From an uncultured Acidobacteriota bacterium (lineage in GTDB: Bacteria; Acidobacteriota; Vicinamibacteria; Vicinamibacterales; CAVVIG01), in contig CAVRVW010000002.1 in assembly GCA_963724695.1 (NCBI GenBank), forward strand, positions 76,868-140,867: a stretch of 64,000 nt of DNA, read 5' to 3'. Below are positions 1-64,000 of this stretch, piece by piece. The notes below the pieces were generated by a model, which had not been told where the DNA came from, searched no databases, and saw nothing but the letters and a program-made list of their open reading frames with translations. Each line of letters starts with the position of its first letter. Position 1 is the first letter of the stretch. A program made the translations under genes and the position numbers.

Positions 1-1915
1 GACGCGCGTCTCGAGATCGACGACTCGAGCCGGGTGGCCACGCTCGAGCAGCCGGTGAGGCGGCGCGGATCGGCAGCGTTGCTGACAGCAGGTGCGCTGC
101 TGGCAATTCCCGGCCTCGTCTTGCTCGGGTACGTGCTCGGGAGCGCCCCGACGCCGATCTCGGCACCGCCTGCTCATGTCGAGTTGAGCGTCGCACCTGC
201 CACACGCCTCGGCGGGCCGCCGGCTCGGTTCGACCGGCCGACGCGTCCCGCGCTCGTCGTCACCTCTGATGGCACGCGCATCGTGTTCGTCGGTACCGCT
301 GCCGCAACGAGCCAGTTGTACGTGCGGTCGCTCGATGCGCGTCAGGCGAACGCCATCCCAGGTACTGAGGGCGCGCACACGCCTTTCCTGTCGCCCGACA
401 GCCAGTGGGTCGGCTTTCTGGCCGACGGGATCATCCGCAAAGTACCGCTCGCGGGTGGGCCGGTCGTGACGGTTGCCGATCTCAAGTCCACCGACCGTAT
501 CACTCCGTCTGCGCTCATCGCGCGGGGAACGGATTTCTACGGCGCCAGTTGGGGCCACGACGGCGCCATCGTGTTCGGGCGATTTGCCGATGGCCTGTGG
601 CAGGTGCCCGCCGCCGGAGGAACCCCTTCGCGCGTGACGACGGCGCCGAGCGGTGCGCACCGGCTTCCCCATCATCTGCCGGATGGGCGTGGTGTCCTGC
701 TGACCGTACGCGGCGTGCGGAGCGACATCGCCGTCCTGCCTCAGGGCGCGACCGAGCCGCGCGTGCTGATCGAGTCGGCGACCGACGGACGCTATGTCGA
801 CCCATCGCACATTGTCTTCGCGCGGGAAGGCTTGTTGATGGCGGTGCCATTCGATCTCGGATCGGCTGGCCGTAACCGGCAGTCCATTCGCGTTGGAAGA
901 AGACGTCATGGTCGCGGACGGAAGTGGAGGACCTGCTGCGAATGCCGGTGCGGCGCAGTTCGACGTCTCACGTTCGGGCACGCTGGTGTTCGCAACCGGA
1001 GGGCTCTACCCCGCAGAATCGTCACGGGTCGTGTGGGTCGATCGGTCGGGTGGCGTTGCGCCGATTCACACGGCGACGGGGGACTTCACCCGGCCGCGCC
1101 TGTCGCCGGACGGGCGTCGCGCCGCCGTGACCCTGCGGCCGGCATCGCGCGCCGAACCGGCCGGCGTGTACATCGCCGATTTCGCCCGCGGCGCCCTGAC
1201 GCCGCTGACCAGGACCGGGGAGTGGGGTCCGCTCTGGTCAGCGGATGGCTCGCACGTGCTGTTCCAGCAGGACGACGGCATGGGCCGCGTGCGCGTCGAC
1301 GGCTCGGCACCGATCGAACGGCTACACGACGTCGAAGCTTACCCGCATACCATCACGCGCGATGGAGCGACACTGTTGTTCCAGAAGACCAGCTCCGACT
1401 CGGGATCGAACATCTGGATGATGTCGCTCGGCGTTGATCGCACCGTTCGTCCGCTGTTGAACTCACCAGCGAACGAATCATGGGCAGAGCTGTCGCCCGA
1501 CAGCAAATGGCTCGCGTACGGTTCGGATTCGTCGGGACGGTTCGAGGTGTACGTGCAGCCGTTTCCAGGGCCGGGGCAACGCGAGCAGGTCTCGTTCGGC
1601 GGCGGCGATTCGCCGCTGTGGAGCCGGAATGGCCGCGAGTTGTTCTTCATGACACGCGGTGATCAGCCGGGCACCTCGCGCGTCAACGCGGTCAACGTCA
1701 TACCCGGCAGCGCGTTCACGTCCGGAACGCCACGTGTCCTGTTTCAAGGCCGGTTCGGTCGAACCGGCGGGCCGACCGCGTATGATGTGTCGCCCGACGG
1801 AAGCCGGTTCCTGATGACCGAGTACCTCGATCCGCTCACGCAGCCGGTCACACGGATTCATGTGGTCCTCAACTGGTTCGAGGAGCTTCGGCGCGCGCAG
1901 ACTCTGAGCCAGTAA
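1..1915 (+). CDS. C-terminal part of Ser/Thr kinase with TolB-like (PD40) beta-propeller; starts before window; frameshift near 860
   Basis: Frame 1 opens with DARLEIDD (kinase C-terminal end), then a TM segment, repeats PFLSPDSQWVGF and AELSPDSKWLAY, and terminal VVLNWFEEL. ORFs 34..1437 and 893..1915 join. Confidence 0.85.
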
Positions 1916-2001
1916 CCAACCTGGACGAAGACGGGTGCGACGAGGTCATCCCCGCACCAGGTCGCAGCGACGTTGTGTAGAATCGCTACCTCAACAGCCC
2001 T

Positions 2002-4680
<2,679 letters not shown>

Positions 4681-4722
4681 ATGTCGCTGATTAGCGCGAG
4701 GGCGCCTCAGCAGATCCGCGAA

Positions 4723-5085
4723 TCACTGCGAGTTCTCGCCAAGCCAGTGCCCCACGCTGATCGCGATGATCACAAACGCGCCTCCCGCAATCGCCGCGAT
4801 GAGGCCAATCGTCTTCGGCCGACTGGGCTCTTCGCGCTCCACCCGCACCAGGTCCGAATCAGCAAAACGCCGGCCGTCGGTGGCGACGAGCGTCTCGCCT
4901 TCGACCTGCTGCACGACGAAACGCGCGCTCGTGCCGTCACGCGTCAGCACGACGACGGCATCGCCGGACTGCACGGCCCTGGGGGGCGGTTCTCCCGGGA
5001 CGGTGGGACGGACGGTCTTCAGGCTTGTGCAGCCGGCGAACGTCATGGCGCTGACCAGAACCGCGGCAATGAGCCGTCGAGACAC
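4723..5085 (-). CDS. Hypothetical lipoprotein
   Basis: GTG start, MSRRLIAAVLVSAMTFAGC with lipobox, C-terminal hydrophobic helix. Confidence 0.6.
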   Translation of the reverse strand: MSRRLIAAVLVSAMTFAGCTSLKTVRPTVPGEPPPRAVQSGDAVVVLTRDGTSARFVVQQVEGETLVATDGRRFADSDLVRVEREEPSRPKTIGLIAAIAGGAFVIIAISVGHWLGENSQ

Positions 5086-5178
5086 GATGAACACTTCTTC
5101 AGTATCTACCTCAACCAGCGGTCCAGGAAGACGTCTGTGTGGGCTTGAGGTCGGGAGATGCACAAGGGACAATGAGAC

Positions 5179-6508
5179 ATGAACGTACGGTGGTCCTTGA
5201 TTGCGGTCGGCGTGGGTGCGCTGGCCATCGTCAGCGCGTCCGCACAGCCGCGCTGGCCGCAGTTCCGCGGCGAGAATGCCGGCGTCGTCGACGACAACCC
5301 GGCGCTGCCGGAGTCGTGGAGTGCGACGGAGAACGTCGCATGGAAGACGTCGATCCCGGGCATCGGCTGGAGCTCACCCGTGGTGTGGGACGACCACGTC
5401 TTCGTGACGGCGGCGGTGAATACCGGCGCGCCGGAACCGATCAAGTCGGGGCCCTTGCGCGGCGGCGACGTGGTCAAGCCGGCTGCGCCGTACAAGTGGG
5501 TGGTGTACGACGTCAGCCTGGAAACCGGCAAGGATTCGCTGGCAGAAGGACGTCGCCACGGCCGTGCCGGCCGACGGCACGCACATGAAGAACACCTATT
5601 CGTCGGAGACGCCGGTCACCGACGGCGAGCGCGTTTACGCGTACTTCGGAAACCTCGGCGTCTTTGCGTTCGATCTGGCGGGACAGCCCGTCTGGTCGAA
5701 ACCGATGGGTCCGTTCAAGTTCAGGAGCGGCTGGGGGTCGGCCGCGTCGCCCGTCCTCCACGACGGACGCCTGATCGTCGTGAACGACAACGACACCGAA
5801 TCGTTCATCGTCGCGTACGACGCGAAGACGGGGCGAGAGCTGTGGAAGCAGGCCCGCGAGACCGGCACCAACTGGGTGACCCCGTACATCTGGAAGAACC
5901 CCCGGCGTACGGAGCTGGTCGTGCCCGGGTCGATCAAGACACGCTCGTACGATCTCGATGGCAAGGTCTTGTGGGAGCTCGCCGGGATGTCGACCATCGA
6001 CATTCCGACGCCGTTCGCAGCCCACGGCCTGCTGTTCGTCAACTCCGGCTATTCTGCCGACGCGCTCCGGCCGGTCTACGCGATTCGCCCCGGCGCCTCG
6101 GGCGACATCACGCTGAAGGAAGGCCAGACGAGCAACGACTACATCGCGTGGTCGCATCCCACGCTCGGGTCGTACAACCCCTCGTCGCTCGTCTACGGCG
6201 AGATCTACTACACCCTCCACGACCGCGGGTTCGTCACGGCGAACGACGCGCGCACCGGCAAGGAGATCTACGGCCGGCAGCGGATATCGGCCGAGGCGAG
6301 CGGTTTTTCGGCGTCGCCCTGGGCCTATAACGGCAGGATCTTCGCGCTCAGCGAGGACGGCGATACGTTCGTCTTCGCCGCGGGCCCCGAGTTCAAGCTG
6401 ATCGGCAAGAACTCGATCGAGGAACGGACGCTCGCGACGCCGGCCGTGGCCGGGAACAGCCTCGTCATCCGCACCGCCTCGAACCTCATCCGAATCGTCC
6501 GTCGATGA
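5179..6508 (+). CDS. PQQ-binding-like (BamB family) beta-propeller protein; frameshift near 5535
   Basis: Signal peptide, WPQFRG, GWSSPVVW, SSETPVTDG, SASPW, LATPAV. Joined from ORFs 5179.. and 5564..6508. Confidence 0.85.
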
Positions 6509-6509
6509 G

Positions 6510-8084
6510 TCAGCGCACCAGGGTGGGCAGCACGTAGGACACCGCCGCGCCAGGCCCGACCGGGATTTCGAGCGCCACCCAGATCGCGGTCAAGACGGCT
6601 CCTCCCACGTAGAACGCAATGCTGAAGGGCACCACCAGAGCGAGCAGCGAGCCCAGCCGGAAGTCCGGAACCGAACGCTTGCATAAAACCAGCGTCAGCA
6701 CGAAGTAGGGATTCAGCGGCGAGATCAGGTTGGTGACGGTGTCGCCCACTCGATAGGCCGCGGTCGTCATCTCGGGGGAGATGCCCAGCAGCATCATCAT
6801 GGGCGTTGCCAGGGGCCCCATCGCCGTCCATTTCGCCGAACCGGACGCGATCAGAAAGTCGAGCCACGCAGACATGGTCGTCAGCATCGGCAGAAGAAGC
6901 GCCGGCGGTGCGTTCATCGCGCGCAGCTGGCCGGCGCCGACGATCGCCGTGATCGGCCCCAGGTTCGACCAGCCGAACATGGCCACGAACTGGGCCGCGA
7001 AGAACACCAGCACCAGATAGGGCAACATCCCGACCAGGCCTTTCTCCATCATCGCCACGACGTCGCGGTGGGATCGGATCGTGCCCGTGGCCGCGCCGTA
7101 GGCGCAGCCGGTGGAGAGAAAGAGCACCAGGAACCCTGGCGTCAAACCCCGGAAGAGCGGCGTGAGCCGCTGGCCCGGCGCGGCGGCCTCGTCGTACAAC
7201 GGCGTGAAGCCGGGCCAAAGCGCCAGGGCGGCGAACACCGCGACGACTCCCAGTGCGGCCAGCCCCGCTGCCCTCAAACCACGCCGTTCCGCCGCAGTGA
7301 GCGGCGGAGCTTGCCGTTCGCCTCCTTCGGCGTGGCCGCCGTGCCATGCCCCGAGTCGCGGCGCGACGATGCGCTCGGTGACGAACCAGCCCAGTGCGGT
7401 GAACACGACGGCAATTGCGACGGTGAACCACCAGTTACCCAGGGGGTTCATCGTCCACCCGGGTTCGATCAGCCGGGCTCCGGTTTCGGTGATGCCCAGG
7501 ATCAGCACATCGTATTGACCCGGCAGCAGATTGCCCGCCAGGCCGACCGACACACCGGCGAATCCCACCGTGAGGCCCAGGATCGGATGGCGCCCGGCGG
7601 CGGCGAACGTCACACCGGCAAGCGGGACGAAGACGACGTAGCCGGCATCGACCGCATGGCACGTCAGCATGCCCATCAACATCGTCGCGGGTACCAACGC
7701 CCGTTTCGACACGGCGCCGAGGGCTGCGCGCATGAGCGCAGCGAACAGGCCGCTGCCGTCCGCCACGCCCGCGCCGAGCAGGATCGTGAGCACCAGGCCC
7801 AGTGGCGGGAATCCCGTGTAGGTGCGCGGTGTCTCGGCGATGACGAGCTGCAGCGACTCTTCCGACAGCAGGCTCTTCACCGCGAGCGTGTCGCCGGTGA
7901 CTGGATTCACCGCGGACCACCCGGCAGCCGCACCGACTGCAGACAGCGCCATCAGCAGCGCGATCAAGCCGACGAAGATGAGTACCGGATCGGGAAGGAC
8001 GTTGCCCAGTCGCTCGACGCTGTCGAGAAAGGCGTTGCGATCCTGCCCAGTGGGGCCGAGACGGGTGCCGACGGCAGGGGTCAA
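6510..8084 (-). CDS. abgT: AbgT family (p-aminobenzoyl-glutamate) transporter
   Basis: VERLGNVLPDP, FPPLG, AGRHP, SGSAKW, AAYRVGDT and ISPLNPYF motifs; many TM helices. Confidence 0.88.
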   Translation of the reverse strand: MTPAVGTRLGPTGQDRNAFLDSVERLGNVLPDPVLIFVGLIALLMALSAVGAAAGWSAVNPVTGDTLAVKSLLSEESLQLVIAETPRTYTGFPPLGLVLTILLGAGVADGSGLFAALMRAALGAVSKRALVPATMLMGMLTCHAVDAGYVVFVPLAGVTFAAAGRHPILGLTVGFAGVSVGLAGNLLPGQYDVLILGITETGARLIEPGWTMNPLGNWWFTVAIAVVFTALGWFVTERIVAPRLGAWHGGHAEGGERQAPPLTAAERRGLRAAGLAALGVVAVFAALALWPGFTPLYDEAAAPGQRLTPLFRGLTPGFLVLFLSTGCAYGAATGTIRSHRDVVAMMEKGLVGMLPYLVLVFFAAQFVAMFGWSNLGPITAIVGAGQLRAMNAPPALLLPMLTTMSAWLDFLIASGSAKWTAMGPLATPMMMLLGISPEMTTAAYRVGDTVTNLISPLNPYFVLTLVLCKRSVPDFRLGSLLALVVPFSIAFYVGGAVLTAIWVALEIPVGPGAAVSYVLPTLVR

Positions 8085-8178
8085 CGTGTGGCGTGATTAT
8101 ACGGCCGTCAACACACGCTGGATCTTCATTTCGGTCGTCGCTGTGCTACGGCCTCTCGGACTCTTGCTTGGCCGCTCC

Positions 8179-8892
8179 CTAACGGGCTCCGGAGACCAGC
8201 TGAGGCTCTGGACGATAGAAATGCGGCAACAGCCGTTTGAGATTCGCGATCTTCGGAAGGTCGTTGTAGACGATGTACGGCTGCCTTGGATTGCGGACGA
8301 GGTAATCCTGGTGGTACTTCTCGGCCGGGTAGAACTGCCGTCCGATCTCGATCGTCGTCACGATCCGCTTCTTGAACAGGCGGGCCTCGTCGAGTTGCGC
8401 GATGTAGGCTTTCGCCACCGCGGCCTGTTCAGCGTTGGCCGCGAAGATCGTGGATCGGTACTGCGTGCCGGTGTCCGGCCCCTGGCGGTTGAGCTGTGTC
8501 GGGTCGTGGGCGACAGCGAAGAAGATCTGCAGCAACTGTCCGTAGGTGACCTGCTGCGGGTCGTAGGTGACCTGCACCGACTCGGCGTGCCCTGTCGTGC
8601 CGCTGTTGGTCACCTCGTAGATCGCGGTGCTCTTGGCTCCTCCGGCGTAGCCTGAGAGCGCGTTGCTCACGCCTTTGACGTGCTGGAACACGCCCTGCAC
8701 GCCCCAGAAGCATCCGCCGGCCAGGACCGCCACCTGCGACGGCGCCTGGCTCGCGGGAAGATCGCTGGCCGGCGTCGGAAGGACGAGGCCTTCCTGGGCG
8801 CCTGCCGGCATCATCTTCATCGCCAGCGCGGCGACCAGGAGCACCGCCACGATCAGGCCGGACGAACGTCGTCGGTCAACGCTGCGCTTCAT
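8179..8892 (-). CDS. msrA: Peptide-methionine (S)-S-oxide reductase with signal peptide
   Basis: AGGCFWG active site, GHAE, HDPTQLNRQGPDTGTQYRS, FYPAEKYHQDY. Confidence 0.95.
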   Translation of the reverse strand: MKRSVDRRRSSGLIVAVLLVAALAMKMMPAGAQEGLVLPTPASDLPASQAPSQVAVLAGGCFWGVQGVFQHVKGVSNALSGYAGGAKSTAIYEVTNSGTTGHAESVQVTYDPQQVTYGQLLQIFFAVAHDPTQLNRQGPDTGTQYRSTIFAANAEQAAVAKAYIAQLDEARLFKKRIVTTIEIGRQFYPAEKYHQDYLVRNPRQPYIVYNDLPKIANLKRLLPHFYRPEPQLVSGAR

Positions 8893-8955
8893 GTCGATCA
8901 CATGACCCTCCCGATTATTGTGCCGTACCGAACGGAAGCACCGATAAGGAGATTC

Positions 8956-9948
8956 ATGGAGAAGGCGAACGGGACCCCTGTCGGGCTGAAATGGGAAGAG
9001 GAGTCCGAATGCGGTGTCTGCTCGTGCACCCGATGGCGGCCCGTTGGAGCGATCCATGGACGGCGGTACGGGATGTGTTCGGATTGCGGGGTTGTTCGAC
9101 TCGTTGATCGCGTCGCAGAGTCAGCTCTCGACGTGCTCTATGCGCATTACTACACACCCCGAGAGCTGAGCCGTGAAGAGCTGGAGCGGCAATTGAGCAA
9201 CCCTACCTTTCTGCATCGCCTGAGAAGACTCGAGCTGACGGTCGGATCACGGGAGCGGCGCATCTTCGAGATTGGCTGCGGCGATGGTAACTTCCTGGCT
9301 TCATTGCAGCGGACAGGATGGAAGGTGGACGGTTCCGAGTTCAGCAGTGACACCGTGTCGCAGGTGCGCGACAGGCACGGTATCGCTGTCACAGATGTCG
9401 ACGTCACCAAACAGGTGCCTTCGTCCGCTCCTTACCCGGTTGTCGCCGCCTATCACGTCCTCGAGCACGTGTACCGGCCTGAAGAATGGCTCCTGGGAGT
9501 TCGCAAGCTCGTCGAGCCGCAGGGCCTGCTCCACCTTCAAGTGCCAAACTGGGCGTCGCTCACACACGCCCTGACCGGGATCGCGTGGTCGTCCATGACG
9601 TTTCCACAGCATGTGTACTTCTACACCCCCCACACCCTTGGTGCCCTTCTCTCGAACTGCGGCTTCGATGTGATCGCGGCGACGACATGGGATCCATGGC
9701 ATGGCCCCGGCACGACGAGGAGTTCGTTCGGCAGTCGCGCCAGGCACTTTGTCACAGGCCAGCTGCCGTGGAGTGCCGCACCCGGTCATTCGACGAATGG
9801 ACCAGGGGCTGTGGAGACCAGCGAGAAGGTGCCCTGGCGGCGTGTGTCGCACGCACTCGTGCAGGTCGCCGGCGGCTGGGTGGCACGTCTGGAAGCGCTG
9901 ATCGGACGTGGCGGGGTCGTGGATTTCGTCGCGAAGCGCGTCGATTGA
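8956..9948 (+). CDS. Class I SAM-dependent methyltransferase with N-terminal Cys motifs
   Basis: AAGGAG RBS before ATG 8956; CGVC and CSDC; FEIGCGDG; HVLEH; QVPN. Confidence 0.85.
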   Translation: MEKANGTPVGLKWEEESECGVCSCTRWRPVGAIHGRRYGMCSDCGVVRLVDRVAESALDVLYAHYYTPRELSREELERQLSNPTFLHRLRRLELTVGSRERRIFEIGCGDGNFLASLQRTGWKVDGSEFSSDTVSQVRDRHGIAVTDVDVTKQVPSSAPYPVVAAYHVLEHVYRPEEWLLGVRKLVEPQGLLHLQVPNWASLTHALTGIAWSSMTFPQHVYFYTPHTLGALLSNCGFDVIAATTWDPWHGPGTTRSSFGSRARHFVTGQLPWSAAPGHSTNGPGAVETSEKVPWRRVSHALVQVAGGWVARLEALIGRGGVVDFVAKRVD

Positions 9949-9964
9949 GTGGGCGCTCGGCGCC

Positions 9965-10393
9965 CTATGCCGTAGTGCTGAGTCGCCGCAGCCAGACCGA
10001 GGACAACAGGAACAGACACACGAGGCACGCAGCCAGCATCAACGGGCTCTGTGCCAATGCCGGTTCCAGGACGGCGCTGAAAACGCGCGCTCCTGTCACT
10101 GCCGCGACCCCGACGACAATCGTGTTGGTCGCCATTTCCACAACCTCAGGGCTGACGAGACGTGCGCCGGAACGGTGCTGCAGCTCTTCGACGGCTCTGA
10201 CGGCCACGCGCTCTGAGAAGTACTGCGGAGGCGTCCACATGGGCTCGTCATGGAGGAGCGCGTCGAGCCGTGCGAACGCGGCTTGCGCGGCACGGCATTC
10301 GGCGCACACGGCGATGTGTGCCTCGATCGCCGTCGTTTCCGCCGCAGACGGTTCTCCCGCCGCCAGGGCCTCGCGGCACGCGTCGCAGGTCAC
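9965..10393 (-). CDS. Zinc-finger (HxxxCxxC) anti-sigma factor
   Basis: AHIAVCAEC motif, C-terminal TM helices, overlaps the ECF sigma stop. Confidence 0.8.
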   Translation of the reverse strand: MTCDACREALAAGEPSAAETTAIEAHIAVCAECRAAQAAFARLDALLHDEPMWTPPQYFSERVAVRAVEELQHRSGARLVSPEVVEMATNTIVVGVAAVTGARVFSAVLEPALAQSPLMLAACLVCLFLLSSVWLRRLSTTA

Positions 10394-10983
10394 GACGCGC
10401 CTCCCGCTGTCCGCTGAAGCACATGGCCGATGCGCTCCCGGATCTGCTGTTTCGCACGAAACACCAGCGTCTTGACCGTGCCCACAGGCATGTCGAGCAT
10501 CGCCGCAATCGTACCGTAGTCAAGGCCGTCGATCGCGGCATAGACGAGTGGGACGCGGTACTTCTCGGGGAGCTGCGCGACCTGTTCTCGAATGAGACGA
10601 TGCATCTGTTTCACCTCCAGAACGGCCTCTGGCGTGGGGCGCACGTCCTCCAATCGCCCGAGGAGGCTCTGTCCTGTCTCTGCGTCCGGCACGTCACCGG
10701 AGATGGTGGGCGCAGTTGCGCGCCTCCGGACGTGGTCGATCGCCACCCGATGGGCGATCGTGCACACCCAAGTCGAGAGCTTGGCCTGCCCGCGAAACGC
10801 CGGCAACCCCCGAAAGACACGCAGGAACGTCTCTTGAACAAGGTCCTCGACGACGTTCTGCTCCCCGGTCGCCCGCCAGATGACCGTGCCGACGAGGCGG
10901 GCGTGAGCGTCGACCAGAGTCGCGCACGCCAGCTGATCGCCGGCCACGCATCGGGCCAGCAATTGGACATCGTCACCATCCAT
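10390..10983 (-). CDS. ECF RNA polymerase sigma factor
   Basis: EDLVQETFLRVF (region 2), STWVCTIA, IAAMLDMPVGTVKTLVFRAK (region 4.2). Confidence 0.92.
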   Translation of the reverse strand: MDGDDVQLLARCVAGDQLACATLVDAHARLVGTVIWRATGEQNVVEDLVQETFLRVFRGLPAFRGQAKLSTWVCTIAHRVAIDHVRRRATAPTISGDVPDAETGQSLLGRLEDVRPTPEAVLEVKQMHRLIREQVAQLPEKYRVPLVYAAIDGLDYGTIAAMLDMPVGTVKTLVFRAKQQIRERIGHVLQRTAGGAS

Positions 10984-11015
10984 GAAGGGGGCGTTCCGCG
11001 GGCATTGAGCAATGA

Positions 11016-11041
11016 GACGGATACCACAGGCTCCGGTTTCA
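11016..11041 (-). promoter_or_regulatory. ECF-type promoter of the sigma/anti-sigma operon
   Basis: Minus strand reads TGAAAC-N16-CGTC. Confidence 0.75.
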
Positions 11042-11062
11042 CCCAACATGGAGGAGCGCGTG

Positions 11063-11088
11063 TGAAACCGGAGGCCTTCCCGTCCGTC
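11063..11088 (+). promoter_or_regulatory. ECF-type promoter of the divergent membrane protein gene
   Basis: TGAAAC-N16-CGTC; shares TGAAACCGGAG and TCCGTC with the opposite promoter. Confidence 0.75.
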
Positions 11089-11129
11089 ACATGGGCCAAA
11101 CGCACTTGAAAAGCCCGGAGGACGCCGAG

Positions 11130-11591
11130 ATGGAATCCCTAAGCGACACAATCGTGACCCTCGCCGCCATCGTCCTGACCCTGGGGTTGGTGCCCCTGGG
11201 CGCCTACTTCGACCACCGCAAGCGCAAGATGGTGTTCGAAGAGCGGCGTCTGATGATCGAACGTGGAATGCAGCCGCCGGCGGCACTGCCGGACACGGGT
11301 CCGCTTGCCATGCTGCATGGCGCCGGCGGGCTCGCCCCTCGTGACACCAAGACCGCCGTGGAAGCCTGCTTGCGGCGCGGGATTGTCCTGGCGTTCCTGG
11401 GGGCTGGCCTGTGGGTTGGGGACTCCGTCCTCAATCAGCGTCTAGCGACCCTCGCGGAGTACGGCAGCCAAGGCGCGCAAGCGTTCATTGCGTCGGGCGC
11501 TCTCGCCGCCGCCGGCGCCGTGCTCGGGTTGACGGGAATCGGCAACCTCGTCTACTACGCTCTGGCCAGAAGCCGTCGGGACCTCTCCTGA
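11130..11591 (+). CDS. Membrane protein, DUF6249-like
   Basis: GGAGG RBS; TM helix, ERRLMIERG, two further TM helices; divergent from the ECF sigma. Confidence 0.65.
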   Translation: MESLSDTIVTLAAIVLTLGLVPLGAYFDHRKRKMVFEERRLMIERGMQPPAALPDTGPLAMLHGAGGLAPRDTKTAVEACLRRGIVLAFLGAGLWVGDSVLNQRLATLAEYGSQGAQAFIASGALAAAGAVLGLTGIGNLVYYALARSRRDLS

Positions 11592-11672
11592 GGGCGCAGT
11601 TTCCGCTTCGCTGTAGGCCAATGCCGTCCGATAGCTCCAGTCTGAGTGGAAGCCGCAGCGCTCCAGCGAAGC

Positions 11673-12560
11673 TCATCGGAATAGATCGTTCGCGGCAGTC
11701 GCCTGAGTCAACGGAATGAGCGGCAGTTCCCCTTTCAATGCGCCTCTGGACGCCTCAGACACCTTTTGCACGATGTCGTCCGAGTACTGCGTCTTGTGAC
11801 ACGCCATCGCTCGGCGGGACGCCTCGAAGTCCGTCGCGGAGAACGGAACGCGAACGCTGAAGTACTTCAGCGACGGGATGAGGAAGGGCGGCTCTCCGCG
11901 GGACGGATTCATCACCCGAAATCCCTCGATTGGAAGCGACACGTAGAACAGACGCTCCGGCACGCCCGGTGCGCCGGCCCGTGCGAGCTGCGTCACGATG
12001 CTGCTCACAAGCCGATGATCGGGATGGCCCGTTGCCCCGTCCGGTCCCCACGTGATCACGGCGTCGGGGCGGATCCGCAGCAGTTCTTCCTGCATCCGAG
12101 CGGTCAGCTGGAAGAGACGCGCCCGATCCTCCATGTAGCTGCCGAGGTGCGCGTCCGGGAACCCGAGCAGGATCGGGGGATGGATCCCGAGCGCGTCCGT
12201 TGCGCACCGAGCCTCTTCGCTACGCACGCGGGCGAGTTCTGGACCACGCGGGATCGAGGTATGTGCCCCACCCTGAGCGCCGTCCGTGGCGATGACCAGA
12301 TAGACCTGCGCGCCGTCCCGCGCGTACCGCGCGAGGATCGGACCCGCCGCTCCCTCGTCGTCTGGGTGAGCGAACACTGCGACCAGCGTCCTGGAGGCGC
12401 CCTGGGCTGCGACCCCTGTAAACACCATCGATTTCAGAACGGGCACGGCCACGGTGATCATCAGTTGATACAGCAGCGCCATGATCGCGATCGCCGCGAT
12501 CACCATCGTGCAGGTCGCGATCGTCTCGAACACCACGCCTTTAGGATTTCTGTTCTTCAT
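11673..12560 (-). CDS. PIG-L/LmbE family deacetylase
   Basis: FAHPDDE, ATDG, GHPDH and CHKTQ motifs; AGGAGG RBS. Confidence 0.9.
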   Translation of the reverse strand: MKNRNPKGVVFETIATCTMVIAAIAIMALLYQLMITVAVPVLKSMVFTGVAAQGASRTLVAVFAHPDDEGAAGPILARYARDGAQVYLVIATDGAQGGAHTSIPRGPELARVRSEEARCATDALGIHPPILLGFPDAHLGSYMEDRARLFQLTARMQEELLRIRPDAVITWGPDGATGHPDHRLVSSIVTQLARAGAPGVPERLFYVSLPIEGFRVMNPSRGEPPFLIPSLKYFSVRVPFSATDFEASRRAMACHKTQYSDDIVQKVSEASRGALKGELPLIPLTQATAANDLFR

Positions 12561-12606
12561 GACCGCCTCCTGGACGCCACGGTAGCGCGGGTCGAGGCGA
12601 TTCAGG

Positions 12607-12633
12607 CTTGAGGAAACCTTGAGGTTTCCCTGA
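12607..12633 (-). promoter_or_regulatory. Putative operator: 11-bp-period direct repeats with an internal palindrome
   Basis: Minus strand TCAGGGAAACC TCAAGGTTTCC TCAAG; palindrome GGAAACCT-TG-AGGTTTCC at 12612-12629. Confidence 0.55.
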
Positions 12634-15400
12634 TCAGGCGCGGCGGGCGGGTTCGTGTCTCGGCAGGAGCGTGCCAAGCATCGGGCGGCCCGCCAGCGCG
12701 GTATGCCAGCCATAGGCGGCCAGCGCGATCACGGTGGCCAGCACGAGGCGAGACGATGAGGCGTACGGCACTGAGGAGTCGATGGCGATCGGCACCTGCA
12801 TCAGCGGCACGCTCACGAACGACGCGACCAGGATCGTCAGCAGACCGAACCGGACGGCCACCAGGATGACCGCCGTCTGGACGGCCGCGAACAACGCGAT
12901 GTCTGCAGACGATGGAGGGAAGTGATCGGCCGGGGCGTTGGTGAGCAGCCAGCCCCCGTGGTTGACGGCATAGTTCACGGTCAGTGCCAGAGTCATCGCC
13001 ACTATCGCGAACCAGCGCCGCCGGAGGAGCACAAAGAGCACGAACAAGAGCAGGAACGTCAGCATGACGCCGCTCCACACGGGAATGTTCATCACCGAGC
13101 CGATGATCCGCGAGAGCACATAGCGCCCGCCGAGCAGCAGGTCACTGGACACCTCCATTCCGTCGAAGGGGTTGCTGGAGGCACCAACCGGAAATTGCGG
13201 CGGTCGGCCCGACCAGCGCCGCCCCAGCGTATGGAGTCCGAGTATCAGCGCATTGGCAATCGCGACGAGCACGCCGACGAGCACGTCGCGTCCGACGAGG
13301 GGATCGCGAACGTTGCCGGCCAGCAAGCGGCTCCATCCGATCATCGTTTCAGGCCAGACGCGGCGCATATGCGGTTCGAGCGCGATATACAGCACCCACA
13401 CGAATGCCGGGACGAAGAAGACAATTCCGGGCCCCCTGCTGAGCACCGACAGATCGCCGGTTGCGAGCGCATTGCTCACCGCGCCCGCGGCGAGAATGAA
13501 CATGCTCAACCGCAAGGCGCCGCGGCGATCGCCGCGGCCCAGACGCAGATTGCGCAGCGCCAGCACCAGGGCGGTGACAATGGCCAGCGGTGCCAGGGCG
13601 GTGCGCATGTAGAGACCGACGCGCTCTCCCGACGTGTTGCCTTGTACGGCGTCTTCGTTCCTGGGCCGTGTCCACGGCGCGACGATCTCGAAGTACGCGG
13701 GCCTTCCCCGCACGGCCGCAGCCTCGATTCGAATGGGCACATCAGGGCGGTCGGGATATGCGCCTTCCCAGGCGGCCCGCGCGTCCGCAAAGATTGGCGG
13801 GATCCACCTGGGCTCGACGGGCGAGAACTGTGCGATGGGCAAGCCAGCCTCCGCGAACAGCGCTGTCCAATCAGCCGGCGATGCAGGAGTGGACGCGGCC
13901 GGGGCTTCCGGCGACGTCTCGATCTGCACGGGGACGGCCAGCAGGCTGCACCAGCCGACCTCTTCGATCGAGCGTCAGCGACGCCATCCCGGAACGCGTG
14001 GGGGGCGGATTCAGCGGCGTCACGATATTGGTGCCGCCAATTGGCACCAAACGCCGGGGACTGTGCCGGTGCCAGAAGAGCAACGCAGGCGGTTCGGATG
14101 CAGCGAGCGTGCGCCATCGCGCCGGTGATCGGTCGTGCTCGTCGATGTATTTCAGGTAGTCGATATCGGTCGCATATCCGACCGCTTCATCGGCTGGCGT
14201 GTCCGCGTAGCCCAGGTTCCGCAGCACGGTATGGGCTCGCTCGGTGAGCGACTGCGAGCTCAGGTCGATCTTGGTCATCCCGATCAGGCTGATGTCACGC
14301 GTGAGCGGGACGAGAAGGATCAGCCCAAACAGCACCCCCGCGAAGCAGAAGGCGCCGATCGCGGGCGATAGCGTGCCGGCTTCTCCGGCCGCCGCAACCA
14401 GGTCAGGTGATGGCGTTTCGCCCGCCGCCAGCATGGCCGCGAGCGGGTTCCCTCCTGGCAACGCAGAGGCAACGGCAATTGCCGAGGCCGGACGCCGAGC
14501 CGGATCACGTTCGAGACAGCGCATGATGACGCGTTCGATGGCGGGATCCAGATCGGGAATGTGGGCCGACGGGCTGGCCGGAGGCGCACCGTCATGCGCG
14601 CGCCCGCCGAGTGGAGCGCCGTCGACGGTGAGCGCACGCTGGCCCGTGAACATCTCGTACAAGACCAGGCCCAGCGCGTAGACATCGGTCCGCGTCGTCA
14701 CCTCGCGCCCATCCAACTGCTCCGGCGCCATGTAGCCGGGTGTGCCGGCCACCTCGCGCGTGTCGCGCCGCTGGTCGGTGAGATTCGCGAGACCAAAGTC
14801 CGCGAGGCGCGCCCGACCACGTCCGTCGATCAGCACGTTCGCGGGCTTCAGATCGCGATGCAAGACGTGACACGCGTGCGCCGCCGCAAGGCCGGCGCAG
14901 AGCTGCCGTGAGAGCTCGAGCGCCTTGTCTGGCGGCAACCGGCCGATGCGCCGCAACAACGAGGCGAGATCTTCGCCGTCGATGTATTCCATCGAGAGGA
15001 AGTGCTGGCCGCCGGTTTCGGCGATATCGTGCACGCGGCACACGTTCGGATGGGAGACCTGCCGAGCCAACCGAACTTCCTGATGGAAACGTGCGAGCCG
15101 GTCGGCGCGATCCGTGACCTCCTTTGACAGGAATTTCAGAGCGACCGGTTGTCCAAGCTTCAAGTCTTCCGCTCGATAGACTTCGCCCATGCCGCCTCGG
15201 CCCAGCAGGCCGACGATGCGGTAGCGGCCGGCCAGCATGGTGCCGGGAATGAACTGCGCGCCGTCGAGGGCGTCCGACAAAGGCGGCGAGGCGGCCGCCG
15301 CGGTCAGCGTCGGCGCTTGCGACGTGTCAACGCGGGCACCGCAGGCCAGGCAGAAGCGGCTCGTTTCGGGCACCTCGCGCCGGCAGGAAGGACACTGCAT
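12634..15400 (-). CDS. Ser/Thr kinase with N-terminal Zn ribbon and multi-TM C-terminus; frameshift near 13950
   Basis: CPSC and CLACG; GRGGMGEVY, HRDLKPAN, DFG, YMAPEQ. ORF 12634..13929 supplies the membrane domain. Confidence 0.85.
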
Positions 15401-15487
15401 CGGATCGGCATGATTCTAGCGACCCCATGAGAGTGTCGCCAGAGAAAGAGGACCTGAACAGGGCCCTCTCGTATAATCCGCCAGGCC

Positions 15488-16132
15488 TTGCAGCACATGG
15501 GTGCGATTGTCGTTGACCTCGGCGCGCGCCTGGTACGGCGGGAGGGGATCGACGTCCACCTCGCGCCGAAAGCATTCGAGCTGCTGGTCATTCTCATCGA
15601 GAATCGGCCGAACGCCGTACCGCACGAGCAACTGCACGCCGCACTCTGGCCTGGCGTCCATGTCTCCGAGACGAGCCTGGCGGCACTGGTGACGCAGCTT
15701 CGCAAGGCACTCGACAATCGCTCTGGCGATGGTCACGTGATCCGTACGCTGCACCGCATCGGCTACGCGTTCATCGGAGACGCGATCGTCGCCGGCCACA
15801 CCCCGGTCGCCGGGAGGCCAGTGTGCCGGTTGATCTGGCACGGCGGGTCGATAGAGGTGCCAGCCGGCCGCTCGGTGATCGGGCGCGACCGCGGCTGCGC
15901 GGTTCAGATCGATGCGGACTCGGTCTCGCGCCAACATGCCAGGCTGAACGTGGCAGACCGCGACGTATCAATCGAAGATCTCGGGAGCAAGAACGGCACC
16001 TGGGTGGCGGGGGAACGGATCCGCGGCGCGGCGTCGCTGACCGATGGCATCTCGTTTCGGTTGGGATCGGAGACCATCCGTTTCGAGTTCGTCACCGACG
16101 AGCGGCCGACGAAAACGGCCATTCTGCCCTGA
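15488..16132 (+). CDS. OmpR/PhoB-type winged-helix plus FHA domain regulator
   Basis: LAPKAFELL, LRKAL and IRTLHRIGYAF (wHTH); IGR, VSRQHA and DLGSKNGT (FHA). Confidence 0.9.
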   Translation: MQHMGAIVVDLGARLVRREGIDVHLAPKAFELLVILIENRPNAVPHEQLHAALWPGVHVSETSLAALVTQLRKALDNRSGDGHVIRTLHRIGYAFIGDAIVAGHTPVAGRPVCRLIWHGGSIEVPAGRSVIGRDRGCAVQIDADSVSRQHARLNVADRDVSIEDLGSKNGTWVAGERIRGAASLTDGISFRLGSETIRFEFVTDERPTKTAILP

Positions 16133-16259
16133 CCGCGTCACAGCAGGCGCCATGATCCACAGCGGGCCGGCGAAACCCGGTCGGGTTGCAGAACGCCGAG
16201 TGTAGAATGCCCACTCTCTGGTGTCCTGCCAGGCCGCTGTCGCTCCAGGAGTCAGAACC

Positions 16260-17762
<1,503 letters not shown>

Positions 17763-17763
17763 C

Positions 17764-19324
17764 ATGCGCAGGCCCGACATGCTCGCGCGGCTCGACGAGC
17801 GGCACGAATCCCTGGGACATCGTCGTCATCGGCGGCGGCGCGACAGGCGTCGGCATCGCGGTCGATGCCGCGAGCCGCGGCTACGACGTCCTGCTCCTCG
17901 AACAGCACGACTTCGGCAAAGGCACGTCGAGCCGGAGCACCAAGCTCGTGCACGGCGGCGTGCGCTACCTCGAACAAGGCAACATCGCGCTGGTGATGGA
18001 AGCGCTCAAGGAGCGCGGCCTGCTTCGACAGAACGCGCCGCACCTGGTGAGCAACCTCGCCTTCGTCGTCCCGAACTACGACTGGTGGGAGGCGCCCTTC
18101 TACGGACTGGGACTGAAGATCTACAACGTGCTTGCCGGCAAGTACGGCTTCGGCACGTCCGAGATCCTGACACGCGAGGAGACGCTGGCACGCCTGCCGA
18201 CGATCAAGACCGACGGGCTGCGCGGCGGGGTCGTCTACTACGACGGCCAGTTCGACGATGCGCGGCTGCTGATCAATCTGGCGGAGACCGCCGTCGAGCA
18301 GGGCGCGACGCTGGTCAACTACGTGCGCGTCGTGGCGATCACCAAGGGCGCCGACGGCTTCGTCGACGGCATCGTCGCGGCCGATCAGGAAACCGGGCGG
18401 CAGTGGACCATCACGGCGCGCGTGGTCGTCAACGCGACCGGCGCGTTCTCGGACTCGGTGCGGCGGCTGGCCGAGCCCGACGCTGAGACGCTGATCGCGC
18501 CGAGCCAGGGCATTCACCTCGTGTTCGACCACTCCTTTCTGTCCTCCGAGTCGGCGATCATGGTGCCGCACACGTCGGACGGCCGGGTGATGTTCGCGAT
18601 TCCGTGGCACGGTCACACGCTCGTCGGCACGACCGACACGCCGATTACGACGCCGACACTCGAGCCGCGGCCGCTGGAGGAGGAGATCGAGTTCATCCTC
18701 GAGACGGCCGGCCGCTATCTGCACAAGTCACCGACTCGAGACGACGTCTTGAGCGTGTTCGTCGGCATCCGTCCGCTCGTCAAGAGCGGCGACGGCAAGC
18801 TGACAGCGGCGCTGTCGCGCGACCACACGATCCACATCGATGCCTCGGGGCTGCTGACGACGACCGGCGGCAAGTGGACGACCTACCGGAACATGGCGGA
18901 GCACACCGTGGATCAGGCGGCCGACTTCGCGCGTCTGGAGGAGCGGCCGTGCGTGACGCGCACGCTCAACATCCACGGATACCACTCCAACGCGGATCGG
19001 TTTGGCGCGCTCAGCGTGTACGGATCCGACGCGCCAGCGATTCAGGAGCTGATGCGGACCACACCGTCGCTGGCGGCGCCGCTCCACGCACGGCTGCCGT
19101 ACACCGGCGCCGAAGTCGTGTGGGCCGCCCGCCACGAGATGGCCCGGACTGTCGAGGACGTGCTCGCGCGCCGCACGCGGTCGCTGTTCCTCAACGCGCG
19201 CGCGGCGGAAGCGATGGCGCCAGAGGTTGCGCGGCTGATGGCCGGCGAGCTTGGCTGGGACTCATCGCGCCAGGCTGCGGAAGTATCCGCATTCTCCGCT
19301 CTTGCAAAGGGATATCAGCTCTAA
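17764..19324 (+). CDS. glpD: FAD-dependent glycerol-3-phosphate dehydrogenase; frameshift near 17800
   Basis: IGGGATG, GTSSRSTKLVHGGVRYL, GGKWTTYR, DVLARRTR; follows glpK. Confidence 0.93.
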
Positions 19325-19330
19325 CGGTCT

Positions 19331-20176
19331 CTACTTGACGACGGGGTTTGCCGCGTCCTGGCTCCAGTCCTGCCAGGAACCAACGTAGACATGTGCGGGC
19401 AGGCCAACGGAGCTGGCCGCCCACGCCATCAGGCTGGCCCGCATGCCGACGGCACAGTAGGTGACGACCTGCTGGCCCGGCTTGACTCCCGCCTTCGCGA
19501 ACAGCGCCCGGAGCTCGTCCGGCGACTTCCACTTCAGCGTCTTCTGATCGACGAAGAGATCCTGCCAGAGGATAAACGTCGCGCCAGGCAGGCGCCCTGC
19601 ATCCCATTCGCGCGTGGTGCGGACGTCCAGCAGCGCGACGTCCGGCGCTTTCAGGTGACCGCGCACCCACGCCGCGTTGACCGCATGCTCGCCGGCCGAG
19701 CGCACTGTCAGCTTGCCGGTGGCCGCTGGCGGTGCCGTCGTGGAGACAGGCCGGCCTTCGGATCGCCACAGCTCCATGCTGCCGTCGAGCATCGACACGT
19801 CGGCGCCGTGGCCCACCGAGGCGATCACGGTGTAGAGCCATCCGGTGGTCATCGGGCTGTCGCCGTAGAGAACCAGCCTCACGCCGTCCACGACGCCCGC
19901 CTTCTCGAGCACTCGCGCGATCGCGTCAGGCGTCTTGATCTGGTGCCGGCCTGCGGTCATGTCGAGCGTGTCGTCGTGCTCCACGAACGTGGCGCCCGGG
20001 ATGTGGCCGCGGTCGTAGCCCGCACGGCTGCCCGTGGCCACCACGCGGACCTTCGGGTCGGTCAGGTGCTCCTGCACCCAGGCGGTGGAGACGAGCGACC
20101 TGGCGGCAGGCGTTTGCGCATGGACCGGGGCGCTCAAAGCGACGGCGATCAGCGAAAGCATGAACAGGCGATGCAT
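19331..20176 (-). CDS. Secreted tandem rhodanese (sulfurtransferase)
   Basis: Signal peptide, GHIPGA, LLDVR, YCAVGMRAS, YVGSWQDW. Confidence 0.88.
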   Translation of the reverse strand: MHRLFMLSLIAVALSAPVHAQTPAARSLVSTAWVQEHLTDPKVRVVATGSRAGYDRGHIPGATFVEHDDTLDMTAGRHQIKTPDAIARVLEKAGVVDGVRLVLYGDSPMTTGWLYTVIASVGHGADVSMLDGSMELWRSEGRPVSTTAPPAATGKLTVRSAGEHAVNAAWVRGHLKAPDVALLDVRTTREWDAGRLPGATFILWQDLFVDQKTLKWKSPDELRALFAKAGVKPGQQVVTYCAVGMRASLMAWAASSVGLPAHVYVGSWQDWSQDAANPVVK

Positions 20177-20188
20177 GCAGGCTCCTTC

Positions 20189-21814
20189 TTAGATTTGCGA
20201 TTTCCGATTTCCGATTTGCGATATGAGCGGTTCAACAACCAGGTCCTCGTCGGGAACGTCGAGCCGCGCTCGAACGAGGGGCGCCAGCTTGCGGGCAAGC
20301 ACGCGCCACGTCAGCACGATGGACGTCATGCAAAGTGCCGTTCCTCCAAGCATCAGCGTGATGACGACGATGTCCCACAGCGGCCGGTGCGCGTAGAGCC
20401 ACGGAAAATCGAGCGAGTGCAGCCCGTGGTAGAGCCAACGGCTCACCCAGTTGCGCGCGTTGTAGGCGCCGACGACGCGCGCGGTGGCGGGATCGATGTA
20501 GTACCGAGAGGCCGCCGCGTCGTTCATGCGGACGTACACGACTGGCAGCGGACGTTCGGACCGCCGATCCAGGTAATACGCGTCGTACTCGTGCATGAGG
20601 CGGAGCTCCGACAGGTGTTCGCCTGCCGCCAGCCGCACGACGCGCATGACGTCCTCGGGATCGAACCCCGATACGGCGGGGCCGGCGACCGGAACGATCC
20701 GCGTCTCGCCCCGGCCGTTCGAGGCCAGATACACGGCCTGACCATCGAACGCGCTGAGCTCCAGCTCTTTTACCTCGAAATCACGCAGCTCGGCGACGGC
20801 CTGGCGCGGATGCTTCGCGGAATACGCCGACAGGGGAACCGGCGCCGCGCCGCGAAGAGCCGTCGCGAGGTCCGGCGCGCCGACGCCATCCCGCGACGCC
20901 CGCGGCACGGCCAGGTCCGCCAGCCGATCCATGATCGGGAATGGCCCCATCGACAGCAGCCCGCTGAACGCCCAGGTGGTGGTCACCACGCCGAAGAAGA
21001 GGCCGGCGATCGCGTGCCACCGCTTCCAGCCGCGGTACGGAATGGCCGTCGGCGTGCCGGCGTGCCTGTACCGCTTTCGCGGCGAGTACATCCAGACGAC
21101 GATCACGACCCCCAGCAGGGCCGAGAGCGTTCCGACGAGCGACGAGTAGACGACGACGGAGAACCATTCCTGCTGATGCTTCCGCAGCGGCGTGAAGTAG
21201 AGCCAGTGGGGGATGGCGCCCAGGTACGCCCAGAAACGCGAGGCGGTCGTCGTGTACTGCACCACCTCGCCGCTTCGGCCGTTCACGTAGACCTGCTGCC
21301 CGTCGGGCCACGAGTACTTGAAGAGCGGCCGCAGCGACCGGAGGGCGCCGACGGTCCATTGATCGACCTCTTCGATCGACGCCTTCGCCGCCTCTTCCTG
21401 CGGACGGCCAGACCACCGCGCGGCGGCCCGGTCCATCATGGCCGCGTCGACCACCCGCTGCTCGGTGCCATCGTCGGCGTAGACGATCGTGGGCGGGCCG
21501 CCGCGTCGTCCGGGCCCGCTTCCGGCGGCGATGCGATAGACGGGGCGGCCGTCGAAGGTCGTGAGATGCGGTGGAGAAGGAGGCGCCTCGGCCCCGGCCG
21601 CGGCGAGGGCTTCGGCTGCGTCCAACTGGATGGCGGCGGCGTTCAAGGCAGGCGCGCGCTGCAGGCGATCTTCGGACGTCACCTCCGGAAAGCTCCAGTA
21701 CATCATGACGATGCCGGAGACGAACCAGAGGAGGAACAGGGCGGAGAGCGCCACGCCCAGCCACCGGTGGACGAAGATCAGCGTTCGCTTGAGCGCAGTC
21801 GCTACGCGTGGCAT
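20189..21814 (-). CDS. PepSY-associated TM helix domain protein
   Basis: HRWLG, SGIVM, IPHWLYF, RWHAIAG and YHGLHSLDF His-bearing TM segments. Confidence 0.85.
   Translation of the reverse strand: MPRVATALKRTLIFVHRWLGVALSALFLLWFVSGIVMMYWSFPEVTSEDRLQRAPALNAAAIQLDAAEALAAAGAEAPPSPPHLTTFDGRPVYRIAAGSGPGRRGGPPTIVYADDGTEQRVVDAAMMDRAAARWSGRPQEEAAKASIEEVDQWTVGALRSLRPLFKYSWPDGQQVYVNGRSGEVVQYTTTASRFWAYLGAIPHWLYFTPLRKHQQEWFSVVVYSSLVGTLSALLGVVIVVWMYSPRKRYRHAGTPTAIPYRGWKRWHAIAGLFFGVVTTTWAFSGLLSMGPFPIMDRLADLAVPRASRDGVGAPDLATALRGAAPVPLSAYSAKHPRQAVAELRDFEVKELELSAFDGQAVYLASNGRGETRIVPVAGPAVSGFDPEDVMRVVRLAAGEHLSELRLMHEYDAYYLDRRSERPLPVVYVRMNDAAASRYYIDPATARVVGAYNARNWVSRWLYHGLHSLDFPWLYAHRPLWDIVVITLMLGGTALCMTSIVLTWRVLARKLAPLVRARLDVPDEDLVVEPLISQIGNRKSQI
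20192..20222. repeat. Heptamer tandem repeat GATTT(G/C)C x4
   Basis: GATTTGC GATTTCC GATTTCC GATTTGC GAT at the 3' end of the PepSY gene. Confidence 0.8.
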
Positions 21815-21972
21815 GCAGCCGTCGACGTGCCGAGGATATCAGGAGGAGGTGATCCGTGCCGCGGGTGTCGCGAAAAGGGCCATGACCGTCAGCCCCACTA
21901 TTATTATCGCGCCAATACAGCCACCGTTCAAGACTGGTTGTTGGGCGGCGAGACCGGTATCATCGCCGGTCC

Positions 21973-23721
21973 GTGTCGAAACGCCAGCGTAGTGGTCGCC
22001 GGAAAACGCACGACACCCGGCGCGTGTCGAGGCCGATCCGCACCGCTGCGACTGTACAGGCCGCTTCGGCGCCCGAGAACACCGGCTCTGCGGACGATCG
22101 ATTAGCGCGCCTCCTCGACACGCCGTTCCTCGCACGAGTGGTGCCGCACCTTGCGCCAGAGACCCTGCATCAGCTCATTCGACACCGCGGACTCGACGCG
22201 TGCGAAGCGCTCGTCACCGCTGCGACACCCGCGCAGCTGACGTCGGTGCTCGACCTCGATCTGTGGCCCCATACGCAGCCAGGCCACGACGAACGGTTCG
22301 ATGTGGACCGATTCGGCGAATGGGTCGAGGTCCTGGTGGAGGCCGGAGATGCCATAGCGGCACGGACCGTCGCTGCCCTCGACCAGAGCCTGGTGATTGC
22401 CGGGCTCTCCCGTTACGTGCGTGTCTTCGATCCAGGCACCTTCGAGCCGACCGCGGCCAGCGATGATGCGCCCCTGGATGTCGGCGTGACGGCGTTCAGG
22501 GGCCTCCAGTGTGAGCTCGAAGGGTATGTGGTGCGCGCGAGGCGAACCGACGCCTGGGACGCGATCGTGGCGCTGCTCCTCGCGCTCGCGGCCGAACATC
22601 CGGACGGCTTCCAGGCCGTGATGCAGGGCTGCCGACGGCTCTCCAACTCCGCGCCGGAGGTCGACGGCCTCGACGATCTGCTGATGGCGCCGGAACAGCA
22701 ACTGCACGAGGTAGCGCTGGAGCGAGAAAGCCGTCGAACGCGGCAGGGATACTCCACGCCGGCCGACGCGCGAGCCTTCCTCCAGATGGCGAGACAGCCG
22801 CGACACCAGCGGGAGGACAAGAGCAACCCGATCGCTGTCGCCTACTTTCGAGGCGCCGACGAAGCGTTGGAGTCAGCCGAGCTGCACACGCCACCAGGAG
22901 GACTCGCCCCGGAATCGTCGACGCCTGCGACCGACCTCGAAACGATCGACGGCGTCGTCGATCTGCTCGCTGAGGCTGGCCTGGTACCGCAGCGGCCCCT
23001 GGCGCTGCTGGATGGCGCGACGGATCAACCGTCGCGCCTCGCCGAGATACGGCCGCTGATGGCGCATCTCCGCGACACGGACCACACGGCATATCACAGG
23101 CGAACTCGAGAGCTGGCGTTTCTCGCCAATACGCTCATGGCCGGCTGCTCTGTGCAGTCAAGGGCCTTTACGGCGCAGGAAGCCTCCGATGCGGCCGTCA
23201 GCGTCTGCAACCTGGGTCTCGAGCACTGGCCAGCGCGTTGGCCCGATGCTCCGACGCGTCACGCGGCGGCCGGCCCCGGCGCGACGTTGCCCCACACGTT
23301 CCTGGTCGAACACGACCTCGTGATGGCGTTCGAGGTGGGTTGGGCGGTGTTGCACGAGGAGGTCAGCATGTTCGTGGCCGATCGCCTCATCGCGACGCTG
23401 ACCGATCTCCGATGTGCTGATACCGAGATCCAGAGGGGATTGCACGCCATGCGGCGCGAGCTCGCGAAAGCGCGTCACGCGGGCACGCCGTGGCGCAGGC
23501 GAGACGCCCTCAGTGAGCTCGCGATGCTGGATGTGACTGCCTGGGTCAGCGTGGTCGGACTCTTGGGCGAATGTCCCGTGCTGCCAGCGGCGCTGACGGC
23601 GATCCTCGAGGGTCACACCGGGGCGGTCAGCGCGACGGCGTTCGACTTCATTTCCACGACCGATCAGATTCGCCAGGTCCAGGCGTTCATGGCGAAGCTT
23701 CCCGATGTACTCCTCCGCTGA
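21973..23721 (+). CDS. Hypothetical protein, DUF6178-like
   Basis: Long ORF; LDLDLW, RRTRQGY, ELAFLANTL and VCNLGLE resemble the family as recalled. Confidence 0.65.
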   Translation: MSKRQRSGRRKTHDTRRVSRPIRTAATVQAASAPENTGSADDRLARLLDTPFLARVVPHLAPETLHQLIRHRGLDACEALVTAATPAQLTSVLDLDLWPHTQPGHDERFDVDRFGEWVEVLVEAGDAIAARTVAALDQSLVIAGLSRYVRVFDPGTFEPTAASDDAPLDVGVTAFRGLQCELEGYVVRARRTDAWDAIVALLLALAAEHPDGFQAVMQGCRRLSNSAPEVDGLDDLLMAPEQQLHEVALERESRRTRQGYSTPADARAFLQMARQPRHQREDKSNPIAVAYFRGADEALESAELHTPPGGLAPESSTPATDLETIDGVVDLLAEAGLVPQRPLALLDGATDQPSRLAEIRPLMAHLRDTDHTAYHRRTRELAFLANTLMAGCSVQSRAFTAQEASDAAVSVCNLGLEHWPARWPDAPTRHAAAGPGATLPHTFLVEHDLVMAFEVGWAVLHEEVSMFVADRLIATLTDLRCADTEIQRGLHAMRRELAKARHAGTPWRRRDALSELAMLDVTAWVSVVGLLGECPVLPAALTAILEGHTGAVSATAFDFISTTDQIRQVQAFMAKLPDVLLR

Positions 23722-23737
23722 GAAGGCGCCAGGGTCG

Positions 23738-24211
23738 CTACGGATGAATCGCCGCGCGGCCCTCCCCGGTCCGACGGAGCGTCGCCCAATTGTGCGTGGC
23801 CACGGAAGCCACCACGCCGTTCAGGGCGAGCATGGTCAGGATGGCTGCGGTTCTGTTCCTCTTCCACAACCGCTCGGCGACCAGGATGGAGCTGGCGGTC
23901 GTTGCGGCTTTCACCGTCCAGAGCGCCGCGGAATTGCCGGCGATGCCGCGCATCAGCGGATTCAGCTCTCTGGCGCCTTGCGACAGCCCCCGCGTCGTGG
24001 AGTATGCGTCGTAGACCTGTAATCCAGCCAGGCTGACGTACAGCACCGGCAGCGCCGCGGGCCGGCGAGCCTTGTCGATTGGCGGGAGTGTCGGGGACGA
24101 AGGAGCGCTGTCGTCAGGGGTGATGATGGGGACCGGATCGGGCTCTGCCCCGGGCACCGTCCCAACGCTCACGACAACGCACGAGACGAGGAGAGCGGCA
24201 CACAGAGGCAT
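23738..24211 (-). CDS. Hypothetical secreted or membrane protein, DUF5658-like
   Basis: AAGGAG RBS, signal peptide, D-x-x-ST and ELNPLM motif. Confidence 0.6.
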   Translation of the reverse strand: MPLCAALLVSCVVVSVGTVPGAEPDPVPIITPDDSAPSSPTLPPIDKARRPAALPVLYVSLAGLQVYDAYSTTRGLSQGARELNPLMRGIAGNSAALWTVKAATTASSILVAERLWKRNRTAAILTMLALNGVVASVATHNWATLRRTGEGRAAIHP

Positions 24212-24261
24212 CCTGGTGCTCCTTGATGTCACCCGGCGCCACGCGCGGGCGCTCGAGAAGG

Positions 24262-24277
24262 AGCGAACCCCATGCCG
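24262..24277 (-). promoter_or_regulatory. Possible sigma-54 promoter
   Basis: Minus strand CGGCATGGGGTTCGCT, a GG-N10-GC motif about 50 nt upstream of ATG 24211. Confidence 0.45.
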
Positions 24278-24335
24278 GAACGGTCATCACCGGACCGCTC
24301 CGCCCACGCGCACTTGCGGCGCCGGCTCCGTGAGC

Positions 24336-24379
24336 GAGTCGGGTTACCCGCCGACAAATGTCAGCGGGAACCCGGACTC
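24336..24379. repeat. Long imperfect inverted repeat (terminator or activator site)
   Basis: GAGTC GGGTT a CCCGC c GACA aa TGTC a GCGGG AACCC g GACTC. Confidence 0.6.
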
Positions 24380-24403
24380 GAGATACTAGAGCGGCCTTCA
24401 ATA

Positions 24404-25558
24404 TCACTTCACGGAATACTTGGTGAACGCGCCGCCGGCCTGGGTCATCGAGTTCGGCCCTTCCGCCGCGAACACGTTGCCGTCCGCGTCAACCGCAACG
24501 CCTTCCCCTGCCGCGCCCTGACCCAGGCGATCTTCGCGCTCGAAGGGCGGGATGAACTGGGTGATGCGGTCTTCGTCGAGGGGACCGATGCGCACGCCGT
24601 TGCGCCAGTTCGTGTGGTTCAGCGGGCCGGACTCCGAGTCGATCGCGTAGACCGTGTCGCCCTTGATGAAGATCCCGCTGATACGTCCGTACATGTAGCG
24701 CGACTCGAGGTACTTGCCCTCCTGGTCGAAGATCTCGATCCGGTGGTTGCCCCGGTCCGCCACCCAGAGGCGGCCCTTCGCGTCGAACACCATGGCGTGG
24801 GGCGTCCGGAACTCGCCGTGAAGCAGGCCGATCTTCCCCCACGACTTGACGAACTTGCCTTGCGCGGTGAACTTGCTGATCCGGGCTGTGGCGCCGCGCT
24901 TGAGGCCTTCGGCGATCGCGGCGTTGGTGGTCATGCCCTGGCCGTCGTGCCCGTCGGACACGTAGATGCTGCCGTCGGGCCCGACCACGACGTCGTTGGG
25001 CTGGTTGAACTGGCCGTCGGCGTTGCCGGGCTTGCCGGCGATGCCGAGGCTCAGCAGCTTCTCGCCCTTCGAGCTGAACTTGTGGACCTGGTGCCCCTTG
25101 GTGCCCGCCTCGTTGCCCGCGAAGTCGGCGATCCACACGTTGCCCTGCCTGTCCACGTGGATGCCGTGCGGCGTCACCATGACGCCCTTGCCGAAGTTCG
25201 CGAGCACCGCGCCGGTCCGTCGGTCGAACTTGAAGATCGGATCGACCACGTTGTTGTCGCAGCTGACCGGACCGCCGCCGGCCGTACCCGCGCCGCAACG
25301 CTCGTACGCCCAGACGTTGCCGTCGATTGGGTCGATGTCGATGCCGGCCGACGTGCCCCACTTCCGGCCCGCGGGCAGCTGACCCCAGTTGCGCGTCACA
25401 ACGGGGGCCGGATTTGGCAGCCCCACGCCCGTGATGGGACTCGCGACGATCGTTTTTCCAGGGGCCTGGGCTTGCACCTTGGTATCGGTGTCCCAGGTCG
25501 TCATGAGGAAAGCGGCGCCAGCGCCGAGGGCATACAAGAGGATTCGTGACAGTGACAT
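24404..25558 (-). CDS. Secreted NHL-repeat beta-propeller, PAL-like
   Basis: AAGGAG RBS, signal peptide, TPHGIHVD, FNQPNDV, SDGH, TPHAMVFD, VADRGNHR. Confidence 0.85.
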   Translation of the reverse strand: MSLSRILLYALGAGAAFLMTTWDTDTKVQAQAPGKTIVASPITGVGLPNPAPVVTRNWGQLPAGRKWGTSAGIDIDPIDGNVWAYERCGAGTAGGGPVSCDNNVVDPIFKFDRRTGAVLANFGKGVMVTPHGIHVDRQGNVWIADFAGNEAGTKGHQVHKFSSKGEKLLSLGIAGKPGNADGQFNQPNDVVVGPDGSIYVSDGHDGQGMTTNAAIAEGLKRGATARISKFTAQGKFVKSWGKIGLLHGEFRTPHAMVFDAKGRLWVADRGNHRIEIFDQEGKYLESRYMYGRISGIFIKGDTVYAIDSESGPLNHTNWRNGVRIGPLDEDRITQFIPPFEREDRLGQGAAGEGVAVDADGNVFAAEGPNSMTQAGGAFTKYSVK

Positions 25559-25671
25559 GGCAGCTCCTTTGTTCCGGTCCGATAGTAGAGCCGAGATACA
25601 CGGCCGGACGCAAGTGCCGTTTGCGGCATGCGCTCGTGGCGACGTGACGGCTGGCGAGCCGTGCTGGGCGG

Positions 25672-27442
25672 TCAGAACGCGCAGTTGGTGAGTGGGAGAT
25701 CGGAGCCGCCCAGACTTCGATGGGTGGCGTCGTTGAGCTGGCCCTGAGCCGTGGGCCCAAGCCGCCGCAACCAGTCCTCGACCATTTCCCGCACGACCGG
25801 AGCACTTCGAACCGGCCCGACCCCACCCAACCACTCCGGCGACGCCAGGCTGCCGTTCAGCGTCGGCGCGCCGATCGTCACGGCGAGCAGCCGATCATCA
25901 TCCTGAATCCGTCTGCGTGCCGCGGAAGAGCTCGACGTGGAGGCCGTCTGCCAGGCAACTCGCTCGCACGTCCACGCCTGAAAGGCCAAGCGAGCCGCGG
26001 CGGCCTTGACGGATCTCGCCGGCCAGCCACCGGCCGAGATCCGCGCCGCTCAACGTGATCTGCGCGATGCGGTTGTCGAAAGGGAAGACGTCGTAGAGCC
26101 GTCCAAGTGTGACCGCGCCTTCGGGCAGGTCCGCCCAGAGACGCCCCGCGTTGTTGATCGCTGCCACGTCCGCGCCCGGCACCGCGGCGCGAAGCGCCTC
26201 GGCCAGGAGGTTCCCGAGCGGCGAGCTGAGGCCGCCGGCTCGTTGAATTCGGGCCGCGATCGAGACGCCGAGCGGGGTGGCCTGGAGCTCACGAACGCGC
26301 TGGAGCGCGGGCGCCATCGCCTGGACGATCGCCGGATCGCTCGTGACGGGTCTTCCTTCGTACTGTGCCTGCACGACTGCTCCCGTGGTGGAAGCGCAGT
26401 TCCCGGTGGCGGAGTCCTGCTGGGCACAGATCTGGCGCGGTGCGAAGAGCTGGGTCCGCGCGACCTTCCTGCTCCGGCGATCGAAGACCACATCGACGCG
26501 ACCGAACGACTGGCCGCGCGAGAAGGGCTGGATGATCGCCATCGCCGTTGACCTGATGCCCGAGCCCGGCGTGAGTATGGCCGGCGGCGATCACGTCCAC
26601 CAAGCCGCGGGGCAGGCTTCTCGCCACCTGGAAGATTTCGGACTCCGGGTCGCACGACGAATGATCCGTGGGCTCGTCGAACCGGTCACAGCGCCCGCCC
26701 GCATGGGACACGACGATCACGACTGTCGGCGCCGGCAGCGCGAAGCTTCGACGCTTCGGCCGCGATCGCCGCCTCGAGCGGCGCAATCCGCAGGCCCTGA
26801 ACGTTGGCCGCAAGGGTCGATCGCAGCGCACTCGATCGTCATGACCCCCACGAGGCCGACCTTGACCCCGACGGCATCCACGAGCCGCGACGGCGACACG
26901 TTCGGCCAGTCGACCGGCCCGGCCCGTCTCGTCGTCGATCAGATTGGCGGCGAGGAACGGATACCGCGCCTGAGCCGCGCGCGCCTTGAGAGCGCCGCGC
27001 AGGTCGCCCGGCAGCTGCCGCGCCGCCGGCGAATCGACGGACCCGAAATCGAAGTCGTGGTTGCCGATCGCCTGCGCCGTGTACCCCATCGCGTTGTACG
27101 CGTCGACGACGAGGGCGCCCTCGCTGAGGTTCGACTCGATGCCGCCCTGAAACGTGTCGCCCGAGTCGACGAGCAGGACCGCCCCGCCGTCTGCCGCCCG
27201 GGCCGCGCGCAGGTTGTTCACGTATCCCGCGAGCAGGGGCAGGCCGCCGACGCCCGTTCTGCGGAAAGGCCGACCCCGTGGAGATCGCTCGTCCCGACGA
27301 TCGAAAGGGTGACCAGCGCCGGTTCGTCGGGCAGGGCGGCTTGCCCGGGCAGATGTGCCGCCGTTGCGACCCAGAGGACCGCGAGCGCGACAATGCCGGG
27401 AACGATCCCCTGGACGGCTCTACCCGTTGGCCTTCGACGCAT
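25672..27442 (-). CDS. 5'-nucleotidase / UDP-sugar hydrolase; multiple frameshifts
   Basis: TSDLHG, DSGD, GNHDFD, FLAAN, VSHAG, AGHTH and FPFDN spread over several frames. Confidence 0.8.
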
Positions 27443-27543
27443 TTGCTGTTCAGATCCTGGCGCGTCTGCATCATCGCACAGCAAGGGACTTCGTGGATGG
27501 GGACAGAAGGTCTCTTAGAATCGTGCAAACTGGTGATCAGGAA

Positions 27544-28353
27544 ATGATTCCATCAACGATCGATCTCGCACGGCGCGTCGATCGCGCGGAGATCGAGTTC
27601 TGCGCGCTCGCCGGCGCCACGGGCCTCGGCCGCCCGCTCGATCGGCTGGACGCGGGCGGCGGCGTCGCGCTGTTCGGCAAGCCGGGGTCGCCGTTCAACA
27701 AGGTTCTGGGCCTCGGTCTCAGCGGCGGCGTGCCAGACGGCGACCTCGATCGCCTCGTGCGCTTCTACCAGGAGCGCGGGTCGCCCGCGCAGGTCGAACT
27801 GTGCCCGATGGCTTATGCGGACGTCGCGGCGCGCCTCGGCGCGCGCGGATTCCTCGTCCAGGGATTCGAGAGCGAGCTGGGACGCCACCCGGGATCGGTA
27901 CCCGCGATGCCGCCGGACGTGCGCGTGGCAGTCGTCGAGCCCGAGCAGGAGGACCTCTGGCTCCGCACTATCGCGGACGGGTTCGTGGCCGCGGAGCCGC
28001 ACGCCGGCGGAGGCCCAGGCCACGAGACGTTCTCCACTGAGCAGCTGATGGAGATGATGGCCGACTTCCGTCATCCGCACATCCGCCGCTTTATTGCGTG
28101 GATCGACGGGCAGGCGGCCGGCGGCGGGTCGTCGTGGATGCTCGACGGCGTGCTGGGCGTTGCAGGCACGTCGACCCTTCCGCAGTTCCGCCGGCGGGGC
28201 GTGCAGGCCGCCATCACGATTCAGGCGATCCTCGACGGCCGCGACGCGGACCTCATCATCGCGACCACCGCGCCAGGCAGCACGTCGCAGCGCACGTTCG
28301 AGCGCCTCGGCTTCCAGCTCCTCTACACCCGCACGATTCTGGTGAAGGCCTGA
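27544..28353 (+). CDS. GNAT family N-acetyltransferase
   Basis: TLPQFRRRGVQ motif A; SQRTFERLGF. Confidence 0.85.
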   Translation: MIPSTIDLARRVDRAEIEFCALAGATGLGRPLDRLDAGGGVALFGKPGSPFNKVLGLGLSGGVPDGDLDRLVRFYQERGSPAQVELCPMAYADVAARLGARGFLVQGFESELGRHPGSVPAMPPDVRVAVVEPEQEDLWLRTIADGFVAAEPHAGGGPGHETFSTEQLMEMMADFRHPHIRRFIAWIDGQAAGGGSSWMLDGVLGVAGTSTLPQFRRRGVQAAITIQAILDGRDADLIIATTAPGSTSQRTFERLGFQLLYTRTILVKA

Positions 28354-28383
28354 CGACGTGATCGATACTGGATCTCCCAGATC

Positions 28384-30909
28384 GTGCTGAACGCCGCCGT
28401 CTCGCTCTTCGTGTTGTCCCGCTGCGTCGCTCCGGGCGCCGCAACGGGCCTGCCCTGGTCCGCGCCGGGCGTGGCGGCCGTGGCGACTGTTTCCCGCTCG
28501 GCGGGCGCGGCGGACACACTGGGCCAACCGGTGCAGTCGGGGACGGGCCGGGTCGTCGTGACCCTCTCGCTCGAGAGCCTGCGGATACCCGCTGTAGACG
28601 TGGAGCTTCGCAGCGTCGACGACAACGTGGTCATCGGGCGCACCAGCAGCGACGCTGTCGGGCAGGTCTCGTTCCCCGACGTCCCTGCCGGCCGCTACCA
28701 GGTGCGTGCCACCCGCGAGGGCTTCGCCGACGCCGAGTCGTCGCCGTTCGTCGTGCGCGGAGACGCGACCGAGCAGGTGTGGCTCGAGATGCAGCTCACC
28801 TTCGTTCGCGAGAGCGTCGATGTCGTGGTTCCGGCCAACTCGCCGACCGAAAGCCTCCAGCCGGTGGCCGTCAGCGACGTCCTGAACGGCGCGAAGATGG
28901 ATGTGCAGCCGCTCGCCGGCGACGACTTCCAGTCGCTCCTGACCGTGCTGCCGAGCGTGATCCGGGGCCCGGACGGGCGGCTCCGGGTCAAGGGTGGGGC
29001 GCCCACCAGCGGCGCCCTGCAGATGAGCAGCGCGAGCCTGAACGATCCGTCCACCGGAGACTTCGACCTCGAGCTGCCGAGCGGCGCCGTCGAGTCCGTC
29101 GAGGTGCTGGCCAGTCCGTTTGCGGCGGAGTACGGGCGGTTCTCGACGAGCCTCACGCAGGTCCGGACCAGGCGCGGGACCAACGAGTGGAGCTTCACCC
29201 CTGGCGGCCTGATGCCCACCGTCGGCAGGGGCCCGGACTACATCCGCCGGTTCGAGCCGCGACTGTCGGTCACGGGCCCGCTCAAGCGGGATCGCCTGCT
29301 GCTCGGCCAGCATGTGCAGTACCGCCTCGTGCGAACGCCCGTCGACAGCCTGCCCGGCAGCCCGCTGGTCGGGCTCGACAGCTTCGACTCCTTCACGCGG
29401 CTCGACGCCGTCCTCTCGTCGCGCCACGCCCTGACGGGTGGCGTCATCTACTTCCCGAGGAAGATCAGCAACGCGACCCTGTCGACGTTCCGTCCTCCGG
29501 AGACGACGATGACGTTCACGCAGGAAGGGTTCTCCGCGGGCCTGGTCGACCGGCTGATTCTGTCGGACTGGGTGGTGCTCGAGTCGACGCTGGCCGGCCG
29601 GACCTTTGAAGTGAACGAGAAGGTCGGCGGCGACCGGCCCATGATCTACGCGCCCCAGAGCCAGGGCGGACACTTCTTCAACCGTCAGGAACGCAACGTC
29701 AGCGGCCTGCAGGTGGTCGAAGCGCTCAGCTTCTCCCAGGATGAGTGGCTCGGGCAGCACGTCTTCAAGCTGGGATTCGACCTGCAGCACTCCGAGTTCT
29801 ATGGCGACAGCGTCAGCTCCCAGCTCGACATCGTCCGCCTCGACGGGTCGCTCGCCGAGCGTGCGATCTATGCGCGCACTGCGCCGGAGCAGGAGGTCAG
29901 CGGCATCGAGATCACCGGGTTCGTCCAGGACCGCTGGCGTGTGAACGATCGGCTGAACTTCGAGCTGGGCCTCCGCCTGGACCGGGACTCCATTCCCGAT
30001 CGCGTCAACGTGTCGCCGCGGTTCGGCATGGCCGTGAGCCTGCTGCCCGAGGGCCGTGGAATCCTGCGCGGGGGAGTGGGCAAGTTCTTCGAGCGTACGC
30101 CCCTGACCGTCGGCGCGTTCACCCAGTACGAAGTCCGCACCGCCCGCCGATTCGACGCCAGCGGGACTCCGGCTGGCTCGGCGGTCTCCTTCGCGCATGT
30201 CATCGATGGCGCGCTCAGAACCCCTGAGAGCCTCGTCGAGACACTGGCCTGGGATCAGCGGTTCGGGCGGCGGTTCTTCTTCAAGACGTCGTTCACGCAC
30301 CGTGAAGGGTCGCACGCCTACACGATCAACCCCGATCCGAGCGAGGGCCAGCTCGTGCTGGCCTCGTCGGGCACCTCGCGATACTGGGAGGTCGAGGCGA
30401 CCGGCCGGTACCTCGCCAACGAGCGTCGGGATCTGACCGTGTCGTACGTGCGGTCGAACGGCACGCGGGATCTGAACGACTACGATGATTTCTTCGGCAA
30501 CTTCAGGAACCCGATCATCCGGCAGAATGAGCACTCGCTCAGCGAGACGGACGTGCCGCATCGCTTGATCGTTCGGGGCGCGCTCGGCCTGCCCAAACAG
30601 TGGGTGTTCTCGCCCATCTACGAATGGCGCACGGGCTTTCCCTGGTCCGCAGTCGACGAGTATCAGGATTTCGTGGGATCCCGCAATCGATCGGGCCGGC
30701 TGCCGCACGTGTCGACGCTCGACTTCTCGATCGCGAGGCCATGGGCCTTCAGGCAATATCGATTCACCGGCGGGCTGAGGCTGTATAACACGCTCGGCCA
30801 CAGCAGCGACCGCGACGTGCAGGCGAATGTCACGTCGCCGGACTACGGCCGGTTCTACAATCCGATTCGCCGCTCGATCGGATTCCTGTTCTCGGCGAGC
30901 GGCCGTTAG
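28384..30909 (+). CDS. TonB-dependent receptor-like protein with carboxypeptidase regulatory-like N-terminal domain
   Basis: GRYQVRATREGF, FAAEYGR, FVQDRWRVNDRLNFELGLRLD, SPRFG. Confidence 0.8.
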   Translation: MLNAAVSLFVLSRCVAPGAATGLPWSAPGVAAVATVSRSAGAADTLGQPVQSGTGRVVVTLSLESLRIPAVDVELRSVDDNVVIGRTSSDAVGQVSFPDVPAGRYQVRATREGFADAESSPFVVRGDATEQVWLEMQLTFVRESVDVVVPANSPTESLQPVAVSDVLNGAKMDVQPLAGDDFQSLLTVLPSVIRGPDGRLRVKGGAPTSGALQMSSASLNDPSTGDFDLELPSGAVESVEVLASPFAAEYGRFSTSLTQVRTRRGTNEWSFTPGGLMPTVGRGPDYIRRFEPRLSVTGPLKRDRLLLGQHVQYRLVRTPVDSLPGSPLVGLDSFDSFTRLDAVLSSRHALTGGVIYFPRKISNATLSTFRPPETTMTFTQEGFSAGLVDRLILSDWVVLESTLAGRTFEVNEKVGGDRPMIYAPQSQGGHFFNRQERNVSGLQVVEALSFSQDEWLGQHVFKLGFDLQHSEFYGDSVSSQLDIVRLDGSLAERAIYARTAPEQEVSGIEITGFVQDRWRVNDRLNFELGLRLDRDSIPDRVNVSPRFGMAVSLLPEGRGILRGGVGKFFERTPLTVGAFTQYEVRTARRFDASGTPAGSAVSFAHVIDGALRTPESLVETLAWDQRFGRRFFFKTSFTHREGSHAYTINPDPSEGQLVLASSGTSRYWEVEATGRYLANERRDLTVSYVRSNGTRDLNDYDDFFGNFRNPIIRQNEHSLSETDVPHRLIVRGALGLPKQWVFSPIYEWRTGFPWSAVDEYQDFVGSRNRSGRLPHVSTLDFSIARPWAFRQYRFTGGLRLYNTLGHSSDRDVQANVTSPDYGRFYNPIRRSIGFLFSASGR

Positions 30910-30998
30910 TGCGGTTTGCAAGACGGTGTAGCGGTACGTAGGCCGGGTCCTTTCGGACCCGGCTCGCGGTTGTGGCAAGCTCGTCGAGGACCGCAGTC

Positions 30999-31907
30999 AT
31001 GATTGACCAGCAAGACATCGACACCGGCGAGTTCCCGCTGCCGCACGTCGCGGTTCCGACGACCTCTTCCACGAGCGTGCATATCGAGGTCGCGGCGCTC
31101 TCCGACAAGGGGAAGGTGCGGGAACGAAACGAGGACCACTACTTCGTCGCCAGAGGAGGGCGCCACCTCACGACACTCCTGACCAACGTACCTCCGGGCG
31201 ACGTTCCGTCGCAGTTTGGCGAGACGGGCTACCTGATGATTGTCGCCGACGGGATGGGCGGCCACGTGGGAGGCGAGGTGGCGAGCCGGTTGGCGATTGC
31301 CACCCTCATCAACATCCTCCTCCACGTCCCGGACTGGATCCTGAGGCTCGACGATGTGCAGGCGCAGAGGGTGGCCGATCGCGCGGTCGCGCGCTACCGC
31401 CAGGTGCACGAGGTGCTCCAGGAGCAGGCCCGTCTCGACTCGCGCCTGGAGGGGATGGGCACCACGATGACGGCGGCGTACAGCCTGGGCAACGACCTGT
31501 TCGTCACCCAGGTGGGAGACTCGAGAGCGTACCTGTTTCGCGGCGGCCAGCTGCAGCTCCTGACCCGGGATCAGACCGTCGCGCAGATGCTCGTCGATCG
31601 GGGAGAGCTCAGCCAGCAGGAGGTGGCACGCCATCGGCTCCGCAACGTGCTCACGAGCGCCCTGGGAGGCTCGATGAAGGATGTGCGCGTCGAGATCCAG
31701 CGGCTGAAGCTCGCCGACGGCGATCGCCTGCTTCTCTGCAGCGACGGCCTCACGGACATGCTCGACGCCGACGGCATTGCCGATGTGCTCGGCCGGGAGC
31801 CTCGCTCGAACGAGGCCTGCCGGCTTCTCGTCGAGGGCGCCCTGGAGAAGGGCGGGAAGGACAACATCACCGTCGTCCTCGCGCGCTACTCGATGCCGGT
31901 GGACTGA
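30999..31907 (+). CDS. PP2C-family protein Ser/Thr phosphatase
   Basis: RERNED, VADGMGG, GMGTT, VGDSRAY, CSDGL, GKDNIT. Confidence 0.93.
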   Translation: MIDQQDIDTGEFPLPHVAVPTTSSTSVHIEVAALSDKGKVRERNEDHYFVARGGRHLTTLLTNVPPGDVPSQFGETGYLMIVADGMGGHVGGEVASRLAIATLINILLHVPDWILRLDDVQAQRVADRAVARYRQVHEVLQEQARLDSRLEGMGTTMTAAYSLGNDLFVTQVGDSRAYLFRGGQLQLLTRDQTVAQMLVDRGELSQQEVARHRLRNVLTSALGGSMKDVRVEIQRLKLADGDRLLLCSDGLTDMLDADGIADVLGREPRSNEACRLLVEGALEKGGKDNITVVLARYSMPVD

Positions 31908-31925
31908 CGCGGCGCGCAAGAGCCG

Positions 31926-32825
31926 CTATCCACGCTTGCGGCGCTCGAGCTCCGCAAGCGTCTTCGGCCAGTCCTCGCGCAGCAGTCTCGAGAGCGAACG
32001 GTCGGCCAGCAGGCGGCCGCCCGTCTGGCACGTCGCGCAATAGTTGGCCTCGTTGGCCGCATAGACAATCCGCTGGACCGTTGATCCGCAGTCGGGACAG
32101 GGCTGGCCGTAGCGGCCGTGGACCGCCATACCCTCGCGGAACGCGGTGACCTTCATCGGGAAGTCCGCGCCAGCTTCCTCCCGGAGCCGATCGATCCATC
32201 GCGACAATGTCGATCGCGTGGCCTCGAACAGGCGGCCGATCTCCTCGTCGGTCAACGAAGCAGTCAGTTTGAGCGGCGACAGCCGGGCCGCGAACAGAAT
32301 CTCGTCCGAGTAGGCATTGCCGATGCCGCTGAACAGGTGCGGATCCGTCAATGCGCGCTTGAGCGTATGGTTCTCCAGCCGCAGCGCTGCCGCGAAGCCG
32401 GCGAGGTCCGCCGACAGCACTTCGAGGCCGCCGGGATCGTGTGCGGCGAGGGCGTCCCGACCTCTCACGACGTGGAGCGACGCTTGCCGCTTGGTGCCGG
32501 CTTCGGTCAGGATCAGCGTCCCGTTGTCGAAGTCGAGCGCGAGCAGGCCAATCTTGCCGGGAACGGCGGCGCCTGCTTCCTTCCACCGGAAGCGCCCCGC
32601 AATCATCAGGTGGAACACCAGGAACACCTCGCCGTCCAGTTCGAACGCGATGCGCTTCCCCAGGCGATGCAGGGCGACCACCATGCGGCCGGCGGCGTCT
32701 GCGAGAGGCGGATCGATCGAGCGCAGCAGGAAGGGCGAGACCAGCCGGACGGCCGTCAGCCGGCGTCCGACGACCCTGTGGCCAACCGCGTGGATGTAGA
32801 GCAGGATGTCTGGAAGCTCGGGCAT
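31926..32825 (-). CDS. Fpg/Nei family DNA glycosylase/AP lyase
   Basis: N-terminal PELP, GIGNAYSDEILF (H2TH), C4 zinc finger CPDC and CATC. Confidence 0.92.
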   Translation of the reverse strand: MPELPDILLYIHAVGHRVVGRRLTAVRLVSPFLLRSIDPPLADAAGRMVVALHRLGKRIAFELDGEVFLVFHLMIAGRFRWKEAGAAVPGKIGLLALDFDNGTLILTEAGTKRQASLHVVRGRDALAAHDPGGLEVLSADLAGFAAALRLENHTLKRALTDPHLFSGIGNAYSDEILFAARLSPLKLTASLTDEEIGRLFEATRSTLSRWIDRLREEAGADFPMKVTAFREGMAVHGRYGQPCPDCGSTVQRIVYAANEANYCATCQTGGRLLADRSLSRLLREDWPKTLAELERRKRG

Positions 32826-32858
32826 CGGCGCCTCGCGGCGAAGAACTGACGCGCCGGG

Positions 32859-34445
32859 TCAGGAGCCCGCGAGCAGGGTCATCGCTATCTGCGCGCAGAT
32901 GATCTTCAGGATCGTCGTCGACGGATAGACGGTGGCGAAGGCGATGTCGAGCCGGTCGCTCTTCACCGCCTGGTTGGCGTACGCCAGGATGGCCGGGTTG
33001 CCGGCAGTGCCTGATATCACGCCGAACAGATCGTCGGTGGACATGCGCAGGGCATACTGCCCGAGAGCCAGCACCGCCACGAAGCCGGCCAGCACCGTGG
33101 CGGTACCCATCGCGAGGAACAGGACCCCTGCGGTAGACACCGTCTGCACGAAGGGTGCGCCCGACCCGAGGCCGACCGCGGCGAGAAACAGCGTCAGCCC
33201 GAAACTGCGAAGCGTCAGGTTGGCGGCCAGCGGCATGTGCCACGACAAGGAGCCGCTCCGACCCAGCCTGCCCAGCACGAGCGCCACCAGCAGTGGTCCA
33301 CCGGCGAGGCCGAGCGAGAACGTGCCCAGGCCCGGGATGGGGAACTTGATGAGCCCGAGCAGGACGCCGAGGGACATGCCCAGGCCGACGGAGACGTACG
33401 AAAACTCGGCCGTCGACTTCAGCGAGTCGCCGAAGAACGTGCGCACGCCGGGAATCGACTCCCGCGGCACAATCGCGCCCACCCGATCGCCATATTCGAG
33501 CACGAGGTCGGCGGCCGGCATGAGCAGGGCGTCACCGCGCCGCACCTCGGTGATGTTCGCGACCATGCCGTCGGGAAACGTCAAATCGCCAATGGCGGTG
33601 CCCACCAGCGCCGGGCGCGACACGAAGACCCGCACGACGTCGAGGGTGCTCCGATCTTTCGCGAACCGGCCCGGTTGCACGCGACCGAGCGCCCGCCGGG
33701 CCTGCTCGAGCACCTCGGGCTGGCCGTACAACAACACCCCGTCACCCGCGCCGACACGCGCCAGCGGATCGGGCAGCCGGCTCGCGTCGTCCTTGCGAAT
33801 GGCGGCCAGGAGAACGCCGGCGGGCAGCTGGTCCATCAACTCCGCCACCGTGACGGGCTCGATGCTCTCCAAGGTGATCTCGAGGGGCTGCGGCGGCGCG
33901 GGCGCAGGTGCGACGCGCGGCTGGAACAGGCGTGTGAAGGCGAAGAGACAGAGGATGGGCCCCACCACGCCGAGCGGATAGGCCACCGAGTAACCAATGG
34001 CCGGATCGCGGTTTCCCGCGGCATCAATCGCGGCCTGCATGGCAGGGGTGCTGGTCATCCCCCCTGCAAACAGCCCGATCGAATGCTCCGGCGTCACGCC
34101 CAGTGCCTGGCCCAGCACGAGCGCCACCACCAGCGAGGCGAGAACCCCGGCGGCCCCAAGCAGGTTCCAGATCAAGCCGGGCCCCCGCAAGCCCGCGAAG
34201 AAGGCCCGGCCGTACTGAATGCCCACGCCGTAGAGGAACATGGCCAGGCCGATGGAGTTCACCAGGCCCGGCGGCACGGAGCCGGGCGCGAGCGCGCCAA
34301 GCGCGAGGCCGGCAAACAGCACCGCGCCGACCCCGAGGGAGAACCCGGCAATCGAAATCTGCCCCAGCGCGTAGCCAAGCCCGATGGCCGCAAAGAGCGC
34401 GAGCAGCGGCGACTGCTCGAGGACGACCTTCACCCACTCCAACAT
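32859..34445 (-). CDS. AspT/YidE family antiporter with TrkA-C domains
   Basis: FLYGVG, TSTPAM, GYSVAYPLG, GLAGGPL, GNPAIL; duplicated TM halves. Confidence 0.88.
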   Translation of the reverse strand: MLEWVKVVLEQSPLLALFAAIGLGYALGQISIAGFSLGVGAVLFAGLALGALAPGSVPPGLVNSIGLAMFLYGVGIQYGRAFFAGLRGPGLIWNLLGAAGVLASLVVALVLGQALGVTPEHSIGLFAGGMTSTPAMQAAIDAAGNRDPAIGYSVAYPLGVVGPILCLFAFTRLFQPRVAPAPAPPQPLEITLESIEPVTVAELMDQLPAGVLLAAIRKDDASRLPDPLARVGAGDGVLLYGQPEVLEQARRALGRVQPGRFAKDRSTLDVVRVFVSRPALVGTAIGDLTFPDGMVANITEVRRGDALLMPAADLVLEYGDRVGAIVPRESIPGVRTFFGDSLKSTAEFSYVSVGLGMSLGVLLGLIKFPIPGLGTFSLGLAGGPLLVALVLGRLGRSGSLSWHMPLAANLTLRSFGLTLFLAAVGLGSGAPFVQTVSTAGVLFLAMGTATVLAGFVAVLALGQYALRMSTDDLFGVISGTAGNPAILAYANQAVKSDRLDIAFATVYPSTTILKIICAQIAMTLLAGS

Positions 34446-34473
34446 TGGCGCTCCTTGTGGCGACGTGGCGAGC

Positions 34474-35154
34474 CTACCATGCGGCGCTGTCGGCCAGCAC
34501 CAGCGCTGCTTCCTGGCGGACGCGTCCCGCCGGAATCGAGGCGTCCGCAGCGCAGAGGCGGGACAGCATCGCGCGCTTGTCGGCCCCCGTCACGAGCCAG
34601 AGAACGCGCCGCGCGCGGTTGATGATCGGGAAGGTCAACGTCATGCGCCGCCGCTCCATGTAGACGCCGGTCAGCGCGACATCACGGTCGACGACGTCCA
34701 GGACGGGATCGCGGGGAACCAGCGACGCGGTGTGGCCGTCAGGCCCAAGCCCGAGATGCACGAGGTCGAGCACGGGGGGCATGCCGGCGATCTGTTCGAG
34801 GAGACGCGCATGGCGGCGCGCGCCCATCTCGACATCCGCCTCCTCGACCGGCATGGCGTGGATGTGATCCGCCTGGAGCGGGGCATGTTCGAGCAGGCTC
34901 TTCTGCAGGTGTGTCAGGTTGCGGTCGGGATCGCCAGGCGGGGCGATCCGTTCGTCCACCTGGGTCACGTGCACGTCCGGCCACGGCACATCTTCGTCAG
35001 CGAGCGCGCGAAGCATCATCAACGGCGTGCGGCCGCCGCTGACCGCCATCACGAACCGGCCCCGCGCCGCCACACCAGCCCGTGCCTCGGCCGCAATCAG
35101 TCGGGCGGCGGCTCCGGCTACGGCGTCGGCGTCGGCGAAGACTCGCGGCTCCAC
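34474..35154 (-). CDS. pgl: 6-phosphogluconolactonase
   Basis: SGGRTP, VDER, LGLGPDGHTASL, RMTLT. Confidence 0.9.
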   Translation of the reverse strand: MEPRVFADADAVAGAAARLIAAEARAGVAARGRFVMAVSGGRTPLMMLRALADEDVPWPDVHVTQVDERIAPPGDPDRNLTHLQKSLLEHAPLQADHIHAMPVEEADVEMGARRHARLLEQIAGMPPVLDLVHLGLGPDGHTASLVPRDPVLDVVDRDVALTGVYMERRRMTLTFPIINRARRVLWLVTGADKRAMLSRLCAADASIPAGRVRQEAALVLADSAAW

Positions 35155-35155
35155 C

Positions 35156-36183
35156 TCACTTGACCGGCTTTTCGTGATGCCCGCCGAACTGGAAGCGCAT
35201 CGCCGACAAGCACCTTGTTCTGGAAGTCGGCCTCGCCGCGCGACGAGAACCGCTCGTAGAGGGCCGCGGTGAGCACCTCGGCCGGCATCGCCTTCGTCGA
35301 TGGCCGCCAGGATGGTCCAGCGCCCCTCGCCGGAATCCGACACGCGCCCCGAGAAGTCGTCGAGGTCCGGCGACTTGAGCGAGCGACGCTCGCCGTCAGG
35401 TCGAGCAGCCACGAGGCGACGACGCTGCCCGCGCCGCCAGACCTCGGCGATGTCCGGCAGGTTGAAGTCGTACTGGTAGTGCTCGGGATTGCGCAGCGGC
35501 GTCGTTTCGGCGTCCACCTCGCGTCCCCGCTTCTTGCCGACGTTGGCGTGCTTCAGGATGTTCAGCCCTTCGGCATACGCCGCCATCAGGCCGTATTCGA
35601 TGCCGTTGTGGACCATCTTGACGAAGTGGCCGGCGCCGTTCGGGCCCGCAGTGGAGATAGCCGTCTTCGGCGGTACCGCCGACGCTTCTCGCGTCCGGGC
35701 GTCCGCGCGACATCGCCGCGGCCCGGGGCCAGGCTCCTGAAGATCGGGTCGAGGTGCTTCACGATCTCCGGCTCGCCGCCGATCATCATGCAGTAGCCCC
35801 GCTCGAGCCCCCACACGCCGCCGCTGGTGCCGACGTCCACATAGTGGATGCCCTTCGCCGCCAGCTCCTTCGCGCGCCGGATGTCGTCGACGTAGTACGA
35901 GTTGCCGCCGTCGATCAGGATGTCGCCCTTCTCGAGGTGCGGCAGGAGATCGGCGATCGCCCTGTCCACGACGCCAGCCGGCACCATCAGCCAGATCGCG
36001 CGCGGCTTCGCGAGCTTCTTGACGAGGTCCGCCTGCGAGGAGGCGCCGACCGCCTTCTCCTTGGCGAGGTCTGCCACCGCCTTGCGGTGACATGTCGAAC
36101 ACGACACACTCGTGGCCGCCGCCGATCAGCCGGCGCACCATGTTCGCCCCCATTCGTCCCAGGCCGATCATTCCGAGCTGCAT
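35156..36183 (-). CDS. gnd: Decarboxylating 6-phosphogluconate dehydrogenase (short type); frameshifted
   Basis: [40 protein letters not shown]. Confidence 0.92.
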
Positions 36184-36205
36184 GCCCGCGTCCCTCTTCT
36201 CGTCA

Positions 36206-38840
<2,635 letters not shown>

Positions 38841-38935
38841 TGGAGGCCTTTTTCAGGTTGCAGCGAGTCCTTGCCGGCGCTCCAGCGTAGCAAAGACGCG
38901 GGAACGGCGGCCGATTTCTTCGCTGGACATCGCGA

Positions 38936-39565
38936 TCACCGCGTTCCGTGGATACTACGGAGGCGCTGGCGGACATTCTCGATCACGTCCGGCAGTGCCT
39001 GCACCGCACCGCGTCGCACGAGCCAGCCAGGGATGCGCCCGCCGGGGTTGACCGCTATCTGATACACCACGCGTGAGCGCATGGTATCCAGCCGCTCGAG
39101 CGTCCAGGATCCGCGGAGCAGCGGCATGCGCACCGTTCCCTTGCGCTCAGCTCGACCCGTCACCTCGGACCAGCTGCACCCGACCATCCCCGGCGCATCC
39201 GACTGGCCCCGCACGTGCAGCACGACGTCGCGAGCGGCGACCACGAAATATCTCGGAGCGTACCGAAGGTAGATCTCGTAGTCGGAAGGGACGCGGCCAT
39301 CAACCACGGACGCCTCGGTCACGTCTGGAACGAGCGCCTTGTAGTGGGACAGATCGCACACCACCGGGAATATCCCGTCGACCGGGAACGGCAATTCGCT
39401 CGTCGCCCGCACCTCTCGGGCCCCCAGCGCTGCATCGTCCCTGAAGGCGAGCGTGACGCCGTCTTTCGTGCCCCCGCTCGTCCAGTCAGCGCTGCCGGTG
39501 ACGGGAACCGAACTGCCCACGATGAGCCCGAGCGCTCCGACGAGCGAGACGGCGCGCGACCGCAT
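38936..39565 (-). CDS. START/SRPBCC domain protein, secreted
   Basis: Signal peptide; RDVVL, GSWTL, NPGGRIPGWLV. Confidence 0.75.
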   Translation of the reverse strand: MRSRAVSLVGALGLIVGSSVPVTGSADWTSGGTKDGVTLAFRDDAALGAREVRATSELPFPVDGIFPVVCDLSHYKALVPDVTEASVVDGRVPSDYEIYLRYAPRYFVVAARDVVLHVRGQSDAPGMVGCSWSEVTGRAERKGTVRMPLLRGSWTLERLDTMRSRVVYQIAVNPGGRIPGWLVRRGAVQALPDVIENVRQRLRSIHGTR

Positions 39566-39744
39566 GTGCGCCATTATGACTCTGCCTCGTGCGGGGCGGA
39601 CGCCTGTGGTTGTGTTAGGACATGCGCCGCGCGGAACGCGGCCTTCCGCAAGCAGCCTGGGTCTTCGGAGCGGGGCCCGGGATCTGACGAGAAAGACAGG
39701 GACTCTTCAGATGCCGAAGGTGCGGTGCTCACTACAATGGAACA

Positions 39745-40362
39745 ATGAAGAGCTTCGTGACGCGTGCCGGATTACTCCTCGCCGTCTTGGCGGCTGCCTG
39801 TTCGTCTTCGACGCCAGCCCCACCTGTACCTCGCGTTCCCGAGCTCTGGGGAGATCTCACGCCGGTCGTCTCCGTCAAGGAGCTGATGCGCGACATGCTG
39901 GATCCGCTCTCCGACAACATCTTCAACGCGGTGGGAGACGTGGTCACCGAAAAGGGTGTCGTGCAAATGATGCCGAAGACCGACCAGGACTGGGAGAAGA
40001 TCCGAATCGGGGCAGTCACGATGGCGGAAGGGGCGTATCTGCTCAAGATTCCCAGGCCGTTCGCCCCGCCCGGAGACCTGAACAACAGCACGGGCCCGAA
40101 CGCGCCGGAGTTGTCGCCCGCGCAGATCACAGCCAAAGTCGAAGCTGACCTGGTCGAGTGGAATGCCAGGATCGAGGCCCTGCGAAACGTTGGGCTCGAG
40201 GTGCTCGAGATTGTGAAGCGGAAGGACGTCAACGAGTTGTGGGACGCCGCCGAAAACCTCGACCAGGCGTGTGAGAATTGTCACCGCAGCTACTGGTATC
40301 CGGGCGAAGACGCCAAATTCTACGAGAAGCTCAGAGATCGTCTTCAGGAACTGCCGCGATAG
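39745..40362 (+). CDS. Lipoprotein with C-terminal CxxCH (cytochrome c'-like)
   Basis: Lipobox LAAAC; CENCH near the C-terminus after predicted helices. Confidence 0.75.
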   Translation: MKSFVTRAGLLLAVLAAACSSSTPAPPVPRVPELWGDLTPVVSVKELMRDMLDPLSDNIFNAVGDVVTEKGVVQMMPKTDQDWEKIRIGAVTMAEGAYLLKIPRPFAPPGDLNNSTGPNAPELSPAQITAKVEADLVEWNARIEALRNVGLEVLEIVKRKDVNELWDAAENLDQACENCHRSYWYPGEDAKFYEKLRDRLQELPR

Positions 40363-40445
40363 GATTCTCAAGGCGGAACAGGGAAAAGTCGCGGTCGACG
40401 CTCCGGGAGCGGGCATAATACCGGCGCTCGCGAAGGAGCGTGCCC

Positions 40446-40817
40446 ATGTCCTTGAACCAGTCGACCCGAATCAGTGCGCTCGCCATCATCGGTCTTGCCG
40501 GTGCGGCCGGCGGCGTCGTTCTGTTCGGACAGGTGAGGCAGCCCCCAGCATCCGCGCCCGCCCAGGCCGCGCTCTTCACTGACGCCCAGGCGGTCACCGG
40601 CAAGGCCCTGTACGACAAGACCTGCGCCGGGTGCCACGGCGTGTCTCTCTCCGGGGGGACGGCGCCGCCGCTGACCGGCCCGTCATTTCAATCGAGCTGG
40701 GGCGGTCCGCGCGTGACCCTCGACGATCTGTTCTTCATCACCTATGCCGCCGGCGGCCGCCAGTTCATCGCGGTCTCGTCCGGAAGCCCGTCGGCGCTTC
40801 CGTCGGAGTCACGATGA
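40446..40817 (+). pseudogene. Internally deleted cytochrome c-PQQ dehydrogenase remnant
   Basis: CAGCHG domain is cut before the axial Met and joined to ITYAAGGRQFIAV, a PQQ-dehydrogenase C-terminal motif. Confidence 0.65.
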
Positions 40818-41707
40818 AGAAGAGCAAGACGCTGCAGGAGATCGCGAATCGGCTGAAGGCTCGCCCGGGCAGGAAGATTCGCCTGAAGGACTGCGACCCC
40901 GGATGGACCGGATCAATCCGGGACAGGACACAGTCGGAGGCCCTGCTTGCCGACGGCATCCGGCGGCTCGCCAGGCAGCAGAACATTCTGTACGCCGAGA
41001 ACCGGCATTCGCTGCTCCTCATCTTTCAGGCGATGGATGCGGCCGGGAAGGATGGGACCATCCGCCACGTGATGTCGGGCGTGAACCCGCAGGGCTGCCA
41101 GGTGTTCAATTTCAAGGTCCCGTCCGACGAAGAACGGGATCACACGTATCTCTGGCGCTCCATGAAGGCCCTCCCAGAGCGCGGGCGCATCGGCATCCAC
41201 AACCGCTCCTACTACGAAGAAGTCCTGGTCGTCCGCGTGCACGAGGAGATCCTCAGAGCGCAGCAGCTGCCGGAACACTTGAAGAAGAGCGACATCTGGA
41301 AGCGGCGCTTTCAGGAAATCAACGACTTCGAGCGCTATCTCGTCGAGAACGGCACCGTCGTCCTGAAGTTCTTCCTCCACGTGTCGAAGGACGAGCAGAA
41401 GCGGCGTTTCCTGGAGCGCATCGACGAGGAGGACAAGAACTGGAAGTTCTCCGTCGGCGATGCGAAAGAGCGGGCATTCTGGGACGACTACATGTCGGCG
41501 TACGAGGACGCGTTCAACCACACGAGCACGGAGGCGGCGCCCTGGTACATCGTGCCGGCCGACAACAAATGGTTCACGCGCCTGGCCGTGGCGGCGATCA
41601 TCTGCCAGACCCTCGAGGGGATGGGTCTTGCCTTCCCCAAGCTGACGCGCGCGAAGACCCGGGAACTGCAGGAAGTGCGGCGCCTGCTGCTCGCGGAAAA
41701 AGGCTGA
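40814..41707 (+). CDS. ppk2: Polyphosphate kinase 2 family protein
   Basis: QAMDAAGKDG, NRSYYE, KFFLHVSK, APWYIVPADNKW. Confidence 0.92.
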   Translation: MKKSKTLQEIANRLKARPGRKIRLKDCDPGWTGSIRDRTQSEALLADGIRRLARQQNILYAENRHSLLLIFQAMDAAGKDGTIRHVMSGVNPQGCQVFNFKVPSDEERDHTYLWRSMKALPERGRIGIHNRSYYEEVLVVRVHEEILRAQQLPEHLKKSDIWKRRFQEINDFERYLVENGTVVLKFFLHVSKDEQKRRFLERIDEEDKNWKFSVGDAKERAFWDDYMSAYEDAFNHTSTEAAPWYIVPADNKWFTRLAVAAIICQTLEGMGLAFPKLTRAKTRELQEVRRLLLAEKG

Positions 41708-41711
41708 ACCG

Positions 41712-42809
41712 TCAGTTTCCCGTCGACAATCGCTTCACGTACTTCGTCAGGCCCCGTACCGTGACCTCCGCGCCGTAGACCGTGCCCTCGGCGTCGACGG
41801 CGATGCCTTCACCGGACGCGCCCTCCGGCGTTTCTGTCAGGTGCGGCGGGATGAAGTACATCACCTTGCCGTCTCTCGCGCTGCCGATCCGGACGCCCTT
41901 CTTCCAGCCCGGGTGCGAGGTGCGGCTCGATTCGGAGTCGTTGGCGTACAGGGTGTCGTCCTTGATGAACATCCCGCTCACGCGGCTGAACTGCTTCCAC
42001 TCTTCGACGAAGGTGTAGTTCTTGTCGAACACCTGCAGGCGCACGTTGCCGCGATCGGCAACGATCAGCCGGCCGCGGGTGTCGAAGACCATCGCGTGCG
42101 GTGTGCGGAACTCGCCTGGCTCGGTGCCGAGACTGCCGAAGCTGCGCACGAACTTGCCTTCCTTCGTGAAGATGGAGATACGGCCCACGGTGCCCGGCGG
42201 GGGCGTCGCGTTCTGGCCGCCGTGCCCTTCAGAGATGAGGATGTCGCCGTTCGGCGCAAGGATGACGTCGCACGGCGAGTTGAGCGCTTCGGGCGGGTTG
42301 CCCGGCGTGCCGTCCTTGCTGCCGATCGTCATCAGGATCTTGCCCTCCGGGCTGAACTTGATGACGCGGTTGCCCTTGCCCTTCGCGTCGGGGAACTTCG
42401 CCAGCTCCTCGGCCGACGCCGCGCGCTCGTCGGTCACCCAGACGTTGCCCTCTCGGTCCACCTGGAAGCCGTGGGGGAAGATCATCGTGCCCGCGCCGAA
42501 GCTCCTCACGAGCTTGCCGGACGGATCGAACTTCAGAATCGGGTCGGCGGCCGACCCGGCGCACGAGTTGGCGCCGCACCGGTCGTAGGCCCAGACGCTT
42601 CGCCCGTCCGGGTCGATGTCCACGCCGGCTGTGGATCCCCACGTTCTCCCGGCGGGGAGCGTGCCCCAGTTCCGGATCGTCTCATAGGGGTTCGGCAGAC
42701 CGTTCACCGGCTGCACATCGGCTTGTCCGAAGGACGTCGAGCCGGGCGCCACGGCAAGAGCAGCCGTGGCCACGGCGGCGGCGAGCACGAATCGGATGGC
42801 TCGGGTCAT
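41712..42809 (-). CDS. Secreted NHL-repeat beta-propeller, PAL-like
   Basis: GGAG RBS, signal peptide, FPHGFQVD, SEGH, TPHAMVFD, VADRGNVR. Confidence 0.85.
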   Translation of the reverse strand: MTRAIRFVLAAAVATAALAVAPGSTSFGQADVQPVNGLPNPYETIRNWGTLPAGRTWGSTAGVDIDPDGRSVWAYDRCGANSCAGSAADPILKFDPSGKLVRSFGAGTMIFPHGFQVDREGNVWVTDERAASAEELAKFPDAKGKGNRVIKFSPEGKILMTIGSKDGTPGNPPEALNSPCDVILAPNGDILISEGHGGQNATPPPGTVGRISIFTKEGKFVRSFGSLGTEPGEFRTPHAMVFDTRGRLIVADRGNVRLQVFDKNYTFVEEWKQFSRVSGMFIKDDTLYANDSESSRTSHPGWKKGVRIGSARDGKVMYFIPPHLTETPEGASGEGIAVDAEGTVYGAEVTVRGLTKYVKRLSTGN

Positions 42810-42828
42810 GGTTTTCTCCATCGATGGC

Positions 42829-43302
42829 CTACTTGATCGCGTTGGCGCCCGCCTGCGACACCTGCTCGTCCTGCACGGCCTGCACGCCGCTCGTGCCGAC
42901 CGCGCCGATGAACTCGCCGCCCCGCACGATCGGAACGCCGCCCGCGAAGGTGATGCCGTTCGGCACTTCCTTGACCGTGCCTTCCTTGAGCTGGGCGCCA
43001 TACGCCGAGGTGGCGAGCTTGGACGCGACGACGGTCGCCGCCTTGCGCATCGCGATGTCGTAGGACCGCGCCGACGCGCCGTCGAGGCGCCGCAGCATCA
43101 CGGGGATCCCCGCGGCGTCGGTGACGACGATGCTGACGTTCCACTTGTTGCGTCGAGCTTCGGCTTCGGCGGCTTCGATGGCCTGCTGTGCCAGCGCATA
43201 GGTGAGCGCCTGGGGCGCCGCGGCCGGTTGCTGTGCGTTCATGAGGAAAGAAAACGCCAGGATGAAGATGAGGACGGTTCCAACAGTCGAACGACGAATC
43301 AT
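42829..43302 (-). CDS. Secreted GlcG/HbpS family heme-binding protein
   Basis: AAGGAG RBS; SIVVTDAAG, RLDGA, IAMRKA, GGVPI, GAVGTSG, QDE. Confidence 0.88.
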   Translation of the reverse strand: MIRRSTVGTVLIFILAFSFLMNAQQPAAAPQALTYALAQQAIEAAEAEARRNKWNVSIVVTDAAGIPVMLRRLDGASARSYDIAMRKAATVVASKLATSAYGAQLKEGTVKEVPNGITFAGGVPIVRGGEFIGAVGTSGVQAVQDEQVSQAGANAIK

Positions 43303-43320
43303 CGTGATGGCTCCTTGGCC

Positions 43321-43352
43321 TGTTGAGAATGTTGGTGCTGAGAATGTTGAGA
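43321..43352. repeat. Direct repeat TGAGAATGTTG x2 upstream of the heme-binding gene
   Basis: Copies at 43324-43334 and 43339-43349. Confidence 0.6.
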
Positions 43353-43403
43353 GTTGATGACGGGCTGTCATGAGTTGCGCTGCTGCAGAGACGAGCGGGG
43401 GTG

Positions 43404-44306
43404 CTATCTGCCGACGACGACGGTGATGTCTTGAGACGTGTACAGGCCGCCGTCGTGGGCGAGCGCCCGTACGACGTAAGTGCCTGGTTCTGCGAAGGTC
43501 GCGCGCGCCTGCCACGTGTTCGCCTCGGGGATCGGCGGCACCATGAAGCCCGACGACCACGGCGATCCTCCGCCGTCCCTCGTGTCTTCCCACACCTTGG
43601 TCTGCGGCGGATCGAAGGTGACCGCCCTGCCTGGCCCCCGATAGACGAAGAAGGACAGACGGAGGCCATTGGCGCCCTGCGGGAGCGTATAACTGCCGCC
43701 CGTGAGCGCCGGCATGTTCCGCTTGTTCGGCTTCCCATCGTCGGTCGCGATCGCCGCGAGCGCCACCGGCTCGCCGACTTTGGCGGTGCGGCTCTTCGCG
43801 CCTTCGATGCTCAGCGTCGGGGCCTTATTGCCGACCATGTCGGGTGAAGTGCTGAGGGCCCCGCCCGCGCCGATGTTCGACATGATGACCGTGTCGTCGA
43901 GCACGTAGTCGGGCCGCAGCGTGCCGAACGCCTTCTCCGTCCGGCCCTTGCTCGTGAGCGTCCAGACGATCTCCTTGGTGCCGAAGTCCTTCGGCACGCG
44001 GACCGTGAAGACGAAACGGTTGCGACGGGGGAAGAAGTGCGTCGGCTGACCGAGATCCGGGCCGCCCGGGTCCATGGTGTTGCCCGGGCCAAGCGAGATG
44101 GTCGTCTCCTTGTCCCACTCGCGGTTCATGTACCCGAACACGAGATCGAACGAGCCGTCCTCTCGCGCCAGCCAGCCTTCGTACACAGGTGAGATGTTCA
44201 GGTCGGCCTGGGACACCTGTGCGCGCAGCGGGTGGAACGCCGCGACGGCAAGAACCGCCGCGCTCGCGGCGACGAGGAACCGTCGCAACGTCTTCGGCGC
44301 TTCCAT
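43404..44306 (-). CDS. Secreted hypothetical protein with Ig/PKD-like C-terminus
   Basis: Signal peptide, PVYEGW, FGYMNR, QPTHFFPRR, FAEPGTYVVRA; starts 3 nt after the monooxygenase stop. Confidence 0.75.
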   Translation of the reverse strand: MEAPKTLRRFLVAASAAVLAVAAFHPLRAQVSQADLNISPVYEGWLAREDGSFDLVFGYMNREWDKETTISLGPGNTMDPGGPDLGQPTHFFPRRNRFVFTVRVPKDFGTKEIVWTLTSKGRTEKAFGTLRPDYVLDDTVIMSNIGAGGALSTSPDMVGNKAPTLSIEGAKSRTAKVGEPVALAAIATDDGKPNKRNMPALTGGSYTLPQGANGLRLSFFVYRGPGRAVTFDPPQTKVWEDTRDGGGSPWSSGFMVPPIPEANTWQARATFAEPGTYVVRALAHDGGLYTSQDITVVVGR

Positions 44307-44309
44307 ACG

Positions 44310-45759
44310 CTATTGCTGCTGGCCCGTCGTCAGGGGCGCGCGGGGCGCCGGGAGCTTTTCGAACGCGCAGAGCGGGCATCCTGGAGCGTCCTCGCCGGGC
44401 TTGAGGCCGAGACGCTGGCGCCGGGCGGCGACTTCCTCCTGGAACTTCTCGTCGGTGAGCCCGACGGCCTGCATGATCAGGATGTTCATGTTGTCGATCG
44501 ACCGGTGGCCCAGGCCCGACCAGTTGCGCGGGTCGGCGACGTTCCTGTTCGCCGGCGTGTTCTCGTAGTAGCCGGTCACGCGAAGGATCGTCCCGCGTGG
44601 CAGCAGCGGCGCGGCGTCGTCCGCGTACTGGTAGGCGCGGACCCAGCTGTGATCGTAGCCGGAGCAGCTCAGCGTCTCGATGCGCGAGCCCCAGATGGCG
44701 TCGAGGCACATCCGGACGGCGGCCGCATGCATGTGCGGCTCGAACACCGTGATCTTCATCGGCTGCGTGAGCGTCTGGAACGCTTCGATCTTCTTGCCGG
44801 AGTCGCCGCCACGGATGTCGATGTCGCCGGTGCCGACGGGGAAGATGCGCTCGTTCACCTTGGGCTGGTAGCCCTTCGGATGGAACTTGAACGCGACCTC
44901 GAGGTGGCCGGTCGTGTCCTTGCCATTCGCGTGCATGTGCACGTTCGGGAAGCCGACGCGCGAGCCGGCGCGCAGGAGCTTCCCGGCGTCGGGGTTGAAG
45001 ACGTCCGCGTTGCGCCCGACCTCGTGCACGGGCCAGCCGCCGCCGAGGCCCGCGACGCCGCTCTCGGCGGCGCCCGGAGCCAGGACGCTCATGAGCGCGT
45101 GATGGAAGATGAAGAGGCCGCCGACCGTGTTGGGTCCGGGCTTGCCCTGGGAATCGTTCACTTCCTTGATCTCGACCGCCGCGACGTAGCGATCTTCGGC
45201 GAGGCCCGTATCGGCGAACGCCGGCGTTGCCCCACCAGTCGGGCGTCACGGCCTTCAGGCTGACCGGGGGCGTCGAGACGACGAGATCGGGCGTGCCGAT
45301 GGTCCAGCCCTCGGCGCCGCCGAACACGAGCGGCTTCGGCATGTCGTCCGGGTTGCCGCGCGGCGCGCCGCTGTCCGCCCAGCGTGCGATCTTCGCCACT
45401 TCCTCGTCGCTGAGCGAGATGTCGTTCTTGTACTGCTGGATGCCGATGTCCTTCTCGATGTACCACGGCGGCATCGTGCCCTGCTTGCTGCGGATCGACG
45501 TGCGGCGCTTGATGGCCGACGCGTACGGGCGCGCCTCCTCGTAGGTGAGAAGCGACATCGGCGCGACCGAGCCGGGCCGGTGGCAGTTCTGGCAGCTGCG
45601 CTGCAGGATGGGCGCGATGTCCTTCGTGAAGGTGACCTGAGGCGTGGCCGCCGGGGTTTGCCCCCACACGACAATCGGCGCGGAAACCGCGAGAGCGACC
45701 GCACCGCCGGCGAGCGCGGAAAGCCGACGCCTCGAAGCGGTGGATGGCAAGAACGGCAT
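44310..45759 (-). CDS. Cytochrome c fused to a PHM-like type II copper monooxygenase; frameshift near 45225
   Basis: CQNCH and MPPW heme domain; FHHA, NVHMH, EPHMH and SIDNM match the CuH/CuM ligand pattern. Confidence 0.75.
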
Positions 45760-45977
45760 GTGCGGGTCCTCCTCGGACCAGGACGAAGTTACCGTCTGCT
45801 GGGTTCGACGGAACTCCGCGGATCATAGCGCGTCTCGGACGCCGCTCCATGGAGATATTTCGGGCGGTTTTTCACGCCGATTCTCAATCCAGCCGAGGGA
45901 AGGCCAGGTTGGTGGGACCGTGGAGGATGGGAAGAATGCAGGGCGCTCCGGCATTCGCCGGAGCGCCCTGTGGGTGG

Positions 45978-46439
45978 TTACCGGCCGTCGCGGTCGGCGT
46001 CGCCGGGCAGCGCACGTTCGACACGGTGCCACCCGTCTCGCACGGCATCCTTGGCGTCAGACCACGCCAAGCGCGACTTGTCCTTCGCGCGGTCCCAGCC
46101 GCGCTCGAGGCCGTCGGCCGCATCGTCCCAGGCAGCGTCGGTCTTCGCGCGCGATTCCCACCCATAACGGTAGGCGTCGCGGTAGTCGCCATAGTCGTAC
46201 CCGGTCTTCACGTAGGGACGGGTGCGATAGTTTGTGCGCCAATACGCGTCTTCGGCCGCCGGGTCGATCGCCTCGGCAATGGCGCCACCGGTGAGCCCGC
46301 CGGCGACGGCACCGACGGCTGCGCCGATCACCGCGCCGGCCGGGCCGCCCAGCGACGCACCCGCTGCCATACCCGTGACCGCGCCGCCCGCCGCCCCCAC
46401 GCCCTCGCTGACCGAGTGGTCCTTTTTCAAATTAGCCAT
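45978..46439 (-). CDS. Glycine-zipper hypothetical protein
   Basis: GAAGGAVTG and GAVAGGL zipper; EDAYWR, AYRYGW, DAVRDGW. Confidence 0.75.
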   Translation of the reverse strand: MANLKKDHSVSEGVGAAGGAVTGMAAGASLGGPAGAVIGAAVGAVAGGLTGGAIAEAIDPAAEDAYWRTNYRTRPYVKTGYDYGDYRDAYRYGWESRAKTDAAWDDAADGLERGWDRAKDKSRLAWSDAKDAVRDGWHRVERALPGDADRDGR

Positions 46440-46482
46440 GGTGCCATCCCTTCCTGAAAGTGAATCCGAGGCGATGCCCCGG

Positions 46483-46911
46483 CTAGTTGCCAACGGTCAG
46501 CTCGTTGCGCACGCGGTAACCGACGGCCTTGGTTACGGCGATCTCTTCGGCGACACTCTTCTGTGCCGAGGTTGGCACACGACCCTTCAGCGTGACGGTC
46601 TTCGTCGCGTGATCGCTGTCGACGTTGATATCGCTCGCATCGACTCGGGAATCGGCCATGAGCGCCGTTTTCACGTCCATCGTCTCCACCGCGGCATCAG
46701 CGGCGCGTCCGCCGTTGGCCACGGCTCCGCTCACAGCCGAGCCCGCGTCCTTCGCAGCATCCGCCGTCGCTGAGGCGGCTCTCTCTGCTGAGTCGCTCGC
46801 TTTATCCGCGGCCTCCGAGGCGTTGCGTTCTGCACGATCGCTGCAAGCCACTGACGTGACGGCAATCACAGCCGCCCCAATCCAGGTTGTTACCTTCGTT
46901 CGAGGTGTCAT
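46483..46911 (-). CDS. BON (OsmY-like) domain lipoprotein
   Basis: Lipobox SVAC; VKTALMAD, INVD, VTLKG, VRNELTV. Confidence 0.85.
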   Translation of the reverse strand: MTPRTKVTTWIGAAVIAVTSVACSDRAERNASEAADKASDSAERAASATADAAKDAGSAVSGAVANGGRAADAAVETMDVKTALMADSRVDASDINVDSDHATKTVTLKGRVPTSAQKSVAEEIAVTKAVGYRVRNELTVGN

Positions 46912-46934
46912 TCCTGCCTCCTCGTACCGTCAGG

Positions 46935-46950
46935 AGCAAGTCAAATGCCG
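46935..46950 (-). promoter_or_regulatory. Sigma-54 promoter for the BON/glycine-zipper operon
   Basis: Minus strand CGGCATTTGACTTGCT. Confidence 0.7.
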
Positions 46951-47138
46951 CACGACGCACGACTGATGAGCGGTGGAAAGTTCCAGGAATGGTGCACGCT
47001 GCCCACACTCTGATGAAACCGTCGCCCTGTCCGCCTCCGCCTTTTCGCTGCCCCATGTCGCACATCGCCGAACGCGCCAGCTCAGCTTTCAGGTCGCACG
47101 CGTCACCATATACTTTCCGGTTTAAGGAGACCGCGACC

Positions 47139-48647
47139 GTGATGCAGCCGACTTCGAGCGTTGATCCCCGGCCGTGCGCCCCGACCGGGGTGCCAGGCCT
47201 TGACGACATCCTCGCCGGAGGCTTTACGCGCCGGCGCCTCTACCTGATCGAAGGCAGGCCCGGGTCCGGGAAGACGACGCTCGCGATGCAGTTCCTGATG
47301 GACGGGGCGCGCCTCGGCGAGTCGGTGCTGTACATCACGCTCTCGGAAACCGAGGAGGAGCTCCGCGCCGTGGCGGTGTCCCATGGCTGGAACCTCGACG
47401 GCGTCGAGATCCGGGAGCTCGTGCCGGCGGAGGCTTCGCTCGATCCCGACGAACAGAACACGATGTTTCATCCGTCGGAGATCGAGCTCGCGTCGACGAT
47501 GAAGGCCTTTCTCACGGATGTGGAACGCCTGAAGCCGTCGCGCGTGGTCTTCGACTCCATGTCCGAGCTCCGCCTCCTCGCGGGGGCGGCCTTGCGGTAC
47601 CGCCGGCAGATTCTGGCGTTGAAGCAGTTTTTCTCGACAAGGGACTGCACGGTCCTGCTGCTCGACGACATGACGGCGACCGACCACGACCTGCAGATGC
47701 AGAGCATCGCGCACGGCGTCCTGCTGCTCGAGCAGCTCAACCCCGAATACGGCGCGGAGCGCCGCCGGCTGCGGGTCGTCAAGTACAGAGGCGTGAAGTT
47801 CCGCGGCGGATTCCACGACTACGTGATCTATCGCGGAGGAATCCACGTGTTCCCGCGCCTGGTGGCCGCTGAACACCGCCAGGAGACGACGCGCGCGAAG
47901 CTGCAGAGCGACATCCCCGCGCTCGACGCGCTGCTCGGCGGGGGCATCGAGGAAGGGACGAGCACGCTCATCGTCGGCGCCGCCGGCACGGGCAAGTCCA
48001 CGCTGGCGGCGCAGTTCGCCTCGGCCGCCGGGGACCGGGGACAGCGAGCGGCGCTCTTCATCTTCGACGAGAGCCCCGATACGCTGCTCACGCGCTGCGC
48101 TGGGTTGGGGGTCGATCTGCCCAAGCACATCGACTCCGGCGTGATCTCGGTGCAGCAGATCGACCCGGCGGAGCTGACGCCGGGCGAGTTCGTCCACGCC
48201 ATCCGCCAGGCGGTCGAGGCGGACAATGCCAAGATCGTCGTGATCGACAGCCTGAACGGCTACATGAACGCCATGCCGGAAGAACGGCACTTGATGATCC
48301 AGCTCCACGAGCTCCTGATGTTCCTCGGCCAGAAGAGCGTGGCGACGATGCTGATTGGCGCACACCAGGGCCTCATCGGCGCGCAGATGTCGACGCCCGT
48401 CGATGCCACGTACCTGGCAGACGCGGTCATCCTTCTCCGCTACTTCGAGAACAAGGGCGAAGTGCGGCAGGCCATCTCCGTGATGAAGAAACGGGGCAGC
48501 AGGCACGAGCGGACGCTGCGTGACTTCCGGCTCGACTCCGGGCGGATCACCGTGGGCGCACCGCTGCGGGAATTCAGCGGCGTGCTGACCGGGGTCCCCA
48601 GGTATGAGGGCCCCGCCGCGCTCCCGCGCAGCGACGAGGGCGTGTGA
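47139..48647 (+). CDS. KaiC-like double-domain ATPase
   Basis: AAGGAG RBS; two P-loops GRPGSGKT and GAAGTGKS; VFDS and VIDS; KYRG and KKRG. Confidence 0.92.
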   Translation: MMQPTSSVDPRPCAPTGVPGLDDILAGGFTRRRLYLIEGRPGSGKTTLAMQFLMDGARLGESVLYITLSETEEELRAVAVSHGWNLDGVEIRELVPAEASLDPDEQNTMFHPSEIELASTMKAFLTDVERLKPSRVVFDSMSELRLLAGAALRYRRQILALKQFFSTRDCTVLLLDDMTATDHDLQMQSIAHGVLLLEQLNPEYGAERRRLRVVKYRGVKFRGGFHDYVIYRGGIHVFPRLVAAEHRQETTRAKLQSDIPALDALLGGGIEEGTSTLIVGAAGTGKSTLAAQFASAAGDRGQRAALFIFDESPDTLLTRCAGLGVDLPKHIDSGVISVQQIDPAELTPGEFVHAIRQAVEADNAKIVVIDSLNGYMNAMPEERHLMIQLHELLMFLGQKSVATMLIGAHQGLIGAQMSTPVDATYLADAVILLRYFENKGEVRQAISVMKKRGSRHERTLRDFRLDSGRITVGAPLREFSGVLTGVPRYEGPAALPRSDEGV

Positions 48648-50204
48648 CGATTAGCGGAAACAACGACGGCCGGCTGCTGTTCCTGGCCGCGACGGCTCGG
48701 GACGCGGCGACAACCCAGGCCCTCCTCTCGCCGCTCGAAATCCGGCTGGACGTATGTCGAACGTTCGACGAGCTGCTTCGGGGTGTTCGGGAAGGCACCG
48801 GCGCAATCCTGGTGCCCGAAGAGGCGGCGACGCCCACAAACAATGCCGCGCTCGGAGCGTTGCTGGCGTTGCAGCCGCCCTGGTCGGACCTGCCGGTGCT
48901 GATACTGACGCGGCCTGGCGCCGACTCCTCCGAGTCCGGCGAGGCGGTACGGAGGCTGGGGAACGTGACGCTGCTCGAGCGCCCGCTCCGGGTGTCCACG
49001 TTGATGACCGCGGTGCGGACGGCGCTCAGGGCGCGTGAGCGTCAGTACCAGATTCGTGAACATCTCGAGCAACGCAGCCGGGCCGAAGAGTCGCTCCGCC
49101 TCGCCGATCGGCGAAAGGACGAGTTCCTGGCCACGCTCGGCCACGAGCTGCGAAACCCGCTGGCTCCGCTGCTGACTGCCGTTCAGCTGTTGAAAACGTC
49201 TGGAAGCGACGGTGCCGTGGTCAGCCGCGTCAGGCCGGTGATGGAGCGCCAGATCAGCCACCTCGTCAGGCTCGTGGACGATTTGCTCGAGGTTTCGCGC
49301 ATTACCCGAGGCCTCATCGAGGTCCAGCGCGAGCCGGTGGATCTGGCGTTCGTGCTGCACTCTGCCATCGACACCAGCCGGCCTGCGCTCGACGCCGCCG
49401 GACACCAGCTGACCGTGGACCTGCCGCCGGAGCCGATCATCGTGCACGGGGACAGCGTCCGGCTCACCCAGGTTTTTGCCAACCTCCTCAACAACTCGGC
49501 AAAGTACACACGGCCCGGGGGGCAGATCGGCATAAGCCTTCGAAAGGAAGGAAGCCGCGCCGTCGTCTCGGTCCGCGACAACGGCATCGGCATCCCCGCC
49601 GATCTGCTCGGTTCGGTCTTCGAGATGTTCACCCAGGTCGATCGCTCGAGCCGCCAGGCACAGGGCGGGCTGGGCATCGGCCTGACGCTGGTGCGAAGCC
49701 TGGTGACCATGCACGGCGGCACGGTGGAAGCCCGCAGCGAAGGCCCAGGGCGTGGCAGCGAGTTCATCACGGTTCTTCCGGTAATCGCGGTGGGCATCGC
49801 CAGGGCACAGGAGGCGCCAACCCAGGGGTTCTTTCCTCAGCGCCGGATTCTCATCGTGGACGACAACGTGGATGCGGCAGACACCCTCGGGGATCTATTC
49901 GATCGTCCTCGGTGCGACGGTCGAGGTCGTTCACGATGGGCGCAATGCGCTCGACGCCCTGGAGGCCTTCAAGCCCGACGCGGTGCTCCTGGACATCGGC
50001 ATGCCCGACATGGATGGATACGAAGTCGCCAGGCGCATCCGGGCGATACCGGCACAGCGCCACATCCTGCTGGTCGCACTCACGGGCTGGGGTCAAGAAC
50101 ACGATCAGCGTCGGTCGCGCGCCGCGGGCTTCGATCACCACGTGGTCAAACCGCCCGATGTCCAGCGGCTTCGCGAGCTGCTGACCGTGGGTGGGCCAGC
50201 TTGA
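48644..50204 (+). CDS. Hybrid histidine kinase/response regulator; frameshift near 49900
   Basis: DEFLATLGHELRNPL, NLLNNSAKY, DNGIG, GLGIGL; receiver LLDIGMP and KP; GTGA overlap with the KaiC-like gene. Confidence 0.9.
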
Positions 50205-50951
50205 TCAGAAGCGCCCGCGCACGCCCACCAGGAACGGCATTGTCCAGCGGGCACTCTTATCGTTGATGGTCTCGAGCCCGGTGCCCTGCAGGTCGTCCAC
50301 CTCCGACATGCCGCCGACGTACCGGATGCCGATCTGGCTGAAGACGCCCATCCTCGGCGACACATTCCAGAGCACGCCGACATTGCCACCGAGGGTAAAC
50401 GCTGCCGTCTGGTCGTAGAAATCCGTCGCGTCGAGCGTGAAATTGGCTTGTGGCGCGACCAGCACGACATCGGTCTTGTCGACAAATCCGATGCCGATCG
50501 TGCCCTCCGCGTACGGCCGCACGTTGCTGTTTGTTCGCCCATAACGTCTCATGCCCACGTCGAGGCCGAAACTCTGATAGTCGGAGTACTGGCCGTAGAG
50601 GCGGCTGGCGCCGTAGTCGCCCATGGTCGTGAGGTCTGCGTCGAGCGACTGGAAGGTGAAGGTGACCCGGGCTTCGGTCGACTCGTTGTAGCTGTACCCA
50701 CCGCCGAACCGGAGGTGCAGGCCGGTGCCGTACACGTCCTCGTAGCGGTTCTTCAAGATCACGACGGTCTGGTTGTTCAACGAGCCGATGGCGCTCGAGT
50801 TGATGTTGCCGCTGATGCTGTTATCCCACCCGATGCCGAACTCGACGTTCCACTTGTAGGCTGGCGGCTGCTGTGCCTGGGCCGTGGATGTCACAGAGAG
50901 GGCGGCCACGACCATCGTGGCTGTGCCGAGCGATCTGGCCGTCATTGGCAT
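50205..50951 (-). CDS. Outer-membrane beta-barrel protein
   Basis: Signal peptide ending AQA, alternating aromatic strands, terminal Phe (GVRGRF). Confidence 0.75.
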   Translation of the reverse strand: MPMTARSLGTATMVVAALSVTSTAQAQQPPAYKWNVEFGIGWDNSISGNINSSAIGSLNNQTVVILKNRYEDVYGTGLHLRFGGGYSYNESTEARVTFTFQSLDADLTTMGDYGASRLYGQYSDYQSFGLDVGMRRYGRTNSNVRPYAEGTIGIGFVDKTDVVLVAPQANFTLDATDFYDQTAAFTLGGNVGVLWNVSPRMGVFSQIGIRYVGGMSEVDDLQGTGLETINDKSARWTMPFLVGVRGRF

Positions 50952-51115
50952 GCGCCTGCCCTCAGCGCCGCGAGCAGCGAGCTGCCCGGTAGCGCCCGAA
51001 TGCGCGGCGGCCCTCATCATCATCACCAGCACGGCGTTCAGAATGAGGCGTGCGCTGACGAGGCCCACGGCGACCGACAGCGCGAACAATGCGGCGACCG
51101 CGATCGCGTCCATGG

Positions 51116-51268
51116 CTAGATGACCGGACGGCGTCCGTTCACGAAGTTCACCAGCATCAGCACCAGCGCGATCACGAGCAGCACGTGAACGAAGGCGCCG
51201 ATGGTGTAGGTCCCGACGACGCCGAGGAGCCACGCCAGCAGCAAAATGATCGCCAATGTCATCAACAT
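51116..51268 (-). CDS. lmo0937-family (DUF5670) small membrane protein, 50 aa
   Basis: Manual translation MLMTLAIILLLAWLLGVVGTYTIGAFVHVLLVIALVLMLVNFVNGRRPVI; GAGG RBS; below the ORF-track cutoff. Confidence 0.85.
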   Translation of the reverse strand: MLMTLAIILLLAWLLGVVGTYTIGAFVHVLLVIALVLMLVNFVNGRRPVI

Positions 51269-51332
51269 CACTGCACCTCAGAAGGCTGCACGCCTTCGAA
51301 ACCGGCCGCATCAGGGCGGCGTGCGTCGTCAG

Positions 51333-51348
51333 TGCAATTCGAGAGCCG
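51333..51348 (-). promoter_or_regulatory. Sigma-54 promoter upstream of the lmo0937-like gene
   Basis: Minus strand CGGCTCTCGAATTGCA. Confidence 0.6.
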
Positions 51349-51417
51349 TACCGTACCGGCTCGGCTGTAGCGCAGCCGATCGTGATGCGGCGATCTATGT
51401 TCGCGAAGGTATCTGGC

Positions 51418-51792
51418 CTAAAACCGCGGCAGGATGGGACGCACCTTCCAGCGCATGTAGGCCACGAAGGCGAGCAAGGCGAAGAGGACCGCCGTAATGA
51501 CCGCCGAACTGTGTTCGGCGCGTTGCACGTGTACTACCGTCGCGCCCACCATGATCGGCAGCAGGCACACCGCCGCCAGCGGGATCAGGCGAGGCATGAT
51601 CCGCGTGAGGCCCGGCAGCGTCAGCCCGACGGCCGCGAGGACTTCGGCCACGCCGAGGAAGAGGCGGAACGGCGTGCTCATCATCGCATTCATGGCTTCG
51701 ACCAGATCCGGTGGCGGGGCGAGCAGGAGCCAACCGTGCGCCGCAAAGGCCGCCGCGAGCGCGACCTGTAGCACCCATAACAGAGCGTTCAT
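51418..51792 (-). CDS. DoxX family membrane protein
   Basis: LWVLQVALA, FLGVAEVLAAVGL, IMVGATVVH. Confidence 0.85.
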   Translation of the reverse strand: MNALLWVLQVALAAAFAAHGWLLLAPPPDLVEAMNAMMSTPFRLFLGVAEVLAAVGLTLPGLTRIMPRLIPLAAVCLLPIMVGATVVHVQRAEHSSAVITAVLFALLAFVAYMRWKVRPILPRF

Positions 51793-51874
51793 CACTGGTC
51801 TCCTTTTCGCGAGACGAGATCCTCGAGCCGATCGTAGTCGATGCCAGCCAAAGTTGAGCTCTTCGGGAGGCCCT

Positions 51875-51890
51875 TGGTACAGCAAATGCT
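51875..51890 (+). promoter_or_regulatory. Sigma-54 promoter upstream of the small basic protein genes
   Basis: TGGTACAGCAAATGCT. Confidence 0.55.
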
Positions 51891-51944
51891 TCGGGCGATG
51901 AGAAGGCAGAGCTCGCGACGCCTGCTCGGGAAGGGGGACGTTGG

Positions 51945-52172
51945 ATGGCGAAGTACGGAGAGTCGGCTTCCAAGACTGTGGCGTCCGCAATGCGCCGGCG
52001 CAAGAGGGGCACGCTCAAGAGCGGGTCCGGCCAGCGGGTCACGAGCCGCAAGCAGGCCATCGCCATCGGCCTGAGCGAGGCGAGAGAGAAGGGCGCCAAA
52101 GTGCCTCGGAAACAGACGGCCAGAAAGCGCAGCCGCTCAGTTCCCGCCGCCGGCGGGGGTGAAGGACGCTGA
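51945..52172 (+). CDS. Small basic protein, DUF6496-like
   Basis: GTLKSGSG and SRKQAIAIGLSEAR. Confidence 0.8.
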   Translation: MAKYGESASKTVASAMRRRKRGTLKSGSGQRVTSRKQAIAIGLSEAREKGAKVPRKQTARKRSRSVPAAGGGEGR

Positions 52173-52198
52173 TGTCCGATCGCCATCCGTGACCGTTC

Positions 52199-52417
52199 AT
52201 GCCATTCAAGAGCCGGGCTCAGCGGCGCAAGTTCGCCCAGTTGCTCGTCGAGGGGAAGATCTCTGACGAAACCTACGAGGAGTGGAACCGGTCGACCGGC
52301 CGCAAGAAGCTGCCCGAGCGCGTGACACCGGTTGCACGCCGGAAGAAGGTGGCGGCCCGGAAAACCAGGAGGCCCGCGCGGCGGCGAACATCCGGCCGGA
52401 CATCCCGCCGGAAGTAA
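52199..52417 (+). CDS. Small basic hypothetical protein
   Basis: MPFKSRAQRRKF, EEWN, LPERV, Arg/Lys tail. Confidence 0.7.
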   Translation: MPFKSRAQRRKFAQLLVEGKISDETYEEWNRSTGRKKLPERVTPVARRKKVAARKTRRPARRRTSGRTSRRK

Positions 52418-52458
52418 AGGTCGACAAGGCGTGCCCAGTGGCCTGCCCGGAGAGTGTG

Positions 52459-52878
52459 ATGACATCATCAGAAGTCCCCGGCGCTCTCCTCGTGCAGTTG
52501 ATCTGGCTGTTCGTGCTGGCCCTTCCGGTGGCCTCGATTGCCTGGACGGTCACCCACGAAGAAATCCTCCGCGAGCCCCGCGAATTCTGCGCGCTGCGAA
52601 GCCAGCGCGGAACGTCGCTTCTCGGGCGCAAGTTCTTCTATGTGTTCACGTGCGAGTACTGCTTCAGCCACTACGTCGTGGCGCTGGTTCTCGCGTTGAC
52701 GGGTTACCGATTGCTCCTGGACGACTGGCGGGGATACGTCATCAGCTTCTTCGCGCTGGCCGGCATGGCCAACGTCTATCTCAGCCTGTTCGGACGGCTG
52801 CGCGTCGAGATCAAGTCCGAGCGGCTCGACGTGGCCGCCAAGCAGGAGATGGTGCCCGCTGCTGAGGTTCCACGCTGA
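52459..52878 (+). CDS. Hypothetical membrane protein with CxxC
   Basis: WTVTHEE and FTCEYCFSHY; about three TM helices. Confidence 0.7.
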   Translation: MTSSEVPGALLVQLIWLFVLALPVASIAWTVTHEEILREPREFCALRSQRGTSLLGRKFFYVFTCEYCFSHYVVALVLALTGYRLLLDDWRGYVISFFALAGMANVYLSLFGRLRVEIKSERLDVAAKQEMVPAAEVPR

Positions 52879-53009
52879 CTGGGGCTTGTGGTTCCCATTC
52901 CCCACCCTCGCACCAGCGTTTGCCAATTCGTTGCACCCGGATGCCAGCCAGAGCGCATGCCGCCGGCCCGTGTCCAGCCTCTGCACTCCGGACCAGGACG
53001 CCAAAAGAA

Positions 53010-53025
53010 TGGCGACGTGCTTGCT
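53010..53025 (+). promoter_or_regulatory. Sigma-54 promoter upstream of the FAD/Rieske gene
   Basis: TGGCGACGTGCTTGCT, 12 nt before ATG 53038. Confidence 0.65.
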
Positions 53026-53037
53026 TTACGGTCGAAC

Positions 53038-54562
53038 ATGCCTCCCCATGCGACTGAGCGCCAGACGACACCGTACTGGGAATCCAGCTCGATGCCGAGG
53101 TTCCCGCGAATCGAGAGCGACCTCCGCGTCGACGTCGCCGTGGTCGGCGGCGGCCTGACCGGGCTGACGGCCGCGTACCTGCTGACGAGGGCCGGGCTCA
53201 CTGTGGCTCTCCTGGAGCGAGGGCGGTGCGGCACGGTGGACACGGGCCACACGACCGCGCACCTGACCATGGTGACGGACACCGGTCTGGCAGAACTGGT
53301 CAAGCGCTTTGGCCCTGACCACGCCCAGGCGGCGTGGGACGCCGGTCTCGCAGCGATGTCGCAGATCGACGAGACGATCCGTGAACACGAGATCGATTGC
53401 GGCTTCGAGTGGGTCGACGGGTATCTGCATCAGCCCCTCGGTGAAGACGGCGACGCCGGCGCGGCGATGCTTCGGGACGAGGCGGCCGCCGCAATCGAGC
53501 TTGGATTCGACGCGAGCTACGTGAGCGACGTGCCGTGGCTTGGCGGACCGGGCGTTCGATTCGACAACCAGGCGAGGTTCGATCCGCGGCGCTATCTGGC
53601 GGGCCTAGCCGCGCACCTCACCAGGCGCGGCCAGATCTTTGAGCTGAGCGACGTCGAGGCGTTCTCGGCCTCGCCGCTCTCCGTGAAGGCCAACGGGTCC
53701 ACCGTCTACTGCGGCGACATCATCGTCGCGACCCACAACCCCGCCGCCGGGCTCGCCGGCCTCCTCGACGCGAGCCTCTTCCAGACCAAGCTCGCTCTGT
53801 ACACGAGTTACGTGGTCGCCGGAAGCGTGCGCAAGGGCGCGGTGCCCGACGCGCTGTTCTGGGACACGTCACGCCCGTACCGCTATATGCGGATCGAGAA
53901 GCAGCAGGGGCAGGATCTGGTGATTCTCGGCGGCGAGGATCACAAGACCGGACAGGTGGCCGACACGTCCGCGTGTTACCAGCGGCTCGAGCACACCCTG
54001 AAGCAGATGCTCGATCGTGTCGAGTTGAGCCACCGGTGGTCGGGCCAGGTCATCGAGACGCCGGACGGCCTGCCGTACATCGGCCGCACCGCGGATCATC
54101 AGGTACAGCGCGACCGGCTTCGGCGGCAACGGGATGACGTTCGGCACGCTGGGCGCGATGATGGCCGTGGACGCCATTCTCGGCAGGGCCAATCCCTGGA
54201 CCGATCTCTTCGACCCGTCGCGCAAGGCGCTGGCCCGCGGGCTGTGGCGATACGTCAGGGAGAACGCGGACTATCCCTACTACATGATTCGCGATCGGTT
54301 TGCGGGTCCCGAGGCGCGGGACCTGCGATCGGTCAGGCGAGGGCAGGGGAAGATCCTCGATCGCAACGGCACCAAGGTCGCCGCCTATCGAGACATCTCG
54401 GGCGCCACCATTTTGAGGTCGGCCACGTGCCCGCATCTTGGCTGTCTCGTGGCGTGGAACGACGCCGAGCGCACGTGGGACTGCCCCTGTCACGGCTCCC
54501 GGTTCACTCCCGAAGGAGATGTGATCGCGGGGCCGGCCGAATCCCCGCTGCCGGATCCTTAG
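53038..54562 (+). CDS. FAD-dependent oxidoreductase with C-terminal Rieske domain (YhfW-like); frameshift near 54100
   Basis: VGGGLTG, TGHTTAH, GGEDH, DGLPYIG; CPHLGC and WDCPCHGSRF. Confidence 0.9.
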
Positions 54563-54569
54563 ACCGACA

Positions 54570-55100
54570 ATGGAGCAGACCATTGCGGAACTGCCGAGCC
54601 TGGAACAGCTGGCGCGCGTCGCCTCCCGCCTTCTGGCGGCTGCTGTGCTTGGCGGTCTGGTCGGCGCCGAGCGGGAATGGGTCGGGCGGGCGGCCGGCCT
54701 TCGGACGCACATGGTGGTCGCGCTCGGCTCAGCCGTCTTCGTCCTCATCCCGGTCGAAACAGGGGCAAGCAGGGACAGCGTGACGGCAGTGATCCAGGGC
54801 GTTGCCACGGGCGTCGGCTTCATCGGCGCGGGCACGATTCTCAAAGCTGCGGATCAACGCGAGGTCCAGGGCCTGACGACGGCAGCCACCATCTGGATGA
54901 CCGGTGCGCTCGGCATCGCTGCCGGGATTGGACACTGGTGGCTTGCGGCTGTCGGCGTGGCGATCGCATGGGCGATCCTGACGGTGTTGACCGGCCTCTC
55001 GCGCCGGCTCCAGGCCAAAGCCGACGCTCAGAGTCTCGCTCTGGTGAGGGAGCCTGCTCCGCGAGCGCGTACGGACAGCGACCGCGGATCCGCCGGTTGA
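54570..55100 (+). CDS. MgtC/SapB family protein
   Basis: ERE, AGLRTH, GVGFIGAG, GLTTAATIW. Confidence 0.92.
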   Translation: MEQTIAELPSLEQLARVASRLLAAAVLGGLVGAEREWVGRAAGLRTHMVVALGSAVFVLIPVETGASRDSVTAVIQGVATGVGFIGAGTILKAADQREVQGLTTAATIWMTGALGIAAGIGHWWLAAVGVAIAWAILTVLTGLSRRLQAKADAQSLALVREPAPRARTDSDRGSAG

Positions 55101-55211
55101 ACCATTTCGCGATAACGTTCGATCGAGGTCACATCCAGGTTTCGCGCGGCCCACTCGGAGCCGTCGGAGAGGCTTGCCTCGGCCAGTGGCATGGCTATAG
55201 CATGTATGGCT

Positions 55212-55565
55212 ATGACAGATATCGATGCGCGTGTGCTCGATCGGGAGCTGAAGAAGGGGTCGGCGGAACTTATCCTCCTCTCGATCGTCGAATCACGTGC
55301 GCGCCATGGATACGAGATCAGCAAGCTCATCGAGGCGCGGTCGGGCGGGCGGCTCAAGTTTCACGTGGCCTCGTTGTATCCGCTGCTCTACCGGCTCGAA
55401 GAACGCGGCTGGCTGCAGGGCCGCTGGGTGGAGAAGGCCGGCGAGCGCCGCCGCCGGTTCTACAGCCTCACGGCCGAAGGCCGCCGTGTGCTGACGCGTC
55501 AGCGCCAAACCTGGAAGAACTTCGTCCGCGCGATGGGCCTTGTCACCGGAGTGGACCATGCCTGA
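55212..55565 (+). CDS. PadR family transcriptional regulator
   Basis: [28 protein letters not shown]. Confidence 0.92.
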
Positions 55566-58308
55566 CCCTTCGACCTCAGGGTCGCCACGAGCCGATTCGA
55601 GAGGCGGCTGGGCCGAGCAGCTGCGGCCACGGCTGGCCACGCTGCGGCTCAGCCCGACCCGCGAGGCAGAAATCGTCGAAGAGCTGTCGCAGCATCTCGA
55701 CCAGCGATTCGACGAGCTCAGAGAAGGCGGAAACAGCGAACACGACGCGCGGCGTCTTGCGATGGACGAACTGCTCGACGGCGACGCGCTGGCCCGACAC
55801 ATGCGATCCCTGCGCCAGGCACACGCCCCGCCGCCGCCCACGCCCGGCGTGCCAGGCGGGTGGTCCGCGGCCGAGCTCTGGCAGGACCTGCGCTACGCCG
55901 TCCGAATGCTGGGACGGCAGCCCGGCTTCGCGGCAGTGGTGGTGCTCACCATCGCGCTCGGCATCGGCGCCAACAGCGCCATCTTCGCCCTGGTCGACGC
56001 CACACTCCTCCGGCCGCTTCCGTTCGGCGAACCTGAGCGCCTCGTGATGGTGTCGGAGCGGAGCGCCGCATCGGCAAGGGGCCCGGTCTCGCCGCGGAAC
56101 CTTCTGGACTGGAACGAGCGGAATCGCACGTTCGAGCTGATCGCCGCCTACATCCCGAGCGTGGGCGGCATGGTGATGGCCGGCGCGGACGGCCTCGCCG
56201 AGGACGTGCCCCGGCAGTGGGTGACCGCCGGCTTCTTCGACGTCCTCGGTGTTCGCCCGATTGTCGGGCGCACGTTCCTTCCGGAAGACGATGCCCGTCG
56301 TGCGAACGCCGTCGTCCTGAGCGAGCGCTTCTGGCGGGCGCGCCTCGGCGCGGACCCGGAGATCGCGGGCCGCGACATCCGCCTCGACGGCGTTCCGTAC
56401 ACGGTGCTGGGCGTGGTTCCCAGAGACTTCGAGCTGCTCGGCGGCACCAGCGTCTGGGGGCTGCTTCCGATCCAGGGCGCTCCACCTGCGACCCGAAGTC
56501 AGTACATGTTTCGAGCCATCGGACGCTTGAGGCCCGGCGTCCCGCTCGACGCCGCGAACGCCGACATGGCGGCGGTGGCCGACGGGCTCGCGCAGGAGTT
56601 TCCGAACACGAACAAGGGCCGCGGCGTCGCGCTCGTGCCCCTGCACGACGCGTTGATCGGCAGCGAGCTTCGCTACACGTCACTGCTGTTTGTCGGGGTC
56701 GTCGGCTTCGTGCTTCTCATCTGCTGCGCGAACGTGGCCAACCTGCTCCTCGCGCGGGCGACGGTGCGCACCAGGGAGCTGGCGATCCGCTCGGCGCTCG
56801 GCGCGGGCCGGTCCCGGGTGATGCGTCAGCTGCTCACGGAGAGCCTCGTGCTTTCCCTCCTGGGGGGCGCGCTGGGGGTCGCCGTCGGCGCTGCGATTCT
56901 GAGCGTCGCGCCGTCGCTCGTTCCGCAGGGTCTCCTGCCGGCGGCCGTCACCCTCACGTTCAACCTGCGCGTGGCGGCCATTCTGCGGCGCGGCCGCGCT
57001 GTTCGCCGGACTGCTGTTCGGCCTCGCGCCGTCGTGGCACGCCACCGGTTTCCAGCTGGCGCGGGCGATGGCCTCGGAGGGACGGACCGCCACGGGCCGC
57101 GGCGGTCGACTTCGGTCGCTGCTCGTCGTCGGGGAGGTTGCAACGGCGGTCCTGCTGCTCTTCGGCGCCGGGCTGCTGCTGCGGACGCTCCTCGCGATCG
57201 AGAACGTCGACCGCGGCTACCGCGCGCAGGGCGTGCTCACGATGGTCGTCGACCCGCTCGGCGCGCAATACCCGACCCAGCAGTCCCTGCTCCAGTTCTT
57301 CGACGATGTCGAGCGGGAAATCACGGCCGTGCCGGGCGTCAGCAGCGTGGCGTGGGCGAGCACGCTGCCGCTGGGCGTTTTCCTCGGCGGGGCAGTCCTT
57401 CTTCGACGTGGTCGGCGACGCCGCCAGTCGACGAGAGCCGCCGCCCCACGGCCGACTTTCAGATCGTCAGCCCCGCCTACTTCCGGACGCTGGAGCTCCC
57501 CCTTGTCGCGGGCCGCGGCTTCGACGAGCACGACACGCGCGACAGCGGTCGGGTGTGCATCGTGAACGAGGCGTTCGTCCGAAACCACCTGCAGGGCCGC
57601 TCGCCGATTGGCCTGCGCATCGCCACGCGGTCGACCATGTTCACCCAGACGCCGCCAGTCGTGCGGGAAATTGTCGGCGTCGCCCGCCAGGTGAAGGGCC
57701 GTCCCGAGGAAACCGACGATCTCGTGCAGATCTACGTCCCGATGGCCCAGAACGCCGTGGACGACATCTTCATGCTCGTGGCGCCGCAATCGGGAGACGC
57801 GACGGCGTTGGCCGGGTCCATCCGCGCGGCGATTGGACGCGTCGACAAGGCGCAGCTCGTGAGCCTCAGGTTCGTCAGGACGCTCGAGGACGTCGCCTGG
57901 GAGGCGACGGCCCGCCACCGATTCCGGGCCGTGCTGGTGACGACGTTCGCCGGGCTGGCGCTGCTCCTGGCGATGGTGGGCGTGTTCGGCGTCCTCGCGT
58001 ATACGGTTCAACAGCGCGTGCGCGACTTCGGCGTGCGCCGTGCGCTCGGCGCGACGACGGGCGACGTGTTCCGCCTCGTCGTCGGCGACGCGGCCCGTGT
58101 GATCGCGGCCGGAGCGGTCATCGGGCTCGTCCTGTCCGCCGCGTTCAGCCGGCTGCTCGCGACGATGCTGTACGGCGTTCAGCCGCTGGATCCGGCGACG
58201 TTCGCGTTCGTGACGATCGCGCTCGGGCTGACGGCCGTCGTCGCGGTTGCCGGCCCCGCGTGGCGCGCGACCCGTATCGATCCCGCGATCGCACTGCGAG
58301 GCGAGTGA
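55558..58308 (+). CDS. Duplicated ABC permease (acidobacterial ADOP type); frameshifts near 56980 and 57380
   Basis: [51 protein letters not shown]; follows PadR. Confidence 0.9.
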
Positions 58309-58332
58309 CAGCAGCCCCGCCGCCGCCCGCGG

Positions 58333-59862
58333 CTACGTGCCCTGGCTGACGATCAGCGGCTTGCCAAACGCCCGCTCGAATCGCTTGTTCAGTCCCCTGG
58401 CGAGCCAGGAGGGCAGCATCGGCACCGAAAGCGTCACCTCGCGCCCGATCTTACAGTGCACCCGTATCCGCGAGCCGCGTGGACACCTGGCCTCGATCTC
58501 ATCGGCCAGCGCAAGAACGATGGCGGCACGCTCCAGCATCCCGCGCTCGTCCGCGTCGCTGATATGTGCCAGTGGCAGAAGGTCGGCGTGCCGGTCACCG
58601 GCGCGTCGGACGATGGACGACATCAGCGCGAGCTCGTCATGCGCGAAGCCGGTGAGCTCGGTGGCGAGCAGGATGTTGGCCACGTGCTCGTGGCGTTTCA
58701 CCACGTCGAGCGTCCGGCCGAGGTCGAGCACACGAGCCGCATGGTCGATCGCCGAGGCGACGCTGGCTGGCGCGCGCGGCTCGAGCGCCCGCAGCAGCGA
58801 GGCGGCCACCTCCCGCCGCCGCGCCGCGGCCTCGGGCCTCCACCCATCGAACTGCGAGACGAGAGACGACAACGAAGCCTCTTTGACGATCTTCGGCGAC
58901 CCCATGGCCATATTCAGACATTTCAGCGCGACGCCTTCTCTCACGCCCTGGCCCGAGACGAGGATGTGCTTCGCACCCACGAACTCCGCCAGTGTCTGGA
59001 TGGCGGCGGCGCCGCCAACAATCGAGTCCGCGCGATCCGCGCTGAGCCCGTGCACGTCGTCGCGACGCTTCTCGCTGATCCTCGCGAGGCGGTCGACAAT
59101 CTCCCCGAGGCGGACCACCGAGAGCTCGTAGGCGTGAATCCTCGAGATGGGATACCGGCGAATCTGGCAGTCGATCTTGGCCAGATTCCTCAGGGTGCCG
59201 CCGGTGCCGACGAGGCGTTCGCCGGACCGCAGGCGACCGACGCGTGCCTTTGACAGCTGGCGACGGACGTGGTCGCGAAGGCGCCGGAGCTGCTTGCTGC
59301 TGGGAGGATCCGATGCGAGGAACTTCTCACTGAGCCGCAGCGCGCCGAACGGGAAGCTCACGCCGCTGGAAGGTGTTCGCCTCGCAAACCGAGTGATCTG
59401 CAGGCTCCCGCCGCCGAGGTCGAAGAGCAGTCCGTGCGCGACAGCGAGGCCCCGAACGGCGCCCGAGAAACCCAGGCGCGCTTCCACCCGTCCGCCGATG
59501 ATGGCGATCCGAATCCCGAGCTCGCGCCGCACCCGTTCGACGAAGAGCGCGCCGTTGCTCGCGTCGCGCATGGCCGCGGTGGCCACTGCGGCCGTCCGAC
59601 TGGCTCCGGCGCTGTCCGCAATCGCCTGAAAATCGCGCAGCGCCTCCATCGTGCGCGCCATCGTCGCCTCGCTCAGATCCCCGCGCGTGTCGACATCGTG
59701 GACGAGCCGCAGGGGCGCGCGCGACGCGGCGAGCAGGTGCAGGTGGCTGGACCGATCGCGTTCGAAGACCATGACGCGGCCCGAGTTCGATCCGATATCG
59801 ATCACGGCGATGGAATCGGGGTTCCTGCGGACCGTGCGACCCTTGGCCGCGCGCGTTGGCAT
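58333..59862 (-). CDS. ppx: Ppx/GppA family phosphatase
   Basis: IDIGSNS, ATAAMRDA, DLGGGS, GTGGT, GVREG; start position approximate. Confidence 0.9.
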   Translation of the reverse strand: MPTRAAKGRTVRRNPDSIAVIDIGSNSGRVMVFERDRSSHLHLLAASRAPLRLVHDVDTRGDLSEATMARTMEALRDFQAIADSAGASRTAAVATAAMRDASNGALFVERVRRELGIRIAIIGGRVEARLGFSGAVRGLAVAHGLLFDLGGGSLQITRFARRTPSSGVSFPFGALRLSEKFLASDPPSSKQLRRLRDHVRRQLSKARVGRLRSGERLVGTGGTLRNLAKIDCQIRRYPISRIHAYELSVVRLGEIVDRLARISEKRRDDVHGLSADRADSIVGGAAAIQTLAEFVGAKHILVSGQGVREGVALKCLNMAMGSPKIVKEASLSSLVSQFDGWRPEAAARRREVAASLLRALEPRAPASVASAIDHAARVLDLGRTLDVVKRHEHVANILLATELTGFAHDELALMSSIVRRAGDRHADLLPLAHISDADERGMLERAAIVLALADEIEARCPRGSRIRVHCKIGREVTLSVPMLPSWLARGLNKRFERAFGKPLIVSQGT

Positions 59863-59967
59863 CCCTTCCAGCATCACATGTCGGCGCGGGTCACACCAGC
59901 TCGCTTGCGCATCAGGGTTGGTCAAGCTGCAAATGGCGCTCGAGTTGATCTTGCCGCGGATGCGCGA

Positions 59968-61840
59968 TCAGGGCAGCTCGAGATCGTAGGCGGTCACACG
60001 CCAGGCGCCGTTTTCCTGAGCCCACATCGTGCGCAGCACGGGCGCTTCGCCCCCGCGCGTCTGAAAGCGGATGTTCAGCCCGAAGGCCCTTCCATACTCG
60101 GCAGGAACCGCGGCCGGCGCAGGCTCGCCGCGCGTCCGGGCGCCGCAGTCCGATGCGGCGGCGATCGCGTTGGGGAGGCTGGTGAGCGAGAATACTCGCG
60201 AGTCCGCGTGGTCCATCACCCGCACGACCGGGAGCACCGGTTCCGCCGGGCTCAGCACCCTGTCGAGGCTCCGCACACTGCCGACCTGCTTGCCCGCGCG
60301 TTCGAATCCCGCTCGAATTCGCCGGCCGGCTTCGTCGGGTGACGTCGCGGCAGGCTCATCCGGATCCCGCAGCAGGTTGTAGCACGCGTACGCTTGCGGG
60401 GAGAGATATCCGAACGCCGCGTCGTAGTTCCTCCGTATCAGCCAGGTCTCCAGAAACGCGCGAGCCGCGCGGGCGAAGCCTGGATCGGCGGGGATCCTAG
60501 CGACCGTGGCGTCAGGCGGCGCGACGAGCGCCGGCGCGTCCGGGTCGTCGGCACCCGTCCGCCACGACACGATCTTCCAGTACCCGTCCTCCCTGGCCCA
60601 CAGGAGCGCGACGGCCTGGCTCTTCTGCCCGGCCACGTTGAAGGTGACGCCGAAGTAGTTGCCGTAGGCGCGCCGCTCGTCGTTCCTCCCGAGCGTCAGC
60701 CGGCTCTCGCAGTCGAAGTCGGCCGCCGCATCGTCCGGTACCGAATAGATGACGAACTGCGCGTGATACGGCTGGGTCACGACCTTGAGTCCGGGTACCG
60801 GGAACCGCACGCCGACCGTGGCATCCTCGAGCGAGCGCCTCGGGCCGAGCGTGTCGTGCGCGGCTTTCAGGTTCATCAGCAGCTGAAAAGGCGCAAGGCC
60901 GCGGTCGAAGTCGCTCGGATCCTCGCTGTCTTGTGCGAGGCACGCGTAGGCTTGTTCGGACACGTACCCCATGGCCGCGTTCACGTCACCTTCGACGAGC
61001 CAGGCCTTGAGGAAGTCGTTCGCCATGACGTCGATGTTCTTCCTGCCGGCGCGCGGTGCCTTCGGGAGCGCGAAGGTCTTGTCCTTCGGTTCCGGCTCCG
61101 CCGGGCTGTTCAGCCGAATGCCGAAGAAGCCCCGCCACCAGTTCTCCAGGCCTGCCCAACGGCCGCTGTGCCGGTCGGAGTTGTTGCCAGCCCGCACGTC
61201 GGAGTTCGCAGAGCTGAGGTGTCCATTGAACATGGAGACAGGAAACATCGACGACCGGTAGTCGACGTCGACGTCGGCGCGCCGTCCATCGGTTGCGACG
61301 GAGATCTGGATGGACGGCACGCCGCCCTGCTGCCGGTAGTTGACGGGGAAAGCCCTTGTGATACACGGCGTTGTCGGCGCCGCGCCTGAACTCCTTCGAG
61401 CGTTCGAGCGTGGTGAGCGCGCCTTCGACGAGGCGGACGTACAGGCGGAACTGACCGTCGCCGGACGCCCCGGCGACTTCGCCCCTGATCGACTCGACGC
61501 GTTCGACGAGCGACAGCGAATCGCCGAGCGGCGCGCCCGACCCATCGCTCAGCGTCGTGGTCATGAGGGCGTGCGTGACGGCGTCGAACGTGGTCTTGGA
61601 CGAGAAGCTGAGGATCTCGTCGTAGAACGGTCCTGCCTCCGCCTTCTGTCCGGTCGCTTCGTTGAAGCGCACGACCCAGGTGGCGACGAGCTGCTGGCGT
61701 CGCGGGCCGAGCCCGGAGTAGTCGCCGCCGAACTGAACCGGGGCTTGCTGGCCGAGGACGGCAGGAACGAACATCGCAGCCAGGACCGCTGCGCCAACGG
61801 ACAAGGCCATTCGACCAGACGACACCCGCGCTGTCACCAT
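59968..61840 (-). CDS. Secreted hypothetical protein with a duplicated domain; frameshift near 61345
   Basis: Signal peptide in ORF 60986..61879; continues in ORF 59968..61545. Confidence 0.7.
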
Positions 61841-61970
61841 CTCCCCCCCAAGGGCACGTGCTACCGCATCATGGAACACGCGAACTCTATCATGTCAAAT
61901 CGAGCCCTTCTGTCTCACCCAGTCTTTCCGACGTTATCACTTTTCACGCCTGGTCCGACGTTGGCTGCCG

Positions 61971-62696
61971 CTATCGCCCGGGGTTGCTCACGAAGCGGTA
62001 GCCCACGCCGCGGACCGTCTGCAGATGGCGGGGGCGGCCGGGCTCATCCTCGATGTAGCGACGCAGCCGCACGATGAAGTTGTCGATCGCGCGGGTGTCG
62101 GTGTCCTCGCGCACGCCCCACACGTTCTCGAGAATCGCCTTGCGCGACACCGGCGAACCTTCGTGCTGCACGAGGTAGCGCAGGAGTTCGGCTTCCATCA
62201 GCGTCAAGCGGCATCCGCTTCTCGCCGACGCGCACTTCCATCTGCTCGAAGTCGATGCTCTTGCCGCGAAAGGCATACTGCGAACGGGACCGGCGGCGTT
62301 TCGGCCGCCATCTGCTGCCGGAACCACTCGGTGCGCCGGAGCAGTCCGCGCACCCGCGAGATCAGGATCGGCAGCTCGAATGGCTTGGTGAGGTAGTCGT
62401 CCGCGCCCATTTCGAACCCGCGCAGCACGTCCTCCGATCGCCCGCGCGCGGTCAGCATGAGCACCGGCACGTACCGCCGCGTCCGCCGCAGTTCCGCCAC
62501 GACGCCAAAGCCGTCGATGCCCGGAAGCATCAGGTCCAGGATGACCAGATCGTAGCGGCTCGGCTCCGCCGTCGAGCCGCCGCAGCGCTTCCTCGCCGTT
62601 GTCCGCGACATCCACGTCGTGCTGCTCGGCCTCGAGGTTGAAGCGCAGGCCGTCGGCCAGGTGCTGCTCGTCTTCGACGATGAGAATGCGGCTCAT
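61971..62696 (-). CDS. OmpR-family response regulator; frameshifted
   Basis: [38 protein letters not shown]. Confidence 0.9.
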
Positions 62697-63603
62697 TGCG
62701 TCGCGACCAGCGGCAGCTCGACGGTGAAGGCGCTGCCGTGCCCGACGCCGTCGCTCTCGACGAACACCTTGCCGCCGTGCCGGCCGACCACCGAGCGGAC
62801 GATGAAGAGCCCGAGGCCGGTGCCCTTGACCCGCGTCGCGCCCGGGATGCGATAGAAGCGCTTGAAGATGCGCTTGCGCTCCGCCGGCGAGATGCCGATG
62901 CCCTTGTCGCGGACTCGAAGCGCGATCGTCGCGCGGATCCGTCTGCTCGAGTTCGACCGCCACCCGCACGTCCGGCCCCGAGTACTTGATCGGCGTTGTC
63001 CACGAGGTTCGAGACGACGGCTCTCAACTCGTCCTCGTCGCCGAGCACGCGCCGCCCTTCGCGCTCTGGTCAACGACTCCCGATAGGTCAGCGCTTCCAC
63101 TGGCAGGCGATGGCGGGTCCGCGCCAGCGCGAGGCACTCCTGCACGAGCACGCTGAAGTCGACGGGCCGGCTGTGCCCTTGGCGGACGCGCGCGCCGATC
63201 TGCCCGGCGCGCAGGACCTGCTCGATCGTGCCGAGCAGCCGGTCGCTGTCCTCGAGCATCGTCCCGTAGAACTCCTGGCGCTTCGCCTCGTCCACCTGAC
63301 GATTCTGCAGGGTCTGCAGATACAGCTTCATCGACGCCACGGGCGTCTTCAGCTCGTGGGTCACCGCGTTGATGAACGCCTCGTGCTGTTCGTTCCGCCG
63401 GATTTCGCGGACCAGGAAGATGGTGTTGAGGACGACGCCGGTGATGATGAGGGGAAAGACCAGAACGCCGAGGAGCAGCAGGCCGGCCTGCCGCCAGCTG
63501 ACGATGACCCAGCCGACGTTGAGGGCGAGCGCACCGCCGACGAGGCACGGCGCCGAGGACGATGAAGAAGGCGATCGATCTCCGGCGGCCGCCGGATCTG
63601 CAT
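62693..63603 (-). CDS. Sensor histidine kinase; frameshifted
   Basis: Two TM helices, THELKTP, NLVDNA, DKGIG, GTGLGL. Confidence 0.88.
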
Positions 63604-63635
63604 GCTCACGCCTCTAAGGATAGAACGAACGCCCG

Positions 63636-64000
63636 CTACGCCGCGACTTCTTCCTCGGACGCGTCGCTCACCTTGGCCACACGCACGTCCCAGACGAGGC
63701 CGAGCGCTCGGAGCAGCTTGAGCTCGAGCCAGGTGACGTCGAACTCGTACCAGGCCAGACCGTGGCGCGCGGAGGTCGGGTGGGCGTGATGGTTGTTGTG
63801 CCAGCCCTCGCCAAAGGTGAGGAGCGCAACCCACCAGGTGTTGCGGGAATCGTCGGTGGTCGCGAAGCGGCGGCGGCCCCACATGTGCGTGGCCGAGTTG
63901 ACCAGCCAGGTCGAGTGCAGGCCGACGACGACGCGCAGGAAGATGGCCCAGTTCACGAGGCCCCACCCGCCGATGGCCAGGAGCGCGAAGCCGAGCACGG
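63636..64000 (-). CDS. Fatty acid (delta-9-like) desaturase, C-terminal part
   Basis: VNSATH and GEGWHNNHHAHP His box; gene begins beyond the window end. Confidence 0.9.
   Translation of the reverse strand, partial: VLGFALLAIGGWGLVNWAIFLRVVVGLHSTWLVNSATHMWGRRRFATTDDSRNTWWVALLTFGEGWHNNHHAHPTSARHGLAWYEFDVTWLELKLLRALGLVWDVRVAKVSDASEEEVAA

Follow-up and report, generated by a model that had tools for sequence, protein, structure and literature searches.

The conserved unit at this locus is a pair of adjacent genes, A and B, whose products are both exported. The pair lies within the window analyzed here, a stretch of 64,000 nucleotides from an uncultured Acidobacteriota bacterium, and probably encodes a copper monooxygenase of the PHM/DBH class, a periplasmic heterodimer that is fed by a haem, hydroxylates C–H bonds, and has its specificity set by loops of B. 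The observed part of this explanation comprises the fold as modeled, the haem and copper ligands, conservation, the constant A–B gene pair, and massive paralogy. The features, all on the minus strand and including two further genes, C and D, are as follows; residue numbers of A are those of an intact relative, P0006, and G027 is a related genome.

44310..45759, minus strand: gene A, exported haem c protein with a predicted PHM/DBH-type two-copper monooxygenase, about 482 aa
45580..45594, minus strand: CxxCH haem c attachment motif of A (C59, C62, H63), in 42/42 G027 paralogues
45472..45474, minus strand: Met M99 of A, putative distal haem ligand, invariant (120/120 aligned rows, 42/42 G027 paralogues)
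45099..45104, minus strand: CuH ligands H222 and H223 of A, invariant, aligned to the DBH HH by the family profile
44937..44939, minus strand: third CuH ligand of A, H277 (HxH, cf. the DBH HYH stretch), assigned from profile alignment and conservation
44727..44741, minus strand: E343-P-H345-M-H347 of A, the CuM histidines, with E343 at the PHM Arg240 / DBH Gln position
44487..44489, minus strand: CuM Met427 of A, in 41/42 G027 paralogues
43404..44306, minus strand: gene B, exported, predicted tandem Ig-like partner subunit, 300 aa
42829..43302, minus strand: gene C, exported GlcG/HbpS-like protein, 157 aa
41712..42809, minus strand: gene D, exported PAL-related NHL propeller, 365 aa, His/Glu subfamily

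The ORF coordinates agree with an earlier note on this DNA, which described four minus-strand genes at 41712..45759. Its description of them as tightly spaced holds for A and B, separated by 3 nt as it had given, and for C and D (19 nt), but not for B and C (101 nt). Signal peptides, which it had assigned to all four products, are also predicted by our heuristic, with a basic n-region and a hydrophobic h-region at each N-terminus; past the N-terminus, no 19-residue segment of A–D exceeds a mean hydropathy of 1.21. Neither promoter-like sites nor minus-strand terminator-like sites were found in 41400–46200, and an NCBIfam scan of five proteins returned nothing named above the cut-off. Short RNA contigs from one soil run cover A, B, and D (share of words, 0.10); such contigs cannot show co-transcription and were left out of the evidence.

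Near 45220, the assembly carries one extra base, which breaks the reading frame of gene A. Contigs of runs X1 and X6 lack this base, as does gene A of a same-genus genome, and the X2 contig spanning the site likewise shows one gap. Of the A loci in the source genome, 13/25 are split over more than one ORF, which points to assembly indels, and the frameshift is most likely an assembly error. Structural work on A was carried out with a model of the intact 485-aa protein P0006, which is 98% identical to the gene A product.

The A model contains two tandem β-sandwich domains with the PHM topology, and Foldseek returns DBH (4.6e-10) and PHM as its top matches. Via this model, A superimposes on DBH (4zel_A) with Z 20.0 and rmsd 3.6 over 293 aligned residues, and on PHM (6ala) with Z 19.8 and rmsd 3.1 over 248. 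The next unrelated entry stands at Z 8.0, and against 48,161 chains a Z of at least 8 is reached by PHM and DBH alone. At the sequence level, a 23-row profile weighted to distant paralogues finds DBH at E 1.1e-5, and its HH, HxH, and HxH stretches align in register. The five copper His of A are aligned to DBH in this way, and Met427 is placed by position and conservation. Neither PHM nor DBH was found when the PDB was searched by sequence with the C-terminal half of A or with a profile of its close relatives; neither profile matched PHM at E 10; and the Cu-monooxygenase Pfam models (PF01082/PF03712) match neither P0002 nor P0006. Among 30 scanned relatives of A, PF03712 matches seven at E 0.01, two of them above the cut-off. 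The cytochrome c–copper monooxygenase fusion proposed earlier is recovered as CxxCH plus an HH...H...HxH...M pattern in A, while the PHM fold and copper ligands on which that proposal depended appear as a modeled PHM/DBH topology and as all six ligands in the sequence. The complete haem and copper ligand set is kept in 41/42 G027 paralogues. On the strength of the model, the profile match, and the ligands, A appears to be a relative of the PHM/DBH-class copper monooxygenases with a fused haem c and a predicted activity of that kind.

The substrate-binding positions of strict PHM (EC 1.14.17.3) are occupied differently in A. Asn316 and Tyr318, which follow the CuM Met, have roles in PHM; mapped by spacing from the Met, their positions in A are Ile429 and Ile431. 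Among the G027 paralogues, Asn occurs at the first of these in 1/42, and Tyr occurs four residues after the CuM Met, which we take to be the Tyr318 position, in 0/42. According to PMC9064607, Arg240 of PHM forms a salt bridge with the peptide carboxylate. A has Glu343 there, and the 42 G027 paralogues have E (24), Q (12), R (1), or another residue (5). Glu343 at this position suggests that the substrate is neutral or carries an amine, and is not a Gly-extended peptide.

The N-terminal domain has the features of a c-type cytochrome: a CxxCH motif, an exported helical domain, and a candidate distal ligand. Residues 43–137 match the fold of cytochrome PccH (Z 7.6), and a Pfam PF13442 match lies below the cut-off. 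M99 is presumably the distal ligand, as judged from class I cytochromes c. With a conserved distal Met in the fused haem c, an internal electron relay can reasonably be inferred. Electrons would pass from the periplasmic cytochrome pool to the His/Met haem and on to CuH and CuM, replacing ascorbate, and PQQ dehydrogenases, which are many in these organisms, would be a plausible source for that pool. O2 would be activated at the copper site, and a C–H bond of a small organic substrate would be hydroxylated.

A fused cytochrome is also the usual electron exit in periplasmic dehydrogenases, which counts in favor of A being a copper-haem oxidoreductase and no oxygenase: it would oxidize a substrate, with the electrons going to the haem and the respiratory chain, or would act as the reductase of a small nitrogen oxide. 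An identity to PHM/DBH of only 12–13% would fit such an enzyme, as would the nitrite bound in PHM crystals according to PDB titles. However, 41/42 paralogues retain all ligands of both copper sites, CuM Met included, and as far as PMC4846438 describes them, monooxygenases are the sole characterized members of the PHM/DBH fold with these ligands. We consider an oxidoreductase quite improbable and retain the monooxygenase as the preferred reading.

The A family is large. There are 42 intact copies in the 3.9 Mb genome of G027, and the 25–42 copies carried by some genomes had been overlooked previously. At E 0.001, the family has 11,909 representatives (50% identity), many of them probably matching through the cytochrome part only, and at 1e-30 it has 673. 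Public labels read 'hypothetical' or 'cytochrome c', and a literature search found no functional study of the bacterial family.

B is the constant partner of A. It lies directly after A in 78/80 loci, and 62/65 B genes in five genomes adjoin an A. Not every A copy has a B: the pairing is seen for 31/42 copies in G027 and for 13/22, 17/32, 1/4, and 1/5 elsewhere. Where both are present, paralogue distances of A and B are correlated (Mantel rho 0.73 over 28 pairs; the best of 2000 permutations gives 0.41). Neighbor clustering over 80 loci revealed no third conserved gene beside the pair. The recurrent neighbors (ankyrin, DUF1592, DUF1552, PQQ, and NHL, each in 13–18/80 loci) belong to other exported paralogue families, and no neighbor points to a substrate. 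The earlier note, which looked to D, had overlooked B in this role. Its description of B as Ig-like agrees with a predicted tandem Ig-like fold. PDB sequence searches with B gave no match and its fold matches are only generic Ig (best Z 6.6), so that function is not readable from the fold.

The predicted A–B complex scores 0.91, against 0.00 for the best of three controls; the score mark is reached by 116/157 solved complexes and 2/215 mismatched pairs, in a calibration made without the custom alignments used for A–B. Runs share at least 87% of contacts, with a partner pLDDT of at least 90, and the predicted interface takes in A residues 277 and 427 and loop 411–429. B consists of a conserved docking core and two hypervariable loops, at about residues 141–158 and 194–212. 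As modeled, the core would dock across both copper domains of A, and the two loops would reach into and sit at its copper cleft. Each A–B paralogue pair may then act on a different substrate, with the B loops helping to set specificity.

The one-to-one gene pairing, the co-divergence, and the modeled position of the loops would also suit B being the substrate of A and not its lid, with A modifying a loop residue once to mature B or to build a protein-derived cofactor. Yet the loops at the cleft are hypervariable and offer no common residue to modify, none of the invariant residues of B is a His, Cys, Met, or Tyr, and many A copies that are intact lack a B beside them. This makes B as substrate extremely unlikely in our estimate, and we favor B as a specificity-setting subunit. 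A role for B as a copper chaperone was dropped because it has no conserved His, Cys, or Met.

Gene C does belong to the GlcG/HbpS family, as had been noted (Pfam HbpS-like, PF03928, E 4e-30, above the cut-off; PDB 6BWS, E 1e-14; cf. also 3FPV and 5CX7), and it is exported, as is HbpS. The heme-binding function attached to it stands as a family label only, as C has 0 His and 0 Cys in its 157 aa, and the same-genus orthologue region has no His either. In HbpS and PduO-C, an N-terminal His is held responsible for haem binding; unlike them, C is without any histidine. It follows A–B in 1/67 loci.

Gene D is an NHL propeller by its Pfam match (E 4.5e-11), as proposed, and sits in the PAL branch of these propellers (match to PAL, E 1.5e-12), although TRIM-type NHL domains outscore PAL in a plain search. 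In PAL (EC 4.3.2.5), itself a six-bladed NHL propeller, the Zn His are 585, 690, and 786, Tyr654 is catalytic, and Arg533 and Arg706 have roles. The key residues of D are R77, H113, H196, H238, R253, and E334, of which R77, H113, H238, and R253 are the equivalents of Arg533, His585, His690, and Arg706. Unlike PAL, D has His196 at Tyr654 (the same in 34/35 relatives) and Glu334-Gly335 at His786-Asp787, and it adds a conserved Cys pair (C78, C83). The account in PMC8358657 has PAL bind Zn through three His, whereas one of these is Glu334 in D, and the His/Glu pattern is kept in 33/35 relatives. In other genomes, a search within 1.5 kb of 29 D-type loci found A, B, or C beside none of them. D-type genes occur without A in seven genomes, among them G029, G195, and G205 (97–99% complete; 7, 8, and 6 D-type genes, respectively), and the neighbors of D-type genes are heterogeneous (49/86 candidate ORFs scanned). 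D probably acts as a lyase or hydrolase that requires a metal and has a substrate of its own.

These data bear on the reading put forward in the earlier note, that the four genes form a PHM+PAL peptide-amidation system. In such a split bacterial PAM, which would amidate Gly-extended peptides or N-acylglycines, the lyase would be D and the haem would be handled by C. The single strand, short gaps, and export of all four products speak for it, as do the PHM fold of A, the PAL-equivalent R533, H585, H690, and R706 positions of D, and the presence of the block in a same-genus genome. That genome, however, accounts for the only occurrence in 30 relatives and in 67 loci. A same-strand NHL gene is found at A–B in 2/67 loci, so that the synteny with A expected for the NHL gene is not conserved, and no conserved linkage of A with D was found. 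The Glu at Arg240 and the lack of Tyr318 in A, the His/Glu of D at Tyr654/His786, the D-type genes of A-less genomes, and the missing histidines of C also count against it. The four-gene cluster probably does not encode a pathway for bacterial peptide amidation, and a split PAM is highly improbable; the claim would add little. We propose instead that the same pool of exported enzymes supplied C and D, as an addition specific to this genus.

Hydroxylation and cleavage could still be joined at the level of the genome: A–B would hydroxylate an amide or amine at the carbon adjoining its nitrogen, and the carbinolamide would be cleaved by a PAL-like paralogue with the full motif, encoded elsewhere and not necessarily D. 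All six PAL residues are complete in 12/21 G027 PAL-like proteins (Tyr in 16/21). A B-A-PAL run on one strand occurs in 6/80 loci, with a different A subfamily, and similar runs are seen in L105, L125, and L126. In 11/105 cases an NHL gene lies within 2.5 kb of A, where a uniform model predicts 2.7, and both the full-PAL profile and the D type occur in 18/18 genomes with at least three A copies. On the other hand, 15/35 genomes with the full-PAL profile lack A at E 1e-60, PQQ dehydrogenases nest in the same way (18/18), and these co-occurrence counts of A, PAL, and PQQ are not independent because the genomes are kin. Within G027, NHL–A proximity is not significant against a rotation null (3/21 vs 1.5, P 0.18), whereas NHL–PQQ proximity is (11/21 vs 2.8), and copy numbers are not in step, G028 having 5 A and 23 NHL genes. 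In A-less genomes, a strict regex finds the full Tyr-type pattern in 3/13 loci, one per genome, where misses are not absences. We judge this coupling unlikely. G027 has 72 PQQ dehydrogenase matches, of which 17 lie within 5 kb of A against 8.2 by rotation, a link absent at 2.5 kb (7/72 vs 5.5).

The role of A–B is likely the catabolic activation of diverse dissolved organics. Tentatively, and with the odds well against it, soil and sponge Vicinamibacterales may hold a periplasmic oxidative toolkit: dozens of self-wired PHM/DBH-type hydroxylases, each tuned by its own Ig-like lid bearing antibody-like variable loops, PAL-like propellers of the Tyr and His/Glu types that cleave carbinolamines or carbinolamides, and PQQ dehydrogenases that oxidize the alcohols or aldehydes and return electrons to the haem. 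If true, these bacteria would have a catabolic version, free of ascorbate, of the chemistry that serves animals for neurotransmitters and amidated hormones. Large as it is, publicly labeled as above, and with 42 intact copies in the 3.9 Mb of G027, the A family may be a major unrecognized route of organic-matter oxidation, and it may supply C–H hydroxylation biocatalysts. To our knowledge, all characterized PHM/DBH enzymes are eukaryotic and use ascorbate. Questions given as open for these enzymes in PMC9064607 are the electron path to CuM and whether the open or closed conformer is used in catalysis; the built-in haem of the bacterial family would provide a spectroscopic handle on both.

Extracytoplasmic copper oxygenases that receive electrons via a cytochrome are known from LPMO with cellobiose dehydrogenase and pMMO with methanol dehydrogenase; the likeness of A to these would be a functional analogy only, as the folds and copper sites are unrelated. 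Rat PHM (1PHM, 1SDW, 6ALA) has the same fold as the A model (Z 17–20) and the same six-ligand pattern, but A differs in its Glu for Arg240, its Ile at Asn316/Tyr318, and its internal haem, and is neither fused nor tightly linked to PAL. Another close counterpart is the catalytic core of DBH / tyramine β-hydroxylase (human DBH, 4ZEL), whose copper ligands are given in PMC4846438 as His262/His263/His333 for CuH and His412/His414/Met487 for CuM. A has candidate counterparts of all six, with the HYH stretch included in the profile alignment, and in neither protein is the residue two positions ahead of the first CuM His an Arg. Unlike DBH, to which it is 12% identical, A is bacterial, exported, and present in up to 42 paralogues per genome, its catalytic core is without cysteines where DBH has disulfides, and it has an N-terminal haem c domain where DBH has DOMON, together with the separate Ig-like partner B.

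The four minus-strand genes that the earlier note described are present in the window at 41712..45759, as follows.

45759-44310, minus strand: gene A, haem c plus PHM/DBH-type copper monooxygenase
44306-43404, minus strand: gene B, tandem Ig-like partner of A
43302-42829, minus strand: gene C, GlcG/HbpS-like protein
42809-41712, minus strand: gene D, PAL-related NHL propeller

All four N-termini are signal-peptide-like by a charge and hydropathy heuristic, as had been proposed. The tight spacing ascribed to the whole set holds for A-B (3 nt) and C-D (19 nt) but not for B-C (101 nt), and the layout is therefore one of two tight pairs. The B-C gap contains a short imperfect tandem repeat (43320-43350, minus strand) and is variable, since related contigs carry deletions of several bases there. 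The reading frame of A shifts near 45220, and the window carries one extra base relative to the contigs of two sequencing runs (X1 and X6) and to a same-genus genome. Because this base is missing from that DNA, because the relative P0006 (485 residues, 98% identical to A across the C-terminal 302 residues) is intact, and because 13 of the 25 A loci in the window's assembly are broken up, we take the break to be an assembly error. P0006 was used as the stand-in for A in the analyses, and its numbering is followed here. Several frameshifts also break the genes at 34474-38243 (minus strand), the translations of which read as 6-phosphogluconate dehydrogenase, 6-phosphogluconolactonase and glucose-6-phosphate isomerase-like, so indels are common in this assembly. 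On the plus strand, an exported lipoprotein-like ORF at 39745-40362 has a CxxCH near its C-terminus and a weak cytochrome c' match (E 0.005), and a short cytochrome c fragment (CAGCH) at 40440-40817, with an end resembling a PQQ dehydrogenase tail, suggests either a quinohaemoprotein gene with an internal deletion or a misassembly. The convergent ORF at 40812-41707 (plus strand) is presumably polyphosphate kinase 2 family-like, judging by its motifs; a scanned reference sequence, probably out of frame, gave no match.

The AlphaFold model of P0006 (mean pLDDT 88) consists of a helical domain at residues ~43-137 and two beta-sandwiches at ~158-440, and Foldseek ranks DBH first, then PHM. With VIA-align, the model matches DBH chain A at Z 20.0 (rmsd 3.6, 293 aligned residues) and PHM 6ala at Z 19.8 (rmsd 3.1, 248 aligned), which is a tie; the next unrelated entry scores 8.0. 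According to PMC9064607, the best-matching DBH and PHM structures are closed conformers. In a wide structure search with the model, Z 8 is attained by PHM and DBH only, and the N-terminal domain matches the cytochrome PccH at Z 7.6. Across 120 aligned A sequences, C59, C62, H63, M99, H222, H223, H277, H345, H347 and M427 are invariant or more than 90% conserved. A profile built on 23 more distantly related members matches DBH (E 1.1e-5) and lines up the histidines, the DBH ligand numbers being those of PMC4846438 (section 8). On account of this fold and these ligands, A is a member of the PHM/DBH superfamily, and the predicted structure and alignment, with both haem c and copper ligands found, bear out its description as a cytochrome c-copper monooxygenase fusion. 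Another genome, G027 (3.9 Mb, 99% complete), contains 42 A matches free of internal stops, and all haem and copper ligands are kept in 41 of these paralogues; that A serves as a redox protein other than an oxygenase is very unlikely. One paralogue, L124 (G027:C1:2108075-2109133), has the haem domain and no copper ligand in the alignment, and either carries another C-terminal domain or is a pseudoenzyme. Three longer relatives (P0224, P0248 and P0186) have a redoxin (AhpC/TSA) domain or EF-hands fused to the haem-monooxygenase module, which suggests other electron routes.

Asn316 and Tyr318, both functional in PHM, are not retained in A, and of the 42 G027 paralogues 1 has the Asn and none the Tyr. 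In PHM, Arg240, two residues before the first CuM His, forms a salt bridge with the peptide carboxylate (PMC9064607). The same position is Glu343 in A and Gln in DBH, and in the G027 paralogues it is E in 24, Q in 12, R in 1 and another residue in 5. With Glu343 at this position and the other two not kept, A as a PHM in the strict sense was rejected. An acidic or neutral residue here would favour amine-bearing or neutral substrates.

Gene B lies directly after A in 78 of the 80 GTDB loci with A (72/74 where the flank is at least 1.2 kb). In five other genomes 62 of the 65 B genes adjoin an A, and the A copies with an adjoining B number 31/42, 13/22, 17/32, 1/4 and 1/5; by HMM, 11 of the 13 B genes in the window's own genome do likewise. 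B is thus the true partner of A. Its description as an uncharacterised Ig-like protein 3 nt from A agrees with a predicted fold of two Ig-like domains, and structure comparison of the model found no specific relative. The predicted A-B complex, run on alignments made for this analysis, scores 0.91, whereas none of three controls exceeds 0.00. Of the solved complexes 116 of 157 reach the mark of the A-B pair, as against 2 of 215 among mismatched pairs. Contact agreement between runs is at least 87% and partner pLDDT at least 90, and the prediction supports binding of B by A; sequence searches turned up no comparable solved complex. On A, the predicted interface spans both copper domains (174-181, 225 and 274-277; 310-329 and 411-429) and includes H277 and M427. 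The conserved interface core comprises D177, D317, D412, W416, G420, R422 and D425 of A and P40, R62, R95 and D137 of B, while two interface loops of B (~141-158 and ~194-212) vary freely in length and sequence. Among 28 G027 paralogue pairs, the distance matrices of A and B are correlated, with rho 0.73 as against a permutation maximum of 0.41, and the nearest neighbour is shared in 19. A conserved core with variable loops is the pattern expected of a lid tuning substrate access, which B may be; that B is itself the substrate of A is most improbable. In three A paralogues without B (L121, L122 and L123) the Arg240 position is occupied by Leu or Trp, and the Met stands in a DEEM/DDEM-like context; they form a separate subfamily, possibly working without a lid.

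The remaining two genes rarely accompany this pair. C follows A-B in 1 of the 67 loci with a 4 kb flank (L018) and a same-strand NHL gene in 2 of 67, and among 30 relatives the whole block occurs only in the same-genus genome G001, to which L018 itself belongs, so that a conserved four-gene neighbourhood is not upheld in the relatives and loci checked. C is GlcG/HbpS-like as proposed, but contains no histidine, and heme-binding is for C only a family label; among eight loci with more distant C homologues, a single one (L156) has an adjoining A. D was mapped onto rat PAL numbering via a full-motif bacterial paralogue. It is PAL-related as suggested and matches four functional PAL residues (R533=R77, H585=H113, H690=H238 and R706=R253), but differs at two (Y654=H196 and H786=E334). 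The PAL zinc site has three His, as described in PMC8358657. The His/Glu pattern is complete in 33 of 35 D-type sequences and, judged from sequence, marks a conserved subfamily rather than decay, so that D probably acts as a metalloenzyme catalysing a distinct reaction. No A, B or C gene was found within 1.5 kb of the D-type genes at 29 D-type loci of other genomes, and of the 26 genomes that carry D-type genes 7 lack an A at E 1e-60, with the same outcome for three rechecked at E 1e-10. With A lacking Arg240, D lacking Tyr654 and His786, and the block found in one same-genus genome, the proposal that the four genes are an amidation pathway equivalent to PAM is highly improbable.

A looser coupling of A-B to a full-motif PAL encoded at another locus of the genome is favoured by the abundance of such proteins: of the 21 NHL proteins in G027, 12 have all six PAL residues, 16 have the Tyr and 5 are of D type. 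In 6 of the 80 loci B, A and PAL genes form a same-strand run in which the A is of another subfamily, similar runs are seen at L105, L125 and L126, and in five genomes the distance from an NHL gene to an A is at most 2.5 kb in 11/105 cases, versus 2.7 under a uniform model. Under a rotation null, however, NHL-A proximity in G027 is 3/21 versus 1.5 (P 0.18), whereas 11/21 NHL genes have a PQQ dehydrogenase within 2.5 kb, versus 2.8 expected. Both PAL types are present in 18/18 genomes with at least three A copies, but so are PQQ dehydrogenases, and of the 35 genomes carrying the full-PAL profile 15 lack an A; these co-occurrence counts are descriptive because the genomes are kin. We consider such coupling unlikely. 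The simplest reading is a joint expansion of the A-B, PAL-like and PQQ families among periplasmic oxidisers of many substrates, with occasional real operons. Their genes adjoin PQQ dehydrogenase genes far more often than copper monooxygenase genes, and the PAL-like NHL proteins of G027 may act on products of PQQ enzymes. The six conserved B-A-PAL loci (L031, L050, L053, L054, L063 and L066), with a full-motif PAL and convergent with a second A-B pair, would test the idea of a split bacterial PAM better than the window does.

A search of 151 Acidobacteriota genomes detected B in 12, and A is present in 24 of the 60 genomes examined from the order, the 80 named A loci being mostly from Vicinamibacterales. 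The 3.9 Mb genome G027 (G027:C1, loci L091-L146), with 42 A, 31 B, 21 PAL-like and ~72 PQQ-family genes, has an extremely expanded set of exported redox enzymes. Typical A-B pairs in records titled Bifidobacterium, Bifidobacteriaceae or Acidimicrobiia (L010, L040, L011, L042 and L058) probably come from mislabelled Acidobacteriota bins.

A literature search with incomplete coverage of work on PAL and PAM evolution found no published study of the bacterial A-B family. This analysis contributes a study of the A-B interface and its variable loops, a census of paralogues in a near-complete genome, the distinction of two PAL subfamilies and a control with PQQ dehydrogenases. From the fold, ligands, pairing and paralogy, together with the predicted complex, we infer, and lean towards, a haem-fed periplasmic copper hydroxylase of C-H bonds. 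A periplasmic donor would reduce the His/Met haem of A, which would pass electrons to the coppers in two one-electron steps; O2 would be activated at the copper of A, and a C-H bond then hydroxylated. The products could feed PQQ dehydrogenases, with electrons returned. A is a variant of a known enzyme class that copper enzymologists should find genuinely interesting. In PHM and DBH the reductant is ascorbate, and the haem of A is proposed to fill the same role.
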